A DNA stretch of 64,000 nt. Source: Alphaproteobacteria bacterium. GTDB taxonomy: Bacteria; Pseudomonadota; Alphaproteobacteria; SP197. Position 1 is the stretch's first letter. Every line of letters starts with the position of its first letter. Under the pieces are notes generated by a model. The model was not told where the DNA came from, ran no database searches, and worked only from the letters and a program-made list of their open reading frames with translations. Location: NCBI GenBank assembly GCA_965228895.1, contig OZ245842.1, forward strand, positions 2,464,001 through 2,528,000. The letters run 5' to 3'. Below are positions 1-64,000 of this stretch, piece after piece. Position numbers and translations under genes: made by a program.

Positions 1-939
1 CACGGGATCGCCAAAGCCGACCGAAAAAGCTTTGAGCCCGGCATCCGTCGTGACGAAACCGGGATGGCTCCTGCTGATGACGCTGGTGCGCACGAAGAGC
101 GACGTCTCGAACGTCCCGGCGCCGCCGCCACGCAAGTCACAGGCGTTATAGATCGTATCCATGACCACATAGGAACCGGCCTGGATCTCGGTGAACACAC
201 CGCGCGCGCGATCGAGGTCATGGGTGCCGGTGCCGCCGCCCGACACGATACCCGGCGCCATTCCCTTGTCCGCCAACGCATCGCAGACCGCTTTCAAGTG
301 CGCCATGCGGTCATCGGCTTCCTGCCGCCGGGCGTCATAGCCCGTGGTCGCCTGCGCGCTGCCGTCATAGGCCTGAAGACCTTTGAAACTGAGCGAGGCA
401 TGCCCGGCGATTCGCTCGGCAAGGGCCACCGCGTCATCCAGCGCGACGACACCGGTCCGCTCGCTGCCGACTTCAATGTCGATGAGGACGCCAAGAGGCC
501 GCTCGGGCGACATGGCCGTTGCCAGCGCATCAACGTTGTCGCCGTCGTCGACAATGACCATCAAACCCTCTGCCCGATCGTTCAGCGCCACGAGACGCGC
601 GATCTTGTCGGCCGTGACGATGGTCGATGTCAGCAGGACACCTGAAATGCCGCCGGCGACCAGCACTTCCGCCTCGCCCAGCGTCGCACAGCAGTTGCCA
701 AGCGCGCCGGCGGCGACCTGACGCCTGGCGATCTCGACGCATTTGTGGGTCTTGGCGTGCGGTCTAAGCCCCAGGCCAGCGCCACTCGCCCAGGCCGCCA
801 TGTCGGCGAGGTTGCGCTCGAAAGCAGGCAGATCGAGCAGCAAGGCCGGCGTTGCCAAGTGCGCGCGCGAGCCGGGCTTACCAACAAGCCCGGCATTGGG
901 TCGCGCGGCGAGTGGCGGCCGTAACTCGGTGATGGTCAT
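1..939 (-). CDS. DSD1-family PLP-dependent enzyme (D-threonine aldolase / D-serine dehydratase-like), 3' end beyond window start
   Basis: Not in ORF track. Manual translation from ATG at 939 gives MTITELRPP...LATPALLLDLPAFERNL...LRPHAKTHKC; the same frame at the window edge reads VTTDAGLKAFS. RPHxKTHK is the PLP-lysine motif of this fold-type III family. Confidence 0.85.
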   Translation of the reverse strand, partial: MTITELRPPLAARPNAGLVGKPGSRAHLATPALLLDLPAFERNLADMAAWASGAGLGLRPHAKTHKCVEIARRQVAAGALGNCCATLGEAEVLVAGGISGVLLTSTIVTADKIARLVALNDRAEGLMVIVDDGDNVDALATAMSPERPLGVLIDIEVGSERTGVVALDDAVALAERIAGHASLSFKGLQAYDGSAQATTGYDARRQEADDRMAHLKAVCDALADKGMAPGIVSGGGTGTHDLDRARGVFTEIQAGSYVVMDTIYNACDLRGGGAGTFETSLFVRTSVISRSHPGFVTTDAGLKAFSVGFGDPV

Positions 940-1007
940 GCGGGCATTCCAGGTCCACTGTGGGTGTGACAGAATTCCAGAACTGTCATCGCGGGACAAC
1001 AACGACC

Positions 1008-1640
1008 ATGCCGACCATTGACCAGAACCACGACGTCTTTCTTGTTATCGATGTTCAAAACGACTTCTGCGAAGGCGGCGCGCTGGCCGTGCCGGAGGGC
1101 GATGTCGTGGTGCCAATCATCAATCGGGTCGCGGGGTCATTTGCCCATCAGGTGCTGTCCCAGGATTGGCACCCGCCCGGCCATGCAACCTTCGCGTCGT
1201 CGCACGCGGGACACCAGCCCTTCGAAACCATCCAGATGCCCTACGGACCACAAACCCTGTGGCCCGACCACTGTATTCAGCAAACGCGCGGTGCGGCGTT
1301 TCACGACGACTTAGACTTGCCGGGTGCGGAACTGATCGTACGCAAGGGGCACAACCGCGATATCGATTCCTATTCCGCGTTCTTCGAAAATGACCACACA
1401 ACGCCGACCGGTTTGGCCGGTTATCTGCGCGAGCGCGGCTTCAAACGTGTGTTCCTGGCTGGCCTTGCCTTTGACTTTTGCGTTCAGTTTTCCGCCCTGG
1501 ATGCGGTCGCCCAAGGTTTCCAGGCGATTGTCCTGACCGATGCCTGCCGCTCGATCGACCTGGAGGGCTCACATGATTTGGCCGTCGAGGCCAAGCGCAA
1601 CGCCGGTGTTGAGTTGATGACCTCCGACCAGATCGCCTGA
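1008..1640 (+). CDS. pncA: Nicotinamidase/pyrazinamidase
   Basis: IDVQNDF, QDWHP, LWPDHC, RKG..DSYSAF and GLAFDFCV isochorismatase-family motifs; start moved to ATG 1008. Confidence 0.92.
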   Translation: MPTIDQNHDVFLVIDVQNDFCEGGALAVPEGDVVVPIINRVAGSFAHQVLSQDWHPPGHATFASSHAGHQPFETIQMPYGPQTLWPDHCIQQTRGAAFHDDLDLPGAELIVRKGHNRDIDSYSAFFENDHTTPTGLAGYLRERGFKRVFLAGLAFDFCVQFSALDAVAQGFQAIVLTDACRSIDLEGSHDLAVEAKRNAGVELMTSDQIA

Positions 1641-1647
1641 AACCGGA

Positions 1648-2181
1648 CTAGGCCTTGGGATCGCGCGGCTTGTAGGGCACGAGTTTGCGGATCACAAAAG
1701 CGAGCAAGATCATCGCGGCCCCGACCGCAAAGACGATCAAGCCGATGCCTTGCCACGATCGGTCGGTCTCGGTCACATCGTCATAGATTTCTTGATAGGT
1801 AACGACGGTACTTTCTTCCGCGCCGCGCGGGTCGTGCTCGACAAGCCCCCAAATCGCACGCGGCGTGTCGGGGCCGCCAGCGTCGTTCTTGTCGTACCAG
1901 ACATCGACCTCGCGATAGATACCGACCCGGTCCCGCACTTCGACATACATGGGGTAGTCGGCGATGTAGCGATAAAGTTGTTCGTTATCACGGAATTTGA
2001 GCAGCACGATGTCGGTGCCGTTGAAGTCCTTTTCGAGACGGACGCCAACCAGAAACCCCTCATACTTGACGAGATCATCTTCGGAGGGCTCGTTGGGTTG
2101 GTGGAGGACATAAAGCGCACCGCCCACGAGGGCAGCGGCGATACCCCAAAAATAGAGCCATCCAGCAAAGACGCGAATCAT
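1648..2181 (-). CDS. Hypothetical membrane protein (N- and C-terminal TM helices)
   Basis: 177-aa ORF with hydrophobic ends and host-like codon use. Confidence 0.7.
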   Translation of the reverse strand: MIRVFAGWLYFWGIAAALVGGALYVLHQPNEPSEDDLVKYEGFLVGVRLEKDFNGTDIVLLKFRDNEQLYRYIADYPMYVEVRDRVGIYREVDVWYDKNDAGGPDTPRAIWGLVEHDPRGAEESTVVTYQEIYDDVTETDRSWQGIGLIVFAVGAAMILLAFVIRKLVPYKPRDPKA

Positions 2182-2229
2182 CGGTGATTTCCGCTACTTG
2201 TTGATTGGTTGTTACGTCAGGACGTTTTC

Positions 2230-2751
2230 TTAGGCAACCGGCTCGTCCTCAGGCACGTGAAAGGCCTCCAGATGGCCGACCCCCTTGCCGACGGCCCCCC
2301 AACTTGCGTCGCCGAAGGTCAGCGTCGCCAGACCACTGGTCGGAAACTTCCGATCGATCCGATCCCTGGCATCACCCGTCGCGGTCATGGCGAGTGTCAG
2401 GGCAAGCAGGCGCAAAGTCGGGTCATGGCCAACCAGCATGACATTGTCGTAGCGCTCATCGACCGCGCGGAGCAGCGCAAGGGCGTCATCGACGTCCGCG
2501 CCGTAGATCCGTTCGTCGACTTTCAACTCCGGATCGCCCAGGGCGGGGGCAACGATATCGTAAGTCTGCCGTGCCCGGAGCGCCGAGGAACACAGGACTA
2601 GGTCAGCACGAATGCCGTTTTCAGCCAGAAAGTCGCGCAACCGGCCTGCACGCTTCTGACCTTTCGCCTGAAGCGGACGATCATGATCGCTGAGCGAAGC
2701 GTCGGCCCAGCTCGACTTGGCATGGCGGAGCAGATAAAGGGCTTTGGTCAT
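2230..2751 (-). CDS. sixA: SixA-like histidine phosphatase
   Basis: LLRHAKS, D.DRPL..KG, CSSALRARQT, MLVGHDP motifs; divergent from ppk1. Confidence 0.8.
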   Translation of the reverse strand: MTKALYLLRHAKSSWADASLSDHDRPLQAKGQKRAGRLRDFLAENGIRADLVLCSSALRARQTYDIVAPALGDPELKVDERIYGADVDDALALLRAVDERYDNVMLVGHDPTLRLLALTLAMTATGDARDRIDRKFPTSGLATLTFGDASWGAVGKGVGHLEAFHVPEDEPVA

Positions 2752-2877
2752 TGGCGCTCGTCCCCACAGGCATAGGTTGTCACGGAAGTTTCACAGATTC
2801 CGCTGCAACCGTATAAGCTAAAAGCAACATACGGGAATGTCGCCGCTGTCGGTGACAATTCGTAACGGTTCTGCAGC

Positions 2878-5064
2878 ATGAATGAAGCACTAAAAACGGC
2901 CGACCTCGTCCAGACCGACGCCTTTGAGGCCCAAGCCACCGATCAGGCCCCGGCCCCACCGGTGGAGGGACGCTATATCAATCGCGAGCTTTCCTGGCTG
3001 GCGTTCAACGCCCGGGTTCTCGAAGAAGCCGACAATCCCAATCACCCGTTGCTGGAACGCCTTCGATTTCTGTCGATTTCAGCCAAGAATCTCGACGAAT
3101 TCATGATGGTTCGGGTCGCCGGCCTGAAGGCCCAAGTCGACGTCAACGTGACGACACCCAGCATCGATGGCCTGTCGCCGTTGCAGCAGATCGCAGCGAT
3201 CAAGCTCAAGTCCGACGCGCTGGTTGACCAGCAATACCGAATCTGGCGGACGTTACGCGACCAGTTGAACGAGGCCGGCATTGCCGTGATCGGCGAAAGC
3301 CAGCTGGCCGACGCGGACCTCGCGTGGCTGGAAACCTGGTTCAAATCCGAAATCGAACCAATTCTGACGCCGATGGCGATCGACCCGGTTCATCCGTTCC
3401 CCTTCATTCCCAATTTTGGTTTTGGCCTGGTGCTGAAGCTGCATCGCGCGCAGCAGGATGAGCCCGTCTATACGATCATCCGCATCCCCCAGCAGACCGA
3501 CCGCTTTGTGCGCATACCTGGTGATGAGCTGCGCTTTCTTCCGCTGGAGCAGGCCGTCCACATGCAGTTGAAGCGCCTGTTCCCCGGTTTCCGTATTTTG
3601 TCGACCGGCTACTTCCGGATTGTCCGCGATAGCGAGATCGAGATTGACGAAGAGGCCGAAGACCTGGTTCGCAACTTCGAGACCGCACTGAAGCGTCGCC
3701 GCCGCGGCAGTGTCACGCAGCTTGATGTCGACAGCGCGATGCCCGACGACCTCAAGTCATTTCTGATGGATCGCCTGGACGTCGACGAAGACGACGTGAC
3801 CGAGGTCGACGGCGAGCTGGGCCTGGGCGAAACCGAACAGCTCATCATCAAGGACTTCCCCGAGCTGTTGTTCGAACCCTATACGCCGCGCTTCCCCGAA
3901 CGCATCCGCGATTTCGGTGGCGATTGTTTCGATGCCATCAGGGCCAAAGACATCATCGTCCATCACCCGTTCGAGAGCTTTGATGTTGTCGTCCAGTTCT
4001 TGAACCAGGCGGTGCGCGACCCGGCGGTTGTCGCCATCAAGCAGACGCTTTACCGCACCAGTCAGAACTCGCCGATCGTGAAGGCGCTGATCGAGGCGGC
4101 GGAAGCCGGCAAGTCGGTGACGGCCGTGGTCGAACTGAAGGCCCGCTTCGATGAGGAAGCCAACATCCGCTGGGCCAAGGACTTGGAGCGCGCAGGCGCG
4201 CAGGTCGTCTATGGCCTGGTCGACCTGAAGACCCACGCCAAGATCTCGCTCGTTGTCCGCCGCGAAGGCGGCGACCTCGTCAGTTATGTGCACTATGGGA
4301 CCGGCAATTATCATCCGATCACCGCACGTATCTATACGGATCTCTCGTTGTTCACCGTCGACCCGGCTTTGTGCCGCGACGCCAACCGCATCTTCAACTA
4401 TCTCACCGGTTATATCCGCCCACGCGGTCTGGAGAGAGTACAGATGGCGCCCGTCAACCTCCGCTCGACGCTGGAGAAGCTGATCGCCGCCGAGGTCGAG
4501 AACGCGCGCAAAGGCAGGCCATCCGGCATCTGGGCCAAGTTCAACTCACTGGTCGACCCCGACATGATCGACCTGCTTTACGAAGCATCGAACGCCGGTG
4601 TCGCCATCGAACTGGTTGTGCGTGGCGTCTGCTGTCTTAGGCCGGGCGTGCCCGGCATGTCGGAGAACATCTCGGTCAAGAGCATCGTCGGCAGGTTTCT
4701 GGAGCACTCGCGCGTCTTCTGCTTTGCCAACGGTCACGATCTGCCGTCCGGCCACGCCAAAGTCTTCATCTCTTCGGCGGACTGGATGCCACGCAACCTG
4801 GATTGGCGTGTCGAGACCATGGTGCCGGTGCGAAACGCCACGGTTCATCGCCAAGTGCTCGACCAGATCATGGTTGCCAATATCAAGGATGTCGATCAGT
4901 CTTGGGAGTTGCAGGCGGACGGCAGCTATCGCCGTCTTGAAGCAGGGGAAGCTTCGTTTAGTGCCCATAGGTTTTTCATGACAAATCCGAGTCTTTCCGG
5001 CCGGGGTAGTGCCTTGCGCAAGCAGATTCGCGCCGGCAATGTCGGTAGCGCCGCCAGCGGATGA
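2878..5064 (+). CDS. ppk1: Polyphosphate kinase 1
   Basis: [61 protein letters not shown] motifs. Confidence 0.97.
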
Positions 5065-6602
5065 CGCTGCGCGTTGCGTCCATATCGGGCGGATTGGACA
5101 GACGCCGTGTCGGCGTCATCGATATCGGCTCGAACTCGATCCGCCTGGTTGTCTACGACGGGCTGACTCGCGCCCCGATACCCCTGCTCAATCAGAAGAT
5201 AACCGTCGGTCTGGGTGGTGATCTCGAACAAACGGGCCGCCTTGACGATGCTGCCCTGGAACACGGCATTCAGGCGGTCGCTGTCTTGGTGCGTATGGCC
5301 GAGACCATGGACGTCCACAACGTCGAATTGCTGGCCACGTCAGCGGTACGTGACGCGAAGAACGGCGCGGAATTCCGCCTGAGAGTCGAGAAGGAATGTG
5401 GACGCCCAGTACGCGTACTGACCGGCGAAGAAGAGGCCCGCATGTCGGCCATTGGCGTCATCTCGGCCATGCCGACGGCGACCGGCATCATCGGTGATCT
5501 GGGCGGCGGAAGCTTGGAGCTGGTCGCCGTCGAAAACGGCCAGATGCGCGAAAGTGTGTCGCTGCCGCTCGGCCCGCTGCGCCTGGTGTCGCGCGCAGGC
5601 TCCAGCATCTCGAAAGCACGCAAGATCATCGACGCGGAAATCGAACCGCTCGAATGGCTGGAAAGCCGGTTGAAGGGCGAGACCTTGTTTGTGGTCGGCG
5701 GTGCATGGCGCGCGGTCGCCCGCGTCCATATGGCGCACACCGATTATCCACTCCGGATCGTCCACGGCTACGCCATGGACCGCCGCGACGCCCGAGACTT
5801 CGGCAATATGTTGATCAAACTCAGCCAGGGCACGTTGGCGCAGATCGAGGCGGTGTCGCGCAAACGTGCGGACACCTTGCCCTGGGCAGCGTTGGTCATG
5901 GAAAAAGTCCTGAAGATGGGCAAGCCTGCCGGCGTGCACTATTCCGCCCAGGGACTGCGCGAGGGCTTTCACTTCATGCAGCTTGACCTTGCCACCCGCG
6001 ACCGCGATCCGCTGCTTAGCGCCTGCATGGAAACGGTAAGCCACGAGCACCGCTTTGACGACCACACCGGCGTCATGGAGAGCTGGATGGCCCCGCTCTT
6101 CGCCGACGACACCCCGCAGTTCGCGCGGCTACGCCACGCGGCCTGCATCTTGAACGATATCGGCTGGCACGAACATCCGGAGTACCGGGCGGAACAATCC
6201 ATGCTCCGTGTATTGCGCATGCCGTGGTCAGTCCTGGATCATATGGAGCGTGCGTTCCTGGCGCTGACAATCTTCATCCGTTACGGCGGCAGCATCGGCG
6301 ACCCATCAGCCGATATCGCCCGCCGCTTGCTATCGGGCGACCAGATCCGCGTCGCGACGACAATCGGTAAAGCTATCCGGTTGGCGTGGGCGCTTACCGG
6401 CAGCCAGGGTCATCTGTTGGCAAGAAGCCCCATGAGCATGGACGACGACTGCCTGACGCTGCGGCTGCTCGATCCGGACTCGATACCGGCCAAAGATCGC
6501 ATGGAGCGCTATGCCGCCTCGCTAGGCCGCGTCCTGAACCTGGATGTCAACATCGTCATTCGCGAAGACGACCCGCTCAAACGAAACGGGACCGCGCAGT
6601 AG
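5061..6602 (+). CDS. ppx: Exopolyphosphatase Ppx/GppA
   Basis: [41 protein letters not shown]; ATGA overlap with ppk1. Confidence 0.93.
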
Positions 6603-6650
6603 ATACTGCACGGCCCCGCGTTTCGTCTTTCCGCCCGAATGGGCGTCAGA

Positions 6651-8045
6651 TCAGTCCTTGCCGTCCCAGACGCCTTCGCGAACGAGATCGTCGGCGACTT
6701 CGCGGATCGAACGATCCATGATCCCGACCATGTCATCGACCTGTTGTTTGGTGATGATGATGGGCGGCGAGAACACGCACAGATGCATGAACGGCCGCAG
6801 GATCAAGCCGTACTCCTGACACTTGCTGTCCAGGCGCTTGCCCAGTTCGAGTTCCTTGCCGAAGGCCTCTTTGGTCTTCTTGCTGGAAACGCACTCGACA
6901 CAGCCCATGATGCCGACGCCGCGGACGTCGCCGACCATCGGCAGATCGGCAAGGCTCTTCAGCTTGTCCTGGAAGTAGACACCGACATCGCGGGAGTGCT
7001 CCATGATGTGGTCGCGCTCCATGATCTCGATGTTCTTGAGCGCGGCCGCCATGGCGACGGGATGGCCGGAATAAGTGAAACCGTTCGAGAACGTCGCGCT
7101 CTCGCCGGCCTTGTCGATAACATCCTGGTGGAGCTTTTCGGAGAACGCCGTCAGGCCCGCCGGAATGTAACCCGACGTGAAACCCTTCGCCGCGGTGATG
7201 ATGTCCGGCACAATGCCGAAGACCGGTTCCGATGCGAAGAAATGGCCCATCCGGCCAAAGCCGGTCACCACCTCGTCAGAGATGTAGAGGACGTTGTACT
7301 TGCGGCAGACCTCCAGGCAACCGGCCTGGTAACCCTCGGGCGGCACCACGACGCCGCCGGAAGCCAGCACCGGTTCGGCGATAAAACAGGCGACCTTCTC
7401 GGGGCCGACTTCAAGGATCTTGTCTTCAAGTTCCTTGACCTTGGCGTCCTTGAACTCTTCCTCGCTCATGCCGTCCGGGCGGCGATAGGTGTTGGGCGAC
7501 GAGATGTGATGGATGAAGTCTTGGACCAGCTCCATGCGGTCGTCGTTGCCCGGCTTGCCACAGATCGATGCCGCGAGGTACGTGCTGCCGTGGTAGGCGT
7601 CTTCGCGGGTAATGATGTGCTTCTTTTCCGGCTGCTCCATGACATTGAAGTAGAAATGCACGAAGCGGATGGCCGAATCGTTCGCCGTCGAACCACCGGT
7701 TGAATAGAAGAACCGGTTGAGGTCGCCCGGCGTCAGAGTCGCCAGCTTGGCCGACAGTTCGGCATGGGGCGGGGTCGCCATCGACCATGGCGAGTAGTAG
7801 ACCATGCGGCGTACCTGATCGGCGATCGCCTGGGCCATTTCCTCGTTGCCATAACCGATCTGGACGGCCCACATGCCGCCGATGCCGTCGATGAACTTGT
7901 TACCTTCGGTATCGACGACGTAAATCCCTTCAGAATCGGCGAGCATCGTATGGTCGCCACGGCCGAACTCGTGCCAGGGATGCATGGCATGCGCCTTGTC
8001 CTTGGCCAGAAGGTCGTCTTTGTCAAAATGCAGATTGCTTCTCAC
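6651..8045 (-). CDS. Class III (omega-amino acid/polyamine-type) aminotransferase
   Basis: DGIGGMW, AYHGST, FIAEPV, DEVVTGFGR, AAKGFTSGYIP, GFTYSGHP motifs; GTG start at 8045 after AGGTG preferred over the longest ORF (8174). Confidence 0.9.
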   Translation of the reverse strand: MRSNLHFDKDDLLAKDKAHAMHPWHEFGRGDHTMLADSEGIYVVDTEGNKFIDGIGGMWAVQIGYGNEEMAQAIADQVRRMVYYSPWSMATPPHAELSAKLATLTPGDLNRFFYSTGGSTANDSAIRFVHFYFNVMEQPEKKHIITREDAYHGSTYLAASICGKPGNDDRMELVQDFIHHISSPNTYRRPDGMSEEEFKDAKVKELEDKILEVGPEKVACFIAEPVLASGGVVVPPEGYQAGCLEVCRKYNVLYISDEVVTGFGRMGHFFASEPVFGIVPDIITAAKGFTSGYIPAGLTAFSEKLHQDVIDKAGESATFSNGFTYSGHPVAMAAALKNIEIMERDHIMEHSRDVGVYFQDKLKSLADLPMVGDVRGVGIMGCVECVSSKKTKEAFGKELELGKRLDSKCQEYGLILRPFMHLCVFSPPIIITKQQVDDMVGIMDRSIREVADDLVREGVWDGKD

Positions 8046-8298
8046 GTCAGCACCTATGTGTCGTTTTGCCTTTGCAGCGACGCCGCCCATCGGCGCCGCC
8101 GGCTTCGGCCCGCGCAAAAGCGAGCCGACGCTATTCGTGGAGGACCCGATCTTCTGCGGCGAAGAGCCTCCCACCCCGGCCCGTCTCGCGCCTCATGCTG
8201 AGAGGCCACGGGAGGTGCGAACCCTGTTAAGATAGGGGCTCCGACCCGATAGCGGCAACCCCTAAACCCCGGAAAACTAGCATTTCAGGAGACCACCC

Positions 8299-8595
8299 AT
8301 GACCTTGGCCGTTCCCACCGTCCAGGTGGACAACGAAACGTCGATTGTGACGGAGTGGCGATTTTCACCCGGGGCAAACACCGGCTGGCATCAGCACATG
8401 TATGACTACGTGGTCATTCCCATGACATCGGGCACCTTGCGGCTCAAATCACCGGACGGCGAACACGAGGCGGAACTGACCGCCGGCAAGGCCTATTATC
8501 GACAGGCCGGGATCGAACACGACGTGATCAATGCCAACGATTACGAGTTCGTGTTCGTCGAGGTCGAACTGAAGGACCGCCCGCTTTCTACCTGA
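8299..8595 (+). CDS. Cupin-domain protein (BauB-like)
   Basis: VTEWRFSPGANTGWHQHMYDYVV..AGIEHDVINAN pattern; AGGAG RBS. Confidence 0.8.
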   Translation: MTLAVPTVQVDNETSIVTEWRFSPGANTGWHQHMYDYVVIPMTSGTLRLKSPDGEHEAELTAGKAYYRQAGIEHDVINANDYEFVFVEVELKDRPLST

Positions 8596-8699
8596 CAAAT
8601 CTGTGCTTTTCGCCTGCTTGACGTTTCCTGACAGCCAACTAGTGTGCACCGGAAATCCGCTCCTGCCGCCGCACCACATCTTAAGGACCGGTATCTGCC

Positions 8700-9701
8700 A
8701 TGACAGTGCATGACGGCATCGTGCCGCTTGTCGGCAATACGCCCTTGATTCGTCTCAAAGGGCCGTCAGACAAGACGGGATGCAACATTCTCGGCAAGTG
8801 CGAGTTTTTGAACCCCGGCCAGTCGGTCAAGGACCGGGCGGCGCTTTGGATCATTCGCGACGCCGAGAAACGCGGCGAGCTGAAACCCGGCGGCGTTATT
8901 GTCGAGGGCACGGCGGGCAATACCGGGATCGGACTGTGTACGGTCGGCAACGCGTTGGGTTATCGCTGTGTCATCGTGATGCCGGAAACCCAGAGCCAGG
9001 AAAAGAAGGATACGCTGCGGGCGCTCGGCGCCGACCTCCACCTAACGCCGGCAGCCCCCTACAAGGACCTGCGCAACTACATCCGCACGTCAGAGCGGAT
9101 GGCGGGCGAGATTGCCGAGCGGGAAGCCAACGGCGCGATCTGGGCCAACCAATTCGATAACGTGGCCAACCGCCAGGCCCATATCGACAGCACGGGACCG
9201 GAGATCTGGGACCAGACCGGCGGCGAGGTCGACGCCTTCGTCTCGGCCATCGGCACCGGCGGTACGCTTTCCGGTGTCGGCATGGCGCTGAAGGAGCACA
9301 ACCAGGACATCCAGATCGTCATGTCCGACCCCTATGGCTCATGCATGTACAACTGGTTCAAGACCGGCGAATTGAAATCCGAAGGCAGCTCGATCTCGGA
9401 AGGCATCGGCCAGGGTCGCGTCACCAAGAACCTGGAGGACGCCCCGATCGATCAGGCCTATCAGGTCAGCGATGTCGAGATGCTGGAGGTCGTGTTCGAC
9501 CTTCTGCAGCACGAGGGACTGTGTGTCGGCGGGTCAACCGGCATCAACGTTGCCGGCGCCGTCAAGGTCGCCAAGGAACTGGGCCCCGGCCACACCATCG
9601 TGACGATCCTGTGCGACTACGGCACCCGGTATCACAGCAAGATCTTCAATCCGGCCTTCTTGCGTGAACGCAACCTTCCCTCGCCGCCCTGGATGACGTA
9701 G
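8700..9701 (+). CDS. cysK: Cysteine synthase A
   Basis: KCEFLNPGQSVKDRAA, EGTAGNTGIG, GTGGT, EGIG motifs. Confidence 0.93.
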   Translation: MTVHDGIVPLVGNTPLIRLKGPSDKTGCNILGKCEFLNPGQSVKDRAALWIIRDAEKRGELKPGGVIVEGTAGNTGIGLCTVGNALGYRCVIVMPETQSQEKKDTLRALGADLHLTPAAPYKDLRNYIRTSERMAGEIAEREANGAIWANQFDNVANRQAHIDSTGPEIWDQTGGEVDAFVSAIGTGGTLSGVGMALKEHNQDIQIVMSDPYGSCMYNWFKTGELKSEGSSISEGIGQGRVTKNLEDAPIDQAYQVSDVEMLEVVFDLLQHEGLCVGGSTGINVAGAVKVAKELGPGHTIVTILCDYGTRYHSKIFNPAFLRERNLPSPPWMT

Positions 9702-9712
9702 AGACCAGCGGC

Positions 9713-10423
9713 ATGGAACTGCTTTTTCGTGATGATGCCTATCAACGATCCTGCGACGCCGTGGTGACGCAGGTCGACGACGACGGCATTCGCCTCGACA
9801 AGACCGTGTTCTATCCGACCGGCGGCGGCCAGCCGGGCGACAGCGGCACACTGACCCTGGCCGACGGCCGGAGCCTCACGATTGAGACGGCGCGTAAAGG
9901 CACCGATCACGAGGACGTCGTCCATGTGCCCGCTGCCGATCAGCCGGCGCCCGGTGTCGGCGACACCGTGACCGCCACGATCGACTGGGATCGCCGCTAT
10001 CGTCACATGCGCATGCACACCTGCCTTCACCTGCTGTCGGCGATCATCAAGGCGCCGGTGACCGGCGGCCAGGTCAGCGAGGCCCGCAGCCGGCTGGACT
10101 TCGACTGGCCCGATGCCAATTTGACGAAGGAAGAAATCACCGAGGGCCTCAATCGTCTGGTGTCCGAGAACCATGCGGTGCAGCCGCGCTGGATCACCGA
10201 TGAGGAGCTTGCCGAGCAGCCGGAGCTGGTGCGCACCATGTCGGTCAAACCGCCAACCGGTGCCGGCCATGTGCGGCTGCTCGACATCGACGGGGTCGAT
10301 CTGCAGCCCTGTGGCGGCACCCACGTTCGCAGTACTGGTGAAATCGGCGCCGTCCAGGTCGCCAAAATCGAAAACAAGGGACGGCAGAACCGGCGCGTCA
10401 GCGTCGTCCTGCTCGAAGACTAG
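9713..10423 (+). CDS. alaX: Alanyl-tRNA editing protein AlaX
   Basis: TVFYPTGGGQPGD, MRMHTCLHLL (HxxxH), QPCGGTHV (CxxxH). Confidence 0.92.
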   Translation: MELLFRDDAYQRSCDAVVTQVDDDGIRLDKTVFYPTGGGQPGDSGTLTLADGRSLTIETARKGTDHEDVVHVPAADQPAPGVGDTVTATIDWDRRYRHMRMHTCLHLLSAIIKAPVTGGQVSEARSRLDFDWPDANLTKEEITEGLNRLVSENHAVQPRWITDEELAEQPELVRTMSVKPPTGAGHVRLLDIDGVDLQPCGGTHVRSTGEIGAVQVAKIENKGRQNRRVSVVLLED

Positions 10424-10432
10424 GAGGAGCCT

Positions 10433-11287
10433 GTGGCCAATTCCGATGCCCTGGTGAGCACCGAATGGCTCGCCCAGCATCTCACCTCACCCGACGTGCG
10501 GGTGGTCGATGGATCGTGGTACCTGCCGACCGAGGAACGGGACCCGCGCGCCGAGTACGAAGAACAGCATATCGCCGGCGCCGTCTTTTTCGATATCGAC
10601 GATATCGCTGACGAGACCAGCGATCTCCCCCACATGCTGCCCAGCCCGGAGAAGTTCTCCTCGCATGTGCGCAAATTGGGGTTGGGCGATGGCGTGCGTA
10701 TCGTTGTCTACGACGGCGGGAACATGATGGCAGCGGCACGGGTCTGGTGGATGTTCCGCGTCTTCGGCCATAACGACGTCGCGGTCCTGGACGGCGGTTT
10801 GGCCAAATGGCTCGCCGAGGGACGCCCGGTCACCGACGAAGTGACGACGCCCAAGGAACGCCATTTTACCGCGCGCTTGAACACATTCCTGGTGCGCGAT
10901 CTCAACCAGGTCCGCGCCAACCTCGACAGCCAGCGCGAACAGGTGATCGACGCGCGCGGCGCCGGGCGGTTCACGGGCGAGGAACCAGAGATCCGGCCCG
11001 GTATCCGTGGCGGCCATATTCCCGGCAGCAGCAACCTGCCCTATGGCAATCTGCTGAACCCGGCCGATGGTACGGTGGTCGATGCGGACGCGATCGCCGC
11101 GGCGTTTGCCGGTGTCGGTGTCGATCCCAAGAAATCGATCGTCACGACCTGTGGCTCCGGCATCAGCGCGACCTTTCTGGCGCTCGCGCTTCATCTGATC
11201 GGCAGCAAAAAGGTTGCCGTCTATGACGGCTCCTGGACCGAGTGGGGCGGACACGACGATACGCCCGTCGCTACCGGCCCGGCTTAA
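10433..11287 (+). CDS. sseA: 3-mercaptopyruvate sulfurtransferase
   Basis: Tandem rhodanese; LVSTEWL, HMLP, CGSGISA active loop, YDGSWTEW. Confidence 0.93.
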   Translation: MANSDALVSTEWLAQHLTSPDVRVVDGSWYLPTEERDPRAEYEEQHIAGAVFFDIDDIADETSDLPHMLPSPEKFSSHVRKLGLGDGVRIVVYDGGNMMAAARVWWMFRVFGHNDVAVLDGGLAKWLAEGRPVTDEVTTPKERHFTARLNTFLVRDLNQVRANLDSQREQVIDARGAGRFTGEEPEIRPGIRGGHIPGSSNLPYGNLLNPADGTVVDADAIAAAFAGVGVDPKKSIVTTCGSGISATFLALALHLIGSKKVAVYDGSWTEWGGHDDTPVATGPA

Positions 11288-11326
11288 GCCAGCCAGGACG
11301 AAAACTCAGACGCGGATGGCAGCACG

Positions 11327-11869
11327 CTGAAGATCGTCGTCACCTATCTTGAGATGACCGCGCGGCCGCGGCGGCCAACCGTTGCCGCTCCGCTGCGCAA
11401 GCTTGCGGTACTGCGCGCGGAAAAACCGACGCTCTCCTTCTATCGTTATCTCTATGAGACCATCGGCCGGCCGTGGCTCTGGACCGACCGGCGTGACCTG
11501 AGTGACGACGACCTTGCCGCGCTCATTCACGACGACAAGATCGAGATCTACGTCCTCTATGTCGCCGGTGTCCCCGCGGGCTTTACCGAGTTGGACTTTC
11601 GCGGCGAAACCCGTGTCGAGATCACCCACCTGGGTCTTGTGCCGGAGTTCACCGGCCAGGGGCTCGGCCGGTTTCTGCTCAACTGGTCTGTGGACGCCGC
11701 CTGGCGCCCGGACACCCGTGTTGTCACGGTCGAGACCGACACCGCCGACAACCCGCGCGCGCTCGGTATGTATCAACGCGCGGGGTTCAACGTCGTCGGC
11801 CGTGCAGAAGTCGAGCAGACGCCGCGGTCCGAGCTGACCAATCAGCCATCACCGAGCCAGGATCTCTAG
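11327..11869 (+). CDS. GNAT family N-acetyltransferase (start uncertain: CTG 11327 or ATG 11354)
   Basis: FYRYLY..IG..W.WTDR, GLVPEFTGQGLG acetyl-CoA motif, ALGMYQRAGF; the VTYLEM segment starts upstream of the first ATG. Confidence 0.8.
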   Translation: MKIVVTYLEMTARPRRPTVAAPLRKLAVLRAEKPTLSFYRYLYETIGRPWLWTDRRDLSDDDLAALIHDDKIEIYVLYVAGVPAGFTELDFRGETRVEITHLGLVPEFTGQGLGRFLLNWSVDAAWRPDTRVVTVETDTADNPRALGMYQRAGFNVVGRAEVEQTPRSELTNQPSPSQDL

Positions 11870-12002
11870 AGCCGATTTATCCGTTCCAACGGCATCGCAA
11901 ATCGATTCCATAAGGACGGGATCTCTTCGAGGCAGGAAGGCTTGGTTCAAGGCCCGGCGCAATGCCATGATGGCGCGAAAGCAGGGTTCAGCCGGGAACA
12001 TC

Positions 12003-13169
12003 ATGAAACCAGATACGGTTATCGTTAACGCGGGGCGCAATCCCGAGGCCAACCACGGCATTGTCAACCCGCCGGTCTATCACGCCTCGACCGTGCTGTT
12101 TGACACCCTGGCGGCCTTGAACGGGGCCAGCGGAAAAGACTATCGACAGGTCGTCTATGGCCGATACGGAACGCCGACCACCTTTGCGCTGCAGGAAGCC
12201 ATGGCCGCGCTTGAGGGCGGCGACTGGGCGATCACCTGCGGTTCCGGTAAGGCCGCCATCGCGACCGTCTTGATGGCGTTCCTTAAGGCTGGCGACCACA
12301 TTCTTATCAGCGATTCCGCCTACCAGCCGACACGCACCCTGGCGATGGGCATGCTCGAGCGTTTCGGTGTCGAGACGACATTCTACGACCCCATGATCGG
12401 CGCCGGTATTGCCGATCTGATCCAGGGCAACACCCGCATCGTCTACACGGAATCGCCAGGCTCCATCACCTTCGAGATCCAGGACCTTCCAGCCATCGCC
12501 GAAGTTGCCCATGCCCACGACGCGATTGTCGTGTGCGACAACACGTGGGGCGCGGGCTACTACTACAGGCCTTTGACCTTGGGCGCCGATATCTCGATCC
12601 AGGCCGGCACGAAGTACATTGTCGGCCATTCCGACGCGATGCTGGGCATCGCCACTGCGCGCGAGAAACACATGGACCGCTTGTGGCACGCGTTTACGAC
12701 GCTGGGCAACAACGTGGGACCCGACGATGCCTATCTCGGTCAGCGCGGGCTGCGCACCCTGGCGGTCAGGCTGGAGCGCCATCAGACCAACGCGATGAAG
12801 GTCGTTGAGTGGCTGGCCGGTCGGCCGGAGGTCATCCGCATCCTGCACCCCGCCCTGCCCGACCATCCCGGCCACGACATCTGGCGCCGCGACTTCACCG
12901 GCGCCAGCGGCCTCTTCGGCGTGCAGATCAAGGCAGTCGAAGAGCAGGCGCTGGCGGCCATGCTCGACGGTTTGGAGCTGTTCGGCATGGGCTATTCATG
13001 GGGCGGTTACGAGAGCCTGATCGTGCCGTGCGATCTGACGCGCGCGCGGACCGCGACGCCGTGGCAGGGAGACGGATTGCTGTTGAGGCTGCATATCGGA
13101 TTGGAAGATCCCGATGACCTGATCGGCGATCTTGATGCCGGCTTTGCCCGGCTCGCGGCTGCCGCTTGA
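12003..13169 (+). CDS. metC: Cystathionine beta-lyase
   Basis: VNPPVYHAST, YGRYGTPT, ESPGS, DNTW, TKYIVGHSD, GYSWGGYESL. Confidence 0.93.
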   Translation: MKPDTVIVNAGRNPEANHGIVNPPVYHASTVLFDTLAALNGASGKDYRQVVYGRYGTPTTFALQEAMAALEGGDWAITCGSGKAAIATVLMAFLKAGDHILISDSAYQPTRTLAMGMLERFGVETTFYDPMIGAGIADLIQGNTRIVYTESPGSITFEIQDLPAIAEVAHAHDAIVVCDNTWGAGYYYRPLTLGADISIQAGTKYIVGHSDAMLGIATAREKHMDRLWHAFTTLGNNVGPDDAYLGQRGLRTLAVRLERHQTNAMKVVEWLAGRPEVIRILHPALPDHPGHDIWRRDFTGASGLFGVQIKAVEEQALAAMLDGLELFGMGYSWGGYESLIVPCDLTRARTATPWQGDGLLLRLHIGLEDPDDLIGDLDAGFARLAAAA

Positions 13170-13182
13170 CGGATCGGGGCCG

Positions 13183-13884
13183 TTGTTCGCCTTAACCGAC
13201 ATGGAGCGCGAGGCGCTTGTGCTGAGCCTTCAGGTCGGCGCGGTCGCGGTCGCGGCGAGCCTGCCCTTCGGTATCTTGATGGCTTGGCTGTTGGCACGCG
13301 TGCCCTTCCCCGGCCGGGGCGTCGTCAATGGCCTGGTCCACCTGCCGCTCGTCCTGCCGCCGGTCGTCGTCGGTTATCTGCTACTTGTCCTGATGGGCCG
13401 CAAGGGACCGATCGGCAGCCTGTTGTTCGATTGGTTCGCCATCACACTGATCTTCACCTGGGAAGGCGCGGCGCTGGCCTCGGCGGTGGTGGCGTTTCCG
13501 CTGATGGTGCGCGCCATCCGGCTCGGGCTCGATCTGGTCGACCGCCGCCTGGAAACAGCGGCACGGACACTGGGCGCCTCGCCGACACGCGTGTTCGTCA
13601 CCGTGACACTGCCGCTTATCCTGCCCGGCATCATCACGGGCTGTGTCCTGGCCTTCGCACGTTCGATCGGCGAGTTCGGCGCGACCATTACCTTCGTCTC
13701 GAACATTCCCGGCGAGACCCAGACCCTGCCGCTTGCCCTTTACAGCGTCGCGCAGACCCCGGGTGGCGAAGATGCCGCACTCAGGCTCGTGATCATCTCC
13801 TGTGTTTTGGCCTTCGCCGCCCTGGCCGCCTCGGAGATCCTGGCGCGGCGCGCGCAACGTCGCCTGGCCGGAGCGAGCGCATGA
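13183..13884 (+). CDS. modB: Molybdate ABC transporter permease
   Basis: LPLVLPPVVVGYLLL, EAA-like loop ETAARTLGAS, FARSIGEFGAT; start uncertain (13132-13201). Confidence 0.9.
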   Translation: MFALTDMEREALVLSLQVGAVAVAASLPFGILMAWLLARVPFPGRGVVNGLVHLPLVLPPVVVGYLLLVLMGRKGPIGSLLFDWFAITLIFTWEGAALASAVVAFPLMVRAIRLGLDLVDRRLETAARTLGASPTRVFVTVTLPLILPGIITGCVLAFARSIGEFGATITFVSNIPGETQTLPLALYSVAQTPGGEDAALRLVIISCVLAFAALAASEILARRAQRRLAGASA

Positions 13885-14990
13885 TCTCGATCGACGTCGC
13901 CCGCCAGATCCCCGACTTCACGCTATCAGTAAAGATTGATATCGATCGCATTGGAATAACGTCATTTTTCGGCCCTTCAGGCTCCGGAAAAACCACCTTG
14001 ATCAACATGATCGCCGGCCTCGTCCAACCGGACCGCGGTCGTATCGCCGCCGGTGACAGGGTCCTGTTCGATTCCGACCGGCGCGTCGACCTTCCGCCCG
14101 AGAAACGTCGCCTCGGCTACGTTTTCCAGGACGCCCGGCTGTTTCCGCATATGACCACCGCGCGCAATCTTGGCTACGGCATGAACATGCTGGCGCCGGG
14201 CGACCGGCGGCTCGGGTTCGACGACGTGGTCGACCTGCTCGACCTCGGCCACCTGCTGCGCCGGCGCCCGCACGAGCTCTCCGGCGGCGAGCGCCAGCGC
14301 GTCGCCATTGGCCGGGCACTGCTGGCGAGCCCCGACCTGCTGCTGATGGATGAGCCGCTTGCTTCCCTGGACGGTCCGCGCAAGAACGAGATCCTGCCGT
14401 TTATCCAGAGACTGCCGTCCGATGCCGCCATGCCCGTGGTCTACGTCAGCCACGCTGTGGAAGAGGTTATCCGCCTCGCCGATGACGTGGTCGTCATCCA
14501 CAACGGCCACATGCAAGCGAGCGGCACGGTCGAAGACATCATGAGCCGCCCTGACCTGGCGCCGCTGACCGGCCGTTTCTGGGCGGGTTCCGTCGTGCCC
14601 GCCGAGGTGATCGGTGATGACGGCGATTGGGACCTCACCACCCTCTCCGTCCCCGGCGGCACGCTCACCGTGCCCCGTCTCGAGCAGGCGCCCGGCAGCA
14701 AGGTGCGTGTGCGTATCCGCGCACGCGATGTCGCGATCGCCTTGAAGCCGCCCGAACAGGTCAGCGTACTCAATATCCTGCCCGGCACGGTCCAACGCAT
14801 CGTCGAGACGGACGGCGGCCAGGTCGATCTGGTGCTCGATATCGGCTGCCCGCTGCTTGCCAGGATTACCGAAAAATCTCGCCAGGAACTCGGCATTCGC
14901 GAGGGTCTGCCGGTCTACGCCATGATCAAGGCGGTCAACGTCGATCGCCCAAGCATCGGCCCGGCCGGCGACGCGGACGAGACACCATGA
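13881..14990 (+). CDS. modC: Molybdate ABC transporter ATP-binding protein
   Basis: GPSGSGKT, FQDARLFPH, LSGGERQRVA, DEPLASLD, C-terminal TOBE/molbdate-binding region; ATGA overlap with modB. Confidence 0.92.
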   Translation: MISIDVARQIPDFTLSVKIDIDRIGITSFFGPSGSGKTTLINMIAGLVQPDRGRIAAGDRVLFDSDRRVDLPPEKRRLGYVFQDARLFPHMTTARNLGYGMNMLAPGDRRLGFDDVVDLLDLGHLLRRRPHELSGGERQRVAIGRALLASPDLLLMDEPLASLDGPRKNEILPFIQRLPSDAAMPVVYVSHAVEEVIRLADDVVVIHNGHMQASGTVEDIMSRPDLAPLTGRFWAGSVVPAEVIGDDGDWDLTTLSVPGGTLTVPRLEQAPGSKVRVRIRARDVAIALKPPEQVSVLNILPGTVQRIVETDGGQVDLVLDIGCPLLARITEKSRQELGIREGLPVYAMIKAVNVDRPSIGPAGDADETP

Positions 14991-15919
14991 GTGTCGATCT
15001 CGCAGGCATCGAGGCGGCCCGGCAACGCATCAAGGGCGCCGTCAGGCTGACGCCGGTGCTGGAGCCGGCGCCGGTGCGCGAGGATGTCGGTGTCAAACAC
15101 CTGACGCTCAAACTGGAGAACCTGCAGGTCACCGGGTCGTTCAAGCCGCGCGGTGCGATGTCGAAACTGATGACGCTGACCCACGATGAGCGCCAGCGTG
15201 GCCTGATCACCGCGTCCGGCGGCAATCACGGCCTGGCCGTTGCCTATGCCGCCCACCATGCCGGCGTGCCGGCCGTTATCTACCTGCCGACGTCAACGCC
15301 ACCGGCCAAGGCCGACGCGATCCGAAGCTGGGGCGCAGAGGTCATGGTCGAGGGTGCTGTGTGGGACGATGCCAACGCCGCCGCGCTGGCCGCCGCGGGG
15401 TCACGCGAGATGACCTATGTGCATCCCTTTGCCGACCCCGCCGTGATCGCAGGACAAGGCACGCTCGGCCTCGAGATCCTGGAACAGGCGCCGGACATCG
15501 ACACGCTGGTTGTCGCCATCGGCGGCGGCGGCCTGATCGCCGGCGTCGCGACCGCGGTCCGCGCGAAGCGGCCGGATATTCAGGTCATCGGCGTGGAGCC
15601 GGCCGGCGCGCCGACCCATCACGCCAGCCGGGCCGCCGGCGAACTCGTCACCTTGGATGCCATCGAGACACGCGCCGGCACGTTGGCGCCACGACGCAGC
15701 GAACAGCTCAACCTCGATCTCATCGGCAGCCACGTCGACGATATCGTCCTGGTCGATGACGACGAGATGGCCGCCGCCGCCCGCTGGTTATGGTCGGAAT
15801 GCGCGGTGGCCGCCGAACTCAGCGGCGCTGCCTCGCTGGCCGCGCTTCAATCCTGCCGCGCCACCGGCGACCGTGTCTGCGCACTGATCTGCGGCGCGGG
15901 TACGGATGGGATGGACTAG
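14987..15919 (+). CDS. Threonine/serine dehydratase family PLP enzyme (no regulatory domain)
   Basis: KLENLQVTGSFKPRG, SGGNHG, HPFAD..GQGT, IGGGGL; ATGA overlap with modC. Confidence 0.88.
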   Translation: MSVDLAGIEAARQRIKGAVRLTPVLEPAPVREDVGVKHLTLKLENLQVTGSFKPRGAMSKLMTLTHDERQRGLITASGGNHGLAVAYAAHHAGVPAVIYLPTSTPPAKADAIRSWGAEVMVEGAVWDDANAAALAAAGSREMTYVHPFADPAVIAGQGTLGLEILEQAPDIDTLVVAIGGGGLIAGVATAVRAKRPDIQVIGVEPAGAPTHHASRAAGELVTLDAIETRAGTLAPRRSEQLNLDLIGSHVDDIVLVDDDEMAAAARWLWSECAVAAELSGAASLAALQSCRATGDRVCALICGAGTDGMD

Positions 15920-16199
15920 GCGCCCGAAGACACGCGCCGCATCTCTCTGAAGCGACAGACCGCACCGCACATCATGCGTATGGTGGTAAAACCACATCGG
16001 CAATCGACCTCAATCGATCACGCAGGTGTGACTGGATCAACCTGACGTTGATGATTCTGCTATCGCCAAACAATCTAGACGGACGCATGATAGAGGTAAC
16101 AACACGTCAACATTGCCGACCATCCACAATCAGCCGGGGCATCGCGCTGTCGGGTGAAGAAAGGCAAGGACAGCAGCGGCAGTCTTGGGGGGCTGGGAT

Positions 16200-17501
16200 A
16201 TGCCGGACATCAGAACCGGGTTGGCGGCGCGAACCTCGATGTTGCGGGGAGTTGTCGTCTGCCTTGTGGTGGCGGGCTTCGTCCTTTCCGGATGCACCAG
16301 AGTCTGGCTGGACCCTTACATCAACTTACCCAATCGAGAACTATCCGAGGGTTACGAGCCCTCTGACGGTTTTCCACAACTGCTGATCGCAGCACAGCAG
16401 GCCGAGGAACTACGACGTACCGCGTCAAAGTACCGGACCGACCTTGTCGAAAAGCGGTCGTTGCTGTCCTACGGCGCCTTCGGCGCGGCTGCCGCCGGTG
16501 GCATCGCGGCTCTCTATGGGGCGCATTCCGATCTGGTTCTTGGTCTCGGCCTCGGCGCCGCCAGCGCCTATGGCGCGGGCACCTTGTTCACAAGCACAGA
16601 TCGCATTGACACATACTCCGCGGCGAACAAAGCCCTCAACTGTGTTGTCGAAACAGCGGATTCCGTGCTGGCGACCGCCGCAAAGCTGGACGCGATGATC
16701 GCAATTGACAGCACCGCCTCACTTGACATGCAAGCTCTAGAAGCAGCCATCGCCGATGGATCGACCGCGGACAACAATGTAAACGCCGATGCTTCACTTG
16801 TTGAACTCAACGCCCGGACATTTCAGGCAATGGACGAATATCTGGCAGCAAAGAAAAACGTCGACATGTTCAGGGCACTTGACCCTGAGTTCGCCGTCGC
16901 TGTGACCCAGACCAGAGATGTCATCATTTTTGCCATGGAAGAGCGCATCCGTCAGTCTCAGCCGAGCCTCGCCAACATCCTCCAGGTCGCACAAGGCATC
17001 GGTGTCTCGGGCGTCAACTACGTTCAGGAAGTCACGGCGGTAGAAATTGACAGCAGCCAAACACTCAGCTTCGAAGAGCCGGAAGCGGTTGCGCTGAGCG
17101 CGGAGCAACTCAGCGAGACCGTCAAGGCAATCAACGAAGCGATCGATGAGGCAACCAACAAGATGGCGCAGATCGGCAACACCTGCATCTTCGAGCAAGC
17201 TCCGATTGCGCCTCTGACAGTAATGCCTGCGCAGATTACCTTAACCGCAGACCAAACAATTACTTTGGATATCACCGGTGGGAAAGAACCCTTTATCGCC
17301 ATGTGGCAGGGTGCGAACCAGCCGACCGATAAACAAATCGAGGTTGTGGTCAGCGGAAGGCAAGTCGTCTTGGTTGGCAAATCGACGCTTGACGACATCG
17401 CGGCTCAATCCGAGTTCGTTCTGGTCATTCGCGATACGCTGGCCGCGCCTAAAGAAGGGCAGGTCAAAGTGACGGTCCCTAAGGCTCAGAACTCCAGTTG
17501 A
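16200..17501 (+). CDS. Hypothetical lipoprotein (glycine-rich hydrophobic hairpin, helical middle, beta-rich C-terminus)
   Basis: Long ORF; signal peptide with lipobox VLSG-C; start 16200 or 16239. Confidence 0.75.
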   Translation: MPDIRTGLAARTSMLRGVVVCLVVAGFVLSGCTRVWLDPYINLPNRELSEGYEPSDGFPQLLIAAQQAEELRRTASKYRTDLVEKRSLLSYGAFGAAAAGGIAALYGAHSDLVLGLGLGAASAYGAGTLFTSTDRIDTYSAANKALNCVVETADSVLATAAKLDAMIAIDSTASLDMQALEAAIADGSTADNNVNADASLVELNARTFQAMDEYLAAKKNVDMFRALDPEFAVAVTQTRDVIIFAMEERIRQSQPSLANILQVAQGIGVSGVNYVQEVTAVEIDSSQTLSFEEPEAVALSAEQLSETVKAINEAIDEATNKMAQIGNTCIFEQAPIAPLTVMPAQITLTADQTITLDITGGKEPFIAMWQGANQPTDKQIEVVVSGRQVVLVGKSTLDDIAAQSEFVLVIRDTLAAPKEGQVKVTVPKAQNSS

Positions 17502-17540
17502 TCCTCGACGCCGGCATAGGAACGAAAGAGGTGCCGAGCG

Positions 17541-18188
17541 ATGTGCACAAGACATGACGTACTGAGATTTTCAATGTGTGAAGAGATTACGCAGAGAGAC
17601 GTGGAACGGCCACGCTCCTTTTTACTTGCACGTACGGTCATTCTCGTTTTGTCCGTGCTAGCGTCAACCTCACAAGCACCTCATGCGGAAGAGCTTTCTG
17701 CGCCGACCGTACGCTACGAAACCATACCGATGTTGGGTGTGTTCAAAGGCGAAGGCGACCCCAATGAGACGGCTGATTGGTGCAAAGGTCTAACGGTTGA
17801 TTTTTTGAGCGAGTCGGAACGCGAGACCCATCGCCTTACCGTCCAAGACGGAAAGATCATCAATGCGGACGGCGCACCGTTCGACACGAGCAGTGACGCC
17901 GGAACTGGTAGCCAGTCGTCACGAGCAATTTTTATCATGACAAGTGACGGAGCGTTGTACGCATCCAAACACAGCGCGCGATGCAAATTTCATCACTCGT
18001 CCTTCTTGGCTGGTGCGCCAGTGGCAGCCGCCGGAGAGATTGAAGTGAGAGATGGCCAGTTGCTATTTCTGTCAAACGACAGCGGCCACTATGAGCCGCC
18101 ATCTTCCATTACCGAGCAAGCACTGTTTGAGTTTGAACGCCTTGGCGTCGACACAAGGCACGTCGAAACGGAATGGATTGCCTATTGA
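17541..18188 (+). CDS. Secreted protein with HHSSFLAG..AAGE..SNxSGHYxP toxin-like domain
   Basis: Signal-peptide-like RPRSFLLARTVILVLSVLASTSQAPHA-EE (probable start GTG 17601); motif-rich C-terminal half. Confidence 0.7.
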   Translation: MCTRHDVLRFSMCEEITQRDVERPRSFLLARTVILVLSVLASTSQAPHAEELSAPTVRYETIPMLGVFKGEGDPNETADWCKGLTVDFLSESERETHRLTVQDGKIINADGAPFDTSSDAGTGSQSSRAIFIMTSDGALYASKHSARCKFHHSSFLAGAPVAAAGEIEVRDGQLLFLSNDSGHYEPPSSITEQALFEFERLGVDTRHVETEWIAY

Positions 18189-18298
18189 CGGTCGGCGAAC
18201 TGCCCAACGAGCAAACGACTTGCGTGATTACTCCGGCGGTCGCGGCACCGGGCTGACCGGCGACATGACGAAGAACGCGCCTGACATCGTTGGTGGAT

Positions 18299-18330
18299 GC
18301 AGCGATTCGACATCGCCGTTGAATCGCTGC
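18299..18330. promoter_or_regulatory. Perfect 10-bp inverted repeat hairpin upstream of the 70-aa gene
   Basis: GCAGCGATTC-N12-GAATCGCTGC. Confidence 0.5.
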
Positions 18331-18352
18331 CTAGCATGAGGGAGAGGAAGAG

Positions 18353-18565
18353 ATGGCAAAGGTCGTTGTCGAAGACTATCTGGTTGCCTGGAACACCGGC
18401 CAGGATGTCGGGGCGATAAAAGTCAAAGGCGCGGGCAAGAGAACCTACAAGAAGGTGAAGCTGACCAGCGCCCACGAATTCTCAGCACTCCTTGCCCTGC
18501 TGCAGGGACCGAAGATTGTCTATTACGATGACAAGACAGGCAACTTCGGCACGACAAAAAGCTGA
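18353..18565 (+). CDS. Small hypothetical protein (70 aa, basic)
   Basis: Strong purine-rich RBS (GAGGGAGAGGAAGAG-ATG) and host-like codon usage. Confidence 0.7.
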   Translation: MAKVVVEDYLVAWNTGQDVGAIKVKGAGKRTYKKVKLTSAHEFSALLALLQGPKIVYYDDKTGNFGTTKS

Positions 18566-18615
18566 CAGCCAGACCGTCGGGTCCGCTGACAGTTCGTCGC
18601 CCCAGACACGCGTGC

Positions 18616-20439
18616 CTACTCCGCCGCGACGACCTTCTTTTCGTCGATTTCGGCCTGGTGTTTGGCGCGGGCTTCGGCCTCGCCCTTGGCCTTGGCGACG
18701 GCGGCGCGGGATGACTCATTGAGCGCGAACATCTCAAGGTCTTCCTCGGTCGCGTCGTCGACCGGGGTCAATGCCAGGTCGGTGTAAACCTTCGACGCCG
18801 GATCGTTCTGAATGCGCTTCCTCAAGCGGTTGATCTTGAGCGCGTAGAGGCCGATCGCACTGTATTTGACGAGACTCTCGATCAGGTATCTCGGATAGAA
18901 GACGATCAGGTTCTCGCGCGGCAGTTCGGGCCGGCGCTGGGTCCGGACCTTGCGCCGGAAGTAACCGCACTGTTGCGGGTGCACCTTCTCGTACTTCATG
19001 GCGCAGTGGATCTGCAGGCAGTTGATCATGACGCCGTGGGGTTTGATGCCGCTGGCGACCGCGCGCTTCATCAGCCGCTCGACGTGATCGGGACTGTAGT
19101 AGACGTTCCAGGCTTCACGATAGAGGTCGTCCCACTCTTGTTCCGACATCTTGGAATGTGCCGTCGTGACATGTTCGAGATCATACTTGTTCATGTCCGG
19201 GTCCATCCACACGCCGTTCGTGTGGAGCACCTTGTGGTCCTCGGATCCCGGCAGCGGCGTCAGGATGGTGAAGCCGAGCAGATCGACCGGCAGCTCGCGT
19301 TTGATGATGTCGATATCGCGACGCACGGTCTGAGGCGTGTCTTCGGGAAAACCGATAATGAAACCGGCATAGGAGATGATGCCGTGGTTGCGCCACTTCT
19401 GCAGCATCGTGCGGTATTCGGTGATCCGGTTCTGCGCCTTCTTGGCGGCCTTCAGGTTGTCCGGGTTGATGTTCTCCAGTCCGATGAAGACACGCTTACA
19501 GCCGGCGCGGCGAGCCTTCTCAACGAAGTTCTCGGTCTTGTGGGCGAGCACGTCGACCTGGATGATGAAGCTGATGGGGATCTTGTGGTCCTCGCGCAGC
19601 TCGATCATGCGATCGAAGATCTCTTCCCAGTTCTTGTTGCGCGCGAAGTTGTCGTCGCTGATGAAATAGCGCGTGATGCCCTGGGCGTGGTTGGCGCGGA
19701 TGATCTTTTCGACATCGTCGCCGGACCGGTAACGCGAGATACGCCCCTGCACGTTGATGATGGTGCAGAACGAGCACTGGAACGGACAGCCGCGCCCGGC
19801 ATCGAAGCTGGCGTGGGAGCCGTCATATTTATGGACGAACTGGTCGGGCAGAAACGGCGTCAGCTGCTCCTGCAACGTCGGCAGCTTGTGCATGTAGTTG
19901 TAGACCGGCTTCAACTCGCCCCGGTCGGCATCGCGCAACACCTCGTCCAGATGCTCCTCCGCCTCGCCGGCGAAGATCGAGATGCCCATATCCATGGCTT
20001 CCTGGATGTCCGGCGGCACGTCTTTCAGCATGGCGAGACAGCCGGAAACGTGAAAGCCGCCGACGGCGCACTGAATGCCGGCGGCGCGGAACTGGCGCGC
20101 CAGATCGACGGCGCGTGGGAACTGGTTGGACTGCACCCCGACCAGGCAAACCAGGCCGCGATTATCGTTTTCCTTGAGCCGGCGGATGATCTGCTTGACC
20201 GGCACCACCGTGTTGACCTCGTCATGCGGGTTGATGACGAGCTCGGTATCATCCCCCAGAATCCTACGCTCGGCCATGACCTGACCGATGCCATAAAGGC
20301 AGGCGAGCGAATTGGACGGGATCCACGCCTTCGCCCACTGAATGACATAACCGTCGTCGTCGTAATGCGATGGCTTGACGAGTTCCAGATAGAATTTCTT
20401 CGTCGCGGTCGCGGCAACTGTCTCGGTGCTCTGTTGCAT
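18616..20439 (-). CDS. B12-binding domain radical SAM protein
   Basis: GRGCPFQCSFC (CxxxCxxC), GGFHVSG, DDNF, FIGLEN, GFIIGFP, TPLPGS. Confidence 0.9.
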   Translation of the reverse strand: MQQSTETVAATATKKFYLELVKPSHYDDDGYVIQWAKAWIPSNSLACLYGIGQVMAERRILGDDTELVINPHDEVNTVVPVKQIIRRLKENDNRGLVCLVGVQSNQFPRAVDLARQFRAAGIQCAVGGFHVSGCLAMLKDVPPDIQEAMDMGISIFAGEAEEHLDEVLRDADRGELKPVYNYMHKLPTLQEQLTPFLPDQFVHKYDGSHASFDAGRGCPFQCSFCTIINVQGRISRYRSGDDVEKIIRANHAQGITRYFISDDNFARNKNWEEIFDRMIELREDHKIPISFIIQVDVLAHKTENFVEKARRAGCKRVFIGLENINPDNLKAAKKAQNRITEYRTMLQKWRNHGIISYAGFIIGFPEDTPQTVRRDIDIIKRELPVDLLGFTILTPLPGSEDHKVLHTNGVWMDPDMNKYDLEHVTTAHSKMSEQEWDDLYREAWNVYYSPDHVERLMKRAVASGIKPHGVMINCLQIHCAMKYEKVHPQQCGYFRRKVRTQRRPELPRENLIVFYPRYLIESLVKYSAIGLYALKINRLRKRIQNDPASKVYTDLALTPVDDATEEDLEMFALNESSRAAVAKAKGEAEARAKHQAEIDEKKVVAAE

Positions 20440-20691
20440 TGGCTAACCCCTGCGCCAAGTGGCGCACGATGAATCCTGTGCGCCAAAAAGGAATGAGACC
20501 AAAACGAAAGCTGTTAATTCACCGTCACATAATTGAAATGGAAAGTAAATTAGAACCGGTCAAACTCCGGGTAAGTAGAAAACCGTCTCGGACTTTCAAT
20601 TGCCAAGCAAGTATTGGCGACTTCGACGGTTCACACCGCCGCCAAAGCCCAGCTTGCTCCGCGTTCCCACATCGCTGGAACGTGCCGCACC

Positions 20692-20949
20692 ATGACGGAT
20701 AGAACCATCAAACGCCGCACGATCCTGGCCGGCACCCTCGGCAACGCGCTGGAGTGGTACGACTTTGCCATCTACGGCTTCATGGCGCCGATCCTGGGCC
20801 AAGCCTTCTTTCCGGCCGAGGACAAGGTGGCCTCGCTGCTGGCCGCCTTCGGCGTCTTCGCGCCGATCTATTACTTCATGGCGGTGGCGCTTCTGCAGTT
20901 CATCGCGCTGCTGGGTCTGAAGGAGATGGCCGGCAAGCCGTTGCTGTGA
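20692..20949 (+). pseudogene. MFS (ProP/MHS-type) transporter remnant with in-frame internal deletion
   Basis: N-terminal GNALEWYDFAIYGF..FFP..LLAAFGVF joined directly to a C-terminal-type helix APIYYFMAVALLQFIALLGLKEMAGKPLL; 85 aa versus about 430 aa expected. Confidence 0.8.
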
Positions 20950-21005
20950 CGGCGGACCGACCGCAGGACGTTGGCCGCATGGCCTCCCTGCCGGGTTGTG
21001 GCGGC

Positions 21006-21440
21006 CTAGCCGAGGTCGATCGGCGCGGAATCGGGCAGAAAGTGGTGATAGCTGTTGATGTACAACGCGATCTTCAGTTCGCGCGATGGTAGCCGCTGAA
21101 CAATCCAGTCTTCACCGACAACACACTTGATCAGCCCACCTTGCGCCGATCCAATGGGCCGGCCCTCCCAATAGACGGCGCCGACAGCGCGAGCGCGTTC
21201 CGGCGCGTCGCACAGCGGCGAGATGTCCCAGGGCTCCAGGACGACATGCCTTTCGTCGGTCAGCTTCTGGTGAATCTCATAGTTCGTCTGGAGCGAGATA
21301 TCCTCGCCGTGCGGGATGAAGATCCGAGGCTCCGGGTGCAGAAAAAACGCCGCCTGGTCGTCCGCCGTCCCTTTGTCGAACATGACGACGTCGTGGAACG
21401 CCTTCATCAGCGTGATGACGTCGTCCTTGGTAATCGCCAT
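21006..21440 (-). CDS. Hypothetical protein, possibly SnoaL/NTF2-like fold
   Basis: 144-aa ORF with GGGGG RBS; helix-then-strand pattern ending VGEDWIVQR..LKIALY. Confidence 0.65.
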   Translation of the reverse strand: MAITKDDVITLMKAFHDVVMFDKGTADDQAAFFLHPEPRIFIPHGEDISLQTNYEIHQKLTDERHVVLEPWDISPLCDAPERARAVGAVYWEGRPIGSAQGGLIKCVVGEDWIVQRLPSRELKIALYINSYHHFLPDSAPIDLG

Positions 21441-21601
21441 GACCAAGCCCCCCGCTTCTCACGACACCGAAACCGTCTCACGTCCAGGTTCCGCCGTCCA
21501 TGGTTGAGGCCTTATCGCGCGCCGGGAACTCGGTCGAAAACAGAAGCCAACAACACCTCGTTTAATAGGTGAAGGAATCTAGTTAACTAATTGAAAACAA
21601 A

Positions 21602-21678
21602 TGGCGTGCCCTCCTGGATTCGTACCTGGCACCTACGGCTTAGAATGCCGTTGCTCTATCCAACTGAGCTAACGATGC
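21602..21678 (-). pseudogene. Degenerate full-length copy of tRNA-Arg(UCU); distal direct repeat (att-like)
   Basis: 69/77 identical to 24828..24904; broken acceptor stem, T-loop TACGAAT, T-stem mismatch. Confidence 0.92.
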
Positions 21679-21727
21679 TTGGCTGACGCTGCGTGGGATG
21701 ATCTGCTTGTTTAGCGGTCATCCGCAC

Positions 21728-23815
21728 TCAAAGAAGGGTGCATTCCAAAAGCTCAATATCAGAGTTGGTGAGCATACGGCCCTCTGCCATGAGCCTGCGT
21801 ATGTTGGCGACGCCTATGTCTATGTCATAAGTATCTATCACATTATGAACTCGTTCTACGATAGGAGCGGGGACCCCCACTTCCTCAAGAGCTTTCGAGT
21901 TCCCCGGAAGGCCCCAGGACGAAATGTCTGCCAAGAACTTACTGTAATTGCAATGTTCATCAGCAGGTAGGGCTGCATTAACAATGTTCTGAAGCATCTC
22001 TAATGGCTCAAAAAATGAATATTCAACGCCTCGAAGGAAATTAAAAGCCAGATCCAAACTCTCGCCTGTGTCGTCTCCATTTGCCACATTGACAAGAAAC
22101 TCCTTTATTGTCTCGCTACGTTGAAGTTTGTTGGCTAGGAAGGCAAACTGTCGAGCAGAACGAACCCCGTGCTTCTCAAAATCGACACGCCCCCAGATTG
22201 CTTCAACACTTGTCAACACCTCCCGATATCGGCCAACACCAACCCACACAAGAGACCTGTCACCTAGCTCAATACGACTTGAAACATCCAAGTAGATGTC
22301 TTCGACCTGTTCTAGACCAAACTTTGCATAGCGAACAAGTATGTCATCTGGCACCTCGACCTGATCGAGTATCTCCACGCGCCGAACCTGATTTCTTTCT
22401 GACAGGCGAGTCTCTGGCATCTGAAGGACCGCCTGATCGGAAAGTTGATCCTTCGACTTCAGTAGAGGAATATCGAGCGCCTCATAAGTTGCTGCTGGGG
22501 GCTCATTGAAAAGGTAGACACGGCCAACGAAGTGTTGAAACATTCGACCCGCACGACCCTTGATGTTATCGTATGTAAAACGATCTAGTTTTCGTCTACT
22601 TATATATTTGTCATAAATAACAACGTTCTCAGCTACTGTATTAACCCCCTCAATAAGTGACGAGGTACACAACAGGACTCTAATCAGACCGAGATTGAAC
22701 AACTGCACCATTAGGTGACTTACAGCCCTTGGCACACGACCGTGGTGAATACCAATGCCACACTCTAGTGCATCGGCGACGTACCACTCATCATGATAGT
22801 TCTCGCGAAGCCAGTCAGCCAGGCGCTGCACAGTGGCGTCTTCTGTAACGACGCCGCGATCCATAAGCTCGCGGCACACAGTCCTGGTAGACTTTGGAGA
22901 CCGACAGTAAACGAGAGACGATCCGCTAATCTCGTCGCGTAGCAGATTGGCCAGCGTATCAGGATCTGTCCCTGGAGGATCTACGCGAATGACATCAGCC
23001 GTTACAGGCGAATATGTTGTCCTAACAAATTCAAAGTTCTCGCGCTCTGTCTGATCGACTGGATTAGTTTCGATAGACGGTCCAAGAAGGTACACCTGCT
23101 CAGCCACATCTATGTATTGGGCAAGTAGTGTATTGAGCGCACGCGCCCGTGCATCCCCATTTGTCAAATCAAGCTTGTAGAACTCATCAACCACGAAGAG
23201 ATTTGGCGATAGGTCCTCGTGTCTCTCCAGAATACGCTCTTGTGTACCGATTATGATTGTCTTTTCGGCGTGCAGTTCTTGAAAGCTCTGTGTCAATATA
23301 TGGTACTCCGGGAAACGAACGGCTAGAGTACGGCGACGTTCTTCCAACAGTGCGATTGTTGGCACAACAATTATCACTAACTCTGGTTGTTTCGATGCTA
23401 TAAGAGCATCAACCAACAGCGTTTTCCCAAAACTCGTTGGAGCAGAAAGAACCAAATTCTCTCCATCTATCAACTTAGAGAAAATGCGTCTTTGCTCAGA
23501 GTGAAAAAAGAAGTCTATTAGACCAGGGACCCGGTGAAACTCACGGGCAACATCATTACGAAGATCCTGCTCTTCTCCCAGGTACGGATACAACCCAGCT
23601 TCTCTGACAAAACTGTCAACTATCTGACTTGCCCCCGGAAGGACTCTTTCGAAATCTTCAACTCTATTAATTAGGCGGATTGCAATTTCTACGTCTTCGG
23701 CAATTTCTCTTTCACCGTTTAGCCAATATCGCGAAGCTCTGTCGAGTAACTTAACAACATCAGCGCTTTCGATTTCGCTCTTCTCTATATCACTAAGTAA
23801 ATCTGGGTTGATCAT
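21728..23815 (-). CDS. hamB: Hachiman helicase HamB (Ski2-like SF2 DEAD/DEAH helicase)
   Basis: APTSFGKT, VPTIALL, TQER, DEFYK, GIHHG, TSSLIEGVN, NIKGRAGRM; ATGA overlap with upstream hamA. Confidence 0.88.
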   Translation of the reverse strand: MINPDLLSDIEKSEIESADVVKLLDRASRYWLNGEREIAEDVEIAIRLINRVEDFERVLPGASQIVDSFVREAGLYPYLGEEQDLRNDVAREFHRVPGLIDFFFHSEQRRIFSKLIDGENLVLSAPTSFGKTLLVDALIASKQPELVIIVVPTIALLEERRRTLAVRFPEYHILTQSFQELHAEKTIIIGTQERILERHEDLSPNLFVVDEFYKLDLTNGDARARALNTLLAQYIDVAEQVYLLGPSIETNPVDQTERENFEFVRTTYSPVTADVIRVDPPGTDPDTLANLLRDEISGSSLVYCRSPKSTRTVCRELMDRGVVTEDATVQRLADWLRENYHDEWYVADALECGIGIHHGRVPRAVSHLMVQLFNLGLIRVLLCTSSLIEGVNTVAENVVIYDKYISRRKLDRFTYDNIKGRAGRMFQHFVGRVYLFNEPPAATYEALDIPLLKSKDQLSDQAVLQMPETRLSERNQVRRVEILDQVEVPDDILVRYAKFGLEQVEDIYLDVSSRIELGDRSLVWVGVGRYREVLTSVEAIWGRVDFEKHGVRSARQFAFLANKLQRSETIKEFLVNVANGDDTGESLDLAFNFLRGVEYSFFEPLEMLQNIVNAALPADEHCNYSKFLADISSWGLPGNSKALEEVGVPAPIVERVHNVIDTYDIDIGVANIRRLMAEGRMLTNSDIELLECTLL

Positions 23816-24663
23816 TCAAACGCCCCCAACTTATTCTGAAAGTCCGTCTCGAGTGAGTGCTTCGAGGCTAAGGGTATGTAGATCGCGACGACCCTAACGC
23901 TCTTTGCGATCGCCGATTTCGCGAGCCGGTCATTTATGTAGTCATACTCTTCAATGACGAAACTCGAGTAGTTTTCCTTGCACGTTTGATAGTTCTTTGC
24001 AGCCTCACTCTCGGAGGCGATCAGTACCGGTACGACGATGCGTTCGACGAGCTCGTCTAGAGTGTTTCCGTCGTCAAACAACCACTGGAGTTTGTCGTAA
24101 CCCGGTGTGGAAGGTTCTATCTTTGGGCCAATCAAGATTTTCGTTTCTTCTAGAAAACCTTGATCAAGATGATCTTTGAGGCTGGAAAGAGCGGCTGAAA
24201 CTGCTTGGCCGGTATCACTGTAGAATTTTGCCTCTCCTAGCCAGAGCTCTATTTCGCCACTTGTGTCTTCGTATGTGACCAGTGCGGAGTCAAAACCCGT
24301 AACTTGATCATTCGGTCGCATTTTATAGAAAAGGCGCGATACAAAAGCATAAGCACGGTACTCCGACACACAAACTATATGGAGCAACAACTCGCCAATC
24401 TCTCCACGATGCTTCGCGTTTTCTTTCTTGAATACTCGGAATGCAGCCTCCTTTAGAAGCTTGTAAGCATTCTCGGGGCCGATTTGCTCAATCTCCGACG
24501 GCCGAAGCGCAAACTGGGGCAACCAGTTGATAAGGTGTTCTGCAAGTTTCTTAGAGCGCCATACGCCTAGCTCAAATCCGGCACATGCAGCCAAGCCGGC
24601 AACATCAGAGTTATCGTCACGGTGAAGAACTGACAAAAACTTATCTGGCAACTCTAGGGGCAT
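23812..24663 (-). CDS. hamA: Hachiman protein HamA (DUF1837, PD-(D/E)xK nuclease)
   Basis: RGEIGELLLH, GFD, LWLGEAKFY motifs characteristic of DUF1837; directly upstream of the helicase. Confidence 0.88.
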   Translation of the reverse strand: MPLELPDKFLSVLHRDDNSDVAGLAACAGFELGVWRSKKLAEHLINWLPQFALRPSEIEQIGPENAYKLLKEAAFRVFKKENAKHRGEIGELLLHIVCVSEYRAYAFVSRLFYKMRPNDQVTGFDSALVTYEDTSGEIELWLGEAKFYSDTGQAVSAALSSLKDHLDQGFLEETKILIGPKIEPSTPGYDKLQWLFDDGNTLDELVERIVVPVLIASESEAAKNYQTCKENYSSFVIEEYDYINDRLAKSAIAKSVRVVAIYIPLASKHSLETDFQNKLGAFE

Positions 24664-24702
24664 AAATCAGAGATTCAGCTAAGACCTTATCATTAACTAA
24701 CC

Positions 24703-24732
24703 GAATAGTGGCTAGAGGCGGCTTTTTGTCAA
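24703..24732 (-). promoter_or_regulatory. Candidate sigma70 promoter for hamAB
   Basis: Perfect TTGACA (24732-24727), then CACTAT/ACTATT at 16-17 bp spacing, about 40 nt upstream of the hamA ATG. Confidence 0.45.
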
Positions 24733-24827
24733 CCAGAAGCAACAAATGCAGCCTTGTTCTGCTATCTCAGGCAGGCGCAAGACGACACGAGGTCGATAGC
24801 GAACACAAAGGTCTTTAGTGCAAGAAA

Positions 24828-24904
24828 TGGCGCGCCCTCCAGGATTCGAACCTGGGACCTACGGCTTAGAAGGCCGTTGCTCTATCCAACTGAGCTAAGG
24901 GCGC
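24828..24904 (-). tRNA. tRNA-Arg(UCU)
   Basis: Full cloverleaf GCGCCCT..ACGGC-CTTCTAA-GCCGT..CCAGG-TTCGAAT-CCTGG-AGGGCGC-GCCA. Confidence 0.97.
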
Positions 24905-24923
24905 GCGGGGCCGCCGGCGGGTC

Positions 24924-25217
24924 TTAAGGCCGCTGCCAGCGGAAATTGTCGGCGTAGGATTTCGGTCTCACCCGGCGTTCGTGCAGATCCTCGACCCGGT
25001 AGTCGATACCGTTGCGCTCGGCATAGGCGATCGCGTCCTCGCGGGTGTCGAACTTCAGACGCAACTGATCGGCCTTCATGTCCGACGAACTGGTCCAGCC
25101 CATCAGGGGATCGGCGGTCTTGCGCGAGCCGGCCTCATACTCCAGGACCCACTGATGGGTCTTGGCGCGGCCGGACTGCATGGCCGTCTTCGACGGTCTG
25201 AAGATACGCGCGGTCAT
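24924..25217 (-). CDS. ETC complex I subunit (NDUFS4-like)
   Basis: ARIFRPSKTAMQSG, DPLMGWTSS, F.TREDAIAYA, KSYADNF. Confidence 0.93.
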   Translation of the reverse strand: MTARIFRPSKTAMQSGRAKTHQWVLEYEAGSRKTADPLMGWTSSSDMKADQLRLKFDTREDAIAYAERNGIDYRVEDLHERRVRPKSYADNFRWQRP

Positions 25218-25345
25218 GGTTCACTTGCGCCTTTCGTCATCACCCCAAAACCCTTCCTCGGTCTATAGCGAGCCTGGGTGGCAGGCGCAAGCCGCGCCAA
25301 TAAATCTTTACAGATGAGGCACCTAGCATCATTTTAGGGCATCCT

Positions 25346-25483
25346 TAGAGCAGATCCTGTTTTGAGGACATCGCTTCGCGATGGCATCGAGACAGGTGAA
25401 TCTGCTCTATTTATAGATGGAGAGCGGATTCACGTGTTTAGGTGGAACCGACAAGCGGTTCCACCGAAACACGATCCGCTCTA
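25346..25483. repeat. Composite palindromic element: two inverted 64-bp units around an AT-rich spacer
   Basis: 25346-25409 TAGAGCAGAT..ATCTGCTCTA and 25420-25483 GAGAGCGGAT..ATCCGCTCTA; each is a hairpin and the two are homologous in opposite orientation. Confidence 0.85.
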
Positions 25484-25496
25484 GGGGGAAAAACGG

Positions 25497-25856
25497 ATGC
25501 TTCGCCACGCAGTACCCATGGTTTTGCTCGCCGCAGCGGTCACGCTGGGCGGCTGCGGCTATCACCTTTCGGGCCGGTCTTCGACCGCCAGCGGCGTGAT
25601 CGCCTCCGCCGAAGACGGCGATCCCGTGTCCCAGCGCACGCTGGGCGACATGTACTATTGGGGCGAAGACGTACCGCAGGACTGGGCGCTGGCGCTGGCT
25701 TATTGGGAACTTGCCGCCGAACAGGGCGAACCCCTGGCGATGGAGCGCGTCGAAGACATGTGGACGGGCGAGCCGGTCCTCGTCGTCTCCGATGGCGGCG
25801 CAGGCCGGCGGACCTTCGCCTCGACGGTCGAGGCCATCGAAGGCGAGCCGCTCTAG
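25497..25856 (+). CDS. Lipoprotein with Sel1-like repeat
   Basis: Lipobox LGGC; AEDGDPVSQRTLGDMYYWGEDVPQDWALALAYWELAAEQG. Confidence 0.8.
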   Translation: MLRHAVPMVLLAAAVTLGGCGYHLSGRSSTASGVIASAEDGDPVSQRTLGDMYYWGEDVPQDWALALAYWELAAEQGEPLAMERVEDMWTGEPVLVVSDGGAGRRTFASTVEAIEGEPL

Positions 25857-25926
25857 GCGACAAGCGCCGCCGCCCTCGTGATGTCCTCTCGACGAGCGCC
25901 CACGCACACGTGAACACGACGCCCTG

Positions 25927-26595
25927 GTGATCAAGCTCTTCAACAGTCCCGCCTCCACCGCGATGTCGGCGCACGCCGCGCTGGAAGAAACCGGCTGCCC
26001 GTACGACAACCGCTGGGTGGAAATTGACGTCCCTCTGGCGGAGCGGGACCCGGAGTTTCAGGCGCTGACGCCCCACGGTTCGGTACCCGTGCTGGTCGAT
26101 GACGACGGCACCGTGGTCTTCGAGGGGACGGCCATTTTGATCTATCTCGCCGACCGCTTTCCCGAAGCGGGACTTGGTCCGGCCGTGGGCGATCCCGGCA
26201 GGGGCGACTTTCTGAAGTGGCTGACCTACATGACGAACACGCTGCAGGTCGCCATGCAGGTCTTCTTCATGCCCGAGAAGTTCACGACGTCGAGCGCCGG
26301 GCACGAGGCGATCTCGGCCAACGGCATCGAACGGCTCGACGAAAGCTGGCGTTTGATCAATGCGGTTTGCGCGGAACCCGGGCCCTATGTGCTGGGCGAG
26401 ACCTTCAGCGCCTGCGATCTGCACCTGCAGATGCTGACCCTGTGGCACCGTGACGTCGCGGCCATGCGGGCGCGCTATCCCCATGTGAAACGTTGCGCCG
26501 AGCTGGTGGAACAGCGCCCGGCGGTCAAGCGTATCATGAAGGACCACGGTCCCGACTGGACGACACACCACCCGGATTATCCGGGACCGCCCTGA
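25927..26595 (+). CDS. Glutathione S-transferase family protein
   Basis: PHGSVPVL, EGTAILIYLAD, YVLGETFSACD. Confidence 0.9.
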   Translation: MIKLFNSPASTAMSAHAALEETGCPYDNRWVEIDVPLAERDPEFQALTPHGSVPVLVDDDGTVVFEGTAILIYLADRFPEAGLGPAVGDPGRGDFLKWLTYMTNTLQVAMQVFFMPEKFTTSSAGHEAISANGIERLDESWRLINAVCAEPGPYVLGETFSACDLHLQMLTLWHRDVAAMRARYPHVKRCAELVEQRPAVKRIMKDHGPDWTTHHPDYPGPP

Positions 26596-26806
26596 GGCCT
26601 GGCGCGTGCAGGGTGTCGATGACAGCGAACGCGTAAGCGGCGGAAACGGCGCACGCTCTCACAAATTGATCTCCGAATTGTCTCGGTAACTCTACCTAAT
26701 CGTTATCGTCCAGACCGGCCGCATCCGCTAGAACATCGGCACTATCGACGTCCTGCGGGCGCGCACGCATACGTTGCTGCATCGACTGACAACCTGATGT
26801 GGATCC

Positions 26807-27817
26807 ATGGCCTTCGATCTTACGCGCCCTACAGCCAACGAGAGCGCGATCGTGTCTGTTAGACGCTATTGGACCATGGCTTCGACATACCGGCATAGGC
26901 GGGCCAACGTGCTGTTGACGGTTGCCGGACAGCGGTCGCACGTCACGATCACGCGGCGCAGCAGCATTTTGGACCGCTACTATCACTTCATCACCGACTT
27001 CGTCTGGCCGATCTACACATGGTCGGCCCGCCAAAGTCCGGACGGCACACCGAAACTCACCGAAGTCATCTCGTTGGGTCGACAGCCGCTGCGATTTGCC
27101 GGCCTGTTCCAGGAGATCTTTGACGTCCCCTTGCGCGCGGACTCACTGCGCTACCGTACCCTCCTGGCACCATTCCGGAAGGAAGCGATCAGAGTCGGCT
27201 GCTGCAACACACTTTGGCGCAGCTATCTGGAGAGCTTCGACGACCTTGAAACCGCGCGCCAGGACCTTTGGCGTTTCAACGGCTTCCTGGAGTCACGGTT
27301 TCCTGTCGCGCCGTCAACGCGCCCAACGGTCACGTTTATCGAGCGCGAGGCCCGCGAAGTCGATCGCGGCGCCACCCGTCGCACCATCATCAACCACAAG
27401 GCCATCGCCGATGCGGTCCAGGCCTATTGCATTACAAACGACCTCGATTTTCGTAGCACCAAGCTCGATGGCCTGTCGTTTGCCGATCAATTCCGGATTT
27501 TCCGGACCAGCGGTGTCGTCATCGGCCAGCACGGCGGCGGGTTGACCAACGCGCTCTGGCTGAAACCAGGTGCGGCGTCACTGATCGAACTGGACCACGA
27601 GGACACGCGCGATCACTTTTCGAACCTGTGCCACGATTTCGGGATCGACTACACCCGTGTTTGCTGTCCGCTCGCCGAGGCGTCGACGGCATTGCAAGAA
27701 CGCATCACCGTCGATCCAGCCGCGGTCATCGCACAGTTACAGCAAAAGCTGCAATTTGTCCTGGCGACACCGGCCGTCACCGACGATCGAAGGCTGGGCG
27801 ACCGGCCCGTCGCTTGA
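26807..27817 (+). CDS. Glycosyltransferase family 61 (DUF563)-like protein
   Basis: YYHFITD, RRTIIN, LSFADQ..F, IGQHGGGLTNALW; start uncertain. Confidence 0.8.
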   Translation: MAFDLTRPTANESAIVSVRRYWTMASTYRHRRANVLLTVAGQRSHVTITRRSSILDRYYHFITDFVWPIYTWSARQSPDGTPKLTEVISLGRQPLRFAGLFQEIFDVPLRADSLRYRTLLAPFRKEAIRVGCCNTLWRSYLESFDDLETARQDLWRFNGFLESRFPVAPSTRPTVTFIEREAREVDRGATRRTIINHKAIADAVQAYCITNDLDFRSTKLDGLSFADQFRIFRTSGVVIGQHGGGLTNALWLKPGAASLIELDHEDTRDHFSNLCHDFGIDYTRVCCPLAEASTALQERITVDPAAVIAQLQQKLQFVLATPAVTDDRRLGDRPVA

Positions 27818-27832
27818 GCCAGACCGCCGGAT

Positions 27833-27909
<77 letters not shown>

Positions 27910-27968
27910 ATCTCAGGGTCTTGTGGGCGTGAGGCCCGCTGACGTCAACGGAAAATCGCTGTTTGTCT

Positions 27969-28490
27969 CTATGGCGCGTTGCCGAACGCGCTGTGTTCGA
28001 TCACCGTGTCGCCGTTGATACCAAGACGGTCGGTGGTCCCGGCAACGACTTCCAGGACCGCCTGGGCCGGCACGCCAGAGGGGATAAGAGCCTCGGATTC
28101 AGGTTCCGCCGCTTCGGCGATGGAGAGGACCCGGCCGTCGCCGTCCAGGAACAGGATATCGAGCGAGACATAGGTATCCTTCATCCAGAACGCACGCTCT
28201 CGGGCGCGATCGAACAGGAAAAGCATGCCGGCATCGTCCGCAAGGGACTGACGATGCATGAGACCCTGACGCCGCTGCTCGGGCGTGACGGCCAATTCGA
28301 CGTCGAAAAGGTGGCGTTTGCCGTCCGCCGTCGCTATCACAACCTGATCGGTCGGAAACACCACGTCACCGCCGGCCACGGCATCACCGAGGCCAGTCGG
28401 CAACCAGAGCGCGATCAAGAGGACAAGTCCCGTGGCGGAGCCCACACCGAGCAGCAAGATGTTCCTCAATCCCGCCTTTCTCGTAGGCAT
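27969..28490 (-). CDS. DUF192 domain protein
   Basis: [40 protein letters not shown]; start uncertain (28469-28511). Confidence 0.9.
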
Positions 28491-29328
28491 TCTTGGCGCA
28501 TGCCTGGTCATTGTTGCGAGCTTTCTGCCGTTGGTCGAACGCGCCGGAGCGCCGCCGCTCCTGCTTTTTACGGGAGCGATCGATCCCGGTCTAGCGGTGA
28601 TCGTGCTAGCCGCCCTGTCGGTCGTGCTTTGCCTGGTCCAACGCTATGGCTGGCTGTTGATCACCGGACCGCTTGCCGCCGTCGCGGCGTTGATGGCGGC
28701 CGGCGAGCAACTCCAGGCCCTGGCCGGCCCCGATGTCGGCCTCGTAGACTTGTTCGACGTCTATAACGGCATCCTGCCGGCTGGCATGACCACCAACCGC
28801 ATGGTCGAGATTAGCGCCCTGCTGGATGGTATGGCGGTGGGTATCGGCGCCTGGCTCTTGATAACCGGCCTCATCTTGACCGCACTCGCGCCCGCCTTGC
28901 GCCGTGTCTCCGTCAGCCGGCGCCCGACGGAGGCCCCGGTAGAGGGTTTCACCACCGCGCCGCGCAGCCGCGCGATCGAAGACGCCGCCACCGTTAGGGC
29001 CGACATCATGGAGGACGACATAGAAGACATGCTGATCGACGATCTGCACATCTTTGCCGACAACATGAACCAGGAACTGAGCTTCGACCATCGCGACCCC
29101 GACGGCCACGAGGCGTCCCACAAGGTCATCCTCATCGCCGCCGGCTATCGCGAGCAGACCTATTTCCTACGCTGTAGCGACGTCGAAACCGGTCACATGC
29201 GCGATTTCGCCGCCGACCAATTGAGCGGTGTCGTCGATCGGTCGAGCGGCGAGTCCATCGCCACCGAGGAGTTGCTCGATGACCTCGCCCGTGTCGCCCA
29301 CGAGGCCTATGAGGCGTCCAACCGCTAG
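28459..29328 (+). CDS. Membrane protein with C-terminal WYL-like domain
   Basis: About four hydrophobic helices, then LSFDHRDPDGHEASHKV..YFLRCSDVETGHMRDFAADQLSGVVD. Confidence 0.65.
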   Translation: MFLNPAFLVGILGACLVIVASFLPLVERAGAPPLLLFTGAIDPGLAVIVLAALSVVLCLVQRYGWLLITGPLAAVAALMAAGEQLQALAGPDVGLVDLFDVYNGILPAGMTTNRMVEISALLDGMAVGIGAWLLITGLILTALAPALRRVSVSRRPTEAPVEGFTTAPRSRAIEDAATVRADIMEDDIEDMLIDDLHIFADNMNQELSFDHRDPDGHEASHKVILIAAGYREQTYFLRCSDVETGHMRDFAADQLSGVVDRSSGESIATEELLDDLARVAHEAYEASNR

Positions 29329-29415
29329 AGGCGCATGGAGGGTCCGTTCACGCGCAACTGACGGCGCACGCGCTTGGCCTTGACCGGCCTCTCGGGCATA
29401 ATCCAGCCGGCGCGC

Positions 29416-29479
29416 TAGAGCGGATTCACGTGGTTAGGTAGAACCGTCAACCGGTTCCACCCAATCACGACCCGCTCTA
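29416..29479. repeat. Solo 64-bp palindromic unit (same family as 25420-25483)
   Basis: TAGAGCGGATTCACGTGGTTAGGTAGAACCGTCAACCGGTTCCACCCAATCACGACCCGCTCTA. Confidence 0.85.
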
Positions 29480-29557
29480 AGCGTGTTTCGGGGCGCGATG
29501 TCGGACGGGGTTGGCCGGCATCGCATTGAATAGCAGGGAAGAGTTACGGGAGGTCTG

Positions 29558-30040
29558 ATGTTTTCGGCACGCTCGGTGAGCCTGTTCGCCGTGCTCTATG
29601 GCGTTTGGCTTTTGCTCTCAGGCATTTGGGAGCCTTTCTTTCTGATCTCCGGCGCGGTCGCCAGCCTCTTGGTCGTGATTGTCGCGCACCGCATGGATGT
29701 GATCGATGGCGAAGGTCATCCGATCCAGCTGTCGTGGCGCGCCTTGACCTACTTTCCGTGGCTGTTCTGGCAAATCATCAAGTCGAACATCGATGTCGCT
29801 CGGCGCATTGCCTCGCCGCGCCTGGCCATTGAGCCCGCTGACGGCTGGGTCGACGCCAGCCAGAATACGACGGCCGGCTTGGTGACGTTCGCCAACTCGA
29901 TCACCCTGACACCGGGCACCGTCTCGATGACCGTTCACGAGGATCGTATTCATGTCCACGCCCTGTCGAAGGCAGGTTTCGATGATCTCGAGGCGGGCGA
30001 GATGGACCGGCGCGTCACGCAGATGGAAGGCCGCCGCTGA
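29558..30040 (+). CDS. mrpE: Na+/H+ antiporter subunit E
   Basis: WLLLSG, SNIDVA, FANSITLTPGT, VHAL. Confidence 0.92.
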   Translation: MFSARSVSLFAVLYGVWLLLSGIWEPFFLISGAVASLLVVIVAHRMDVIDGEGHPIQLSWRALTYFPWLFWQIIKSNIDVARRIASPRLAIEPADGWVDASQNTTAGLVTFANSITLTPGTVSMTVHEDRIHVHALSKAGFDDLEAGEMDRRVTQMEGRR

Positions 30041-30303
30041 TGGTTGCCCTGGCCATGTTCCTCGTCGTCGTCGCCATGGCGTTGACGCTGATCCGCACGC
30101 TCAAAGGTCCAACGCTCTATGACCGCATTCTGGCGGTCAATGTCCACGGTACGATGACGGTCATGCTGATTGCGTTGGCAGGATTTCTGGTCGACCGGCC
30201 CGACTTCCTGGATCTTTCGCTCGTCTACGCGCTGCTGAACTTTGTCGGCACGCTCGCCGCCTTGAAGTTCTTCAAACATGGCCACCTGGGCGAGGAACGA
30301 TGA
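30040..30303 (+). CDS. mrpF: Na+/H+ antiporter subunit F
   Basis: GPTLYDRILAVN, DLSLVYALLNFVGT. Confidence 0.92.
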   Translation: MVALAMFLVVVAMALTLIRTLKGPTLYDRILAVNVHGTMTVMLIALAGFLVDRPDFLDLSLVYALLNFVGTLAALKFFKHGHLGEER

Positions 30304-30653
30304 GCTTCGTGATCGATATCGCAAGCGGTGCGCTGTTAGCGATCGGCGGCATTCTGATGCTGATCGGCGGGCTCGGCATGGTGCGTCTGCCGAACTTCTT
30401 CACCCGCCTTCATGCCGCCGGCCTGACCGATACCGGCGGCGCAGCGACGCTGCTGCTGGGACTGGCGCTGCAAGCCGGATTTACCATGGTCACGGTAAAA
30501 CTGCTGCTGATCGGCATTTTCCTGTTCTTTACCGCGCCGACATCAAGCCACGCCGTTGCCCACGCAGCGCTTCTTGGCGGTCTGGAGCCCGGCAAGGGCG
30601 ACGCGCCTGACGAGCCGCCCGAGCCCAATTCCCAGCAAGCCGACGAGGCCTGA
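30300..30653 (+). CDS. mrpG: Na+/H+ antiporter subunit G
   Basis: RLPNFFTRLHAAG, TAPTSSHAVA. Confidence 0.92.
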   Translation: MSFVIDIASGALLAIGGILMLIGGLGMVRLPNFFTRLHAAGLTDTGGAATLLLGLALQAGFTMVTVKLLLIGIFLFFTAPTSSHAVAHAALLGGLEPGKGDAPDEPPEPNSQQADEA

Positions 30654-30657
30654 GCCG

Positions 30658-31197
30658 ATGGAAGTGCTGCACGAACTGCTGCTTCTCACGCTGTTGATCG
30701 CGTTGGCGGTTGGCATGCTGCGCCTGACCAATCTCTTGGCCATCGCCATCATGACCGGTGTCTATAGCCTGATCCTGGCTGTCGTTTACGTGCTTATGGA
30801 TGCCGTCGATGTTGCGTTCACCGAGGCCGCCGTCGGCGCAGGCGTGACGCTCGCGCTGATGCTGGCGGCGATCTCCATGACGACGCGTGTGGAAAAGCCG
30901 CGTACCGGCCGAGGTCCTGCGCCCGTGCCGCTTCTGGCTGCGATCATTACCGGCATGGCGCTTGTCTATGCCTTGTCGGGCATGCCGGGATTCGGCGATC
31001 CCATGGCCCCCATCCATACCCATGTCGCGCCGCGCTACATCGAGGTATCACCGTACGAAATCGGTATCCCCAACATGGTGACATCCGTGCTGGCGAGCTA
31101 TCGAGGCTTTGACACGCTCGGCGAGGTAACCGTCATCTTCACCGCGGGCGTCAGCGTTGTCGCCCTGCTGTGGCGCTGGAACAGAGACGACCGATGA
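30658..31197 (+). CDS. DUF4040/MnhB-related subunit (C-terminal part of MrpA-like)
   Basis: DAVDVAFTEAAVGAG, NMVTSVLASYRGFDTLGE. Confidence 0.88.
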   Translation: MEVLHELLLLTLLIALAVGMLRLTNLLAIAIMTGVYSLILAVVYVLMDAVDVAFTEAAVGAGVTLALMLAAISMTTRVEKPRTGRGPAPVPLLAAIITGMALVYALSGMPGFGDPMAPIHTHVAPRYIEVSPYEIGIPNMVTSVLASYRGFDTLGEVTVIFTAGVSVVALLWRWNRDDR

Positions 31198-31616
31198 GAG
31201 AGCATCTGATCGTCCGCGTCATTGTCAAGATGCTGGTGCCGTTCGTCCTGTTGTTCGGCATCTATGTGCAGATGCACGGCGACTTCGGTCCGGGCGGCGG
31301 ATTCCAGGCCGGCGTCATTGTCGCAACAGGGTTCATCACCTACGCGCTGGTATTCGGCGTAACCAGCACAATCCGCGCGCTGCCCCTGGCGTTCTTGACC
31401 TTTATGATCTCGCTCGGCGTCATTCTTTATGCCGGGGTCGGCTTCGCGACGATGTTCTACGGCGGCGAGTTCCTGAACTACAGCGCCTTTGACCCCGGCC
31501 ATCCCCAACAGGGCCAGCACCTGGGCATCATCCTGATCGAGCTGGGCGTCGGCATCACCGTTGCCTCGGTCATGGTGTCGATCTTCATCACCTTTGCTGA
31601 ACGGTGGCATCGCTGA
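31194..31616 (+). CDS. mrpB: Na+/H+ antiporter subunit B
   Basis: HGDFGPGGGFQAG, ELGVGITV. Confidence 0.9.
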   Translation: MREHLIVRVIVKMLVPFVLLFGIYVQMHGDFGPGGGFQAGVIVATGFITYALVFGVTSTIRALPLAFLTFMISLGVILYAGVGFATMFYGGEFLNYSAFDPGHPQQGQHLGIILIELGVGITVASVMVSIFITFAERWHR

Positions 31617-31978
31617 TGGAAACCGTGATGTTCCTTATCGAGCATGCCAACTACTGGGCGGCCGTGATCTTGCTCATGATCGGTCTCTACATCCTGACCA
31701 CGCGCGGCAACCTGATCAAAAAGGTTGTCGGCCTGAACATTTTCCAAAGTGCCGTCTTCCTGCTCTATATCTCGATGGGCTATGTCGATGGCGGTTCGGC
31801 CCCGATCGTCAAGCCGGGGATCGAGGTCTACTCCAATCCCCTGCCCCACGTCTTGATCCTGACCGCCATTGTCGTCGGCGTGGCGACATCATCCCTGGCG
31901 CTCGCCCTCATTGTCAGAATTCGAGAGGCCTACGGCACTATCGAAGAAGACGAAATCATCGAGCTCGACCAACCCTGA
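31616..31978 (+). CDS. mrpC: Na+/H+ antiporter subunit C
   Basis: NLIKKVVGL, NPLPHVLILTAIVVG. Confidence 0.92.
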   Translation: METVMFLIEHANYWAAVILLMIGLYILTTRGNLIKKVVGLNIFQSAVFLLYISMGYVDGGSAPIVKPGIEVYSNPLPHVLILTAIVVGVATSSLALALIVRIREAYGTIEEDEIIELDQP

Positions 31979-33459
31979 TGTCATTCGTGATCGCCAACCT
32001 TCCCGCGCTTCAGGTGGCGGTGCCGCTGATGGCAGCGCCGATCTGCGCGCTGTTGGTGCGCGGCCGCTACGCCTGGGTCTTCACCACTCTGGTGGCGTGG
32101 GTCACGTTCGCGATCTCGCTCGCCTTGATGGACGAGGTGCTCGACAAAGGCAGCTTCAGCTACAACATGGGCGGGTGGGCACCGCCGTGGGGGATCGAGT
32201 ACCACATCGATGCGCTGAGCGCGCTGCTCCTGGTTCTGATCTCCGGCATGGCCGCGATCATCACGCCGGCGGCGCGCCATGCCATTGGCGTCGAGGTGAC
32301 GGAGCGGGCGCGGCGCCTGTTCTTCACGGTCGCCCTGCTCGCGCTCACCGGCATGCTGGGCATCGTCGCCACCGGCGACGCGTTCAACCTTTATGTCTTC
32401 CTGGAGATATCGTCGCTTGCCAGCTACGCGCTGATCGCCATGGGCAACTCGCGCCGGGCAGCCACGGCGGCGTTCCACTACCTCATTCTCGGCACCATCG
32501 GGGCGACATTCATCCTGATCGGCGTCGGGTTGATCTATAGCGCAACCGGCACACTCAACATGGCCGACATGGCGTCGCGTCTACGCGCGGTCGGCGTCAC
32601 GCCGACCGTTGAAGCGGCCTTTGCGTTCATCATCATTGGCGCGGCGATCAAGTTTGCGCTGTTCCCGATGCACTTTTGGATGCCCAACGCCTATACCTAC
32701 GCGCCGTCTTTGGTCTCCGCCTTCTTCGGCGCCACCGCGACCAAGGTCGGTGCTTACATCCTGATCCGATTCATCTTCACCGTGTTCGGCGAGCACTTCG
32801 CGTTTGGCGAGATGCACCTTTCCTGGGTCCTTATTCCCATTGCCATCGCCGGCGCGTTCGTCGCCTCGCTGGTCGCCTGCTGGCAAGACGACCTTAAACG
32901 TATGCTCGCGTTTTCCAGTGTCGCCCAGGTCGGCTACATCGGCTTGGGCATTGGGCTGGGCAACCAGGACGGCGTGGTCGCCGCCGTTGTTCACGTCTTT
33001 AACCACGGCCTGATGAAGGGCGCTCTGTTCCTGGTCATGGCCTGCGTCATTCTGCGGCTTGGCAGCGCCGACATGACATCGTTTCGGGGGCTGGGCAAAC
33101 GCATGCCCGTGGCGATGGCGGCCTTTGTCATCGCCGGCTTGAGCATGATCGGCGTGCCGCTGACGGTCGGCTTCATCAGCAAATGGTATCTGGTCGTCGG
33201 CGCGCTCCAGGAGGGACTATGGCCGGTCGCCGCCCTGGTCTTGATCAGCTCCTTGATTGCCGCCGTCTATATCTGGCGTGTCGTCGAAGTCGCGTACTTC
33301 AAGGAACCGGATAGCGATGCACCGGTAAAACCGACACCGCCGCTGCTCCTGATCCCCACTCTGGCGCTTGCCGTTCTTTGCATTGTCTTCGGCGTTGCCA
33401 CCGACTTCACCGTCAACGTCGCCCTTCTGGCGACCACCACCTTGGGTATCGCGCCGTGA
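31978..33459 (+). CDS. mrpD: Na+/H+ antiporter subunit D family (copy 1)
   Basis: GGWAPPWGIE, TGDAFNLYVFLE, K.ALFPMHFWMPNAY, KRMLAFSS, GFISKW. Confidence 0.92.
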   Translation: MSFVIANLPALQVAVPLMAAPICALLVRGRYAWVFTTLVAWVTFAISLALMDEVLDKGSFSYNMGGWAPPWGIEYHIDALSALLLVLISGMAAIITPAARHAIGVEVTERARRLFFTVALLALTGMLGIVATGDAFNLYVFLEISSLASYALIAMGNSRRAATAAFHYLILGTIGATFILIGVGLIYSATGTLNMADMASRLRAVGVTPTVEAAFAFIIIGAAIKFALFPMHFWMPNAYTYAPSLVSAFFGATATKVGAYILIRFIFTVFGEHFAFGEMHLSWVLIPIAIAGAFVASLVACWQDDLKRMLAFSSVAQVGYIGLGIGLGNQDGVVAAVVHVFNHGLMKGALFLVMACVILRLGSADMTSFRGLGKRMPVAMAAFVIAGLSMIGVPLTVGFISKWYLVVGALQEGLWPVAALVLISSLIAAVYIWRVVEVAYFKEPDSDAPVKPTPPLLLIPTLALAVLCIVFGVATDFTVNVALLATTTLGIAP

Positions 33460-34931
33460 TGGGCATGATCGACATGGCGACACTGGTTTGGGTGGCCATC
33501 GCGATACCCGTGGTCGGGGCCGTTCTGATCGTGCTGACGGGACGTTTTGCCGACGTCCGCGAAGCCGTCACGATGGTCACCGCTATCTTGACGTTCATGG
33601 TTGTCGCGCTGTTGCTGCTGCCGGTCCTGGCCGGCGAACGACCGAGCGTCATCCTGGGCGAACCGATCTACGGCCTGCCCCTGGAGCTGACCCTGGAGCC
33701 GCTCGGCATGGTGTTCGCGCTGGTCGCGAGCTTGTTGTGGATCGTGACCTCCGTCTATTCGATCGGTTACATGCGGTCGAACCGCGAAGGCCATCAGACC
33801 CGCTACTATGCGTTCTTCGCGGTGTCGATCGCGTCGGCCGTGGGCATCGCCTTCGCGGGCAACATGTTCACGCTGTTTGTCTTCTATGAGGTCCTGACCA
33901 TCGCCACGTATCCGCTGGTCACCCATCACGGTAACGACGAAGCCCGGCGCGGCGGGCGCACCTATCTGGGTATTTTGCTTGGCACGTCCATCGCGTTTCA
34001 GCTGCTCGCCATCATCTGGACGTGGGTCGCCACAGGCACGCTGGACTTCCGCGACGGCGGCATACTTTCCGGCCATGTCACCGGGCCGGCACTGATCGTC
34101 CTGCTGTTGCTTTACATGTACGGCATCGGCAAGGCCGCGCTGATGCCACTGCATCGCTGGCTGCCGGCCGCCATGGTCGCGCCGACGCCGGTCAGCGCGC
34201 TTCTGCATGCCGTCGCCGTCGTGAAGGCCGGTGTCTTTACCGTTCTCAAGGTCATCCTCTATATCTTCGGCATCGATCTCCTCGCCGAGACGTCCGGCAG
34301 CGAAATCCTCGTCTGGCTGGCCGGCATCACGATCATCGTCGGTTCCCTGGTGGCGTTGCGCCAGGACAACCTGAAGCGACGGCTGGCCTATTCGACGGTC
34401 AGCCAGCTTTCTTATGTCATCCTGGGTGCGGCGATCCTGGCGCCGATCTCGGTCGCCGGTGCGATCATTCATATCGTCGCCCATGCGTTCGGCAAGATCA
34501 CGCTCTTCTTCGTCGCAGGCTCGATCTATACCAGCGCGCACAAGACGCTGGTCAGCGAGCTCGACGGTATCGGGCGGCGCATGCCCTGGACCATGGCGGC
34601 GTTTGCCGTCGGCAGTCTGAGCATGATCGGCCTGCCGCCGACATTCGGTTTCGTCAGCAAGTGGTACATGCTGCAAGGCGCCATGCAGACGGAGCAGTTC
34701 ATTCCCGTCGCGGTGATCGTTGTCAGTACGCTGTTGAACGCCGCCTACTTCCTGCCGATCCTCTATCAAGCGTTTTTCAAGGCGCCGCCCGAGGGATCGG
34801 AAGACCACGGCGAGGCGCCCTCGCTAATGCTTGGCGCGCTGCTCTTTACGTCCGCATGTACGATCATCTTCTTCTTCGCACCGGGCATTCCGGGCATTCT
34901 GGCCTTCATGGCGGTGGGACCTGGCGGATGA
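33459..34931 (+). CDS. mrpD: Na+/H+ antiporter subunit D family (copy 2)
   Basis: FVFYE, GKAALMPLHRWLPAAMVAPTPVSALLHA, KRRLAYST. Confidence 0.9.
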   Translation: MGMIDMATLVWVAIAIPVVGAVLIVLTGRFADVREAVTMVTAILTFMVVALLLLPVLAGERPSVILGEPIYGLPLELTLEPLGMVFALVASLLWIVTSVYSIGYMRSNREGHQTRYYAFFAVSIASAVGIAFAGNMFTLFVFYEVLTIATYPLVTHHGNDEARRGGRTYLGILLGTSIAFQLLAIIWTWVATGTLDFRDGGILSGHVTGPALIVLLLLYMYGIGKAALMPLHRWLPAAMVAPTPVSALLHAVAVVKAGVFTVLKVILYIFGIDLLAETSGSEILVWLAGITIIVGSLVALRQDNLKRRLAYSTVSQLSYVILGAAILAPISVAGAIIHIVAHAFGKITLFFVAGSIYTSAHKTLVSELDGIGRRMPWTMAAFAVGSLSMIGLPPTFGFVSKWYMLQGAMQTEQFIPVAVIVVSTLLNAAYFLPILYQAFFKAPPEGSEDHGEAPSLMLGALLFTSACTIIFFFAPGIPGILAFMAVGPGG

Positions 34932-35194
34932 CGGAAAGCAACAAACAGGGCAAGCGTGAGAGCTGGCTCGACGAGCCACGCAACATCAAGTTGCTGATTG
35001 TCATCAGCTTGATCGTTCTAGCACTGACCGTGATCGCGGATTTCTTCTATCGCGGTCACCCTAAGTTCGTGGTCGATGGCTGGTTCGGCTTCTATGCCTG
35101 GTACGGTTTCCTGACCTGCCTGGTTATGGTGCTGGTTGCCAAGCTTCTTGGCTTTGTCTTGAAGCGCGACGACAGGTACTACGATGACGACTAG
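34928..35194 (+). CDS. Small 2-TM membrane protein inside the mrp operon
   Basis: 88 aa, MTESNKQG..WLDEPRN..GFYAWYGF..KRDDRYYD; ATGA overlap with the upstream gene. Confidence 0.8.
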   Translation: MTESNKQGKRESWLDEPRNIKLLIVISLIVLALTVIADFFYRGHPKFVVDGWFGFYAWYGFLTCLVMVLVAKLLGFVLKRDDRYYDDD

Positions 35195-36874
35195 CCTGCC
35201 GCCTGCCCTTATCATGCTGTTGGCTGGGCTGGCTCTGCCGCTGATGGCCAACCGTGTCTGGCGCCCTGCATGAGTCTGGGCGCCCCAGTCGTCGCGCTCG
35301 TCCTTATCTGGACGACGCCGGACGGCGCGGTGCTGACGACGCAAATCCTGAACTTCGATCTGACAATTCTTCAGGGTACGAAGACGGGCCGTTTGTTCGG
35401 CACCATCTTTGCCATCATGGCGTTTGTCGGCGCGATGTTCGCGCTGAAACAAACCAATGCGTTGGAGGCGTCCTCGGCGCTGGTCTACGCGGGCAGTGCG
35501 ATCGGTGTCAGTGGCGCCGGCGACCTGATCACCATGTTCGTCTTCTGGGAACTGATGGCGGTCGGCTCTACCCTGGTGCTTTGGTCGGCCGGTGAAGGGA
35601 CCTATCGCGCGGCGCGGCGCTATATGATGGTGCATCTGTTGGGCGGTGTTCTGTTAATGGCGGGCATTGCTGGCCATGTCGCCGAGACAGGCTCCATCGC
35701 CTTCACCGCTATCGAGCTGGCCGGCGTGTCAAGCTGGCTGATCTTGATCGGCTTCTTGGTCAACGCCGGTGCGCCGCCGTTTTCTGCATGGCTGCCCGAC
35801 GCCTATCCCGAGGCGTCGTGGAGCGGCACGGTGTTTCTATCGGCCTTCACGACCAAGACCGCCGTCTTCGTGCTGCTGGTCACCTTCGCCGGCAACGAAA
35901 TCCTGGTCTGGGTCGGCCTCTACATGGTGTTCTACGGCATCATCTATGCGCTGCTTGAAAACGACATGCGGCGCATCCTGGCCTACAGCATCGTCAATCA
36001 GGTCGGCTTCATGGTGTGCGGCATCGGGATCGGGACTGAGCTGGCGCTGAACGGCGCGGCGTCCCACGCCTTCGCCCATATCATCTACAAGGCACTGCTG
36101 CTGATGGCCGCGGGCGCGGTGCTGTATCAAACCGGCAAGCGCAAGTGCACGGATCTGGGCGGCCTCTTCCACAGCATGCCGATCACGACCATCTGCGGCA
36201 TCATTGGCGCGCTCGCGATCTCGTCCTTCCCGCTGACGTCCGGCTTTGTCAGCAAGTCGATGATTTCCGACGCGGCGGGTGAAGAGCATCTGGCCGTCGT
36301 CTGGTTCCTGCTCTACGCGGCCTCAGCCGGTGTCTTCCTGCATGCCGGCATCAAGTTCCCCTGGTTCGTGTTCTTCCAGAAGGACTCAGGCCTTAGACCC
36401 GCCGATCCGCCGGCGACCATGCGCTGGGCGATGATCATCTTCGCCTTCCTGTGCATTGCGATCGGCGTCTACCCGGCCCCGCTCTACGCCTTGTTGCCGT
36501 ACCCCGTGAACTACGTGCCTTACACCGTCGGGCATGTGCTACACATGACGCAATTGCTGCTGTTCGCCGGTCTCGCCTTCTTCGTGCTGTTGCCGCTGAT
36601 GAAGCGCACGCTGACGATTTCGCTCGACACCGACACCGTCTATCGACGTATCGGACCGTGGTTGGCCGATGGTATCGGTCGCGCCATCGGCGCAGCGGAC
36701 CGCGCCATGCGTGAGACGGCGATGCGCTGGTTTCAAGCCCTTGTCACGGCGCTGGAGCGTGTTCATGGTGTGAGCGGCGTGCTTGCCCGCGACCTCAATA
36801 TGACGGTTACCGTGTTGGCCGTCGTCATCGCCTTCGGCCTGATCTTGTTGTTCGATCTAATACAAGGCCTCTAG
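35184..36874 (+). CDS. mrpD: Na+/H+ antiporter subunit D family (copy 3), with an apparent frameshift/split after codon 29
   Basis: 35184-35273 encodes MTTSLPPALIMLLAGLALPLMANRVWRPA*; the main ORF 35270-36874 has FVFWE, WLPDAYPEA, RRILAYS. Confidence 0.85.
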
Positions 36875-36937
36875 AGATCGGTCAGGGCGCGACCGACACA
36901 ACCGTCATGCCGCGAAAGGACGATCAAGGGAGAGAAG

Positions 36938-37537
36938 ATGGAGTTCGCAGGTGAATACACGATCAACGCACCACGGCAACGTGTGTGGGACGCACTCAAC
37001 GATCCGGAAATCCTGAAGCAGGCGATCCCCGGCTGTCAGGAGATCGAAAAACAATCCCCGACCGACATGACGGCAACCGTGAAGTCGAAGATCGGGCCGG
37101 TGCAGGCGACCTTCAAAGGCGCGGTCACGCTTTCCAATCTCAACCCGCCCAACGGCTACACCATCGCCGGCGAAGGCAAAGGCGGCGTCGCCGGCTTCGC
37201 CAAGGGCAGCGCGGACGTCACCCTGAGCGACGCCGACGGCGGCGGAACTGTGTTGCGCTACGAAGCAGCCGGTCAGGTTGGCGGTAAGATCGCCCAGGTC
37301 GGCGCGCGGCTCGTCGAAGGCACGGCCAAGAAGCTTGCCGACCAGTTTTTCGGCGCGTTCAACGACCTCCTGGCGACCGACGGGGCGCCAGAGGCCGAGG
37401 CACCGGCCCAAGAGCCGGAACCGGCCGCCCTAAGCCATGTCGATGAGAGGTCGTCGTCACCAAAGGCGGTCAGATGGCTTGTCGCCGCTATCCTCGGCAT
37501 TGTCGTCGCCCTGCTCGCCATTTGGCTGGTCGGGTAG
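36938..37537 (+). CDS. coxG: Carbon monoxide dehydrogenase subunit G-like (SRPBCC) protein with C-terminal membrane anchor
   Basis: VWDALNDPE.L..IPGC, IGPV.ATF.G, GGVAGFAKG, GGKIAQVGARL. Confidence 0.9.
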   Translation: MEFAGEYTINAPRQRVWDALNDPEILKQAIPGCQEIEKQSPTDMTATVKSKIGPVQATFKGAVTLSNLNPPNGYTIAGEGKGGVAGFAKGSADVTLSDADGGGTVLRYEAAGQVGGKIAQVGARLVEGTAKKLADQFFGAFNDLLATDGAPEAEAPAQEPEPAALSHVDERSSSPKAVRWLVAAILGIVVALLAIWLVG

Positions 37538-37791
37538 ATTGTAACGGCAAAGGTCAAGCTCGATCGGCGATCCAGGTGATCTGTCGCACTAGGTATTCCT
37601 GGCTTTTTCCATCTGTGAGACCCGAACGAGCCGGGCTTGAGCCAGCGTGAAGTGTGATAACGATCATCTTCGGCTTGCCTTGGGGCCATTTAGCCTGGAC
37701 AACATGGTCCCTATGGTACCCGCTAGCGTCGCACGGTTACTTTGGGACAACGGAAACCCGACACGCATTTCGGCTAGTTCGGATCGTCTGG

Positions 37792-38991
37792 ATGACTCTC
37801 GTGCCCGCCGCTGAAGAAACCCCGGTTTCCACCCCGCCGCGCGCCGGCGCTGTGGCGATCGCCAGCGATCAGGCAAGGCAGCCTCCTCGGCTCCTGGTGT
37901 TAACGAGCGTCGCGAATCTGTTCCGACATACCGCTCGTTACATCATGAATGACGCGGCGACCTATGTTGCCATCCTAGCCTATGTGGCAGCCGCCATCGT
38001 CTACCTGTCGTTCTCCGGCAGCCTGAACATCGACGCGCTTCTGCCGCGATACGTCACGTTGTTTGCGACCTACACCCTGCTCGTCTTCATTCCTGTGTTC
38101 CTGTTCTGCACGTGGGCCGGCGATTTGTTCCGGTGTTTCACACAATCGAACAGGCCAGCGTCATCTCTTGGTTCGTCCAGCTATTGGGCGCGCTTGTTTG
38201 CAGGTCTCGTGCTGGTCGCTCTACTCATACCGATGATGGCGGCCTATTCGACGGTCAAGACAGTGTTGCCGTTCAGTGCCGGCTTTCCCTATGAACATGC
38301 TTTGGCATCAATCGATGCATATCTGCATGGCGGCGACCCCTGGCGCGTGACCCACTGGCTTGTCGATCCCGACGTGTTCGGGCGCTGGGTCGATCGCAAT
38401 TACCACCAGTCCTGGCTGGTCTATTGGACGGCCTTCGCCTTTTGGGTTTGCGTGTGTCGCCGGGCCGATCGGATCCGCACGCGCTATGTCATCAGTCTGA
38501 TGGTGACGTGGGGATTGCTTGGCAATGTCATCGCTGGGCTGACGATGAGCGCCGGCCCGGTTTTCTATGCCGGCGCCACCGGCGACACCGAACGCTTTGC
38601 TGATCTGAACGTTTTCATTGACCGCCTCAACGACGGCGACTCCCTGGTCAAGTACTACAGCAGCTTCCTTTGGCAGAACTATGAGGCCCGAGCGATCGGT
38701 CCCGGCAGCGGCATTTCCGCCTTGCCCAGTCTGCACGTTGCGATCGTCACGCTGAATGCGTTCTTCGTTCGGGAGCTCTTTGGCAAAGGGTGGGGCGCAC
38801 TGGCGTGGATCTTTGTCGCCATCATGAGCTTCAGCTCGGTCTATCTGGGCTGGCACTATGCCATCGACGCCTACGCATCGATCGTTCTCGTCGCGCTTGT
38901 CTATTATGCCGGTCTGTGGCTGACCCGCCGCACGCAGCCGAACACCGGTCACCCCGAACCCACAGACTCCGCGCGCCCGCAGTCAAGTTAG
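37792..38991 (+). CDS. PAP2-family membrane protein (inositol-phosphoceramide synthase-like)
   Basis: SAGPVF, GISALPSLHVA, SVYLGWHYAIDA; many TM helices; start uncertain. Confidence 0.85.
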   Translation: MTLVPAAEETPVSTPPRAGAVAIASDQARQPPRLLVLTSVANLFRHTARYIMNDAATYVAILAYVAAAIVYLSFSGSLNIDALLPRYVTLFATYTLLVFIPVFLFCTWAGDLFRCFTQSNRPASSLGSSSYWARLFAGLVLVALLIPMMAAYSTVKTVLPFSAGFPYEHALASIDAYLHGGDPWRVTHWLVDPDVFGRWVDRNYHQSWLVYWTAFAFWVCVCRRADRIRTRYVISLMVTWGLLGNVIAGLTMSAGPVFYAGATGDTERFADLNVFIDRLNDGDSLVKYYSSFLWQNYEARAIGPGSGISALPSLHVAIVTLNAFFVRELFGKGWGALAWIFVAIMSFSSVYLGWHYAIDAYASIVLVALVYYAGLWLTRRTQPNTGHPEPTDSARPQSS

Positions 38992-39001
38992 GCGGTCGGT
39001 G

Positions 39002-39361
39002 TCAGGATCGCGCCGGGTCAACTGTTATCGGGCCCGGCGGCGATGAGTTTGGATGTGGTGGATGGGCCTTGAACTGGGCTGAGAGAGCCTCCAGTTCCGC
39101 CGCGTCAAGCATACCGTTCGATGTCAGCAGCTTTTCGCACGCCATGGCGAAATGGACGTAGTAGTCGGTCGTGTCGTCAGGTCCGCCGGCGCCAATCTCA
39201 GCAATCAGACTCGCCTTAAAGTCGTCCCATGGAAAACGATGGTCCATCGCAAGCCGGGACACCACGGCAAAAATGCGCGCCTGCCAGGGCTCGCTGAAGA
39301 CAGGCTCACCGTCGGTGCTCGGCACCGATGCGACGATGGTGTCGGGTGCAACGTCGCTCAT
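39002..39361 (-). CDS. Nitrile hydratase accessory/activator protein (P14K/NhlE-like)
   Basis: PVFSEPWQARIFA, WDDFKASLIAEI, YYVHF..ACEKLL; ATGA overlap with the upstream gene. Confidence 0.88.
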   Translation of the reverse strand: MSDVAPDTIVASVPSTDGEPVFSEPWQARIFAVVSRLAMDHRFPWDDFKASLIAEIGAGGPDDTTDYYVHFAMACEKLLTSNGMLDAAELEALSAQFKAHPPHPNSSPPGPITVDPARS

Positions 39362-39711
39362 GCCGGTTCCAGATAGGGTTCCCACAAATCGAGGCATAAG
39401 GAATCGCCATCGACCCCATCTTCGCCCCAGATCTCACGTGCCGAAAAACAAACCGTATAGACGTGCTGAGGATCCTCGCCCTGCCATTCGGAGTTCGTGT
39501 CGGGATAGACGAAAATGCCGTGATCCCGGACAATCTCGCCAACCTTGCCGCGCGAATAACGGGTCGACCGCGTGTGATGAAACGGGTGCACGTTCTTCAC
39601 ACGAACGCGGTCGCCGACCTTGAAACCTGCCTTGACATCGGCATCGGCACGACGCGTCGAGGCCCCACCCTCAATGGCGGCGGCGACCTCTTCCAAGGTC
39701 ACCTCACCCAT
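39358..39711 (-). CDS. Nitrile hydratase beta subunit, C-terminal (SH3-like) half
   Basis: FKVGDRVRV, HTRSTRYSRGKVG, YPDTN, QHVYTVCF.AREIWG, DLWEPYLEPA. Confidence 0.9.
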   Translation of the reverse strand: MGEVTLEEVAAAIEGGASTRRADADVKAGFKVGDRVRVKNVHPFHHTRSTRYSRGKVGEIVRDHGIFVYPDTNSEWQGEDPQHVYTVCFSAREIWGEDGVDGDSLCLDLWEPYLEPA

Positions 39712-40021
39712 TCTTGAGATCCTTCTTCAACTCCTCAACGCGCTGATCGATTTCCGCCGGCGTCAGCACGCCCTTCTCTTCCAGAATTGCTTCGACCGAA
39801 CGCATCCAGAGCTCATAGTAGGTTGCCTTCAAGTAGGTGTCAGCGGGAATACGCTCGATGCTGCGGCGCAGGTGGTCGTCAACAAATCCGACACTGTCGG
39901 CTGCCTGGAGTGAAATGCCGAAGGCCCGCTTTTCCCATTCGTGATGGAAGGCCGGCTCGTCTTCCTCGCGTTCGATGCGGCCAAAACCGTGCATGCCGCC
40001 CATGTCATGAATGCCATCCAT
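39704..40021 (-). CDS. nthB: Nitrile hydratase beta subunit, N-terminal half
   Basis: MDGIHDMGGMHGFG, FHHEWEKRAF, RRSIERI, YYELW, EKGVLT. Confidence 0.9.
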   Translation of the reverse strand: MDGIHDMGGMHGFGRIEREEDEPAFHHEWEKRAFGISLQAADSVGFVDDHLRRSIERIPADTYLKATYYELWMRSVEAILEEKGVLTPAEIDQRVEELKKDLKNG

Positions 40022-40031
40022 AGAGATCCTC

Positions 40032-40622
40032 CTAGACCGCGGCCACGCCGATCATGCCATCGCGGGTGACCAGCGCGGCGAGCTCGTCCTCGCTCATGCC
40101 GTCGGTCCCCTCGGGCCGCATGGGCAGCACGAGATAACGGATCTCGGCACTGGAATCCCAGACCCGCACCTCGACATCCTTCGGCACCGTCAAACCGAAT
40201 TCGTCGAGCACCGCGCGCGGCTCGCGGACAACCCGCGAACGATAGGGCGGACTTTTGTACCAGACCGGCGGCAGGCCCAGCACCGGCCAGGGGTAACAGG
40301 AGCACAAGGTGCAGACGACGACGTTGTGAACCGTCGGCGTGTTCTCCAGCACCACCATGTTTTCTCCCTGGAGGCCCGAATAGCCGAGCTCGCCAATCGC
40401 GGCCGTGGCGTCGTCAAGCAGGCGTTCCTTGTAGGCCGGATCGGTCCAGGCGCGCGCAACCACGGCAGCACCGTTGCGCGGGCCAACGCGGGTCTCGTAG
40501 TAGTCCACCATGCGGTCGATGCCGACCGGGTCAACCAAACCCTTCTCGGCAAGAAGGCTCTCGATCGCCTTCACCCTCAGTGCGATGTCCGATTCCGGTT
40601 CGTTGTGGCCGTGACCTGCCAT
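40032..40622 (-). CDS. nthA: Cobalt-type nitrile hydratase alpha subunit
   Basis: VCTLCSCY metal motif (T/Y pattern of Co-type), [27 protein letters not shown]. Confidence 0.95.
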
Positions 40623-40836
40623 GAACAATCGTCCTCACATGTTCGTCCGATCCGCGCAGAGCATACGTTGCCGGTCGCCTGCGGTCCATGGCGCTTGGCA
40701 CGCTGGCATGCCCAATCTTCAGCATCTCCTTGACCTGCCGCGGGCTGGCTTCGAAACTGCCGGGGCGGCGGGGATCGGCCTGCCCGCATGGCGCCATGGC
40801 GGCGCCATGGAGATCAGGTTTACGGAGAGGAAACGG

Positions 40837-41310
40837 ATGGCCATCGCCGTATCGATGACGGTGAACGGGAAACAGGTCTCGGGCGAGGTGGAAGAACGCA
40901 CCCTTCTCGTCCAGTTTCTGCGCGAACACCTGCGGCTGACCGGCACGCATGTCGGCTGCGATACCAGCCAATGCGGCGCCTGCGTCGTGCATCTTGACGG
41001 CGCTTCGGTCAAAGCCTGCACCCTGCTTGCCGCCCAGGCCGACGGCCATGACGTCATGACCATCGAAGGCATCGCCGACGGCGATACATTGCATCCGATG
41101 CAGGAGGCCTTTCGCGAAAACCATGGCCTACAGTGCGGCTTCTGCACACCCGGCATGATCATGAGCGCGATCGATCTCCTGAAAAACAACCCCAGTCCGA
41201 GCGAGCAGGAGATCCGCCACCACCTGGAAGGCAACCTGTGCCGCTGCACCGGCTACCACAACATCGTGAAGTCGATACAGGCAGCCGCCCAGACCATGGC
41301 CGGCGACTGA
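40837..41310 (+). CDS. coxS: Molybdoenzyme [2Fe-2S] small subunit (CoxS/CutS-like)
   Basis: [26 protein letters not shown]. Confidence 0.92.
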
Positions 41311-41323
41311 GGGAAACAGGACA

Positions 41324-42118
41324 ATGTATAGCTTTGCCTACCACAAGCCGTCGTCTCTGGATGAAGCGACGAGCCTCTTCGCCGAGGCTGACGACGCCCG
41401 CTACATCGCCGGCGGCCACACGCTTTTGCCCAGCATGAAGCTTCGCCTGGCGGGTCCATCCGACTTGATCGATCTGGGCGGGCTCGGCGACCTGAAGGGC
41501 ATCAGCGTCGACGATCAGGGCGTCAAGATCGGCGCCGGCACGTGCCACAACGCCGTCGCGGTATCCGCCGACGTTCGCGCGGCCATACCGGCCTTGGCCG
41601 ACCTGGCGGGCTGTATTGGCGACTTTCAGGTGCGCAACCGCGGCACGATCGGCGGATCGCTCGCCAACAACGATCCAGCCGCCGACTACCCCGCGGCGGT
41701 CCTGGGCTTGGCGGCGACCGTTCACACGAACAAACGCGACATCGCCGCCGATGACTTCTTCACAGGCATGTTCGAAACGGCGCTCGACGACGGCGAGCTC
41801 ATCGTGGCCGTCAGCTTTCCCAAACCACGGCGTGCCAGCTATGCAAAGTTCCCCAATCCCGCATCCCGTTACGCCATTGTCGGGGTGATGGTCGCTGAAA
41901 CAGCGAACGGCGTGCGCGTCGCCGTGACGGGCGCCGGCCCTTGCGTGTTCCGTGTCGCCGAGATGGAGCAGGCCCTGGCCCAGGATTTCAGCAAGCAGGC
42001 AGTTGCCGAGATCCAGGTTCCTGAAGACGATTTGAACAACGATATCCATGCAGGCGCCGACTATCGCGCGCACCTCGTGACCGTGATGGCCGGACGCGCA
42101 GTGGCGGCGGTACGCTAA
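41324..42118 (+). CDS. coxM: Molybdoenzyme FAD-binding medium subunit (CoxM/CutM-like)
   Basis: [43 protein letters not shown]. Confidence 0.92.
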
Positions 42119-42278
42119 CGCGACAGCACCAATCTCGGTTTCCGGTCGCGGTATTGTGACCCCAACCCACAGGTAGCCACGCGTTTTCGCCGGGATGCAG
42201 TTCGTTTGCCTTTGGCGGCACGGTGTTATGATGGCGCTATGACGGCGCCTCGGTCCCAGCCTGCCCTGGCAGGTCCTC

Positions 42279-45200
42279 ATGACTGATCAGCCGCCGCCCA
42301 AGCGGGTGCGCCGGCGCATCGCTTTGTTGGCCGCATTGGGTATCGGCCTCATTGTGGTCGCCCTCGCGGTGACGTACGCGGCACGCATCCCGATCGCCAT
42401 GTGGGTCGCCGCCGACGTCTTGGCCGATACACCGTTCGAGAACGCGACGTTCCACCTCGTCGTGCTGAATGACGAACGGCTGGTGCTGGAGGATCTCGAA
42501 GCCGACTATCCGTTCCACGTCCGCGCGGCGCGCGTCGTCGTGACCTACGAGCCCTTGGCCGCGTTGGACGGTTCGATCGAGTCGGTCACCGTATCCGGCC
42601 TCCAAGCCACGCTCACCCCCGACCAGCTAACGGATCTGCAGGCGTCCGATGGGTCGAGCGGCGAGCCGCCGGTCGCCATTGGACGGCTGGGTGTCGAAGA
42701 TGGCCTCGTATCGCTGATGCTTGGCGAACGTCAGATCGACCTCACGTTGAATGGTGAACTCGCCAGCTTCAATCCGCTAGCGGGCATGTTCGACGTGGCG
42801 GTCGCAGACCCCGAATTTCGTCTGAACGGCCCTGTCACCATTCGTTCCAGCGACGGACAGACCGGCCCCACCGTAACCTGGCGGATTGACGGTGGTGACG
42901 TTCAACGCGACGAGCTATCCATGGCGGATGTCACGGGCCAAGTGCTGGTCGAGGGCCCGCGTGGCGACGGGACGGGTCTGATCATCGATGTCTCGCTCGC
43001 CGCACCGAGGGCGGTCTTCAGACCCTACGACACCGGCCCCTTCAGTCTCGATCTCGAAGCTGCTGTCAGCCTGGGCGACAGACCAGCCATCGATACCGCC
43101 TTAGCCACCATGGAACTGGGCGCAGAATCTGGGCCGTTTCATGCGCGCCTTACGGCAAACGTGCGTGACATGACGGATGTGACAACGACAGCCCGGATCG
43201 AAATCGGCCGCGACCTCACGATCGCAACCGGCCCGGACATCACGTTTACCGCACCCGCATCGTTAAGCACTCAAGCTACCGCGACGCTTCCCGATGCATG
43301 GCTTGGCAATGTGGAAGACCTGACCGATCTGGCATTGACGCTGCTGACGTCGTTCTCGGCGACATTCCAGAGCGACGGCATCGCTATCGTCGGTTATGGC
43401 AACGTGGCTTCGGCATCGGGCGACATCACGCTGACACCCCGTGAATCTGAAACCACGATCGTGATCGGGCCGGACACTGTGGCCACGGAACTGCTCGTCG
43501 ATCCCGATGCGTTATCGGCTTGGGATGTGCCCGAGGACCTGGCCACCGTTCTGTCCGTGCCCATCGATATCGCCATCGATTCTGGTGACCAACCTTTGAC
43601 GCTCCGTGACCTCGCGGAGGGTGGCCACATGATCGAAGGCGAAGCAGGTCTGAGCCTGACCCAGACAGATCGATCGGCGACACTTCGGCTTGAGGGCAAA
43701 GCGCAGCTAGCTCCTGACGCCACCCTGGAAACGGCATTGGTACGCGATGCCGCACTGTCCGTCGTCGCCTCGTCGCTGGGGGATATCGAGGGTCTGTTGC
43801 TGATCGGCAGCGGACGGGCGGAATTCAGCGATCAGACGTGGCACGCCGACCTGGAAATCGATGGCACCGCCGAGAGCGCCGTCATCGACACCGCACGCAT
43901 CGAAAATTTGGCTCTGACACTCCCGCTGGACGCCACATGGAACGGTGAGATCGTCGACCTCACCGCTCAGCCCGTCGTGCTTGCCAGCGCATCGGCGGTC
44001 CATGTCGGCGATGCGCGGTCCGGCCCGGTCGAACTGGACCTACCCATGCGGCTCACCGGCACGCCCGATAAGTTCTCGCTTTACCTCGACGACAACGGCT
44101 GGATCGACCTTGCCGGCTTGACCCATCCCCACTTCGTTATCGACCAGCCGCTATCGGTTAGGCTCGAACAAATGGGGCTGCCGGTGCTCACGGTCGAGTT
44201 TGACGACGACGGTTATCCCGTTTGGGACACGCGCCTGAAGGTTACGCCGCCATCGGCGACCGTGACCGTCCTCGGCGACGACGGCCTGCCGGGAGCGGTC
44301 GTCACGGGCACGCTTCCGAAGATTAGCGTTCATGCCAATCAGCTCATTGCCAGTTACTTGACCGCAACGATGGAATCCAGTGGCGGCTCGCTCACCTGGG
44401 TCGATCAGGACATCATGGCAACCGGCCTGAAGTCGCTGATCACCTACAACACCGGCCTGTCGCCGTGGCCCCAGCTCCATCTGGAAATCGATGCCATCCA
44501 AGATCTTGCCGCCCCCAAACGTTTTGCGGACTTTTCCACCGATATCCGGATTGCACCCGTATGGCCACAAGGCGACGATGTCAGGCTGTCGCTCAACGTT
44601 CACGCGCCGGACCGGCGTTACGCCCTGAATGTAGAGGCGAGTTATCAGCCGACAAAAGATCTGGCGACGGCGCTTGTACGTTTGCCGCCCCTCACCTTCG
44701 AACCCGGCGGTTATCAGCCCAGCGACCTGTCGCCCATGCTGGTATCCTCGACCAAGGACGTCAGCGGTTCGATTGGGATCACCGGCGACGTCACGTGGCA
44801 ATCAGGCGTCTGGTCGAGCGACCTTGATGTTGCTTTGCGCGAAATCTCCGCAACGACCTATGGCGTCCGTATCGAACGACTGAACAGCCTGATCAACATT
44901 GACGGTGTGATGCCGCCATCAACGCCACCGGGGCAGCTCGTGGCGATCGGCGGCATCGATGCCGGTCTGCCGCTGCGCGACGCGCTGATCAGTTTGTCGC
45001 TCAGCGGTGACGGAACATTGAATCTGGAGAGCGCCGAGATGAAGTTCGCCGGCGGCGAGGTCACCGCCGACCCGCTGGTGTGGCATCTTGAGAGCGATCC
45101 CGAACCGCTTAACCTGCACGTCACCGGTGTCGATGTCGGTGCGTTGTTTGCCCTCGCAGAACTGGACGACCTCACCGCGACGGGAACGCTGGACGGCACC

Positions 45201-45572
45201 ATTCCGGTCCGCGTCGTCGGCGATGACGTCTTGATCGAAGGCGCGCATTTGGCGAGCCGCGAGCCCGGCCAACTGCGTTATCTGCCGGACGGCGCACCGA
45301 CAGGTCTGGGCGCCGATGACGCCAGCATCGATCTGGTGCTGGCCGCGCTCAGCAACTTCCATTACGACCGCCTCGATGTCGATCTGAGCCGCGCTGCGGG
45401 CGGCGAGACCGAGGTCGGCCTGCATATTGCCGGATCCAATCCGGATCTGTATGACGGCTATCCGATCGAACTGAATGTCAATCTGACCGGCGAATTGGAC
45501 CGAATTGTGCGCGACAGCCTTGCCGGTTACCGCATTCCCGATGAGATCAAAGAGCGACTGTCGGGTTTTTGA
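42279..45572 (+). CDS. ydbH: YdbH-family AsmA-like intermembrane bridge protein
   Basis: N-terminal TM anchor, long beta-rich body, C-terminal ATG.LDG.IP..AL.NFHY..GSNPDLYDGYPIELNVNLTG; ynbE-ydbL synteny. Confidence 0.85.
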   Translation: MTDQPPPKRVRRRIALLAALGIGLIVVALAVTYAARIPIAMWVAADVLADTPFENATFHLVVLNDERLVLEDLEADYPFHVRAARVVVTYEPLAALDGSIESVTVSGLQATLTPDQLTDLQASDGSSGEPPVAIGRLGVEDGLVSLMLGERQIDLTLNGELASFNPLAGMFDVAVADPEFRLNGPVTIRSSDGQTGPTVTWRIDGGDVQRDELSMADVTGQVLVEGPRGDGTGLIIDVSLAAPRAVFRPYDTGPFSLDLEAAVSLGDRPAIDTALATMELGAESGPFHARLTANVRDMTDVTTTARIEIGRDLTIATGPDITFTAPASLSTQATATLPDAWLGNVEDLTDLALTLLTSFSATFQSDGIAIVGYGNVASASGDITLTPRESETTIVIGPDTVATELLVDPDALSAWDVPEDLATVLSVPIDIAIDSGDQPLTLRDLAEGGHMIEGEAGLSLTQTDRSATLRLEGKAQLAPDATLETALVRDAALSVVASSLGDIEGLLLIGSGRAEFSDQTWHADLEIDGTAESAVIDTARIENLALTLPLDATWNGEIVDLTAQPVVLASASAVHVGDARSGPVELDLPMRLTGTPDKFSLYLDDNGWIDLAGLTHPHFVIDQPLSVRLEQMGLPVLTVEFDDDGYPVWDTRLKVTPPSATVTVLGDDGLPGAVVTGTLPKISVHANQLIASYLTATMESSGGSLTWVDQDIMATGLKSLITYNTGLSPWPQLHLEIDAIQDLAAPKRFADFSTDIRIAPVWPQGDDVRLSLNVHAPDRRYALNVEASYQPTKDLATALVRLPPLTFEPGGYQPSDLSPMLVSSTKDVSGSIGITGDVTWQSGVWSSDLDVALREISATTYGVRIERLNSLINIDGVMPPSTPPGQLVAIGGIDAGLPLRDALISLSLSGDGTLNLESAEMKFAGGEVTADPLVWHLESDPEPLNLHVTGVDVGALFALAELDDLTATGTLDGTIPVRVVGDDVLIEGAHLASREPGQLRYLPDGAPTGLGADDASIDLVLAALSNFHYDRLDVDLSRAAGGETEVGLHIAGSNPDLYDGYPIELNVNLTGELDRIVRDSLAGYRIPDEIKERLSGF

Positions 45573-45589
45573 CACAAAGGACGTATCAG

Positions 45590-45838
45590 ATGGATGTCGC
45601 GAGCAGGGAGGCCTCCGTGACCGACCATACAAGACCTACCAGGGCACAGCCCGGCACCCTAACGGCCGTACTTTTTTTGGCCGTGGTGCTGGTGGCCGCC
45701 TGCCAGCCAACCGTCAGGGTTGAAGCGCCGAAAGACCCGATTGTCATCAATCTTAACGTTAAGATTGAACAAGAAGTCAGGGTCAAACTCGAGAAAGATG
45801 TCGAAGATCTGCTGGAGCAGGACGATGATATTTTCTGA
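45590..45838 (+). CDS. ynbE: YnbE-family lipoprotein
   Basis: VAAC lipobox; PTVRVEAPKDPIVINLNVKIEQEVRVK..DIF. Confidence 0.9.
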   Translation: MDVASREASVTDHTRPTRAQPGTLTAVLFLAVVLVAACQPTVRVEAPKDPIVINLNVKIEQEVRVKLEKDVEDLLEQDDDIF

Positions 45839-46190
45839 TCATGGCCTCACACGCCGACGGCTGATGGTCTTAAGCTTGTCCGCGATCGCGTTCCTGGCTG
45901 TCGATGCGGCGCCGGCCCTGGCGCAAAGCCTGGATGACGCGCGGGCCGCCGGCTATGTCGGCGAACGCCCGGACGGCTATATCGGCCTGGTCGATGCAAG
46001 TGCGCCCTCTTGGGCGGCGCAACTGGTCGACTCGGTTAACACCGAACGCCTGGCACGCTATCAGGAGTTGGCAGTCTCGAACGGCACGTCTGTCGAAGCC
46101 GTCCAGGTCGTCGCGGCCCAGAAGATCATCGACCGTTTGCCAGCCGGTTCCTATTACATGGACGCTGGCGGAGCCTGGGTGCAAAAATAG
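45825..46190 (+). CDS. ydbL: YdbL-family protein (DUF1318)
   Basis: LDDARAAGYVGERPDGYIGLV, VN.ER..Y, G.W. Confidence 0.9.
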   Translation: MIFSDHGLTRRRLMVLSLSAIAFLAVDAAPALAQSLDDARAAGYVGERPDGYIGLVDASAPSWAAQLVDSVNTERLARYQELAVSNGTSVEAVQVVAAQKIIDRLPAGSYYMDAGGAWVQK

Positions 46191-46229
46191 GCGCCAAGCC
46201 GACTTCCTTACCTTGGCATTGCCCCTGGC

Positions 46230-47153
46230 ATGACATTGCCTGAGACCATCGACGATACCGCGTCCATGCTGGCGACCTGCGATTACATTGCCGACCGCAG
46301 CCTGGCGACAACCGTCTATCTGTCACTCAAGATGGGCCGCCCGCTGTTTTTGGAAGGCGAAGCCGGCGTCGGCAAGACGGAGGTCGCCAAGGTCCTAGCG
46401 CAGGGTCTGGGCCGCGATCTCATTCGCCTGCAGTGTTATGAGGGTCTGGATATCGCCCACGCGGTCTACGAGTGGAACTATCCGCGCCAGATGGTCGAGA
46501 TCAGGCTGGCCGAGGCCGACGGCAGCGCCGATCGGCGCAGTGTCGCCGACAGCATCTATACCGGCGACTTCCTGATTCAACGGCCGATCCTTCAGGCTCT
46601 GGAGCCGCACAAGGATGGTCCGCCGGTGTTGCTGATCGACGAACTCGATCGCACCGACGAGCCGTTCGAGGCTTTCCTTCTGGAGATTCTCTCCGATTTC
46701 CAGGTGACGATCCCGGAGCTGGGCGTTGTCAAAGCCGACACACCGCCGATCGTGGTCGTTACCTCGAACCGGACACGCGAGATCCACGATGCGCTGAAGC
46801 GCCGCTGCCTCTATTTCTGGATCGACTACCCCGATGCCGCACGCGAACTAGAGATTCTGCATCGCAAGGTCCCGGCCTGCGACGAACGCCTGTCGGCCGA
46901 GATTGTCGCCTTCGTTCAAGCTCTGCGCGACCAAGATCTGTTCAAACACCCGGGTGTTGCCGAGACGATTGACTGGGCGACAGCCCTGGTTCAGCTCGAC
47001 GTCTTGGCGCTTGCCCCCTCCATGATCAACGACACCTTGGGCGTGCTGCTCAAGTACCAGGATGACATCGCTAGGGTGCGCGGTTCAGAAGCCGCCGCCA
47101 TTCTGGATCGCATTCGACGTGACAGCGTGTCCGCCGGAGCTGTTGCGGAATGA
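46230..47153 (+). CDS. coxD: MoxR-type AAA+ ATPase (CoxD-like)
   Basis: LEGEAGVGKTE, RLQCYEGLD, LIDELDR.DEPFEA, TSNRTRE.HDALKRRC. Confidence 0.9.
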   Translation: MTLPETIDDTASMLATCDYIADRSLATTVYLSLKMGRPLFLEGEAGVGKTEVAKVLAQGLGRDLIRLQCYEGLDIAHAVYEWNYPRQMVEIRLAEADGSADRRSVADSIYTGDFLIQRPILQALEPHKDGPPVLLIDELDRTDEPFEAFLLEILSDFQVTIPELGVVKADTPPIVVVTSNRTREIHDALKRRCLYFWIDYPDAARELEILHRKVPACDERLSAEIVAFVQALRDQDLFKHPGVAETIDWATALVQLDVLALAPSMINDTLGVLLKYQDDIARVRGSEAAAILDRIRRDSVSAGAVAE

Positions 47154-48376
47154 CCGCCGGTCCGGCGCCCTCGCCTGACGCCGGCAAACTTGCCGACAAC
47201 ATCGTACTGTTCGGCCGAGCCTTGCGGTCGGCAGGTCTGCCTGTAGGCACCGGGCGGATTCTGAATGCTGTTCGGGCGGTGGAGGCTGCCGGTGTTACCC
47301 GACGTGATGATTTCTACTGGGCCTTGCACGCCCACTTCGTCAGCCGTCATGACCACCACACCATCTTCGATCAGGCTTTCCACGTCTTCTGGCGTGATCC
47401 CGAACTGCTTGGGAAGATTTTGAGCCTGGTGTTGCCATCGGCTCCATCAGAAAGCGGGGACACACGCGAACCATTGAGCCAGCGCGTCGCCGACGCGTTG
47501 GGCGTGGGACAGCAGAATGACCACGCAGCGGAAGCCGACGACGACATCGAAACCGACATGACGATGACGTTCTCGGATCGCGAGGCGCTGCGCGATATGG
47601 ATTTCGACTCCATGTCCGCCGATGAGATAGCCCGCGCCAAGAAAGCCGTCACCGCCATCACGCTCAACCTGCGCCCAATCACAACACGGCGGCTGCGCAG
47701 TCATGCGTCCGGCGACCGCGTCGATATGCGCGCGACCATGCGTGCGGCCCTACGTGGATCCAGTGGCATCATCACTCTTGAGCGGCGCCGCCGCCGCACG
47801 CGACCGCCGGCCCTGGTGCTGTTGTGTGACATCTCCGGCTCCATGAGCGGCTATAGCCAGATGCTCGTTCACTTCGCTCATGCGCTGACCAATGACCGGG
47901 ACCGCGTCCACACCTTTCTGTTCGGCACCCGTCTCAACAACATCACGCGCCACCTGCGTCACAAGGATGTCGAACGCGCCATGGCCGACGTTGCCGATGC
48001 CGTTGACGACTGGTCGGGCGGCACGCGGATCGGCGGCTGTCTGCACAGCTTCAACCGCGACTGGTCGCGTCGCCTGTTAGCCCAGGGCGCGGTTGTCGTC
48101 TTGATGACCGATGGCCTCGATCGCGATACCGGCGACAATCTCGCCATCGCGGTAAATCGACTGCATATGTCGAGCCGGTGCCTGATATGGCTTAATCCCC
48201 TGTTGCGCTATGATGGGTTTGAACCCAAATCCTGGGGGATACGGGCGATGCTGCCCCATGTCGACGTGTTCCGTTCCGCACACAACCTGGCAAGTCTCGA
48301 AGAGCTGGCGGGACTTCTTGCCGACGCGACAGGGGCAGACGATGAGGAGAGCATGCGATGGCGACAAGCGATCTAG
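47150..48376 (+). CDS. coxE: VWA-domain protein (CoxE-like)
   Basis: DISGSMSGYS MIDAS, FGTRL, DWSGGTRIG, WLNPL. Confidence 0.9.
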   Translation: MTAGPAPSPDAGKLADNIVLFGRALRSAGLPVGTGRILNAVRAVEAAGVTRRDDFYWALHAHFVSRHDHHTIFDQAFHVFWRDPELLGKILSLVLPSAPSESGDTREPLSQRVADALGVGQQNDHAAEADDDIETDMTMTFSDREALRDMDFDSMSADEIARAKKAVTAITLNLRPITTRRLRSHASGDRVDMRATMRAALRGSSGIITLERRRRRTRPPALVLLCDISGSMSGYSQMLVHFAHALTNDRDRVHTFLFGTRLNNITRHLRHKDVERAMADVADAVDDWSGGTRIGGCLHSFNRDWSRRLLAQGAVVVLMTDGLDRDTGDNLAIAVNRLHMSSRCLIWLNPLLRYDGFEPKSWGIRAMLPHVDVFRSAHNLASLEELAGLLADATGADDEESMRWRQAI

Positions 48377-48687
48377 AGGGCGACGTCCTGGCCGAAGCGC
48401 TTGCCTGGCAGCAAGCCGGCCATCAGGTCGCTCTGGCAACCGTGACGGCGACTTGGGGTTCCAGTCCGCGCCCGGTCGGAAGCCAACTGGCCGTCCGCGA
48501 CGACAGCACGTTTCGCGGTTCGGTGTCCGGCGGCTGCATCGAAGGCGCGGTAATCCAGGAGGCGCTTGCGGCCCTTAAGGACGGCAAGACGCGCAATCTG
48601 GAGTTTTCCGTCAGCAACGAACAGGCCTGGGAGGTCGGGCTGACCTGTGGCGGCACGGTGCAGATCTTTGTCGAGCCGGTCGCGTGA
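48358..48687 (+). CDS. XdhC/CoxI family protein, N-terminal domain gene
   Basis: TWGSSPRPVGS, GSVSGGCIE, GLTCGG. Confidence 0.9.
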   Translation: MATSDLEGDVLAEALAWQQAGHQVALATVTATWGSSPRPVGSQLAVRDDSTFRGSVSGGCIEGAVIQEALAALKDGKTRNLEFSVSNEQAWEVGLTCGGTVQIFVEPVA

Positions 48688-49370
48688 CGCCGCAAACGCT
48701 CGAAGAACTGCAACGCGCGCGCCTCGACCGTCAGCCCACCGTCGTCGCGACATGGCTTGATGACGGCGAACAGGTCCTGGTGACGCCGCACAACGGCGCG
48801 TCTCCACCACCAATCGCACAGGCAATTGGTCAAGCGCTCGCGGACGATCGTTCGCAAACGGTCGAAATCGACGGCCGACGCCTGTTCCTTCATGTCTTCA
48901 ACACGCCGCTTCGGCTGATCGTGATCGGCGCGGTGCATATCGCCGAGCCGCTCGCCCGCTACGCCACGATTGCCGGCTACGACGTCGCGCTGGTTGATCC
49001 GCGGCGCGCCTTTGCCGACCGTGAGCGGTTTGCCGGCGTCACGATCATCGACGCCTGGCCCGACGACGCCTTGGCCGAACTCAAGCCGGACCGCCGCACC
49101 GCCATCGTCACCTTGACCCATGATCCCAAGATCGATGACCCCGCGCTTCATGTCGCGTTGCGCGCACCGGTGCTCTACATCGGCTCGTTGGGCAGCAAGA
49201 GGACCCATGCCAAACGTGTCGAACGGTTGCGCGAAGCGGGTTTTTCCGATGACGAGATCCGCCGCATTCACGCGCCAGTCGGTCTCGACATCGGCGCCAA
49301 ATCGCCGCAGGAAATCGCGCTTTCGATCATGGCCGAAATCACCGCTGTCCGCCGCGAGAAAGCGTCTTGA
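48684..49370 (+). CDS. XdhC/CoxF family protein, C-terminal Rossmann domain gene
   Basis: IGAVHIA, DPR, THDPKIDD, YIGSLGS, PVGLDIGA..PQEIA. Confidence 0.9.
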   Translation: MTPQTLEELQRARLDRQPTVVATWLDDGEQVLVTPHNGASPPPIAQAIGQALADDRSQTVEIDGRRLFLHVFNTPLRLIVIGAVHIAEPLARYATIAGYDVALVDPRRAFADRERFAGVTIIDAWPDDALAELKPDRRTAIVTLTHDPKIDDPALHVALRAPVLYIGSLGSKRTHAKRVERLREAGFSDDEIRRIHAPVGLDIGAKSPQEIALSIMAEITAVRREKAS

Positions 49371-50974
49371 AGTTTGCCGCCATCTCCGTCGGCGAGGCTG
49401 AGGGCGCCATTCTTGCTCACAGCACGCGCTGTGGTGACCGCACGCTGAAGAAGGGATTGGTGCTGTCGGCCGATCATGTCGCGGCCCTCGACGCAGCGGG
49501 GATCCAAGACGTCGTGGTCGCGCAGCTTGGCCCCGACGACATTCATGAGGATGAGGCCGCGCAGCGGGTTGCCGCCTCGATGGCGGGGCCCGGTCTTGAG
49601 ATCGCCGCGCCCTTTACCGGCCGCGTCAACCTGATTGCCGACGAGGCCGGTATCGTCGTACTCGACACCGCACGCATCGAGCAGTTGAATCGGGTCGATG
49701 AATCGCTGACGGTCGCCACCCTGCCCGCCTTCGATATTGCCGAAGCCGGCCAAATGGTCGCGACGATCAAGGTCATCCCCTTCGCCGCGCCACGGGTTTG
49801 CGTCGAAGCATGGGAAGCCATCGCGTCAAGCGATGGTCCGGTCGTTCGTGTTGCGCCCTTGCGAATGAAACGCATCGCGCTGATTTTGACCCAAACCGAT
49901 GTCACGTCCGACAAGGTGCTGGACAAAACCGCCCGTGTTGTCGCCGATCGACTGGCGGCCTTAGGCAGCGACGTGGTCGCCGAAAGCCACTGCCGTCACG
50001 ACACCGATGCGTTGGCGTCTGAGCTCGAGCGCGTCGGGTCCGATATCGACATGACGCTGATCTATGGCGCTTCGGCGATCACCGACCGCCGCGACGTGAT
50101 CCCATCCGCCATCGAGCAGACCGGCGGCACGGTCCGGCACTTCGGCATGCCGGTCGACCCCGGTAATCTTCTGCTCCTGGCCGAACGACAGGACAAACCG
50201 GTGCTTGGATTGCCCGGCTGTGCACGATCGCCGAAGCTGAATGGTTTCGACTGGGTCTTGCAACGCTTGTTGGCCGACATTCCGGTTTCATCTCACGACA
50301 TCATGGCCATGGGGGTCGGCGGCCTGCTCAAAGAGATCCCATCGCGCCCGCAGCCGCGACGCGAGCCCCCGGAACAGCGTGCACCGCGAATCACGGCCCT
50401 GGTTCTGGCAGCCGGTCAGTCCCGCCGCATGGGACGCGACAACAAATTGCTCGCGCCAATTGACGGTCGCGCGATGGTGCGCCATGTCGCCGAAGCGGCT
50501 GTCGCTTCGCGGGTTCACGCGACCATCGTCGTTACGGGCCACGAGGCCGATGCGGTGCGCGATGCGCTCGGTGGTCTCAATATAACATTCGCGCACAACC
50601 CGGGCTTTGCAGATGGGCTCAGCACATCCCTGCGCGCCGGGCTTGAAGCGGTTGGCGACGATTGTGACGGCGTGGTCGTATGCTTGGGTGACATGCCGGG
50701 CCTCACAGCCGACTTGCTCAATCGCTTGATCTCAGGCTTCAATCCATCCGAGGGACGGGCCATCGTCTTGCCGACCCATCGCGGCAAACGTGGCAATCCC
50801 GTGCTGTGGGGCCGCCGCTTTTTCGAGACAATGAAAACGGTCGCCGGCGACGTCGGCGCGCGTCACCTGCTGGGCGAAAACGAAGACCTGGTTGTCGAGA
50901 TCGCTGCGGACGACGATTCGGTGCTCGTCGATATCGACACGCCCGAAGCCCTGAAGGCCGCACGCGGGGGCTAA
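49367..50974 (+). CDS. Molybdopterin-binding domain / MocA-like cytidylyltransferase fusion
   Basis: GMPVDPGNLL, PGCARSPKLNGFD; LAAGQSRRMG..KLL, LGDMP, GNPVLW, GDVGAR, DIDTPE. Confidence 0.9.
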   Translation: MKFAAISVGEAEGAILAHSTRCGDRTLKKGLVLSADHVAALDAAGIQDVVVAQLGPDDIHEDEAAQRVAASMAGPGLEIAAPFTGRVNLIADEAGIVVLDTARIEQLNRVDESLTVATLPAFDIAEAGQMVATIKVIPFAAPRVCVEAWEAIASSDGPVVRVAPLRMKRIALILTQTDVTSDKVLDKTARVVADRLAALGSDVVAESHCRHDTDALASELERVGSDIDMTLIYGASAITDRRDVIPSAIEQTGGTVRHFGMPVDPGNLLLLAERQDKPVLGLPGCARSPKLNGFDWVLQRLLADIPVSSHDIMAMGVGGLLKEIPSRPQPRREPPEQRAPRITALVLAAGQSRRMGRDNKLLAPIDGRAMVRHVAEAAVASRVHATIVVTGHEADAVRDALGGLNITFAHNPGFADGLSTSLRAGLEAVGDDCDGVVVCLGDMPGLTADLLNRLISGFNPSEGRAIVLPTHRGKRGNPVLWGRRFFETMKTVAGDVGARHLLGENEDLVVEIAADDDSVLVDIDTPEALKAARGG

Positions 50975-53667
50975 CTCAAGACTTCCGACGTATCCGCCGC
51001 CACCACGTCCTGGAGATCCAGCACAACGCGCACGGCATCGGGATCGTCGGGGACATTGTGCTCGTGGAATCCCAGACCTGCCGTGAAGTCGCGCATGCGG
51101 CGGTTTTCGCGCAAGACTTCACCAACCATGTGCGCCGTCCCGCGCGCACGGCAGTAGCGAATCATCTTCTGCATCAATGCAGCACCCAGCCCGAGACCCT
51201 TGAGGTCGGACCGCACGACGATCGCAAACTCCGTCGTTTCGTTGTCGGGATCTGTGAACGTTCGAACCACGCCAAGCGTATCGCGCTCCGGACCGACGGC
51301 GATGAATGCCATTTCCCGGTCGTAGTCGACCTGGGTCAGGCGCGCCATCTGGCTGTGTGGTAGTTGTCTGACTTGATTAAAGAAACGAAAGCGGATGTCT
51401 TCCGGTGTCAGTTTGTCGACAAAAGCATAATGACGCTCTTCGTCTTCGGGGCGGATCGGACGGAACAGAACGTCACCGACGCCGTCAAACACCGCATGCT
51501 CTTCCAGCTCTTGTGGATAGGGCCGGATTGCGGGGCTGTGTGTGACACCGGCCTCGGCCAGACCAATGCGTGCATCAAGCGCGATCACGCCATCCTTGTC
51601 GACGACCAGCGGATTGATGTCGAGCTCCTCGACTTCGGGCAGATCCACGGCGATCTGCGCCACCTTGATGAGCGTCAGATAGAGCGAGTCGAAGTCGATC
51701 GACGGCTGGTCGCGAAACCCTTCAAGACGCCGGACAATACGCGTGCGCTCGACCAGTTCGGCCGCCAGCTTCATGTTGATCGGCGGCAGTGCCACCGCGC
51801 GATCGGCAATGACCTCGACGGCCCGGCCGCCTTCCCCAAACAACACGAAGGGTCCGAAGATCGGATCTTGACCCAATCCCAGGATGAGCTGGAAACCGCG
51901 CGGACGCCGCGCCATTTGCTGTACCGTAAATCCGTCAAGCCGCGCGTCTGGTACGAGCTTGGCGATGCGCTCCTGCATTTCTTCGGCCGCACCGCGCACC
52001 GCGTAGGCGTCCTTTAGATCGAGCACGACACCACCAACGTCGGACTTGTGGGTGATGTCGGGCGACAGGATCTTGACCGCGACGGGGAAGCCGAGTTCCT
52101 CGGCCGTCGTTGCAGCATCGCTGGGCGTCGGCACGCGACGCGACGCGACGACAGGAATGGTGAACGCCTCCAAGACCGCCTTGGCTTCCGGTTCGGTCAA
52201 GAGCGTGCGGTCGTCCGCCCTTACCGCATCGATGACGTTGCGTGCGGCGGCGATATCCGGCGTAAACGCTTCTGGAATGTCGGCGGGCGTTTCAAGCAGC
52301 AACTGCTGCAGTTCCGTATAGCGCGCGGCATGAAGGAAGCCCCTGACCGCGCTTTCTGGCGTGGTGTAGGTCGCCAACCCCTTGTCGCTTAACGCCTGTT
52401 GCGCACGCTCGGCGCCACGTCCGCCCAACCATGACGTGACAATCGGTTTGCGTGTCGACGCTAGCTTGTCAGCGACGGCGGAAGCCGCGTCCAGCGAGTT
52501 GGCAATCGCCGTCGGCGCGTTCAAGACCAGCAGGGCATCGCTGCCAGGGTCGGCGATGACGGCCTCGAGCGCTTTGACATAGCGGTCCGGCGGAGCGTCA
52601 CCGATGATGTCGACGGGGTTGCCGCGCGACCACGTTGGCGGCAGGACATCGTCGAGGGCACTGATGGTTTCCGGCGCCAGCTTGGCCAAGTGCCCGCCGC
52701 CGTCGATCAGCGCGTCAACCGCCATCACGCCCGGCCCGCCCCCATTGGTGACGATAGCCAGACGGTTGCCGGCCACGCGCCGGCAGCGCGCCAACGTTTC
52801 GACTACGCTGAAGAGTTCTTCGAAGTCATAGGCCCGCAGCACACCGGCGCGCGCCATCGCCGCCTCAAAGACATCATCTGCGCCGGCCAGCGCCCCGGTA
52901 TGCGACATCGCCGCCGCGGCAGCCTCGCTGACACGGCCCGACTTGATCGCGACCACCGGCTTGTTGCGTGCCGCCGCACGCGCCGCCGACAGGAATTTCC
53001 GCGCGTGACGGATCGATTCAATATAGAGCAGGATCGACTTGGTCGCGGGATCGCTGGCCAGGTCGTCGATGACATCGCCGAAGTCGACGTCCAGGCTGTC
53101 GCCCAGGGACACGAAACGGGAGAACCCGATGCCGCGCGCCGACGCCCAGTCGAGAACCGCCGTACACAGTGCACCGGACTGAGAGACGAACGCGATACTG
53201 CCCGTCTCCGCACCGCCCGGCGCAAAGCTCGCGTTGAGCGACTGCGACGGCACGATCAGCCCGACGCAATTGGGACCCAGAACACGGAGGAGATGCGGGC
53301 GTGCGGCGTCCAGCATCGCTTGCGCCAGGGTGCGGTCTTCCGACGCTTCGTTGCCCAGCCCGGCGGTCAGGACGACCGCGCCCTTGGTGCCCCGCGCCCC
53401 GAGCTCCGCGATCAGGCCGGGCACAGTCGCCGGTGGCGTGCAGATGACGGCCAGGTCCGGCGTTACCGGCAGGTCGGTGACGGAGCCGTAACACAGCACC
53501 CCAGCCACGGCCTGGTGTTTGGGATTGACCGGCAGGACCGGGCCCTGGAAGCCGCCGGTCAGCAGGTTGCGCATGACCGTGGCGCCGACGCTGTGAGCCC
53601 GGTCTGAGGCGCCGATGACGGCGACCGATGACGGAGCAAAAAGGCTTTCCAGATTGCGCGTTGTCAT
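50971..53667 (-). CDS. pat: Protein lysine acetyltransferase (acyl-CoA ligase-like + GNAT, Pat/PatZ type)
   Basis: VAVIGAS, GPNCVG, SQSGAL, NPVDI, HKSDVGGV, C-terminal RPIRPED..DYDREMAF..EFAIVV. Confidence 0.9.
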   Translation of the reverse strand: MTTRNLESLFAPSSVAVIGASDRAHSVGATVMRNLLTGGFQGPVLPVNPKHQAVAGVLCYGSVTDLPVTPDLAVICTPPATVPGLIAELGARGTKGAVVLTAGLGNEASEDRTLAQAMLDAARPHLLRVLGPNCVGLIVPSQSLNASFAPGGAETGSIAFVSQSGALCTAVLDWASARGIGFSRFVSLGDSLDVDFGDVIDDLASDPATKSILLYIESIRHARKFLSAARAAARNKPVVAIKSGRVSEAAAAAMSHTGALAGADDVFEAAMARAGVLRAYDFEELFSVVETLARCRRVAGNRLAIVTNGGGPGVMAVDALIDGGGHLAKLAPETISALDDVLPPTWSRGNPVDIIGDAPPDRYVKALEAVIADPGSDALLVLNAPTAIANSLDAASAVADKLASTRKPIVTSWLGGRGAERAQQALSDKGLATYTTPESAVRGFLHAARYTELQQLLLETPADIPEAFTPDIAAARNVIDAVRADDRTLLTEPEAKAVLEAFTIPVVASRRVPTPSDAATTAEELGFPVAVKILSPDITHKSDVGGVVLDLKDAYAVRGAAEEMQERIAKLVPDARLDGFTVQQMARRPRGFQLILGLGQDPIFGPFVLFGEGGRAVEVIADRAVALPPINMKLAAELVERTRIVRRLEGFRDQPSIDFDSLYLTLIKVAQIAVDLPEVEELDINPLVVDKDGVIALDARIGLAEAGVTHSPAIRPYPQELEEHAVFDGVGDVLFRPIRPEDEERHYAFVDKLTPEDIRFRFFNQVRQLPHSQMARLTQVDYDREMAFIAVGPERDTLGVVRTFTDPDNETTEFAIVVRSDLKGLGLGAALMQKMIRYCRARGTAHMVGEVLRENRRMRDFTAGLGFHEHNVPDDPDAVRVVLDLQDVVAADTSEVLS

Positions 53668-53685
53668 GGCGGCCTTGTAGCAGAA

Positions 53686-54552
53686 TTACGGAGGTGGTTG
53701 GTCCATCAACTCGACGAATGCCCGGACGACACGCTGAGAGCGTCGATCGGCGCGGCAGACGACGTATTCGTCGGTTGTAATATCGGCATCCCGTAACGGA
53801 ATTGCGACAAGGCGTTCATCTTCGCCGAATTCGGTTTCGTTGACGACGCCGACGCCGAGGCCGGCGGCCACAGCCTCGCGCACGGCTTCGCGGCTTTCGA
53901 TCTCCATGACAACCTCTGGCGCGATGCCGCGCTCGACCAGCGCCGCCTCGAACACGCGCCGGGTGTTGGAGCCCTGCTCGCGCAGGATCATCGGTTCGCC
54001 GTCCAGCTCGCCGATAGCAAGGGACCGCCGGCGGCCCCAAGCGTGGCGGCGCGGCACAAAAACGACCAGCCGGTGGCGGGCGACATGGTGGAAGTCGAGC
54101 CGCTCGTCGTCGACCAGCCGAGCGAGCACGGCGACATCGGTGCGGTAGGACAGCAGATCCTCCAGCATGTCATCGGAGTTACCGATCGCCAGCGACACCC
54201 TGATCTCAGGGTGGCGTTCGCGAAACGCCGACAAGTGATGCATGACGTGATAGGGGCCGTCTGCGCCGACCGTGAGGTAGCCGTGATCCAGCCCACCGGA
54301 CTCGTTCAGCAGCGTCACGGCCTCATCCAGAGCGGCGAAGCCACGCTGCGAGATCGCATGCAGTTCCTCGCCCAGCTTGGTCAGGTTCAGGCGCCGGTTG
54401 ACCCGGTGAAACAGCTCGACGCCATAAGCCTCCTCCAAGGCCTTGATCTGCACGGTGATGGCGGGCTGGCTGACGCCGAGATTCTCGGCGGCGTGGGTCA
54501 CGCTGCCGGTTTCAGCGACACCATGAAAGGCGCGGAGTTGGGCAAATTTCAT
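53686..54552 (-). CDS. LysR-family regulator, divergent from phnWX
   Basis: QLRAF..VAETGSVTHAA..SQPAIT.QIKALE HTH; REQGSNTR. Confidence 0.92.
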   Translation of the reverse strand: MKFAQLRAFHGVAETGSVTHAAENLGVSQPAITVQIKALEEAYGVELFHRVNRRLNLTKLGEELHAISQRGFAALDEAVTLLNESGGLDHGYLTVGADGPYHVMHHLSAFRERHPEIRVSLAIGNSDDMLEDLLSYRTDVAVLARLVDDERLDFHHVARHRLVVFVPRRHAWGRRRSLAIGELDGEPMILREQGSNTRRVFEAALVERGIAPEVVMEIESREAVREAVAAGLGVGVVNETEFGEDERLVAIPLRDADITTDEYVVCRADRRSQRVVRAFVELMDQPPP

Positions 54553-54592
54553 AAACTCAATATATCAAACCTTTAACGAAAGGTAATTTGAT
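54551..54592. promoter_or_regulatory. Candidate LysR binding region of the divergent lysR/phnW promoter
   Basis: AT-rich; T-N11-A (54552-54564) and nested inverted repeats ATCAAA..TTTGAT and CCTTT-AACG-AAAGG. Confidence 0.45.
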
Positions 54593-54644
54593 TAATGGCG
54601 TGGCCAGACCTAGGTTCACCGCTAAACCAGAGGACCACGACGTC

Positions 54645-55820
54645 ATGAACCAGACCGACCGAACGCCCCTGCTCCTCACCCCCGGCCCGCTAACGACCAA
54701 TCCCGCGACACGGCGCGCGATGGATCGTGACTGGGGTTCGCGCGACACCGACTTCATCGCGCTGACGGCACGCGTGCGCCGGCGCCTGGAGGAACTCGCC
54801 GGCGGTACCGAGGGCGAGTTCGTCGCCGTGCCCCTGCAAGGCAGCGGCACCTTCGTGGTCGAAGCGACCCTGGGCACCATGGTGCCGCGCGACGGCAAGG
54901 TTCTGGTCTTGATCAACGGCGCCTATGGCCGCCGCATGGCGTCCATGCTGGAGATCATGGGCCGGGCCCACACCGCCATAACCTGTGCAGAGCATGAGCC
55001 TGTCACCGGCGCCATGGTGGAAACCGCGCTTTCGAACGACGCCGCCATCACGCACGTCGCGGCCGTGCACTGCGAGACGACATCCGGCATCTTGAACCCG
55101 ATCGAGGAGATCGCGGCGGTCGTCGCGAACCACAACAAACGCCTGCTGATCGACGCCATGAGCAGCTTCGGCGCGATTGCGATCGACCCGGCGCGCGTCC
55201 CCTTCAGCGCCATCATGGCCTCGTCCAACAAGTGCCTTGAAGGCGTGCCGGGCATCGGGTTTGCGATCCTGCGCGCAACTGACCTCGCCGAGACCGCCGG
55301 CAATGCCCACTCGTTGAGCCTCGACCTGCATGCCCAGTGGAAGGGTTTTGAGAGCAACGGCCAATGGCGATTCACGCCGCCGACCCACGTGCTCGCGGCG
55401 TTCGATGCCGCCCTGGCGCGCCATGAAAGCGAAGGCGGCACCGAGGGCCGCCACGAACGCTACGCCAAAAACTGCCAAACGCTCGTCACCGGCATGCGCG
55501 CCCTGGGTTTCCAAACCCTGCTCCCTGACGAGTTGCAGGCGCCCATCATCGTCACCTTCCTTGCCCCCGAAGACCCGGCCTTTGCGTTCTCGAAGTTCTA
55601 CGACCTCCTCCACGCGAAGGGGTACGCCATCTACCCGGGCAAGCTGACCGAGGCCGACAGCTTCCGCGTCGGCTGCATCGGCGACCTCGACGACAGTGAC
55701 ATGACGGCGGCCGTCAGCGCCATCGGCGAGGTCATTGCCGATATGGGCGTCAGTCCGTCACCAAAAACGCCTAGCCCGAAAACCAATGCAACACATGAAC
55801 CAGTGAGTGTAACTCAATGA
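54645..55820 (+). CDS. phnW: 2-aminoethylphosphonate--pyruvate transaminase
   Basis: LLTPGPLTT, DWGSRD, QGSGTF, HCETTSG, DAMSSFG, SSNKCLEG, QWRFTPPT, IYPGK. Confidence 0.95.
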   Translation: MNQTDRTPLLLTPGPLTTNPATRRAMDRDWGSRDTDFIALTARVRRRLEELAGGTEGEFVAVPLQGSGTFVVEATLGTMVPRDGKVLVLINGAYGRRMASMLEIMGRAHTAITCAEHEPVTGAMVETALSNDAAITHVAAVHCETTSGILNPIEEIAAVVANHNKRLLIDAMSSFGAIAIDPARVPFSAIMASSNKCLEGVPGIGFAILRATDLAETAGNAHSLSLDLHAQWKGFESNGQWRFTPPTHVLAAFDAALARHESEGGTEGRHERYAKNCQTLVTGMRALGFQTLLPDELQAPIIVTFLAPEDPAFAFSKFYDLLHAKGYAIYPGKLTEADSFRVGCIGDLDDSDMTAAVSAIGEVIADMGVSPSPKTPSPKTNATHEPVSVTQ

Positions 55821-56647
55821 CATTTATCTATAATCGAGAATTCCGTGGACCGCTGGAGGCCTGCATCTTCGATTGGGCCGGCACGGTTCTGGATTTCGGC
55901 TGCGTGGCGCCTGCCGCCGCCTTCGTCGAGGTGTTCGAGCGCCACCAGGTGCCGATCACGGTCGAAGAAGCGCGCGGTCCGATGGGGGCCCACAAGCGGG
56001 TTCACATCCAGCAGATCACCGAGATGACCGGCGTGCGCCAGCGCTGGGTGGACGCCCACGGCCGCGCGCCGACCGACGACGATGTCGATACCATGTATCA
56101 GGAGTTCATTCCGCTGCAGCTCGATTGCCTGGCGGACTATTCGACCCTGATCCCCGGCACCCTGGACGCGGTGAAGGCGCTGCGCGAGCGGGACATGAAG
56201 ATCGGCACGACGACCGGCTACATCTCCGAGATGACGGCGATCAATCTGGTTGAGGCCAAGAAGCAAGGATTTGAGCCGGATTCGACCGTCTGCTCGAACG
56301 AAGTGCCCAAGGGCCGCCCCTATCCCGACATGTGCCTTCAGAACGCCATCAATCTCGAAGTCTCCTGCGTTCAGGCCTGCGTCAAGGTCGACGATACGGT
56401 AACCGGCATCGAAGAAGGGCTGAACGCCGGCATGTGGACGGTGGCCCTGACCGTCTCGGGCAACGAGGTCGGCTTGGCGCTCGACGACTGGCAGGCGCTC
56501 TCCGCCGACGATCAGGCGCGGCTGCGCGCCAAGGCCGAAGACAAGATGCGCCGCTCGGCCGCCCACTATGTCGTCGACACGGTGGCCGACCTGATGCCCT
56601 GCATCGACGATATCCAGGCCCGGCTCGCGCGCGGCGAGAAGCCTTGA
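55817..56647 (+). CDS. phnX: Phosphonoacetaldehyde hydrolase
   Basis: FDWAGT.LDFG, EARGPMG.HKR.HI, GRPYP, KVDDT..GIEEG.NAGMW. Confidence 0.95.
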   Translation: MTFIYNREFRGPLEACIFDWAGTVLDFGCVAPAAAFVEVFERHQVPITVEEARGPMGAHKRVHIQQITEMTGVRQRWVDAHGRAPTDDDVDTMYQEFIPLQLDCLADYSTLIPGTLDAVKALRERDMKIGTTTGYISEMTAINLVEAKKQGFEPDSTVCSNEVPKGRPYPDMCLQNAINLEVSCVQACVKVDDTVTGIEEGLNAGMWTVALTVSGNEVGLALDDWQALSADDQARLRAKAEDKMRRSAAHYVVDTVADLMPCIDDIQARLARGEKP

Positions 56648-56659
56648 TGAGGTAACGAA

Positions 56660-57247
56660 TTGCGTAGGGTTCTGATGTTCGACTTGGGCGGCGTCCTCGT
56701 CGAAAACACCATGTTTGAAGAGCTCCCAGAGCTCATTGATGGTGACATCGACGACAGCGACCTGAAGGCCAAATGGCTTCAAAGCCAAACAGCTCGCGAG
56801 TTCGAGTTAGGCAACTGCTCGCCGGAGGCGTTTGCCATTGCGATCGTCGAAGAGTTTCAGCTCTCCACAAGTCCGGCGGAGTTCCTTGAAGCGTTCTCAG
56901 GCTGGCCAAAGGGTTTCTATCCAAGCGCGCCAGACCTCCTTGCCGATCTGCGCAAGCGGTATGTGACGGGATGCTTGAGCAACTCCAATGAACTGCATTG
57001 GACCGATCACGTAACGTCGCACTTCGACCATTGCTACTCGTCGCATATTTTGAAGAAGATCAAACCGGACGCTGCGGTTTTCGAGGCTGTTACCGACGAT
57101 ATCGGCTGCCAGCCCAGCGATGTCGTGTTCTTCGATGACTCACGACTCAACGTTGACGCGGCCCAGGCCTTTGGTTGGGTGGCACATCTTACCGTCGGTT
57201 ATGCGGCACTCAATCGGGTGCTAAGCGAAACGGGGATCACGCGCTAG
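56660..57247 (+). CDS. HAD-family phosphatase
   Basis: FDLGGVL, LSNSN.LHW, KPD, FFDD...NV.AA. Confidence 0.88.
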   Translation: MRRVLMFDLGGVLVENTMFEELPELIDGDIDDSDLKAKWLQSQTAREFELGNCSPEAFAIAIVEEFQLSTSPAEFLEAFSGWPKGFYPSAPDLLADLRKRYVTGCLSNSNELHWTDHVTSHFDHCYSSHILKKIKPDAAVFEAVTDDIGCQPSDVVFFDDSRLNVDAAQAFGWVAHLTVGYAALNRVLSETGITR

Positions 57248-57384
57248 ACCCGCGATAGCCTGAGTTCAGGCCGGGATTGACGTAACTCCCCCGATCAATG
57301 CCGTGAAATCCAATGTCGCTTTAGGGCTCGAAATCTACCGGGCGATCCGGCACATTCCGTCGCCGCCTCACCGGAGAGATTGTC

Positions 57385-58611
57385 ATGACGGTTACCCTGG
57401 AGGACATTCGCCAGGCCGCCCAGGACTTGGTCGGTCAGGTCGTGCGCACGCCGTGCAGCCATTCGCGCACGCTGTCGGAGATTTCCGGCGCCGAGGTCTA
57501 TGTCAAGTTCGAGAACCTGCAGTACACCGCATCATTCAAGGACCGCGGCGCCTATATCAAGATGTCCTCGCTGAGCCAGGAGGAGCAGGCCAAGGGCGTT
57601 GTCGCCATGTCGGCCGGCAACCATGCACAGGCGGTCGCCTATCACGCCCAGCGCCTGGGCTTGGCCGCGACCATTGTGATGCCCGAGGGCTCGCCCACGG
57701 TGAAGGTGAAGAACACCCGCCGGTTCGGCGCCCGCGTCGTGCTGTCGGGCGAGACCATCGATGATGCGGCGGTCTACGCCCACCAGCTCGCCAATGACGA
57801 GGGCCTGACCTTCGTCCATCCCTATAACGACGAGAAGGTTATGACCGGCCAGGGCACGGTCGGCCTGGAGATCCTGGAAGACGTGCCGGACCTGGATGCC
57901 GTGATCGTGCCGATCGGTGGTGGCGGCCTGATTTCCGGCATCGCGATCGCCGCCAAAGGCATTCGCCCCGAGATCGAGATCTTCGGTGTCGAGGCGTCGC
58001 TCTTTCCGTCCATGTATCAGGCGCTTCAAGGGCTGCCCGTGACGTCGGGCGGGCGAACGGTGGCTGATGGCATCGCGGTCAAGACGCCGGGCGAACTCAC
58101 CATGCCGGTGGTACGCGAACTGGTCAGCGACATCTTCCTGACCAGCGAGGAGCAGCTTGAACACGGCGTTCAAGTCCTGCTGGAAATCGAGAAGTCCGTC
58201 GCCGAAGGCAGCGGTGCCGCACCCCTGGCTGCGCTTCTGGCCCATAGCGACCAGTTCGCCGGCCGCAAGGTGTGCCTGATTCTGACCGGCGGCAACATCG
58301 ACTCACGCATCCTGTCAGCGGTGATCGAACGCGGCCTGGTGCGTGACGGCCGCATGGTCAGGCTGCGCATCGCCATCCCCGATGCGCCGGGCACGCTCGC
58401 CAAGATTGCCGGCATCATCGGCAACGCGGATGCCAACATCATCGAGGTCTATCACCAGCGGGCCTTCTCCAGCCTGCCGGTCAAGCAGGCCGATCTCGAC
58501 GTCATCCTGGAAACGCTGGACCGCGACCACATCGTCGACATCGTCGGCCGCCTGACCGCCGCCGGTTTCCTGGTGCGCGAACTGGGTCCCGACGAGTCAA
58601 CCTTGGCGTGA
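57385..58611 (+). CDS. ilvA: Threonine ammonia-lyase with C-terminal ACT domain
   Basis: KFENLQYTASFKDRG, SAGNHAQ, GGGGL, GGNID, ACT domain PDAPGTLA..ANIIEVYHQR. Confidence 0.88.
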   Translation: MTVTLEDIRQAAQDLVGQVVRTPCSHSRTLSEISGAEVYVKFENLQYTASFKDRGAYIKMSSLSQEEQAKGVVAMSAGNHAQAVAYHAQRLGLAATIVMPEGSPTVKVKNTRRFGARVVLSGETIDDAAVYAHQLANDEGLTFVHPYNDEKVMTGQGTVGLEILEDVPDLDAVIVPIGGGGLISGIAIAAKGIRPEIEIFGVEASLFPSMYQALQGLPVTSGGRTVADGIAVKTPGELTMPVVRELVSDIFLTSEEQLEHGVQVLLEIEKSVAEGSGAAPLAALLAHSDQFAGRKVCLILTGGNIDSRILSAVIERGLVRDGRMVRLRIAIPDAPGTLAKIAGIIGNADANIIEVYHQRAFSSLPVKQADLDVILETLDRDHIVDIVGRLTAAGFLVRELGPDESTLA

Positions 58612-58697
58612 GGCGCCGCCGAACGTCACCTTTCGATCAGATGCCGTATCCGCATGGAGAGTTGACCCGGCCCGCGTGATCGTCAGACTGCACCCCC

Positions 58698-59435
58698 ATG
58701 ACAAAAACAAAGGTCATATGCGTCGTTCACGGCGACTATTCGAAAACCGGGCGGATCGGCGACAACATTCGCGCCAAGGGGCTTGAAGAAGTCCGCTGCT
58801 GCCTGCCGACAGGCGACGAGTTGCCGACCGACTTCGACGATATCGCCGGTGCCATTGTGTTTGGTGGCCCGATGAGCGCCAATGACGACGACAAGCTGGA
58901 CTTCATCGCCAAGGAACTGCGCTGGATCGACAAGCTGACAGCCGCCGACGTGCCGTTCCTGGGCGTCTGCCTGGGCGCCCAAATGCTGGCGCGGGTGCTG
59001 GGTGCCGAGGTCAAACCCCACGATGACGGCTGGCACGAGATCGGTTTCTGCGAGATCGCCCCGACCGAGGCGGGACGCGATGTCATCGGCGACCTGCGCT
59101 ACGTCTATCATTGGCATGGCGAGGGTTTTGACATGCCGTCCGGCGCCGAGCGGCTGGCGGAAGGCGCCAGCGGTCATTTTCCCAATCAGGCCTACCGTAT
59201 CGGCGAGCGGATCTACGGCGTCCAGTTCCATCCCGAATGCACGCTCGAGATGATCGAACTGTGGACCAAAGAGGGTGCCGAGAACCTTAGCGAACCCGGG
59301 GCCCAACAACCCCACGAGCAGATTGCCGGCGCCAAGCGCTATGACCATCTGGTGGATGCCTGGGTCCCCGGCTTTCTCGACCAGTGGCTGGGTCTTGAGG
59401 GTCGCAAAGTCGAGGTGCGCTCAGCCGCCTCCTGA
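58698..59435 (+). CDS. Type 1 glutamine amidotransferase-like protein
   Basis: GGPMSAND, GVCLGAQ, QFHPE catalytic motifs. Confidence 0.88.
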   Translation: MTKTKVICVVHGDYSKTGRIGDNIRAKGLEEVRCCLPTGDELPTDFDDIAGAIVFGGPMSANDDDKLDFIAKELRWIDKLTAADVPFLGVCLGAQMLARVLGAEVKPHDDGWHEIGFCEIAPTEAGRDVIGDLRYVYHWHGEGFDMPSGAERLAEGASGHFPNQAYRIGERIYGVQFHPECTLEMIELWTKEGAENLSEPGAQQPHEQIAGAKRYDHLVDAWVPGFLDQWLGLEGRKVEVRSAAS

Positions 59436-59516
59436 TCGATCCCAGATATGCGGTGAGCATCACATCAGAAGCCCTCCCGGGCCCTTGAACCGGTGGGTTG
59501 GATGACCATATCCATT

Positions 59517-59533
59517 TTTAGAATTATTCTAAT
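59517..59533. promoter_or_regulatory. Irr ICE-like / Fur-family box upstream of dps
   Basis: TTTAGAA-TTA-TTCTAAT; core TTAGAAT-T-ATTCTAA is a perfect 7-1-7 palindrome; one mismatch to TTTAGAA-N3-TTCTAAA. Confidence 0.75.
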
Positions 59534-59548
59534 TATGGAGTTCAGCCG

Positions 59549-60016
59549 ATGCCCACGACAAACGCCATCCCCAACGACGACAGCCAGCGTGTCGCCCAGG
59601 AACTCAGCCGGGTTCTGGCCGATACCTACACCTTGATGTTGAAGACCCAGGGTTTCCACTGGAACGTGACGGGCCCGCAGTTCAACAGCCTGCACGAGAT
59701 GTTCGGCCTGCAGTATCAGGAGCTTTTCCTGGCCGCCGACGAGGTCGCCGAACGGATCCGCGCCCTGGGCGAACCGGCACCGGCAAGCTATCGCGCCTAC
59801 GCGACCCTGCGCTCGATCGACGAGAACGATGAGCCGATGGACGCTCAGACCATGGTGGCCACACTCGCCGCCGATCACGAGGCGCTGTCGCGCTCCGCCG
59901 GCAAGGCGCGTGCGGCGGCCGAGGACGCCGGCGATGAGGTCAGCGTCGATATGATGGTCGCGCGCATGACCCAGCACGACAAGACGGCCTGGATGTTGAA
60001 GGCCAACGCGGCCTGA
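59549..60016 (+). CDS. dps: DNA starvation/stationary phase protection protein Dps
   Basis: LADTY, FHWNVTGPQF..LH.MF, DEVAERIRALG, H.K.AWML. Confidence 0.95.
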   Translation: MPTTNAIPNDDSQRVAQELSRVLADTYTLMLKTQGFHWNVTGPQFNSLHEMFGLQYQELFLAADEVAERIRALGEPAPASYRAYATLRSIDENDEPMDAQTMVATLAADHEALSRSAGKARAAAEDAGDEVSVDMMVARMTQHDKTAWMLKANAA

Positions 60017-60028
60017 ACCATTCAGCCC

Positions 60029-60088
60029 GCCGCGCCCGCCGGATAGAGCCCCCTCCCTCTCCGCCGGCGGGCGTGGCCGTCTCGTTTT
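60029..60088 (+). terminator. GC-rich hairpin/terminator after dps with a C-rich loop
   Basis: GCCGCGCCCGCCGG..CCGGCGGGCGTGGC stem and a short T run, between convergent genes. Confidence 0.6.
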
Positions 60089-60697
60089 CTAGATCCGACC
60101 CTCCAGGACGCCGCGGACCAGCGGCAACCGATCGTTGCCCCAGAACAGGCGACCGCCGATCAGGAATGTCGGCACGCCGAACACGCCGCTCTTCTTGGCC
60201 GTGTCGAGCTCATCCTGGTGTTCTTGCCGCACGGCATCGCCGTCAAAGGCCGCGACGAACGCCTGGCTGTCGAGCCCGACCTCGTCGGCCGCCTTGAGGT
60301 AATCGTCCCGCACGACCTCATCAGCCCGTCGCACGAACATCAGGCGAAAGATTTCGTGGCTGTAATCCACCACCGCGCCCAGCCGCCGCGCTGCCAGACA
60401 CGCAAGGCTTGGCAAGTCGCGGTCGAAGGTCAGACGGCCGACCGGTTCGACAAAGGGTACGCCATAGAGCGCCGCCCATTCCTCGGCATCACGCTGCCGG
60501 TAGTCCCAGTCATACTGGCCCGACGATGGCGGGCCGCTGAACGGGTTCTGCTCACGCGCGTCCATCAACGCGCTGCTCTTCAGCGGGTGCCAGACAACAT
60601 CGATGTCGTAATCGGCCTCAAGCGCCTCGATCTGGGTCGCCGCGAGATATGAGTAACGGCTGGATAGCCCAAAATAGAAGTCGACGGTCACCGTCAT
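60089..60697 (-). CDS. 2-hydroxychromene-2-carboxylate isomerase / DsbA-family protein
   Basis: [30 protein letters not shown]. Confidence 0.88.
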
Positions 60698-60808
60698 ACC
60701 AACCCTCCATTTGTCAACCTCAGGGCGACAATCCGTTCCAGTCGGCGCGGATTGTGTAGCGTGCTTTCAGGCCCATCTGCTTCTCAGATCTTACGAGGAG
60801 CCATTCTG

Positions 60809-61411
60809 ATGACCAAAGTTCTGGTGCTCTACTACAGCACGTACGGCCACGTCGAAACCATGGCCGGCGCCATCGCCGACGGCGCGCGCGAAGTCGACGG
60901 CGTCGAAGTCACGATCAAGCGGGTGCCCGAGCTGATGCCCGACGATGTCGCCAAGAAAGCCGGCGCGAAGCTCGACCAGACAGCGCCCATCGCCGAGCCG
61001 GGCGAGCTCGCCGATTATGACGCCATCATCTTCGGTACCCCCACGCGCTTCGGCAACATGGCCGCGCAAATGCGCAACTTCCTGGACCAGACAGGTGGTC
61101 TGTGGATGGCCGACAAACTGGTCGGCAAGGTCGGCAGCGTCTTTGCTTCGACGGGAACCCAGCACGGCGGCCAGGAGACCACCATCACCTCGTTTCACAC
61201 CACACTGTTTCATCTGGGCATGGTGGTTGTTGGCGTCCCCTATGCCGAAAAACGGTTGCTGAACATGGACGAAATTACCGGCGGTTCACCCTATGGCGCG
61301 TCGACCCTTGCCGGTGGCGATGGCAGCCGCGTTCCCAGCGGGAACGAGCTCGCCATTGCCCGCTACCAGGGTCGGCATGTTGCCGAAATCGCCAACAAAC
61401 TCGCGGCCTGA
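60809..61411 (+). CDS. wrbA: NAD(P)H:quinone oxidoreductase WrbA
   Basis: [32 protein letters not shown]. Confidence 0.95.
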
Positions 61412-61422
61412 GGAGGGTCATC

Positions 61423-62394
61423 ATGGGACTGCTTATCGACGGTACCTGGCATGACAGGTGGTATGACACCGACGATAGCGCGGGCCGGTTCGAACGCCAG
61501 GAAGCCGGCTTTCGCGACTGGGTCAGCGCCGACGGCTCGACCGGCTTCAAGGCCGAGGCCGGCCGTTACCATCTCTACGTCTCCTATGCCTGCCCGTGGG
61601 CCCATCGGACCTTGATCGTGCGCAAGCTCAAAGGGCTGGAGGACATGATCTCGGTTTCCGTCGTCGATCCCCGAATGGGCCAAGAGGGTTGGGTCTTCGG
61701 CGACTATCCGGGCGCCACCGATGACCCGGTCAACGGCGCCCGACGTCTGCACGAGGTCTATACCAAGGCCCGGCCCGACATGACCGGGCGTGTCACCGTG
61801 CCCGTGCTGTGGGACAAGAAGACCGGCACCATTGTCAGCAATGAATCGTCAGAAATCATCCGCATGCTGAACGGCGCATTCGACGGTCTTGGCGGCGACA
61901 CGGGTGTTGATCTGTGGCCCAGCGACCTGCGCGAGGCCATCGAGGCGGTCAATCAGCCGGTCTATGACAACATCAACAACGGGGTCTATCGGGCGGGCTT
62001 TGCGACCACGCAAGAAGCCTATGAGGAAGCCTTTGACGATCTGTTCCAAACGCTCGATTGGCTCGAAGACCGGCTATCCAAGCAACGCTACCTCGTCGGC
62101 GATCGTCTGACCGAGGCCGACTGGCGTCTGTTTACCACCCTCATCCGTTTCGACCCGGTCTACCACGGCCACTTCAAGTGTAACCGCCAGCGGCTCAACG
62201 AATTCCCGAACATCTGGAACTACATGCTCGAGCTGTACCAGGTGCCGGGGGTCGCCCAGACTGTCAACATGGACCACATCAAGGTCCACTATTACTGGAG
62301 CCACACCACGATTAATCCGACCCGGGTCGTGCCCCGGGGGCCGACGCTCGATTACGCGGCACCCCATAACCGCGAACGCCTGGCAGCAGACTAG
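61423..62394 (+). CDS. yqjG: Glutathionyl-hydroquinone reductase (YqjG-like GST)
   Basis: YHLYVSYACPWAHR, TVPVLWDKK, SNESSEI, NNGVYRAGFA, RFDPVYHGHFKCN. Confidence 0.92.
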   Translation: MGLLIDGTWHDRWYDTDDSAGRFERQEAGFRDWVSADGSTGFKAEAGRYHLYVSYACPWAHRTLIVRKLKGLEDMISVSVVDPRMGQEGWVFGDYPGATDDPVNGARRLHEVYTKARPDMTGRVTVPVLWDKKTGTIVSNESSEIIRMLNGAFDGLGGDTGVDLWPSDLREAIEAVNQPVYDNINNGVYRAGFATTQEAYEEAFDDLFQTLDWLEDRLSKQRYLVGDRLTEADWRLFTTLIRFDPVYHGHFKCNRQRLNEFPNIWNYMLELYQVPGVAQTVNMDHIKVHYYWSHTTINPTRVVPRGPTLDYAAPHNRERLAAD

Positions 62395-62399
62395 AATCA

Positions 62400-62437
62400 G
62401 AAAGGGCCCCGGCGCGTCAAGCTTCCGGGGCCCTCTC
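62400..62437. terminator. Probable bidirectional intrinsic terminator
   Basis: AGGGCCCCGG-N12-CCGGGGCCCT stem between convergent genes; T run on the minus strand. Confidence 0.75.
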
Positions 62438-62461
62438 GGGTTCGATATTCATGGGTCGATG

Positions 62462-62617
62462 TCAGTTGCTGTTGAACTTGGTGTTCCGAGCGAAACCTTC
62501 GATCTGACCGCGGTGGATACCGATATCGTGGAGCTGGGAATCGGTAAGCCGGGAAAGCTCGCGGCGGGTTGCCCGAATGCGCCAGCCACGACGCAGGTTG
62601 TCAAACATTGTGGCCAT
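62462..62617 (-). CDS. DUF1127 (YjiS-like) small protein, 51 aa
   Basis: Not in ORF track. Manual translation MATMFDNLRRGWRIRATRRELSRLTDSQLHDIGIHRGQIEGFARNTKFNSN; AAGGA RBS; R..L..L.D..L.DIGI.R signature. Confidence 0.9.
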   Translation of the reverse strand: MATMFDNLRRGWRIRATRRELSRLTDSQLHDIGIHRGQIEGFARNTKFNSN

Positions 62618-62786
62618 AGGCTTTGTCCTTTAGCAGGCGGCGCCGCTTCATCGCGACGTCCAACAAGGCGAACATGATCATTCGCGGGTCCGCGCACCAT
62701 GTGAAAAAGCTCATGACTCCCATGATGTTAGTGCATGCCTCAGAAAGGCAGATTTGTGACGGCCACCACAGCCAAAGACACCTCTT

Positions 62787-63599
62787 CTAGCGGCGGAATT
62801 TGGCGTCGCGCCAGGCGAGCGCGGCCTTGAGCCCCTCCTCCTCGCGGATGCGTTTGAACTCGGCCTTTTCCTCGGTCATCGTCGACTCGATCAAGACGTC
62901 GATATCCAGCGCCATCTGCAGCGCGTCGCGCATGCCCATCATGTCGTAAGTCCGGTTGATCGCGCGCTTGGTCATCATGACCGAATGGGCGGCGGCGGCC
63001 GCCATGTCCTCGGCCATGGCCATGGCTGCAGCGATCTCCTCGCCGTCGGGCACGACACGGTTGATCAGACCAAAATCATAGGCCTGCTGCGCGGTGATCT
63101 TGTCATTGCCGGTCAGCAGCAGCTCCTTTGCCTGTTTGGGGCCGGTCATCCAGGGCATCAGCATGGCGACGATGCCGGAACTGAAGCGTACTTCGGGCTC
63201 CCCGAAACGGGTGCTCTCCGCGGCGACCGTGACATCGCAGGCAAGCGCCAGTTCGAACGCGCCGGCGAGGCAGTATCCATGAACCGCCGAGACCGTCGGT
63301 TTCGGGCAATCCCAGAACTGCATGATGAAGTCGAGGTCAAAGCGCAGCACCTCATCCCATGCCGCCGGCGTCTCCAGCTTGCGGCCGGCCGAGGCGGCAA
63401 GATCGAAGCCGGCAGAGAACGCACGCCCCGCGCCCTTGACCAGGATCGCGCGCACGGCGTCATCGGCCGTCAAACCAGCCATGGCGTCGTTGGTTTCCTC
63501 GATCAGGGTGTGGTTGAAGGCGTTCAGCACCTTCTCCCGCTCGAAGGTCAGGATGCCGACCGCGCCATCACGGTCGACCGATATGGCCTCATAGCTCAT
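62787..63599 (-). CDS. Enoyl-CoA hydratase/isomerase family protein
   Basis: AFSAGFDL, KPTVSAVHGYCLAGAFELALACD, FGEPE, ELLLTG. Confidence 0.92.
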   Translation of the reverse strand: MSYEAISVDRDGAVGILTFEREKVLNAFNHTLIEETNDAMAGLTADDAVRAILVKGAGRAFSAGFDLAASAGRKLETPAAWDEVLRFDLDFIMQFWDCPKPTVSAVHGYCLAGAFELALACDVTVAAESTRFGEPEVRFSSGIVAMLMPWMTGPKQAKELLLTGNDKITAQQAYDFGLINRVVPDGEEIAAAMAMAEDMAAAAAHSVMMTKRAINRTYDMMGMRDALQMALDIDVLIESTMTEEKAEFKRIREEEGLKAALAWRDAKFRR

Positions 63600-64000
63600 G
63601 CCTCGTCTCCTCCATCGGCCGGGAACACCAGCGCGTCGACCGCGACCGCGCCGTCACCCGATACCAGAACCGGGTTTACATCCATCTCCACAATCGACCC
63701 GGCGAGGTCGGCCGCCAGGCCGGAAAGCCGTGCGACCACATCCGCCAGACCGTCGAGGTCGGCGGGCTCGCGGCCGCGCGCGCCGGTCAACAAAGGATAG
63801 GCTTTGAGCGTCGCCAGCAGCCGGCGCGCTTCCGCGGCGTCGATCGGCGGCAGGAAACACACGGTGTCGCGGAAGATTTCGACGAAGACGCCGCCCAGGC
63901 CAAGCGTCATGACCGGGCCGAAGGTCGGGTCGTCGACCACGCCGACGATGATCTCCGTGCCGCCGCGCGCCTGTCGCTGCAAGGTCACTGCCGGACCAAG
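63596..64000 (-). CDS. Acetate--CoA ligase (ADP-forming) family protein, C-terminal part; 5' end beyond window
   Basis: DPTFGPVM..GLGGVFVE, L.GARG, EMDVNPV, AVDAL. Confidence 0.85.
   Translation of the reverse strand, partial: LGPAVTLQRQARGGTEIIVGVVDDPTFGPVMTLGLGGVFVEIFRDTVCFLPPIDAAEARRLLATLKAYPLLTGARGREPADLDGLADVVARLSGLAADLAGSIVEMDVNPVLVSGDGAVAVDALVFPADGGDEA

Follow-up and report, generated by a model that had tools for sequence, protein, structure and literature searches.

How does a two-gene defence operon come to lie between an intact tRNA gene and a decayed copy of that same gene, with no integrase beside it? The locus raising this question occupies positions 21602 to 24904 of a 64,000-nucleotide stretch of an alphaproteobacterial genome, referred to here as the window. 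Read in the direction of transcription, its features and their immediate context are as follows.

24828..24904, minus strand: intact tRNA-Arg(UCU), called by ARAGORN, cloverleaf of -33.3 kcal/mol
24664..24827, minus strand: hamA leader, 164 bp, sequence read directly, no att-arm motif
23812..24663, minus strand: hamA, 283 aa, from Pfam, PADLOC and fold
21728..23815, minus strand: hamB, 695 aa, from PADLOC, Pfam and PDB similarity
21673..21727, minus strand: tail from the hamB stop to the dead copy, 55 bp, no arm motif
21602..21672, minus strand: dead tRNA copy, 71 nt, tRNA positions 7-77, from BLASTN, alignment and folding
21584..21596, minus strand: IHF-like att-arm motif, 12 of 13 consensus matches, an older island's probable left arm
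15920..21583, no strand assigned: older accreted hotspot layer, context outside the hamAB block, part of it common to the same-genus genomes G001 and G002

The block between the tRNA gene and its dead copy measured 3155 bp, of which hamA and hamB, co-oriented and overlapping by 4 nt, occupied 2936 bp (93%). Its GC content was 0.477 compared to 0.624 for the genome, and GC3 was 0.54 and 0.45 in the two ORFs compared to 0.80 to 0.84 in three neighbouring genes. The ORF list contained no integrase inside the block and no further ORF of at least 70 aa with space of its own, and none of the four PF00589 matches in the genome lay nearby. The tRNA-Arg(UCU) at the upstream border folded into a cloverleaf, was the only gene of this type called by ARAGORN in the genome, and was 100% identical to the genes of both G001 and G002. 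The initial annotation had described about 3.15 kb of AT-richer DNA with two coupled genes, no integrase, and an intact tRNA-Arg(UCU) as one border, and these points were all confirmed. In the leader, a candidate hamA promoter was found by eye (a perfect -35 hexamer, 24732-24727, separated by 16 nt from a weak -10, 24710-24705), which was not called by the promoter scan; the promoter and terminator scan returned one promoter-like site (shuffle mean 3.5) and no terminators. A single 5124-nt contig from run X1, which may be the source sample, covered 19762-24885 and was identical to the window there, with no difference and no gap.

Both genes could be assigned to Hachiman, as had been proposed. 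HamA matched Pfam PF08878 (DUF1837) with an E value of 4.9e-41 (141.5 bits against a cut-off of 25), and its catalytic residues D124, E144 and K146 (E144-A-K146) were conserved in every one of the 31 homologues aligned. The HamA model matched the folds of 8zue_A, 8vx9_A and 8vxy_A, with 8ZUE the closest (Foldseek E 2.1e-10). HamB carried the Pfam domains DEAD and Helicase_C, with Walker A at residues 125-132, Walker B at 210-213 and motif VI at 420-424. The PADLOC comparison that the annotation had called for matched HamA1 (E 1.4e-87) and HamB1 (E 2.5e-182), followed by HamA2 (E 8.5e-81) and HamB2 (E 1.7e-175), while NCBIfam gave no HamA match and only sub-threshold matches for the helicase. 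hamC was absent from the block, and the best tblastn match of HamC from the homologous locus L050 to the whole genome had an E value of 0.24. The block genes are thus a standard two-gene Hachiman, a type I-A-like operon that is predicted to be anti-phage. It is very probable that its function, predicted from characterised relatives, is that of a 1:1 HamA-HamB complex with a helicase-triggered nuclease and abortive infection: HamB would sense abnormal DNA and free the D-ExK nuclease of HamA, which would then destroy phage and host DNA alike.

In type I-A systems, HamA consists of DUF1837 only, with PD-(D/E)xK residues, and HamB has WH* and OB-fold domains (PMC11914072). The block resembles the type I-A systems of E. 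coli ECOR31 (HamAB, PDB 8VX9, PMC12278908) and E. coli DEC14B (PMC11914072) in having two overlapping genes, a stand-alone DUF1837 HamA with D-ExK, an SF2 helicase as HamB, and no hamC. However, its HamB has 695 aa rather than about 1170 and is distant from 8vx9_B (E 1.4e-8). The closest solved HamB was instead 8zue_B (E 1.1e-83 over residues 49-662), a chain without the WH* and OB-fold domains with which it aligned nearly end to end. This chain, like the closest HamA fold, belongs to the type I-B system AbpAB of E. coli K-12 CP4-57 (PDB 8ZUE, PMC11914072), from which the block differs in that its HamA has no N-terminal Cap4 nuclease and its DUF1837 retains the catalytic residues missing in type I-B. 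With these residues kept and HamB closest to 8zue_B, the pair would therefore combine an active stand-alone HamA with a short AbpB-like helicase, a combination that is already within the PADLOC models. Type II systems (made up of HamA, HamB and also HamC/DUF3223) are similar too: the type II PADLOC models scored almost equally high, and in L050, a relative at 70% identity, hamB is followed by hamC. The block itself has no hamC.

The second border is a dead tRNA copy. The repeat was far above chance in BLASTN against the 5.5-Mb genome (E 9e-23), and it aligned to tRNA positions 7-77 with five substitutions, at positions 33, 49, 56, 64 and 72, so that the 26 bases at positions 7-32 had no mismatch to the intact gene. 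At positions 1-6, only 3 of 6 bases matched (equalled by 37.5% of shuffles), and upstream of position 7 the repeat was not above shuffles at 6, 15, 30 or 55 nt; the 55-bp tail also had no similarity to DNA upstream of the intact tRNA-Arg. The 77-nt full-length repeat initially reported (21596-21672) is therefore a genuine direct repeat but not a full-length one, being made up of positions 7-77 and 6 nt of 3' flank. Positions 49 and 56, invariant in 90 of 90 distinct tRNA-Arg(TCT) sequences, were both altered, and the copy folded at -20.4 kcal/mol (z -0.48) without a cloverleaf, compared to z -2.40 for the intact gene. All five substitutions fell within positions 33-77 and none within 7-32 (P 0.094), with the first exactly at the att boundary, as would be expected under a two-step origin. 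A chimera with the 5' end of another tRNA was considered and rejected, since no tRNA of the genome fits better than Arg(TCT) (29 of 32 matches over the 5' 32 nt, next best 24). The exact mutated copy had no match in viral contigs. Running ARAGORN on the window with a lowered threshold gave 492 noise calls, which were disregarded.

We compared the copy with the att sites that integrases use at tRNA-Arg. These started at position 32 or 33, with a satellite in G001 using 33-77 (45 bp) and an islet in G122 using 32-77. All six viral contigs with the exact core carried it as attP without the 5' half of the tRNA, a 5'-truncated tRNA-Arg was found in none of the 65 evaluable distinct viral loci, and half of the distinct viral loci (33 of 66) had an IHF-like arm following the tRNA. 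An arm motif was also present 3' of the dead copy, at +6 (IHF consensus from PMC9452768), with a score of 12.1 that was reached by only 2 of 1000 shuffles, and the flank at this side was homologous to the flank after attR in G001. In contrast, the 164-bp leader (highest score 5.9, equalled or exceeded by 391 of 1000 shuffles), the 55-bp tail (213 of 1000) and the flank of the intact tRNA (130 of 1000) were at background. The arm matrix was built from 8 sites and also left the integrase-side arm of G001 at background (202 of 1000), so that a missing integrase-side arm is weak evidence. With an arm after the copy and none at the ends of the block, the dead copy is likely the displaced former resident tRNA and not the end of a mobile cassette, and the block would probably serve poorly as a substrate for a trans-acting integrase.

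Aligning the tRNA-Arg locus across relatives, as the annotation had suggested, revealed different cargo in both same-genus genomes. G001 has the integrase satellite, with cargo at its left end whose ORFs had no match in Pfam, PADLOC or NCBIfam, and G002 has a different gene at the site; neither genome had a match to HamA or HamB, and within the family as a whole a HamA turned up in 2 of 33 genomes. The cargo is thus accessory at a tRNA hotspot and bounded by repeats, as anticipated. The tRNA lay 8.9 kb from the threonine dehydratase region here and 0.1-0.95 kb from it in six other family genomes, and 18614-21451 was shared with G001 and G002. The older layer at 15920..21583 contained a SnoaL-like ORF, an internally deleted MFS gene, a radical SAM gene and orphan ORFs. 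A comparably long tRNA copy was found at none of 78 other tRNA-Arg loci, where the second match in L118 was a real Arg(TCG) gene and not a dead copy, and a 14-mer in L044 was treated as chance. Class-wide, with no more than two candidates scored per genome, 186 other genomes had a match and 6 of these had two; in the five that were checked, the second match was far off or on another contig. The pair in G435 lay 2.5 Mb apart.

Integrase-less insertions were also seen elsewhere. One of the 78 loci, in G122, had a 1.16-kb integrase-less islet with ordinary att repeats, and apparent integrase-less islets with 22- and 16-nt repeats were found at fMet and Glu(CTC) in the host genome. At tRNA-Thr(CGT) of the host genome, 2.2 kb of integrase-less cargo was followed by a decayed copy that is full-length and has kept the leader (matches at 29 of 30 leader and 57 of 75 body positions). 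G002 had the same tRNA-Thr cargo at 73-79% identity with a more decayed copy, so blocks of this type persist across species splits. The pattern thus occurs twice in the genus, at Arg with Hachiman and at Thr with other cargo. A scan of the genome contigs yielded one locus. As for the genes themselves, none of 29 HamA-homologue loci had a tRNA-repeat frame; close HamAB homologues lay in restriction-modification islands in L054 and L055, as judged from ORF translations, and alone with hamC in L050.

How, then, did the block arrive? Our preferred reading, to which we give an even chance, is that hamAB arrived by a one-off, integrase-independent duplication-insertion at tRNA-Arg; the block is likely fixed by now. 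An incoming foreign fragment, with a tRNA-Arg gene followed by hamAB, would have recombined at one end through either the conserved tRNA or the gene upstream of it, and the other end would have joined at tRNA position 7 without extended homology, either directly or via a circle, in which case the crossover would have taken place within the 71-bp homology. The join at position 7 would presumably be a case of homology-facilitated illegitimate recombination. The outcome would be an intact tRNA gene upstream and the resident gene moved downstream minus its first six bases, still with the att arm of the older island, dead on arrival and accumulating five substitutions afterwards. This is supported by the reach of the copy to position 7, where integrase att sites begin only at 32-33, by the position of the arm 3' of the copy with the other three flanking segments at background, by the lack of 5'-truncated copies in the viral loci, by the scar of the same type at tRNA-Thr(CGT), and by the unrelated contexts of the close homologues. 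Among the sequences compared, we saw no donor, no empty allele of this species and no intermediate. Other points also speak against the duplication-insertion: hamAB occupies the left-end slot that holds the cargo in the G001 satellite, which fits a remnant; the missing integrase-side arm is weak evidence; the substitutions of the copy all fall in 33-77; and long att repeats from integrase elements are already published (12-98 bp in S. meliloti, 15-221 bp in Klebsiella).

Alternatively, and with a real if minority chance, the block could be the stripped remnant of a G001-like tyrosine-integrase island or satellite, from which the genes for integrase, replication and packaging disappeared after integration, along with the arms, until only the selected defence cargo was left. 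Positions 7-32 would then come from an unusually long attP or from later recombination with the intact gene. Integrase elements do use this tRNA-Arg site, with cargo in the corresponding slot in G001; the islets in G122 and, apparently, at fMet and Glu(CTC) are integrase-less with ordinary att repeats; the substitutions of the copy cluster in 33-77; and among Klebsiella tRNA islands an integrase was found in 135 of 162, hence none in 27. However, the deletions would have had to come within 55 bp of the repeat and to remove the left arm as well, positions 7-32 would need a source, and the extended attP was absent from all six viral attP contigs and all 65 evaluable viral tRNA loci. The ORF list of the block and a tblastn search with the G001 integrase revealed no integrase remnant. 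The block may still be the stripped-down island put forward initially, but stripping alone does not explain a repeat that reaches position 7.

It is improbable that the block is a currently mobile minimal cassette, excised and inserted by an integrase or recombinase provided in trans, or exchanged among strains in one piece between its repeats. The cargo does fill 93% of the block with both ORFs intact, it differs in each member of the genus, and the genome has two element-type tyrosine integrases and four serine recombinases, along with two shorter tyrosine integrase matches that are likely XerC/D. Against this, the block ends had no arm motifs with the small matrix described above, the att core has a substitution at its very first base and four more further in, and both element-type tyrosine integrases reside in islands that have tRNA repeats, of Lys and Thr, as their borders. 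The G001 integrase had no match in the host genome (tblastn, E 0.1), nor did the G001 primase and terminase at E 1e-3. A dif/Xer module was also rejected, as 37 strand matches genome-wide included none in C1:2480000-2492000 and no dif-like site was near the block. Contigs of four low-depth runs, two of which (X3 and X4) provided only 151-250-nt pieces, contained no empty-site or circle junction, which at this depth says little for or against mobility. The suggestion of a minimal cassette moved in trans was thus not supported, given the missing end arms, the missing G001-type integrase and the absence of repeat frames at all 29 homologue loci. Finally, a separate functional or foreign tRNA gene nearby, for which L118 with its genuine second Arg tRNA 1.9 kb downstream is the one precedent among 78 surveyed loci, or a misassembled repeat is extremely unlikely: the copy has no 5' acceptor strand, is altered at invariant positions, does not fold and is closest to the intact Arg gene in its 5' part, and the separately assembled contig is identical across it.

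The block can be compared with what has been reported for tRNA islands. Under the Islander definition (PMC4383910), an intact tDNA is followed 2-200 kb downstream by an identically oriented 3' fragment, a tyrosine integrase lies in or overlaps the island, and the fragment starts from the anticodon loop, T loop or T-acceptor junction. The block shares the intact tRNA, the foreign cargo and the displaced same-orientation 3' fragment at a spacing within this range, but it has no integrase and no left att arm, and its fragment begins at position 7 rather than in the anticodon loop or T arm. Unlike the G001-type phage satellite, it also has no integrase, primase or terminase. In P. aeruginosa (PMC10250203), 29% of cDHS1 and 47% of cDHS2 sites lacked any mobile gene that could be detected, and the authors suggested homologous recombination for such defence hotspots. 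As far as the accessible text of these descriptions goes, the block resembles cDHS1/2 and E. coli hotspot 37 (PMC10121019) in having defence cargo beside a tRNA or tmRNA that varies between relatives, and differs from them in having a near-complete dead tRNA copy as a boundary. The absence of an integrase and the long repeat, both initially regarded as unusual, have thus each been described before for tRNA islands; a literature search, based partly on titles and the beginnings of abstracts, found no published match to the architecture as a whole.

The block is, then, a known defence system with a mildly odd scar, and integrase-less tRNA islands and defence hotspots are already published. The defence system is ordinary in itself, although as a natural pair of a stand-alone HamA with an AbpB-like helicase it could be used to test whether the trigger, DNA ends or double-stranded DNA, follows the type of helicase. 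It is doubtful that tRNA genes generally anchor a recurring, integrase-free gain of genes in which arriving DNA takes the place of the tRNA and the resident gene is displaced as a near-complete dead copy. If they did, host recombination could delete or amplify the cargo between repeats of about 70 bp until the block is locked in by substitutions of the copy, and island finders that demand an integrase would discard such blocks, possibly overlooking one way for defence systems to spread among alphaproteobacteria. The scar shows a defence operon entering a tRNA hotspot without a recognisable vector, a route that the published work on such hotspots leaves open, and near-complete displaced tRNA copies, should they prove common, would provide a searchable signature for such insertions.

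The initial annotation had described an intact tRNA-Arg(UCU), two coupled genes and a tRNA copy, and ARAGORN and ORF calls agreed with this arrangement. Downstream of the tRNA, the leader, hamA, hamB, the tail and the tRNA copy follow one another, all on one strand.

Features of the hamAB block
24828-24904, minus strand: intact tRNA-Arg(TCT) (ARAGORN)
between tRNA-Arg and hamA, minus strand: leader, 164 bp (sequence)
24663-23812, minus strand: hamA ORF, 283 aa (ORF call)
23815-21728, minus strand: hamB ORF, 695 aa (ORF call; 4-nt overlap with the hamA ORF)
between the hamB ORF and the tRNA copy, minus strand: tail, 55 bp (sequence)
21602-21672, minus strand: decayed tRNA copy

The tRNA-Arg(TCT) gene was single among the 50 tRNA genes called in the genome by ARAGORN (none was tRNA-Lys(TTT)), and the GC content of the block was 47.7% versus 62.4% for the genome. 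A 5124-nt contig from sequencing run X1 spanned window positions 19762-24885 with zero differences, which shows that the assembly is correct; since X1 may be the source sample, the match was not counted as an independent occurrence.

Hachiman is already well described, and the 283-aa ORF matched HamA (PF08878, E 4.9e-41; PADLOC HamA1, E 1.4e-87), with a structure model (pLDDT 82.4) whose matches at E <= 0.001 were HamA chains only. Residues D124 and E144-A-K146, invariant in all 31 aligned homologues (of 273 matches), agree with the D-E(X)K motif that is essential according to PMC12278908. The 695-aa ORF matched HamB (PADLOC, E 2.5e-182), with Walker A, Walker B and motif VI all in place. Pfam, PADLOC, fold match and motifs thus agree with the type I Hachiman pair proposed initially. 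By the definitions available from PMC11914072, the operon would be Hachiman type I without hamC, and type I-A as judged by HamA, whereas the nearest match to HamB was the short HamB of type I-B/AbpB (8zue_B, E 1.1e-83), the HamB chain 8vx9_B being far weaker (E 1.4e-8). hamC was present in a 70%-identical relative. From characterised relatives, we infer that HamAB is probably active.

The tRNA copy had been taken to be full-length. It corresponds to positions 7-77 of tRNA-Arg, with five substitutions, all within positions 33-77 (P 0.094); since neither positions 1-6 nor the sequence upstream of them matched the tRNA locus better than shuffles, the copy is near-complete instead. Because the 5' acceptor strand is absent, the cloverleaf is lost, and positions 49 and 56, invariant in 90/90 distinct tRNA-Arg(TCT) sequences fetched, are altered, the copy, judged by its sequence, cannot function as a tRNA.

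Two of the 33 family genomes searched contained HamA; the other two members of the genus (G001 and G002, both fragmented, 95% and 97% complete) yielded neither HamA (0/2) nor HamB (0/2). Comparing the tRNA-Arg locus across relatives, as had been suggested, revealed other DNA than hamAB at the site in both. G001 carries a satellite-like element there, its two ends on separate contigs:

L033:287-8662 and L032:8217-10911 (retrieved loci): integrase, HTH_17, DUF6998, primase, terminase

The integrase is a tyrosine integrase. At the right end, tRNA positions 33-77 form a perfect att, followed by a flank shared with that 3' of the dead copy. At the left end of the element, two cargo ORFs of 248 and 182 aa had no match in Pfam, PADLOC or NCBIfam and are possibly unknown defence genes. 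In G002, a 656-aa membrane-protein-like gene takes the place of hamAB, with no repeat at the site. The distance from the tRNA to the threonine dehydratase region is 0.1-0.95 kb in six more distant family members versus 8.9 kb here; the site is an additive hotspot, with hamAB as its newest layer. A lower-GC outer layer (window 16185-18565) holds three ORFs (438, 215 and 70 aa) without Pfam/PADLOC matches. An MFS transporter gene (20614-20949; 111 aa here versus 444 aa in G002, with a longer homologue in G001) has lost about 1 kb internally between short repeats (junction near 20853-20862), in agreement with the X1 contig. A palindromic intergenic repeat at 25344-25485 and 29417-29479 (63 nt, 89%), matched by many X1 contigs, probably represents a family of dispersed repeats.

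Among the loci surveyed, a repeat covering positions 7-77 is uncommon. Elsewhere, integrase att sites at tRNA-Arg start in the anticodon loop, as in G001, in six viral contigs whose attP is the exact 45-nt core, and in a further genome, G122, at an islet of 1.16 kb that lacks an integrase. tRNA-Arg downstream DNA in 78 other genomes (0.2-19.8 kb each) contained no long decayed copy, and the acceptor stem was complete in 65/65 evaluable distinct viral tRNAs (from 80 examined loci, out of a total of at least 120). The G122 islet (L083, G122:C2, at most 1.2 kb from tRNA-Arg) is AT-richer, with a perfect 46-bp att and, by eye, GIY-YIG-nuclease-like (81 aa) and peptidase-like (208 aa) ORFs. PMC11476347 and bioRxiv 2020.11.02.365908 report att repeats of up to 98 bp and reaching 221 bp, respectively, and integration is known to leave partial copies of tRNAs behind (PMC9897764).

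A motif resembling the IHF consensus (PMC9452768) lies within 40 nt of the CCA in phage attP sites and at 33/66 distinct viral tRNA loci. A matrix built from eight att flanks, leaving out the window site (21584-21596), scored 12.1 at the dead-copy flank (2/1000 shuffles as good) and 8.3 at the homologous G001 flank (31/1000), with background values at the functional-tRNA flank (130/1000), leader (391/1000) and tail (213/1000); by this small matrix, the hamAB block itself shows no att arms. The simplest reading would be that the dead copy is the former resident gene, already bearing an older island's arm and displaced by the arrival of hamAB, although the small size of the matrix, which also missed the G001 integrase-side arm (202/1000), counts against it.

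We give an even chance to hamAB having arrived by a one-off, integrase-independent duplication-insertion. A less probable but serious alternative is an integrase element that was stripped down and whose att either was long or became extended later; the clustering of the substitutions and the left-end position of the hamAB cargo favour this reading and keep it close. The G001 integrase had no match anywhere in this genome, whose two element-type tyrosine integrases sit in Lys and Thr islands and whose four serine recombinases are all far from the block. An active cassette mobilised in trans seems improbable: no dif-like site lay near the block, and tRNA-repeat framing was seen at 0/29 HamA-homologue loci (many on short contigs). 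Neither an empty site nor a circle was found in four runs, an uninformative result given contigs only and low depth. One of the 29 loci lies behind a tRNA (L066:53-3256; a distant hamAB, with HamA 39% identical, beginning 180-250 bp behind tRNA-Arg(CCT)), with no repeat within its 5-kb contig. A second real tRNA or an artefact is scarcely credible.

Published work already covers tRNA-associated defence hotspots that have no mobility gene (PMC10250203 and PMC10121019) and tRNA islands without integrase (bioRxiv 2020.11.02.365908). No description of a near-complete displaced-tRNA scar was found in the literature searched, although work on tRNA sublocation may cover it; Islander, as described in PMC4383910, discards candidates without integrase, so such cases would be under-counted.

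A second scar was present in the same genome (G000, contig C1):

G000:C1:5244200-5262187: tRNA-Thr(CGT) locus (L141), integrase element, cargo, decayed copy

Here, an integrase element of 15.5 kb, whose att measures 49 bp, is followed by 2.2 kb of cargo that lacks an integrase and by a decayed tRNA copy of full length (30-bp leader 29/30 identical, body 76% identical). Blocks of about 3 kb also lie behind tRNA-Met(CAT) (G000:C1:3785586-3788792; 22-nt 3' repeat) and tRNA-Glu(CTC) (G000:C1:3070914-3074355; 16-nt 3' repeat), with no tyrosine or serine recombinase match inside. ARAGORN did not call a tRNA-like sequence at G000:C1:2361560-2361660, a 5' fragment comprising the D arm and the beginning of an anticodon arm. 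At tRNA-Thr, G001 has other cargo and a 3' fragment only. Since G002 shares the Thr cargo, with a more decayed tRNA copy, integrase-less blocks bounded by tRNA copies can outlast the divergence of species, an observation more in keeping with fixed scars than with mobile cassettes.
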